Positions 1-16,492 of a stretch of 16,492 nucleotides of DNA are shown in pieces. Position numbers and translations under genes: made by a program. Origin of the DNA: Breznakia sp. PF5-3 (GTDB lineage Bacteria; Bacillota_I; Bacilli_A; Erysipelotrichales; Erysipelotrichaceae); contig NZ_JAQFIQ010000049.1 in the NCBI RefSeq assembly GCF_029504745.1, positions 1 through 16,492 of the forward strand, in the 5' to 3' direction. Numbering within the stretch: position 1 is the stretch's first letter; each line of letters begins with the position of its first letter. The notes below the pieces were generated by a model. That model worked only from the letters and a program-made list of their open reading frames with translations, was not told the DNA's origin and did not search any database.

Positions 1-52
1 TTTACACACATAATTGATAGCATACGAAAAATATTAAAAACATACATAATTA

Positions 53-81
53 AAAGGGTGCTCCGTAATGGAACACCCTTT
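53..81. other. Imperfect stem-loop in the 5' flank
   Basis: aaagggtgctcc (53-64) pairs with ggaacacccttt (70-81). 11 of 12 positions are complementary and the loop is 5 nt (gtaat). There is no adjoining T-run on the + strand, so its role (terminator of a gene left of the window, or stability hairpin) is unresolved. Confidence 0.35.
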
Positions 82-96
82 ATGTCAACAGTCTGT

Positions 97-122
97 ACAA
101 TGATATATATCATTGTTTTTTT
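97..122 (+). terminator. Candidate rho-independent terminator (perfect 20-nt AT-rich palindrome plus T-run)
   Basis: acaatgatat/atatcattgt is a perfect inverted repeat (97-116) that runs directly into a T-run ending at 122. It lies upstream of the acyltransferase promoter, so it would terminate a gene left of the window. An operator function is an alternative. Confidence 0.45.
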
Positions 123-173
123 ATTGGATTCCCAGCAAACTTTTACTTTATATATATTTTATATATTAATTTC

Positions 174-182
174 TGTTATAAT
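174..182 (+). promoter_or_regulatory. Candidate extended -10 element for the acyltransferase gene
   Basis: tgttataat (TGn + TATAAT) at 174-182, upstream of SD aaggag (209-214) and the ATG at 220. I saw no convincing -35. Confidence 0.35.
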
Positions 183-219
183 GAATAAAAAATATAGTAA
201 ATCTTTTTAAGGAGAGAAC

Positions 220-1299
220 ATGTCAGAAAATAATAAAATAAGAAATACGTATTGGGATGTGGTCAAAGGAATATCTATTATTTCTATTGTTATTGGGCAT
301 TGCATGCCATTTTTAAGCCGTTTTGTATATTTGTATCATTTAGCTATTTTCATCTTTGTGGGAGGATATTTGTTTAATAATGCAAAGTATTCTAAGGAGC
401 CGTTTACTTTTATAGGAAATAAGTTAAAATCAAATTGGACTAAATATCTTATATATACCATATTGTTTATTATATTACATAATATACTTCTATCTTTAGG
501 TGTATACAATCATGAAGTAGCGATCTTCTATAGCAAGGTGGATATTATTAAATATTCTATCAATACGCTCTTTTTCCAACATATGGAGCCATTAGGAGGA
601 GCGTTATGGTTTATTGTAGTTATTGTATTTACTAGCATTCTTTATTGTTTTATTGTACATTTTAGTAATAAATTAAAAACGCCATTTTTAACGCATAGTT
701 TTCGAATCGCAATTATGTTAATTGGGGCTTTTATAGGTGTTTATTTTGTAAAGAACAATATTGATGTAAATAATCAATTTCAAAAGGTTTTATTAATGTT
801 GCCATTTGCAACTTTAGGAAATTATTGTAATAAGATAAAGAAAGATACATTTAATAAGTTGTTGAATCCAATAATTGGGGGATTAGCATTTTTTGCGTTA
901 TTATACATAGTTTATAAAACAGATTATCAAATAGAAATATCGCGCAATATCATTGGGAATCCTGTCATATTTTATTTAGTGAGTTGTATTGGTATCTTTT
1001 TTGTATTAGTTTTATCAAAATATATAAACTTAATAAAATATAATCCTTTTGCTAAAATAGGCTTTTATAGCTATGACATCATGGCTTTACATTTTTGTGT
1101 ATTTAAACTTATAGATATTATATATTATCAATGGAATCCTTCTATAAACTTGAGTGGATTTCCGTATTCAGTTGTAGAGTTATGGCCACTTTATCTTATA
1201 TTAGGAATTTTATTGCCCATCGTATTTGTCCTTATATTTAAAAGAGTCAAAAACTTTATTGTAAATATATTGGTCAAATTTCAAATTTTGAAAGTATAG
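220..1299 (+). CDS. Membrane acyltransferase, acyltransferase-3 family (O-acyltransferase type)
   Basis: 359-aa ORF with SD aaggag 5 nt upstream. The N-terminus YWDVVKGISIISIVIGHC matches the family hallmark (R/W-D-x-x-K-G, then hydrophobic residues, then H). The rest is about 10 hydrophobic helices, typical of PF01757-type integral membrane acyltransferases. Confidence 0.8.
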   Translation: MSENNKIRNTYWDVVKGISIISIVIGHCMPFLSRFVYLYHLAIFIFVGGYLFNNAKYSKEPFTFIGNKLKSNWTKYLIYTILFIILHNILLSLGVYNHEVAIFYSKVDIIKYSINTLFFQHMEPLGGALWFIVVIVFTSILYCFIVHFSNKLKTPFLTHSFRIAIMLIGAFIGVYFVKNNIDVNNQFQKVLLMLPFATLGNYCNKIKKDTFNKLLNPIIGGLAFFALLYIVYKTDYQIEISRNIIGNPVIFYLVSCIGIFFVLVLSKYINLIKYNPFAKIGFYSYDIMALHFCVFKLIDIIYYQWNPSINLSGFPYSVVELWPLYLILGILLPIVFVLIFKRVKNFIVNILVKFQILKV

Positions 1300-1317
1300 T
1301 TATTATCGTTCGATATT

Positions 1318-1345
1318 TTGGAATATGAAAGGAATATGATACAAT
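1318..1345 (+). promoter_or_regulatory. Candidate sigmaA promoter for the lipoprotein gene
   Basis: -35 ttggaa (1318-1323), 16-nt spacer, -10 tacaat (1340-1345) preceded by TG at 1337-1338 (extended -10). It sits about 55 nt upstream of the ATG at 1402. Confidence 0.45.
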
Positions 1346-1401
1346 TTAAGCATATTAAAAATTTGAACAATAATATAACATATATTTGAAAGGAGAAAGC
1401 A

Positions 1402-1851
1402 ATGCATAAGAAGATTAGTGGCGTAATCGGGATGCTAGCCTTGCTTATTTTAGTAGGGTGCTCAGGAAAGTCTGATATTGGGAAGAAAGTATGTACCATG
1501 AAAGACGATGGGATGAATTATAATATAGAACTTGAATATGATGGTGATAAAATTATCAAAATAAATCATATTCAAAGTTTAAATTTTGTGGAATTAGGAA
1601 GTACAGAAGAAACAGTAAAAGAGGTTACTGATGAAGCGAAGGAAGAGTTGGAGAAGGTAAAAGGAGTTAAATATTCTGCTGAAATTAAAGATGAAGAAGT
1701 AATAGAAACAATTGTCTTAGATCTTGAAAAGGCAGAACTTAGTGAATTGGATTCATCAGGAATATTACTGATTGATGGAGATAATGTAGATTACATATCT
1801 TTAGAGAAGACGCTCGCTAATTATGAAAAAATGGGAATGAAATGCAAGTAA
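1402..1851 (+). CDS. Lipoprotein, DUF1307 / YehR-like family
   Basis: SD aggag 6 nt upstream. The signal peptide MHKKISGVIGMLALLILVGC carries the lipobox L-V-G-C (Cys20). The mature part (YDGDKI..., GVKYSAEI..., LDLEKAELSEL, C-terminal MGMKCK) resembles my recollection of E. coli YehR-type lipoproteins in length and motif order. Confidence 0.75.
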   Translation: MHKKISGVIGMLALLILVGCSGKSDIGKKVCTMKDDGMNYNIELEYDGDKIIKINHIQSLNFVELGSTEETVKEVTDEAKEELEKVKGVKYSAEIKDEEVIETIVLDLEKAELSELDSSGILLIDGDNVDYISLEKTLANYEKMGMKCK

Positions 1852-1872
1852 ACCACGATGAAGTGGTTTTTT
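1850..1872 (+). terminator. Rho-independent terminator after the lipoprotein gene
   Basis: aaaccac (1850-1856) / gtggttt (1863-1869), loop gatgaa, T-run 1867-1872. It overlaps the stop codon. Confidence 0.7.
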
Positions 1873-1882
1873 GTTTGTAGAT

Positions 1883-1899
1883 ATATTTATCATAAATAT
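1883..1899. promoter_or_regulatory. Perfect 8-1-8 palindrome upstream of sodA (candidate operator)
   Basis: atatttat-c-ataaatat at 1883-1899. It abuts a possible -35 ttgtga (1902-1907), with a possible -10 tatata (1926-1931) after an 18-nt spacer. The architecture resembles the 7-1-7 boxes of Fur/PerR-family regulators, but the sequence matches neither consensus. Confidence 0.3.
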
Positions 1900-1977
1900 T
1901 ATTGTGAGCATATTCTTTTATATAGTATATAAAGGGTGCTAGAATAACATATAAGATAAAGATAGGAGGAAATAATT

Positions 1978-2583
1978 ATGAAATTTGAATTAAAAGGCTT
2001 ACCTTATGCATACGATGCTTTGGAACCATACATTGATGAGGAGACGATGCACTTGCATCATGATAAACATCATCAAACGTATGTTAATAACTTGAATGTA
2101 GCTGTGGAGAAACATCCAGAATTGTTTGAAATGAATGTTGAAGATTTACTTAAGAATTTGGATGATGTTCCATCAGATATTCGAGAAGCCGTACGTAATA
2201 ATGGTGGAGGTCATGCAAATCATGAGTTCTTTTGGGATAGTTTAAGTGCTGATGGTGGTAAATTGAATGATAAAATAAAATTTGAAATTGATAATAATTT
2301 TGGTAGTTTTGAGGCTTTCCAAGAAGCTTTTACAAAAGCTGCAACAACTAGATTTGGGTCAGGTTGGGCCTGGTTAGTTAAAACGGGAGACAAACTAGAA
2401 GTGTTATCAACAGCAAATCAAGATTCTCCACTGAGTGATGGAAAAATACCATTGCTTGCACTTGATGTGTGGGAACATGCATATTACTTAAAATATCGTA
2501 ATGTGCGTCCAGACTATATCAAAGCATTCTGGAATATTGTGAATTGGGATGAAGTTACAAAACGTTTTGAAGGTATTGCATAA
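1978..2583 (+). CDS. sodA: Superoxide dismutase, Mn/Fe family
   Basis: 201 aa with SD aggagg 8 nt upstream. The family motifs are present: [23 protein letters not shown], and the metal-ligand motif DVWEHAYYL. Confidence 0.95.
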
Positions 2584-2584
2584 G

Positions 2585-2612
2585 AAAGGAAGAGACGATC
2601 GTCTCTTCCTTT
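2585..2612. terminator. Bidirectional terminator between the convergent sodA and small minus-strand genes
   Basis: Perfect 28-nt palindrome aaaggaagagacga/tcgtctcttccttt (2585-2612), with A-rich and T-rich flanks. It sits between the sodA stop (2583) and the stop of the minus-strand ORF (2627). Confidence 0.8.
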
Positions 2613-2626
2613 GTGTTTTAAATGAG

Positions 2627-2842
2627 TTATTCTGTTGCATCATAGTCTAATCGTTTCATTAACCAATCATGATATAGGTTAAGTAGGTCTAAGGCAAACA
2701 GCATGGATCCGTGATTCAATTGAATTACGACATCTTGTATATCCATTCCTGGCTGTAAGCGATTAGCAGAATGGGCATCCATGAGTTCTTCCAACACCCC
2801 TGTATCTAGTTCAGCTAAGAAATCGTGAATATCTGGTTTCAA
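2627..2842 (-). CDS. Small acidic hypothetical protein (71 aa from the TTG start; the ORF is open to 2878)
   Basis: The ORF track gives 2627..2878, but a perfect SD aaggagg (complement of 2851-2857) lies 8 nt upstream of an in-frame TTG (complement of 2840-2842). The product would be MKPDIHDFLAELDTGVLEELMDAH...DWLMKRLDYDATE. I recognise no family. It has its own terminator (2585-2612). Confidence 0.5.
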   Translation of the reverse strand: MKPDIHDFLAELDTGVLEELMDAHSANRLQPGMDIQDVVIQLNHGSMLFALDLLNLYHDWLMKRLDYDATE

Positions 2843-2921
2843 TATACTATCCTCCTTTATGATATTATTATATATCAAAATAATTATAAGATGAAGAGTG
2901 ATTGAAAATTCAGTTTATTAC

Positions 2922-2949
2922 TTGTTTTAAATGTTTATATAGATATAAT
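2922..2949 (+). promoter_or_regulatory. Candidate promoter for the 423-aa gene
   Basis: -35 ttgttt (2922-2927), 16-nt spacer, consensus -10 tataat (2944-2949). SD aaggaga at 2961-2967, ATG at 2972. Confidence 0.4.
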
Positions 2950-2971
2950 GGTTTATATATAAGGAGAATAC

Positions 2972-4243
2972 ATGTATACAAAAAAAATGAATGCATTGCG
3001 CTTATTTTTAACTGGAACAATACTAATAGGGCTAGGAATTTTTATCTTAAATACTGGTATTTTTACTTTGCAGGCAATGTTTTATATTTTTGGAATTGCC
3101 TTTTTGGTTGTTGGAATTTCAAATATTTTACGTTTATTTATTAAAAAGATAATTGGTAAAGATACTGCGATTCATATTTCGACAGCACTCATCAATATTG
3201 CGGTAGGAATTGTTATTCTCTTATATCCACAGATGCAAATTTCTTTGTTTGGAATTATTTGTGGGTTGTATGCACTTTTGATAGGAGCAATTCGACTTTT
3301 AAATTATTATATTTTACGTAGAAATGTAGTAACTGGAAGATTGAAAGATTTATTGTTAGGTATTTTGTACATCGGCTTGGGTGGTTTTCTTTTATTCTCT
3401 CCATATTTGTATGTAGATGTTGTCTTAAATATTATAGCTGTATATTTTATATTGTATGGTGGAACATACTATAATGATTGGATTAGTGAAATTATACCAA
3501 ATACAAAGAAGGATTATTTAAAACGAAAAATTAGGATTACAATGCCTGTTTTTATTGAGTTTATGATTCCTAAATTTGTTTTGGATGAAATAAATCAGTT
3601 TTTAACTCCTAGTGATGAAAAAGAAATTGATGCAATTCCTGATTTTGAAGAAATTAAAAGTGATGAAGAACCAGATATTGAAGTATTCGTTCATACCAGT
3701 TCAAAAGGGTTTGGAATGATGGGACATGTGGATATTTGTTTTGAAGGCAAAGTTATTTCTTATGGGAATTATGATACACATAGTCAACGTCTGTTTGAAT
3801 TAATTGGGGATGGAGTGCTCTTTTTTGCGAATCGTGAAGAGTACATTCCTTTTGTAATTAAGGATAGTGAAAAGACGTTGATTAGTTTTGGGATAAAATT
3901 AGACGAAGTACAAAAAGAACAGGTACGTAAAAGGATGGAAGAAATCAAAGCTAATATTTATAAATGGATACCACCATTTTATGTGGGGAGAAATGATTAT
4001 TACGCATCAAGATTGAATTATCATGTTCCAACAGAATTTTATAAGTTTAAGAAAGGAAAGTTTAAAACCTTTTTTGTTTTGGGAACGAATTGTGTATTGC
4101 TTGCGGATCAAATTGTGGGAAGTGCAGGGATTGATATATTGAAAATGAATGGAATTATTACGCCTGGAACATACTATGAATATTTGAATAAAGAGTTTGG
4201 TTCAAAGAATATGTTGGTAATCTCAAAACAGATTTATAATTAA
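2972..4243 (+). CDS. Membrane protein: six HdeD/DUF308-like TM helices fused to a C-terminal putative permuted papain-fold (His...Cys) domain
   Basis: Residues about 1-170 form six glycine-rich helices in the DUF308 repeat style (LIGLGIFIL, GIAFLVVGISNIL, INIAVGIVILL, GLYALLIGAIRLL, ILYIGLGGFLLF, AVYFILYGG). A basic stretch (KKDYLKRKIR) and an acidic linker follow. The roughly 190-aa soluble domain then has GHVDICFEGKVISYGNYD (His252, codon 3725-3727) and later GTNCVLLADQIVG (Cys374, codon 4091-4093). This His-before-Cys order is seen in PPPDE/DeSI, LRAT and YiiX-type permuted NlpC/P60-papain folds. The domain call rests on motifs only. Confidence 0.6.
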   Translation: MYTKKMNALRLFLTGTILIGLGIFILNTGIFTLQAMFYIFGIAFLVVGISNILRLFIKKIIGKDTAIHISTALINIAVGIVILLYPQMQISLFGIICGLYALLIGAIRLLNYYILRRNVVTGRLKDLLLGILYIGLGGFLLFSPYLYVDVVLNIIAVYFILYGGTYYNDWISEIIPNTKKDYLKRKIRITMPVFIEFMIPKFVLDEINQFLTPSDEKEIDAIPDFEEIKSDEEPDIEVFVHTSSKGFGMMGHVDICFEGKVISYGNYDTHSQRLFELIGDGVLFFANREEYIPFVIKDSEKTLISFGIKLDEVQKEQVRKRMEEIKANIYKWIPPFYVGRNDYYASRLNYHVPTEFYKFKKGKFKTFFVLGTNCVLLADQIVGSAGIDILKMNGIITPGTYYEYLNKEFGSKNMLVISKQIYN

Positions 4244-4245
4244 AG

Positions 4246-4273
4246 AGCGCTTTAAAGTTTACTTTGAAGCGCT
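4246..4273 (+). terminator. Hairpin terminator after the 423-aa gene
   Basis: agcgctttaaagt (4246-4258) pairs with actttgaagcgct (4261-4273): 13 bp including one G-U. It is followed by ttcatcattttt, so the T-run is not immediately adjacent. Confidence 0.55.
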
Positions 4274-4309
4274 TTCATCATTTTTCGCTTATAATTGTGA
4301 AAATGTTTA

Positions 4310-4338
4310 TTGAAAAAGTAGGCGTTTTCTAGTATTAT
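4310..4338 (+). promoter_or_regulatory. SigmaA-type promoter of the pur operon
   Basis: -35 ttgaaa (4310-4315), 17-nt spacer, -10 tattat (4333-4338). The predicted transcription start is about 10 nt before riboswitch helix P1. Confidence 0.6.
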
Positions 4339-4355
4339 AGGGGTGTATAAAAAAG

Positions 4356-4424
4356 TACTTGTATAATAGTTGTGATATGGTCAACAAGTTTCTACCTGAC
4401 TCCGTTATTGTCAGACTACAAGTA
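4356..4424 (+). promoter_or_regulatory. Purine riboswitch aptamer, guanine/hypoxanthine class (C at the specificity position)
   Basis: P1 is tacttgta (4356-4363) / tacaagta (4417-4424). The conserved cores are present: tataat...gatatgg (L2), aagtttctac (J2/3), P3 ctgac/gtcag with loop tccgttatt, and J3/1 gaCtac. The C (4416) corresponds to C74 of the xpt G-box; adenine-class aptamers have U there. The element sits upstream of purE, as expected. Confidence 0.9.
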
Positions 4425-4600
4425 GGCAAACTGTTCGTAGAAAAAAGATGGGTGCTTTTTTATTTTGGTGATCTTGTAGGAGGTAAATAAATGCGCAAAA
4501 TCTTATACGGGACAGTTTCTACAAGTACAATTGAATCTTTTTTAGTCTAGTGGTGGAGTGTATCAAAACCGCGTTTTTTTATTTTTGGGAGGTATGAAAA

Positions 4601-5098
4601 ATGGTACAAGTAAGCATTGTTATGGGAAGTAAAAGTGATTTAGGTGTTATGGAAAACTGTATGGATATGTTGAAAGAATTTGAAATCGGATATGAAGTGA
4701 GAATCTTATCAGCACATCGTACGCCTGTGGAATCTCATGAATATGCAGTAGGATTGAGGGAGCGAGGAATCAAGGTTGTGATTGCTGCTGCTGGAGGTGC
4801 TGCACATCTTGCTGGTGTAATTGCTGGGACAACAACGTTGCCCGTAATTGGTGTGCCAATTGAAACCAAAGCACTTGGGGGAATGGATTCCCTTCTATCG
4901 ATTGTGCAAATGCCCAAAGGCATTCCGGTTGCAACTGTTGCAATAGGAAAAGCTGGGGCTGCAAATGCAGCGATTTTGGCAGCTCAAATTCTAGGAGTAA
5001 GTGATCATGTAATGGCAGAAAAGATGAGTGAATATAAAAAGACAATGGCATCAAAAGTATTGGCAGATACAGATGTAGAAACATATATGGGGAAATAA
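4601..5098 (+). CDS. purE: 5-(carboxyamino)imidazole ribonucleotide mutase (PurE, class I-like motifs)
   Basis: 165 aa with SD gggagg (4587-4592) 8 nt upstream. Motifs: IVMGSKSD, SAHRTP, AAGGAAHLAGV, SIVQMPKGIPVATVAIGKAGAANAA. Confidence 0.95.
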   Translation: MVQVSIVMGSKSDLGVMENCMDMLKEFEIGYEVRILSAHRTPVESHEYAVGLRERGIKVVIAAAGGAAHLAGVIAGTTTLPVIGVPIETKALGGMDSLLSIVQMPKGIPVATVAIGKAGAANAAILAAQILGVSDHVMAEKMSEYKKTMASKVLADTDVETYMGK

Positions 5099-5100
5099 CG

Positions 5101-8100
5101 ATGAAAAAGAGAATCTTTGTAAGTAAAAAGGAAAAATATAATATTGAAGCAGTAGCCCTTTGTGAAGAATTTACACAAACGTTGGGAATTGAAAGTATAA
5201 AAAATGTAGTTTTATATAATGTGTATGATGTTTTTCATGCCGATGCACAAGATATAGAACTGTTGAAAACAAAAGTGCTAGCAGAAGTAGTTACGGATAA
5301 TGTATATGAAGAATTAGCACTTGATGGAAAAACATACATTGCTTATGAAAGTCTTCCTGGTCAATATGACCAAAGAAGTGATAGTGCACAAGTTTGTTTG
5401 ATGTTACTTAATAATAAGCAAGATGTGGTTGTGAAAAGTGGAAAGATTGTTGTTTTAGAAGGGGATCTAAAACAAGCAGAAATTCATCAGGTTAAAGATT
5501 ATTTAATTAATCCTGTTGAAATGCACGAAAAGGATTTAAGTATTTTAGAAAACGATGAAGATGTAACAATTGAACCGGTTGCCATCTTAGAAGGGTTTAC
5601 AACATTAAGTGAAACAGATCTTAAAGCATATCGTGATGCAGAAGGTTTGGCGATGACCTATGAAGATTTGGCGTTTATTCAAAAGTATTTTAAAGAGGAA
5701 GAAAAACGGGATCCAAGTATTACAGAGATAAAAGTATTGGATACGTATTGGTCAGATCATTGTCGTCATACAACATTTGAAACGGTATTGAAATCAATTG
5801 TAATTGAAAAAGGTAAGTTTAAGGACCAACTTCAAAATGCATATGAGTTATTTTTGAAATTAAATGCAGAAGCAAATAAAAAAGATAAACCAATTACGCT
5901 TATGAATATGGCGACTATTGGTGGTAAGTATTTACGTAAAATTGGATTGTTGGATGATTTGGAAGTCAGCGATGAAATCAATGCTTGTAGTATTGAGATA
6001 AAAGTTGATGTAGATGGTAAAGATGAAGATTATTTGTTGATGTTTAAAAATGAAACACATAATCATCCTACAGAGATTGAACCATTTGGTGGTGCAAGTA
6101 CTTGTATTGGTGGTGCAATCCGTGATCCATTATCAGGAAGAAGCTATGTATATCAAGCAATGCGTATTACAGGAGCAGGAGATATCACAAAGGATATCAA
6201 AGATACGTTACCAAATAAGTTAGCTCAGAGTGTGATTTCAAAGACGGCAGCTCAAGGATATTCATCTTATGGAAATCAAATTGGTTTGGCTACGACATAT
6301 GTGAAAGAATTGTTTGATGAAGGATATGTTGCCAAACGTATGGAAGTAGGAGCAGTTGTTGGCGCCGCACCAAAAGAGAATGTTGTACGTTTAAAACCAC
6401 AACCAGGTGATATTGTTGTATTGCTTGGTGGTGACACAGGACGTGATGGAATTGGTGGAGCAACTGGTTCTAGTAAAGAACACAATGAGACTTCACTAAC
6501 GAAATGTTCAAGTGAGGTACAAAAAGGAAATGCTCCGATTGAACGTAAATTACAACGTTTGTTTAGGAATCCTTCATGTACAAAGTTAATTAAAAAAGCA
6601 AATGATTTTGGAGCAGGTGGAGTGAGTGTAGCCATTGGTGAATTAGCAGATGGAATTCATATCGATTTGGATAAGGTTCCTACGAAATATGCAGGACTTA
6701 ATGGAACAGAATTAGCTATCAGTGAATCACAAGAGCGTATGGCTTGTGTGATTGATCCAAGCGATTATGAAACCTTTCAACAATATGCATATGATGAAAA
6801 TTTAAATACTTATATCGTAGCAACCGTAAGTGATGATAATCGTTTAGTGATGAAGTTTAAGGGTGAAACAATTGTTGATATTGCAAGAAGTTTCTTAGAT
6901 ACCAATGGAGTTCGTACTTCCCAAGATGTAATCATTGAAGATTATACAGCTAAAGAAGAGGATCCATTTGCACCTAAACAAATGCATATTTTAGAAAACT
7001 TGAAGCAAGACAATGTTGCATCACAACGTGGTTTGGTGGAAATGTTTGATGCAACAATTGGGAAATCAACAGTTCTTATGCCATATGGTGGACGCTATCA
7101 ATTGAGTGAAAGTGAAGCAAGTGTACAAAAGGTACCAGTTTTTGGTTTCACGAATACAACCAGTGTTATGAGTTATGGATATCATCCAAAACTTAGTACA
7201 TATTCACCATATTTAGGTGGAGCATACAGTGTTGTAGAAGCGCTGGCTAAGCTTGTTGCAGTAGGTGCTAGTTATGAACATGCACGGTTATCTTGCCAAG
7301 AGTATTTTGAACGTTTGAATCAAGACCCAAAAGCTTGGGGAAAACCAACGCAAGCACTACTGGGGTTAATTGAAGCCCAATATGAATTTCAAACACCAGC
7401 AATTGGTGGAAAAGATAGTATGAGTGGTACTTATAAAGATATTCATGTACCTCCAACATTGATTACGTTTGCTGTTACGAGTGAGAATGTAAATAACATT
7501 ATCTCTAGTGATTTCAAAAAAGAAGGACATTATATTTATCTTGTGAAGCATCCAATGCACAATAATTACATGCCAAACTATGAAGCGTTGAAAAAGAACT
7601 TTAAGAAAGTGAAGCAACTTATTGATGAAAATATTATTTTATCAGCTTCAACAGTAAAATTTGGTGGTATTGCTGAAAGTTTATGTAAGATGAGCTTTGG
7701 TAATAAAATAGGTGTTTCTGTACAAGCGGATGAAGATATTTATAACTTATCAATCGGTAGTTTTGTAGTTGAAACAACAGAGCAAATCACAGCAGAGAAC
7801 TTCATTTTGTTGGGAGAAACAACAAAATCTAAAAATATTTTCATTAATGGTGATACAGTTGAAATAGATGATGCTATTGATGCATGGGAAGAACGCTATC
7901 ATAAATTATACCCAACTGTTGTGAATGAGGATAAACCAACAATTAGCACGCCTCTTTATGAAGCGAATGAAATAAGGAAGAATACGAAGAAAATAGATAA
8001 ACCAAAAGTTATTATTACGGTTTTCCCGGGAAATAACTGTGAGTATGATTGTAAGGCTGCATTTGAAAGAGCAGGGGCAGAAGCTGAAATTTATGTGTTT

Positions 8101-8796
8101 AATAATCTTAATGTTGCATCTACTCAAAAATCACTTGAGGTGTTGAGTGACAAGATTAAAAATGCACAGATATTGATGATCCCTGGTGGATTTAGTAGTG
8201 GAGATGAACCGGATGGTAGTGGAAAGTTTATTGCCAATGTATTAAGCAATGATTTGATTCGCTCAGCAGTTCAGACTTTGTTAGCGAATGATGGTTTGAT
8301 TCTTGGTATCTGTAATGGATTCCAAGCATTGGTAAAATCTGGATTATTACCATATGGAGATATTAGTAAGGTAAGTGAGACATCACCTACATTATTTAGA
8401 AATGACATCAATCGACATGTTTCGCATATTGCATCAACACGAATTACTTCTAATAAATCGCCTTGGTTATCAAGTTTTAAACCAGGGGATGTACATCATA
8501 TTGCGATGTCACATGGAGAAGGTAAATTTGTTGTAAATGAGGCAGATGCAAAACAATTGTTTGAAAATGGTCAAATAGCAACCCAATATGTTGATCTTGA
8601 AGGGGATACTACAATGAATGGAAATTTCAATATCAATGGCAGTGATTATGCAATTGAAGGAATTACCAGTGAAGATGGTAGAATCTTTGGAAAGATGGGG
8701 CATAGTGAACGTTATGAAGATGGACTATATAAAAATATTTATGGTGAAAAAATGCAGAATATATTTGAAAACGGAGTAAACTATTTTAAACGGTAA
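5101..8796 (+). CDS. purL: Phosphoribosylformylglycinamidine (FGAM) synthase, single-chain form (PurS-like N-terminus + PurL + PurQ glutaminase)
   Basis: 1231 aa. The start is 2 nt after the purE stop. Synthetase motifs: DTYWSDHCRHTTF and NHPTEIEPFGGASTCIGGAIRD. The C-terminal class-I amidotransferase triad context is GICNGFQAL ... MSHGEG ... GHSER. Confidence 0.95.
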   Translation: MKKRIFVSKKEKYNIEAVALCEEFTQTLGIESIKNVVLYNVYDVFHADAQDIELLKTKVLAEVVTDNVYEELALDGKTYIAYESLPGQYDQRSDSAQVCLMLLNNKQDVVVKSGKIVVLEGDLKQAEIHQVKDYLINPVEMHEKDLSILENDEDVTIEPVAILEGFTTLSETDLKAYRDAEGLAMTYEDLAFIQKYFKEEEKRDPSITEIKVLDTYWSDHCRHTTFETVLKSIVIEKGKFKDQLQNAYELFLKLNAEANKKDKPITLMNMATIGGKYLRKIGLLDDLEVSDEINACSIEIKVDVDGKDEDYLLMFKNETHNHPTEIEPFGGASTCIGGAIRDPLSGRSYVYQAMRITGAGDITKDIKDTLPNKLAQSVISKTAAQGYSSYGNQIGLATTYVKELFDEGYVAKRMEVGAVVGAAPKENVVRLKPQPGDIVVLLGGDTGRDGIGGATGSSKEHNETSLTKCSSEVQKGNAPIERKLQRLFRNPSCTKLIKKANDFGAGGVSVAIGELADGIHIDLDKVPTKYAGLNGTELAISESQERMACVIDPSDYETFQQYAYDENLNTYIVATVSDDNRLVMKFKGETIVDIARSFLDTNGVRTSQDVIIEDYTAKEEDPFAPKQMHILENLKQDNVASQRGLVEMFDATIGKSTVLMPYGGRYQLSESEASVQKVPVFGFTNTTSVMSYGYHPKLSTYSPYLGGAYSVVEALAKLVAVGASYEHARLSCQEYFERLNQDPKAWGKPTQALLGLIEAQYEFQTPAIGGKDSMSGTYKDIHVPPTLITFAVTSENVNNIISSDFKKEGHYIYLVKHPMHNNYMPNYEALKKNFKKVKQLIDENIILSASTVKFGGIAESLCKMSFGNKIGVSVQADEDIYNLSIGSFVVETTEQITAENFILLGETTKSKNIFINGDTVEIDDAIDAWEERYHKLYPTVVNEDKPTISTPLYEANEIRKNTKKIDKPKVIITVFPGNNCEYDCKAAFERAGAEAEIYVFNNLNVASTQKSLEVLSDKIKNAQILMIPGGFSSGDEPDGSGKFIANVLSNDLIRSAVQTLLANDGLILGICNGFQALVKSGLLPYGDISKVSETSPTLFRNDINRHVSHIASTRITSNKSPWLSSFKPGDVHHIAMSHGEGKFVVNEADAKQLFENGQIATQYVDLEGDTTMNGNFNINGSDYAIEGITSEDGRIFGKMGHSERYEDGLYKNIYGEKMQNIFENGVNYFKR

Positions 8797-8811
8797 GAGA
8801 GGTGTGATGTC

Positions 8812-9519
8812 ATGAAAATGTTATATGAAGGAAAAGCAAAGCAAATCTTTGCAACAGATGATCCAGAAGAGGTAATTATTCACTATAAGGATGATGCAAC
8901 TGCTGGAAATGGTGAAAAGAAGGGGACAATTGAAAATAAAGGTGTGTTGAATAATAAAATATCTTCACTCATTTATCAATATTTGATGAAGTATGGTGTT
9001 CGTACACATTTTATTAAAACGCTTAATGAACGAGATCAATTGTGCAAGAAAGTTGAAATTGTACCACTTGAAGTAATCGTTCGTAATGCAATCGCAGGAA
9101 GTGCTGCAAAAGCATACCATTTACAAGAAGGAACAGCACTAGATGATGCAATTATAGAAATTTGTTGGAAAGATGATGCTTTAGGGGATCCTCTTATTAA
9201 TGATTATCATGCCGTTGCTTTTGGTTTAGCAACCAAAAAAGAATTAGAAGAGATTTACACCCAAACTAAGAAAATAAATGAATTAATGGTTGAGATGTGG
9301 GATACCATGGGAATTCGGTTGATTGATTTTAAAATAGAGTTTGGAAAAACAAGTGATGGTGAAATATTGCTAGCAGATGAAATTTCTCCAGATACTTGTC
9401 GTCTATGGGATAAAAATACAAATGAGAAGCTAGATAAAGATCGATTCCGTAGAGATATGGGAAATGTGGAAGAAGCTTATGCAGAAATCTTTGCTCGCTT
9501 AGAAAAGAAAGGAGCATAA
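8812..9519 (+). CDS. purC: SAICAR synthetase
   Basis: 235 aa. Motifs: [37 protein letters not shown]. Confidence 0.95.
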
Positions 9520-9520
9520 C

Positions 9521-10948
9521 ATGCTGTTTGAAAAGGATTATTTTTTAACTGGTAAAATAAATGAAGAATGTGGTGTCTTTGGTGTTTTTAATGTGAAAGA
9601 TGCAGCATCACTAACTTATTTTGGTCTTCATGCACTTCAACATCGTGGCCAAGAAGCAAGTGGTATCGCTACAAGTAATAAAAAAGAGATAAAGTGTATT
9701 AAAGGTAAAGGGTTGTTAACAGAAACTTTTAATAATCGTGTTATCAAAGGTTTAAAAGGTATTCATGCTGTTGGACATGTACGTTATTCTACTGCTGGTG
9801 GTGATGAAATGGAAAATATTCAACCAGTTATGGTACGTTCACATAAAGGAGACTTTGCAGTTTCTCATAATGGTAACATCGTAAATGCGAAAGAGTTACG
9901 CGAAGAGATGGAAAATAATGGAAGTATCTTTCAAGGGACAAGTGATTCGGAGATTATTGGACATTTGATTCAACGTGAGCAAGGAACTTTTGAAGAAAAG
10001 ATTAAAAAAGCAGTTCAGCATATAGAAGGTGCATTTGCTTTTGTAGTCATGCGTGAAAATAGTATGTATGCGGTTCGTGATCATAATGGACTTCGTCCAT
10101 TAAGTGTTGCAAGTGTTGATAAAGGATATGTTATAAGTAGTGAATCTTGTGCTTTTGATATCGTAAATGGTAGAGATGAATTTGATGTGTTACCAGGTGA
10201 AATTCTGAAAATAGATTATGATGGAATCAAACATATTATGTTCACAGATAAAATTCAACACAAGATGTGTGCGATGGAATATATTTATTTCTCTCGTCCA
10301 GATAGTAGTATAGATGGAATCAATGTTCATACAGCACGTAAACTATCAGGAAGAATGCTTGCGAAAATAGATTTAGCAGAAGGTGAAATCCCTGCAGATA
10401 TTGTTGTTGGTGTTCCAGACTCAAGTTTGAGTGCCGCAATGGGGTATGCAGAAGCGAGTGGTTTGCCATATGAATTGGGATTGATTAAAAATCGTTATGT
10501 AGGAAGAACCTTTATTCAACCTACTCAAGCCCAAAGAGAGCGTGGGGTGCGAATGAAGCTTAGTGCAGTTCGTGATATTGTAAAGGGAAAACGAATCATT
10601 TTAGTGGATGATAGTATTGTACGAGGAACAACAAGTAAAAGGATTGTGCAATTGCTAAAGGATGCTGGAGCTAGTGAAGTACATGTACGCATTGGTTCAC
10701 CAGCAATTACTCATCCTTGTTTCTACGGTGTGGATACATCGACACGAAAAGAATTAATCAGTGCAAAACAAGATGTAGCTGAAGTAAGAGACTTTATTCA
10801 TGCAGAATCTTTGAAATTTTTAGAAATACCAAAGATGATGGAAGCCTTTGGAACAGAAAATTTATGTGTTGCATGTTTCAATGGATATTATCCAACAGAT
10901 TTATATAATTTAGGAGAAACGCTAAAGGAGGAAATGGCGAATGAGTGA
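9521..10948 (+). CDS. purF: Amidophosphoribosyltransferase (propeptide + [4Fe-4S]-type)
   Basis: 475 aa. The start is 1 nt after the purC stop. An N-terminal propeptide precedes the nucleophile in EECGVFGVF. The PRPP loop is [17 protein letters not shown]. The Cys ligand pattern is MCAMEY, HPCFYG and [10 protein letters not shown], as in Bacillus-type PurF. Confidence 0.95.
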
Positions 10949-11969
10949 TAAGTATCGCGAAGCTGGTGTAAATTTAGAAGCTGGTTATGAGTCAATTCGA
11001 TTAATCAAATCACATGTAGCAAGAACAAAGGTTAAAGGTTCACAAGATTCCATTGGATCTTTTGGAGGCATGTTTGATTTAAGTGCACTAAATATGAAAG
11101 AACCAGTTCTTGTATCAGGAACAGATGGTGTGGGAACGAAATTGTTGCTTGCTTTCGCATGCGATAAACACGATACAATTGGTATTGATGCTGTTGCAAT
11201 GTGTGTGAATGATGTATTGGTACAAGGAGCAATGCCGATTTTCTTCTTGGATTATTTAGCAGTCGATAAAAATCGTCCTGAAAAAATCGAACAAATTGTG
11301 AAGGGTGTAGCTGATGGTTGTGTACAAAGTGAATGTGCACTAATCGGAGGGGAAACCGCAGAGATGCCAGATATGTATAGTGAACATCATTACGATGTAG
11401 CAGGATTCTGTGTTGGAGCGGTAGAAAAAAGTAAACTTCTTGATGGGCAATCAATTGAAAAAGGACAAACATTGATAGGTTTAGCTTCAAGTGGTTGTCA
11501 TTCAAATGGGTTTTCATTGATTCGTAAAATATTACTTAAAGATGCAAAGCTAGATTTAAACAAAGTATATGATGGGTTTGATAAACCTTTGGGAGAAGTG
11601 TTATTAACCCCAACCAAAATATATGTGAAAGCAATTAAACATGTACTTGAGAAAGTTGCTATCAAAGGAATGTCGCATATAACAGGTGGGGGATTCTATG
11701 AAAATATTCCAAGAATGTTGAAAGATGATCTAGGAGTTAAGATTGACATTACTTCTTTTCCAAGACCTAAGATCTTTGATTTGATTAAAGATTCTGGAAA
11801 TGTTGATGAAAATGAAATGTATAATGTTTTTAATATGGGAATCGGTTTTGTTTTAGCAGTGGAAAAAGATGATGTGGAAAAAACAATGACATTATTGAAA
11901 GAAACTGGTGAAGAAGCATATATCATTGGTGAAGTTACAGATTCTGGAAAGGTTGACTTGCAGTGGTAA
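10941..11969 (+). CDS. purM: AIR synthetase (phosphoribosylformylglycinamidine cyclo-ligase)
   Basis: 342 aa. It overlaps purF by 8 nt (atgagtga). Motifs: [27 protein letters not shown]. Confidence 0.95.
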
Positions 11970-12544
11970 AGGTAGCAGTTTTTGCTTCGGGAAGTGGAAC
12001 GAATTTCGAAAATTTAGCGAAAGCAAAATATACAAACGCTAAAATTGTGTTATTAGTAGTTGATAAAGAGGATGCATATGCAATCACTAGAGCAAAAAAA
12101 TTCCAGATTCCATATGTTTATGTAAATCCTAAGGCATTTTCTTCAAAAAGAGAATATGAGGAACAAATTATAAAATATTTAGAACAGTATGAAATTGACT
12201 TTATCGCTTTAGCTGGATATATGCGTTTTATTGGGACATCGTTATTAACGAAATATCCTAATCGGATTATTAATTTACATCCTGCATATTTACCTGCTTT
12301 TCCAGGTGCGCATAGTATCGAGGAAGCATATGAAGCCAAAGTTGAACATAGTGGGGTAACAATTCATTATGTAGATGAAGGAATTGATACAGGAACAATT
12401 ATTCATCAAGAGAAAGTGTTTCTTGATCCAAAATGGAGTTTGGAAGAATTTGAAGATGCAATTCATACTTTAGAATATAAGATGTTTCCTGTGGTATTAA
12501 ATAAAATATGTGAGGAGGTAAACCATGAAAAGAGCATTGATTAG
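11963..12544 (+). CDS. purN: GAR formyltransferase
   Basis: 193 aa. The GTG start overlaps the purM stop (gtggtaa). Motifs: [42 protein letters not shown]. Confidence 0.9.
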
Positions 12545-14054
12545 TGTTTCAGATAAAGAGGGGTTAGTCCCTTTTGCACAAAGTTTGATTTCTTTGGGAT
12601 ATGAAATTATTTCAACAGGAGGAACAAAAAAGGTTTTAGAAGAAAGTGGTGTACAAACGATTGGAATTAGTGAAGTTACCAATTTTCCTGAAATCATGGA
12701 TGGGAGAGTAAAGACATTACATCCAAATGTACATGGAGCATTGTTATGTGTTCGTGATAATCCTAATCATGTGAAACAATTAGAGGAATTGGATATTAAG
12801 TATATTGATTTAGTATGTGTAAATTTATATCCATTCAAACAAACGCTTCAAAAAGCTGGTGTAACACATGAAGAAATTATTGAAAACATTGATATTGGTG
12901 GACCTAGTATGTTGCGTAGTGCAGCAAAGAACTATAAGTTTATTCCTGTGGTTGTAGACCCTCAAGATTATGATTCAGTAATCCATGAACTGAAAAAAGA
13001 TGGAGAAACTTGTTTGGTTACAAGAGAATATTTAGCTGCAAAAGTATTCCGTCACACAGCTAGTTATGATACAATCATTGCACAATATTTAGGTGAAAAG
13101 ACAGGTGCAAAATTTCCTGAGTCTTTTACGATTACGTATGATAAAGTACAAGATCTTCGCTATGGAGAAAATCCTCACCAAGAAGCAGCTTTTTATAAGG
13201 CAGCAGATCCAAAATATTCAATTGCAAATGCGAAGCAATTGCATGGTAAGGAATTATCTTATAATAATATCCAAGATGCAAATGCATGTATTGAAGTCTT
13301 GAAAGACTTTGAACAACCTTGTGCTGTAGGAATGAAACACATGAATCCTTGTGGTGTGGGTATCGGGAAAACGATTGATGAAGCTTGGGATAAAGCTTAT
13401 GAAGCCGATTCTACTTCAATATTTGGAGGGATTGTATCTTTTAATCGTGAAGTTGGGGAAGCAACAGCAGAAAAGCTTTCAAAGATTTTCTTAGAGATAA
13501 TTATTGCTCCAAAATTTAGTGATAAAGCATTTGAAATATTAACTCAGAAAAAGAACATTCGTTTAATGGAATTGGATACTTCTTTGGAAGTGAATTCAAA
13601 ATTAAAAGTAACCAATGTAAATGATGGTCTTTTAGTTCAAGATATGGACTTGAAAAATGTTGCTGAAGAAGAACTAACGTTCCCAACAAAACGGAAACCT
13701 ACAAAAGAGGAATTGGAACAATTAATATTTGCTTGGAAGGTAGTAAAACATGTGAAAAGTAATGCAATTGTTTTGGTGAAAGATGATATGACAATTGGTG
13801 TTGGTGCAGGACAGATGAATCGTGTAGGAGCAGCAAAAATAGCAATTGAACAAGCAGGAGAAAAAGCAAACGGAAGTGTGATGAGCAGTGATGCATTCTT
13901 CCCTATGCCAGATACTGTTGAAGCGGCAATTAAAGCAGGAGTAACTGCGATTATTCAACCTGGTGGATCAATCAAAGATCAATTATCAGTTGATGTTTGT
14001 GATGAACATGGAATCGCGATGGTTTATACAGGAGTTCGTCATTTTAAACACTAA
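12525..14054 (+). CDS. purH: Bifunctional AICAR formyltransferase / IMP cyclohydrolase
   Basis: 509 aa. SD gaggagg is upstream and the gene overlaps purN by 20 nt. Motifs: [39 protein letters not shown]. Confidence 0.95.
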
Positions 14055-14077
14055 GCTAGAAATAATATAGGATACAC

Positions 14078-14114
14078 AAAACTACCAACTTTATAAGAAA
14101 GTGGTAGTTTTTTT
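14078..14114 (+). terminator. Rho-independent terminator of the pur operon
   Basis: aaaactacca (14078-14087) pairs with tggtagtttt (14102-14111). An inner extension cttt/aaag pairs around the loop ataag, and the T-run spans 14108-14114. The left flank is A-rich, so it could work in both directions. Confidence 0.85.
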
Positions 14115-14275
14115 GTTATTTAAAATTAAAAAATGAAGAAATAATTAATTATTAAGATGGTAATCAAAAAACTTTTGGTTTTAATTGGATTAGAACACAT
14201 CTATTTATAGATCGAAAATTATAGCATTTTTAATGGGTAGATGATTTTTGCTTAATTTTATTGTCTAATAAGTTT

Positions 14276-14305
14276 TTATGTGAAATCTTTTAGAAGTGCT
14301 ATAAT
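14276..14305 (+). promoter_or_regulatory. Candidate extended -10 promoter of the agr-like cassette
   Basis: tgctataat (TG at 14297-14298, TATAAT at 14300-14305) with a weak -35 (ttatgt, 14276-14281). It lies about 90 nt upstream of the first cassette ORF. Confidence 0.4.
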
Positions 14306-14391
14306 AATATAGAAAAGAAATGAAACACGTGAAAATGTTTATATAATATAGATAAACATATGAAATAGAATCTATGTAGTGAGGTAATTTG

Positions 14392-14712
14392 ATGAGTGAA
14401 AAAGAAAAAACAATGATATACATAAAATCAAAATTGAAATCAGGAAGCATTTATACAATTGTATTTACGGTTGCAGTGTTATTGATGTCTTTACTAAAAT
14501 TAGATTTGGAGGTTATCGTTTCTGCTTATATTGTTATTTTGTGTGCAATTATTTTGGCATTTAATTTTCCTAAAAGGAAGAAAAGTGACGGAAAAGTGCA
14601 ATATGAGCAATGGGATGGAGCACTTGTAAACGGAGCTTTTATTATAAATATGATTTGGAGTATATACTTATTGGTACCACCATTTGTTTTCTTTTTGGTT
14701 AGTGGTATTTAA
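14392..14712 (+). CDS. Small 3-TM membrane protein of unknown function, first gene of the agr-like cassette
   Basis: The ORF track starts at TTG 14389. The adjacent ATG at 14392 lies 6 nt after SD gaggt (14381-14385), giving 106 aa. There are three hydrophobic helices and basic inside segments (KSKLKSGS; PKRKKSDGK). The single Cys (Cys51) is in ILCAIILAFNFPKRKK. The gene stops 20 nt before agrB and is on the same strand. Confidence 0.6.
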   Translation: MSEKEKTMIYIKSKLKSGSIYTIVFTVAVLLMSLLKLDLEVIVSAYIVILCAIILAFNFPKRKKSDGKVQYEQWDGALVNGAFIINMIWSIYLLVPPFVFFLVSGI

Positions 14713-14732
14713 TTATAGAAAAGGTGATGTAA

Positions 14733-15305
14733 TTGATTAGTTGGATAGCAAAACGAATTGTCAATGTTTTTGAAAACAATGAAGTGATGGAACATGAAAA
14801 AGAAATCTACCAACATGGATTAGAATTGTGGTTATCTTATGTTAGTGGATTGATTGTTCAAATTATCTTCTGTATTTTTTCTGGCTTCTGGATTGAAACC
14901 ATATTATTTATTTTGTTTCTTGAAACATTACGTAAGTATGCAGGTGGTTATCATGCAAATACTTATTTAGGATGTAATATTATTTATTTGCTTTCATATT
15001 TTATTTATTATGCACTGATGGTTTATGTTGAAATTTTACCAAGTATTAGTGTTATTGGTTATCTTTTATCAGCACTTATTGTTTTAAGGCTTTCACCAGT
15101 GACACATATTCATAATCCACTAACAAAAGAAGAACAGAATAAATACAGACAAATTAGTTATTTAATTGTCTTTATGGATAGTGTTTTATTCTTTGTTTTC
15201 TATTTTTTATTACCTTATTATATGAATATTATATTTATATCTATGCTAATGAATGCATTATTTATGCTAGTAGGATTGCTATTTAATGAAAGGGGGGGAA
15301 TCTGA
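14733..15305 (+). CDS. agrB: AgrB-like accessory gene regulator protein B (membrane cysteine endopeptidase for cyclic autoinducer peptide maturation)
   Basis: 190 aa. The TTG start is 5 nt after SD aaggtga. The protein is polytopic and carries the family signature LRKYAGGYHANTYLGC. His74 (14952-14954) and Cys81 (14973-14975) are 7 residues apart, the same spacing as the catalytic H77/C84 of S. aureus AgrB. Confidence 0.8.
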   Translation: MISWIAKRIVNVFENNEVMEHEKEIYQHGLELWLSYVSGLIVQIIFCIFSGFWIETILFILFLETLRKYAGGYHANTYLGCNIIYLLSYFIYYALMVYVEILPSISVIGYLLSALIVLRLSPVTHIHNPLTKEEQNKYRQISYLIVFMDSVLFFVFYFLLPYYMNIIFISMLMNALFMLVGLLFNERGGI

Positions 15306-16019
15306 ATGAAATTATCAATTTGCGTTGTTGATGATACAAGTGATAGTTTAGAAACGATTCAAAAATATATTAAAGAATATGAACTGTTTAGAAGATCGGA
15401 TGTTTTTTGCTTTTCAGATTCTCAAAACAGAGGAATTTTAGAAAGAGAATATGATTTATATTTTCTTGATATTGACATGCCAAATTTAAATGGCTTTGAA
15501 TTAGCTACCAAAATACAAGAACAATATCCAAATACAATTTTGTTATTTGTATCAAATCATAATGAATTTGTTTATGATTCTTTTAAGTTTGATGCCTTTT
15601 TCTTTGTACGAAAAGATCATTTTGAAAGTGATATGAAAGATGCTTTGAAATTAGCGAATGAAAAATTACTTCGTAAAGAGAAACGATATATTTTAGAAAA
15701 TAAAGGTGATAAGCGTACGATTCCATATAATGATATTTTATATTTTGAAAAATTAAAAAATAAAATAAGAATAAAAACGATGAATCATGGTGATTTTTAT
15801 GAATTACAAAGCATGAAAGGGCTCCAGCAGAAAATTAATTTGAAGGAATTAGGGTTTTGTTTGATTAGTGCTGGAACATGCGTGAACTTAAATAGCATTG
15901 TGCGTTTGAATGGCAATGATGTGTTTTTAAAAGGAGACATTAGTTTGATTGCAAGTCGCAGATATTTGCCTGAATTAAAGCATGAATATCAAAAACATTT
16001 GATGGAGAGTGATACATAA
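15306..16019 (+). CDS. LytTR-family response regulator (AgrA-like)
   Basis: 237 aa. The ATG directly follows the agrB stop (ctgaatg) and SD aggggggg is upstream. The receiver domain has VVDD, FLDIDMPNLNGFEL (Asp55 as phospho-acceptor) and LLFVSNH. The C-terminal LytTR-type DNA-binding domain reads IPYNDILYFEKLKNKIRIKT...FCLISAGTCVNLNSI. Confidence 0.85.
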   Translation: MKLSICVVDDTSDSLETIQKYIKEYELFRRSDVFCFSDSQNRGILEREYDLYFLDIDMPNLNGFELATKIQEQYPNTILLFVSNHNEFVYDSFKFDAFFFVRKDHFESDMKDALKLANEKLLRKEKRYILENKGDKRTIPYNDILYFEKLKNKIRIKTMNHGDFYELQSMKGLQQKINLKELGFCLISAGTCVNLNSIVRLNGNDVFLKGDISLIASRRYLPELKHEYQKHLMESDT

Positions 16020-16405
16020 TGCCAATTTCTATTTTTGACTTAACCATCAATGTTGTGGAAGCTGTCATCTTTGTGCTTTTTCTGACTCGTTATTTTCAGA
16101 TGAAAAAGTCTTTTACTATGACATATTTCATTTTATGGGTTATCTTCGGAGCTGTTGGAGTGACCATCATGAATATTTATTTAGGATATGAGAAATATTT
16201 TACATTTCTGATTTCGTTGGGACTTTATTTTCCTTGGTTGCTTGTGTTTGCCAAAGGGAGTGTGTTGGAAAAGGGGTATATAAGCCTTTTTATGATTCAA
16301 TTGAATGCAACGATTATAACGACTAATTTAATCCTCGGTTCTTTTATTGTGTATCATGGTATTGAAATGGCGAAGATTTTAAGTGAACACTATGAAGTGA
16401 TGTGA
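16019..16405 (+). pseudogene. AgrC-like sensor histidine kinase, N-terminal membrane part only (truncated by IS insertion)
   Basis: The start overlaps the regulator stop (taatg). The 128 aa consist only of TM helices, as in the sensor module of AgrC/LytTR-associated GHKL kinases. No H-box or ATPase domain follows. The stop TGA (16403-16405) falls inside the first bases of the IS terminal repeat. Confidence 0.65.
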
Positions 16406-16492
16406 ACCCATAAAGTTGGACACGTTATTATTTAAGCGCTTAAACTTGAGGATTGTTCTCTGTATGCTACAGGGGATAATCCTTTTAGTTTG
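16401..16492 (-). mobile_element. End of an IS3-family insertion sequence (right terminal repeat plus transposase 3' end), continuing beyond the window
   Basis: The terminal sequence is tgtgaacccataaagttggacacg from 16401. It has a TG end and a ...gttggacac motif, which I recall from IS150/IS3-group termini. About 30 nt further in, the minus strand encodes a typical IS3 OrfB C-terminus. The exact boundary is ambiguous (16398, 16401 or 16403). Confidence 0.7.
16432..16492 (-). CDS. IS3-family transposase (OrfB, DDE/rve), C-terminal 19 codons only
   Basis: The minus-strand translation of 16491->16435 is KLKGLSPVAYREQSSSLSA, followed by stop TAA (complement of 16432-16434). The L-x-G-L-SP-x-x-YR ending is the conserved C-terminal motif of IS3-family integrase-fold transposases. 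It is absent from the ORF track because it is cut by the window edge. Confidence 0.75.
   Translation of the reverse strand, partial: KLKGLSPVAYREQSSSLSA

Follow-up and report, generated by a model that had tools for sequence, protein, structure and literature searches.

A probable agr-type quorum-sensing locus of Breznakia in which an IS3-family element cuts the kinase gene and the putative precursor gene lies beyond it

An agr-like cassette with no recognisable AgrD precursor gene was described in an earlier note on a DNA stretch of 16,492 nucleotides from Breznakia sp. PF5-3 (Erysipelotrichaceae; positions 1 to 16,492 of contig NZ_JAQFIQ010000049.1, assembly GCF_029504745.1), here called the window, which raises the question of where the substrate of its AgrB is encoded. 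With high probability, the window contains the left-hand portion of a locus for agr-type quorum sensing that runs in the order agrB, agrA-like LytTR regulator, agrC-like kinase and agrD-like precursor gene, the kinase gene being cut by an insertion sequence (IS) and the precursor gene lying past the window end. The precursor seems absent from the window because the IS cuts the kinase gene where the window ends.

The upstream neighbour of the cassette, which is not part of it, is purH (12525–14054, + strand), which closes the purine operon, is taken from the ORF list and is identical to a gene with the Pfam domains MGS and AICARFT_IMPCHas in L001, the intact reference allele from Breznakia sp. 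PF5-3 (GCA_029504795.1). Direct reading of the sequence revealed a hairpin and a T-run after purH at approximately 14080–14115, which the terminator scan did not report. A promoter-like extended −10 element, TGcTATAAT, follows at 14297–14305 on the + strand and corresponds to positions 9565–9573 of L001; the 9-mer is conserved as one exact + strand copy in each of the loci L003–L007, 48–72 nt 5′ of agrB, and is the putative promoter of an agrB–regulator–kinase operon. The agrB gene (14733–15305, + strand, TTG start) encodes a membrane peptidase/cyclase of 190 aa, rightly taken for AgrB in the earlier note, that matches PF04647 with an E-value of 2.9e-34 (118.5 bits). It carries RKYAGGYHANTYLGC, and His74 and Cys81, the catalytic pair read in the earlier note, are invariant in an alignment of 15 AgrB sequences together with R67, G71, G72, Y73, A75 and P122; a search against PDB sequences gave no match at E ≤ 1. 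As had been observed before, no gap is left after agrB, whose TGA (15303–15305) abuts the regulator ATG at 15306, and the regulator TAA (16017–16019) overlaps the kinase ATG (16019–16021). The regulator (15306–16019, + strand), correctly named in the note, is AgrA-like with a REC domain (PF00072, Response_reg, E 1e-13) and a LytTR domain (PF04397, E 3.5e-9), and its match to the NCBIfam AgrA model is weak and under the cut-off. The FLDIDMP motif points to Asp55 as its probable acceptor residue.

The kinase gene is where the window departs from the intact allele. Positions 4733–16399 are 100% identical to L001 with 0 mismatches, and the two are unrelated from 16400 on. The window therefore retains the first 127 codons of an AgrC-like sensor kinase gene (16019–16399, + strand), comprising transmembrane sensor segments only, and the ORF of 128 codons runs into foreign DNA and reaches a stop at 16403–16405; no Pfam domain was found in its 127 native codons. 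The intact kinase of L001, in comparison with which the note's naming of a truncated kinase proved right, is 425 aa long and has a HATPase_c_5 domain (E 9.5e-17) and a RHDLKH His box. The remainder of agrC expected past the break would start ...GTGGTTATTTTGTG. The suspected IS was found to be real: positions 16400–16492 (− strand) represent one end of an IS3-family element, identified by blastn, end alignment and translation, with the terminal repeat TGAACCCATAAAGTTGGACA and the transposase C-terminus. This segment is approximately 78% identical over 96% of its length to the ends of IS3 and ISBth167-like elements (blastn, 72 plasmid records matched at the ends of their transposase genes) and also approximately 78% identical to IS3 elements of P. 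megaterium. Its minus-strand translation ends ...KLKGLSPVAYREQSSSLSA*, and the transposase C-terminus reads GLSPVAYREQ. In the alignment of element ends, the shared IS terminus begins at window position 16403; the exact junction falls within 16398–16403, and the window stops 93 nt into the element. The IS has probably inserted at codon 127/128 of agrC, and the contig terminates within it.

Where, then, is the precursor gene? The upstream region lacks an AgrD, as had been claimed, the + strand of 14055–14389 containing no ORF of at least 20 codons. Nor had an AgrD-like ORF been missed elsewhere in the window, since 450 six-frame stop-to-stop segments searched with two HMMs, built from canonical AgrDs and from Breznakia peptides, gave best E-values of 0.44 and 0.29, respectively. 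The HMM and motif matches in the window lie inside purM, purL-antisense and similar regions and were dismissed as chance. In L001, a 49-aa ORF, MKKLLLKKLSNICLKKSVGTLSCASANRVCQPKAPKALNKFKASKRENA, begins 98 bp after the kinase stop and is preceded by a GGAGG ribosome-binding site. An AgrD-like ORF of 43–49 aa lies directly 3′ of the kinase gene in all eight loci that reach that far (the intact allele and seven related ones). The order agrB, response regulator, histidine kinase and small ORF recurs in B. pachnodae (L003) and in the metagenomic loci L004–L007; the more distant L017 shows the kinase end, the repeats described below and then a 46-aa peptide, and the contig of L018 stops at a repeat box 3′ of the kinase gene. 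Orthologous loci thus routinely carry an agrD-like gene just 3′ of the kinase gene, the arrangement that, by the earlier note's own account, would refute its claim. That claim, a cassette without a recognisable AgrD, does not stand for the locus; it stands for the window, which has none, and the peptide goes unseen by AgrD models. Among the three options that had been offered, a substrate encoded beyond the IS is favoured by the AgrD-like ORF past the kinase gene of the intact allele, and the precursor gene probably persists beyond the IS in the window's strain. Judged by its gene content, the Breznakia locus is an agr locus with the order B-A-C-D.

The small ORF has the anatomy of an AgrD, namely a length in the AgrD range (40–60 aa), an invariant Cys/Ser with which a short variable core begins, and a tail containing Pro. 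The invariant blocks of the peptide alignment are SVGTLSCAS, R and QPK.P.AL, and the sequences vary at four core positions only. The tail, QPKxPxxL, resembles that of clostridial AgrDs: BLASTP of the peptide against the TIGR04223-positive AgrD of locus L008 gave an E-value of 2e-5 with QPKAPKAL identical, and hhalign of the peptides against canonical AgrDs gave an E-value of 7.7e-5 and a probability of 62%, over only 16 columns in the tail. The B. pachnodae orthologue is named "Cyclic lactone autoinducer peptide" in UniRef, and the NCBI label for the peptide is "hypothetical protein". The family models TIGR04223 and Pfam AgrD (PF05931) gave no match to four Breznakia-type peptides even at E ≤ 10, and the control peptides of C. 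perfringens, S. aureus, Listeria, L008 and L010 scored 30–53 bits against a cut-off of 19. AgrD membership is therefore argued from anatomy, synteny and pairwise and profile comparison. The charge of the peptide is strongly positive (+12), its tail is basic and not acidic, and its leader is non-amphipathic, with a hydrophobic moment of 0.10 (residues 2–19) that is no better than that of shuffled sequences, compared with 0.55 for AgrD of S. aureus and 0.44 for that of C. perfringens. When 1.84 billion representatives were searched with a profile, no canonical AgrD came back, and the only true relatives were P0003 and P0025. The other matches were judged spurious, being long repeat proteins (TTSCAWVNNGSQPEEP repeats; RCC1-like DGTLSCWG) in which many weak repeats are summed. 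The 49-aa peptide is the putative substrate of AgrB.

The region around the peptide gene has further conserved features. Upstream of it lie tandem direct repeats, ACCRWWTDTMMC, with a 21-bp period and LytTR-box-like geometry. Repeat pairs with 21-bp spacing were found 5′ of the peptide gene in L001, L003–L007 and L017; the matrix was built from the sites that it mostly recovers, and pairs from outside that set occur in L007 (at 5462) and L017. No LytTR-type repeats were found before agrB, before the 106-aa ORF considered below or anywhere else in the window. The spacing suggests that the LytTR regulator binds these repeats. The repeat region proposed as the regulator target reads ACCATTTTTACCGTTTCACCGACCAAATGTCACAGTTT. 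On the other side of the peptide gene, 150–200 nt are conserved at the nucleotide level with the motifs AGGAAAGAGGGTT and GGGTGTAAAG. Rfam at gathering scores returned nothing for the 3′ region of L001, L003 and L007, including no RNAIII homologue, and RNAalifold gave only −3.5 kcal/mol on a poor alignment. An RNAIII-like effector RNA is reported to be missing from non-staphylococcal agr systems (PMC12312760). Two other ideas about this region were discarded: a CsrA sponge is unsupported, as the 4–8 GGA motifs counted per 200 nt compare with a background of 3.7 ± 1.9, and a short conserved ORF is broken by a 1-nt indel between L003 and L007.

The break at 16400 could be an assembly chimera, with the kinase intact in the window's strain; the window stops 93 nt into foreign DNA, so that the second IS end and a target-site duplication are not visible, and the junction bases ATG (16400–16402) are explained by neither partner. 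Against this, divergence starts 0–3 nt from the exact terminus TGAACCCAwAAAGTT that two independent IS3-family elements have in common, a real insertion boundary looks just so, and contigs usually break off inside repeated IS elements, which leaves a chimera very unlikely. The earlier note had also raised the 106-aa ORF (14392–14712, + strand; 107 aa from a TTG at 14389) as a possible substrate. The gene of this predicted membrane protein is flanked by the conserved promoter and agrB, is probably co-transcribed with the latter and has a plausible ribosome-binding site, GTGAGG, so that its product could be imagined as a substrate of a non-canonical kind or as a partner that AgrB needs. However, it has no AgrD-like motif and no match reaching the cut-off in Pfam or NCBIfam, a search of 5.8 billion clusters returned only itself, and it is missing from L004, which shares the purH–agrB synteny, and from L003 and L005–L007. 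The idea is largely refuted and has hardly any probability left; by its distribution, the ORF is a strain- or species-specific orphan and not a conserved partner.

A more substantial objection is that the post-kinase ORF is not processed by AgrB at all and is a cationic peptide, pheromone or bacteriocin-like, under LytTR control and with other processing and export, comparable to three-component peptide–kinase–regulator systems, the AgrB substrate being encoded elsewhere or AgrB being an orphan. The silence of both AgrD family models, the high positive charge and non-amphipathic leader, as in many induction peptides, and the position of the sole repeat boxes at the peptide's own promoter would all suit such a peptide. 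Yet it has no double-glycine leader (...KKSVG-T), and the hydrophobic positions of the consensus are not matched in the alignment. The genes called in L001 and L003–L007 include neither an ABC transporter nor a C39 peptidase, and none of the loci offers another candidate AgrB substrate. Moreover, the QPKxPxAL block has its counterpart in the tail that AgrB recognises in TIGR04223-positive AgrDs, and the restriction of variation to a short core beside an invariant Cys/Ser is the AgrD pattern. We consider a pheromone of this kind unlikely. In a stronger version of the AgrD interpretation, the Breznakia peptides would form an AgrB substrate class of their own, marked by positive charge, a leader that is not amphipathic and invisibility to AgrD models. 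The product would be closed as a Ser-lactone or through Cys as an unusually large ring of seven residues, LytTR feedback would act on the precursor gene only, and the 150–200-nt 3′ extension of its transcript might act as an RNAIII-like effector RNA; this combination is rather unlikely.

With the small ORF taken as the AgrD-like precursor, the intact circuit might work as follows. The extended −10 promoter TGcTATAAT would drive the tightly coupled agrB, regulator and kinase genes and, in the window's strain, also the orphan 106-aa ORF, while the precursor gene, approximately 100 bp past the kinase stop, would stand behind its own promoter with the upstream repeat pair. AgrB would use His74/Cys81 to remove the conserved C-terminal tail (x-QPKxPxAL...) and to cyclise the core. 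Two rings can be proposed: closure on the invariant Ser25 would give a lactone of five residues, which read S-A-N-R-V in this strain, with a calculated [M+H]+ of 528.289 for the ring alone, and closure on the invariant Cys23 would give a 7-residue thiolactone, CASANRV, with a calculated [M+H]+ of 702.335; this cleavage site and these rings are predictions from the aligned peptides. The kinase would then sense the exported peptide and phosphorylate the regulator, leading to more precursor transcription, so that positive feedback would act on the signal gene only. In the window's strain, destruction of the kinase by the IS would produce a signal-blind agr mutant, with the precursor gene merely past the window.

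Permuted agr orders are known, such as agrACDB in C. difficile (PMC3754575), as are separate agrBD and agrCA operons (PMC12312760); a description of the exact B-A-C-D order was not found in the literature searched, in which other permutations are described. The Breznakia locus resembles agrBDCA of S. aureus in the AgrB His/Cys pair with the same 7-residue spacing, the LytTR regulator, the kinase of AgrC type that in the intact allele joins a polytopic sensor to a GHKL domain (HATPase_c_5), the small precursor with a variable core beside an invariant Cys/Ser and a Pro-containing tail, and the tandem direct repeats, approximately 21 bp in period, before the regulated promoter. It differs in its order, B-A-C-D and not B-D-C-A, in having boxes only before the precursor gene, with an unrelated extended −10 at the B-A-C operon, in a precursor outside PF05931/TIGR04223 that has a charge of +12, a basic tail and a leader that is not amphipathic, and in that no RNAIII homologue was found for Breznakia (Rfam). 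Clostridial loci, including agrACDB of C. difficile 027 (PMC3754575), L008 (regulator–kinase–AgrD–AgrB) and L009 (regulator–kinase–AgrB–peptide), likewise have an order permuted relative to staphylococci and share the tail x-QPKxPKxL, with the AgrD of L008 having an identical QPKAPKAL and a basic tail. However, their agrD adjoins agrB and their precursors match TIGR04223, whereas the regulator and kinase genes intervene in Breznakia, and the Breznakia core is three residues longer than that of the L008 AgrD between the conserved SC and QP. The fsrABDC locus of Enterococcus faecalis (see also PMC12312760) is similar in its non-canonical order, with the regulator gene not last, and in that GBAP is closed through Ser as a lactone and not as a thiolactone, a Ser-closed lactone being among the two ring options for Breznakia; it differs in that fsrD comes directly after and overlaps fsrB and in its 9-residue ring.

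The current understanding of agr systems is not overturned by this locus, which suggests a compact agr circuit in insect-gut Erysipelotrichaceae with feedback seemingly on the signal gene only. For annotation, it indicates that an agr precursor gene can hide behind two-component genes and escape AgrD HMMs; calls of "AgrB without AgrD" therefore need to be checked past the kinase gene and past contig ends.

In staphylococci, agr-defective variants arise by mutation or IS insertion in agrC or agrA. The window's allele likewise appears to have a sensor kinase inactivated by a mobile element, in a different genus and with a different IS family. A possible +1 frameshift in the ATP-binding domain of the kinase was seen in the sister assembly GCA_030266565.1, and such natural kinase-null variants, by IS here and possibly by frameshift in the sister strain, recall the social "signal-blind" variants of staphylococci.

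The agrB gene at window positions 14733-15305 (+ strand, TTG start) encodes a 190-aa protein that covers 183 of the 185 model positions of PF04647 (E 2.9e-34) and bears the RKYAGGYHANTYLGC block. Across 15 aligned AgrB homologues (21-56% identity), the invariant positions were G29, R67, G71, G72, Y73, H74, A75, C81, and P122, and since H74 and C81 are among them, the His/Cys pair is retained. The ATG of a 237-aa regulator, which matches Response_reg (E 1e-13) and LytTR (E 3.5e-9), directly abuts the agrB stop (15303-15305), and the regulator TAA overlaps the ATG of the kinase ORF (ATAATG, 16017-16021), whose hydrophobic 128-aa product in the window had no match in the domain search. These ORFs and domain matches bear out the earlier note, which described AgrB, an adjoining LytTR regulator, and an overlapping kinase start in region 14276-16405.

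An exact-sequence look-up of the window AgrB led to the uninterrupted allele, which lies on a Breznakia sp. PF5-3 contig of 26 kb (L001; GCA_029504795.1). Window 4733-16399 is the same as L001 at every base and unrelated to it from 16400 onward. The 93 foreign nt at the window end are approximately 78% identical to the ends of IS3-family elements, both ISBth167-like ones from the Bacillus cereus group and an IS3 from Priestia megaterium. In those records, the matched part spans the last transposase codons and the terminal repeat, and the transposase gene runs antisense to the query. The minus strand of this end encodes a stretch closing with KLKGLSPVAYREQSSSLSA and a stop codon, and in an alignment of three IS ends, the common terminus TGAACCCAwAAAGTTrGACA begins at 16403. 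Because identity to L001 stops at 16399 and the foreign nt match IS3 ends, sequence comparison places an IS3-family element in the kinase gene at codon 127/128; the window ends inside the element and is probably a contig that terminates there. The junction bases ATG (16400-16402) are not accounted for, and the window does not reach the other IS end or any target duplication. A terminator scan also flagged a 17-pair hairpin (16448-16484) in the transposase C-terminal coding part, which may belong to the end structure of the IS itself.

The L001 kinase is 425 aa long (HATPase_c_5 E 9.5e-17, RHDLKH His box), and 98 bp past its stop lies a 49-codon ORF, preceded by a GGAGG ribosome-binding site, with the product MKKLLLKKLSNICLKKSVGTLSCASANRVCQPKAPKALNKFKASKRENA. 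The order agrB, regulator, kinase, and small ORF recurs in Breznakia pachnodae (L003), whose AgrB is 52% identical, and in the four metagenomic loci L004-L007, with AgrB identities of 50-55%. A more distant 46-aa relative (P0025), reached by profile search, also lies just past a kinase 3′ end, in L017. In L018, the sequence past the kinase breaks off at a repeat box, where the contig ends. The locus is agr-type, with permuted gene order and a divergent precursor, and is interrupted by the IS at the window edge. Gene order is evidently fluid in this family, since three loci with more distant AgrB relatives are each arranged differently: RR-HK-AgrD-AgrB in L008, RR-HK-AgrB-peptide in L009, and divergent RR/HK with AgrD-AgrB in L010. 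C. difficile 027 has the order agrACDB (PMC3754575), and clostridia have separate agrBD and agrCA operons (PMC12312760). The main practical lesson is for annotation; the speculative upside is a divergent precursor class and a conserved 3′ extension of the precursor transcript.

The earlier note saw no recognisable AgrD gene in the cassette, and this is confirmed: from purH to the 107-aa ORF, the + strand lacks any ORF of at least 20 codons, and two HMMs, built from canonical AgrDs and from the Breznakia-type peptides found after the kinase, gave no AgrD-like match when the whole window was searched in six frames as 450 stop-to-stop segments (best E 0.44 and 0.29). Its headline of a cassette without a precursor, possibly with a non-canonical substrate, is not supported, as an AgrD-like ORF follows the kinase in L001 and relatives; its option of a substrate encoded beyond the IS was the right one. 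The 106/107-aa ORF, situated between an extended -10 element and agrB, had no family match above the cut-off, returned only itself in a homologue search, and is absent from L004 (same purH-agrB junction) and all other relatives. It is a lineage-specific orphan, and its reading as a conserved part of the system was rejected.

Aligned, the six distinct small-ORF sequences share the invariant blocks MKKLLL, KKSVGTLSCAS, R, and QPK.P.AL, and vary only at four core positions (AN/IA/YS; V/M/T/A; C/S/A), an arrangement typical of AgrDs, in which conserved processing elements flank a variable signal core. The tail is like that of clostridial AgrDs, and the peptide of L008 (TIGR04223 score 37.7 bits) shares an identical QPKAPKAL and aligns at E 2e-5 (BLAST). 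Profile-profile comparison with five TIGR04223-positive AgrDs gave E 7.7e-5 and a probability of 62% over 16 columns. The B. pachnodae orthologue is named 'Cyclic lactone autoinducer peptide' in UniRef, and both orthologues are hypothetical in NCBI. Against this, the peptides matched neither TIGR04223 nor Pfam AgrD (PF05931) even at E<=10, whereas three textbook AgrDs scored 30-53 bits as controls; the leader is not amphipathic (hydrophobic moment 0.10 vs 0.55 for S. aureus); and the peptide is strongly basic (net charge +12). A profile search with the peptides over 1.84 billion representatives reached no canonical AgrD. The small ORF very probably serves as the AgrB substrate. Since anatomy and tail speak for membership and the family models, leader, and charge against it, the ORF is AgrD-like, but not demonstrably part of the curated AgrD family. 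Two secreted-looking proteins from the searches, P0023 (2308 aa) and P0024 (1475 aa), contain a 24-residue repeat (general form TATNCWDDYQFNTTSCAWVNNGSQPEEP) that occurs 10-30 times in tandem; they were rejected as relatives, their high profile scores being weak repeat matches summed, and are unrelated to agr.

Cys23 and Ser25 are both invariant in the peptides. With the tail QP aligned to C. perfringens (CLWFT|HQPEEP) and L010 (CPFIS|YQPTLP), cleavage would fall after V29 and yield a 5-residue lactone ring, S25-A-N-R-V; alternatively, if Cys23 is the counterpart of the canonical Cys, as BLAST aligns it with L008, the product would be a 7-residue thiolactone.

Between the kinase and peptide genes, the intergenic sequence is conserved (mean column identity 81%). 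It holds two direct repeats, 21 bp in period, and a -10-like box, TATATA/TATATT, comes after them. The repeats are ACCAATTGTCCCGTTTG twice in L004, ACCGATTATCAC and ACCGATTGTCAC in L003, and ACCATTTTTACC and ACCAAATGTCAC in L001, and L017 has its own pair, ACCAATTTTAAC / ACCAATTATGTC. Direct repeats of 21-bp period are the geometry of AgrA/LytTR boxes, and those before the peptide gene are putative boxes of this kind. A matrix built from these same sites and scanned over approximately 100 kb of loci found pairs only there and at one further L007 site (5462), and found none in the window. The exact extended -10 element TGCTATAAT lies upstream of agrB in all loci, 48-72 nt ahead of it in L003-L007 and at 14297-14305 in the window. 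The agrB-regulator-kinase operon would thus have a housekeeping-type promoter, with feedback on the precursor gene alone. The additional L007 pair (5462-5499; ACCAATCATACC / ACCGATTGTCAC) is upstream of a 343-aa gene that follows the agr locus, has no Pfam match, and is succeeded by an unannotated 188-aa gene; in L005/L006, the homologous genes precede a very large one (2410 aa in L006). In the L007 species, the system may regulate these genes as a target. Contigs of three independent Logan assemblies break off within the repeat-box region that separates the kinase and precursor genes, at the L002 end (= L001 12603) and the L015 and L016 starts (= L001 12582), which suggests sequence heterogeneity or graph branching there.

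From the precursor stop to the terminator, 150-230 nt beyond the window show nucleotide-level conservation among loci that have different downstream genes (L001 12813-12985; L003 10797-11030; L004 8824-9010; L005 5305-5532; L007 5176-5408), with the motifs AGGAAAGAGGGTT, GGGTGTAAAG, and ATAGGAAAAGGTTA. A coding reading was rejected, as the short ORF there loses frame between loci; the region had no Rfam match, no convincing consensus fold, and no clear enrichment of GGA motifs. The more distant L017 lacks it and has a terminator directly after the peptide gene.

The window's strain, whose kinase is severed in the sensor domain at codon 127, should be signal-blind; it should be signal-poor as well if the regulator is needed for the precursor promoter. 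The sister assembly L014 (GCA_030266565.1), 99.87% identical to L001, has one extra T in the kinase gene at 1734 (= L001 12428), shifting the frame ahead of the GHGYG ATP-binding box and removing it; the cause could be a sequencing error in a homopolymer or a second, independent loss of agrC.

In L009 (5001-8129), a distant AgrB (P0014) precedes a Cys-rich peptide of 40 aa, MNWVNEPTNQEIGIQPLFCLVYFWCSDLSCDDKGCGIFIS, that has no TIGR04223 match; next come a radical-SAM enzyme, a 48-aa ORF, and a CPBP/Rce1-like protease, which may form a hybrid AgrB/radical-SAM RiPP cluster. The purine operon of the window (5101-8796) encodes a single large 1231-aa PurL with the FGAR-AT linker, AIRS_C, and GATase_5 in one chain; in most Bacillota, by contrast, PurS, PurQ, and PurL are separate.
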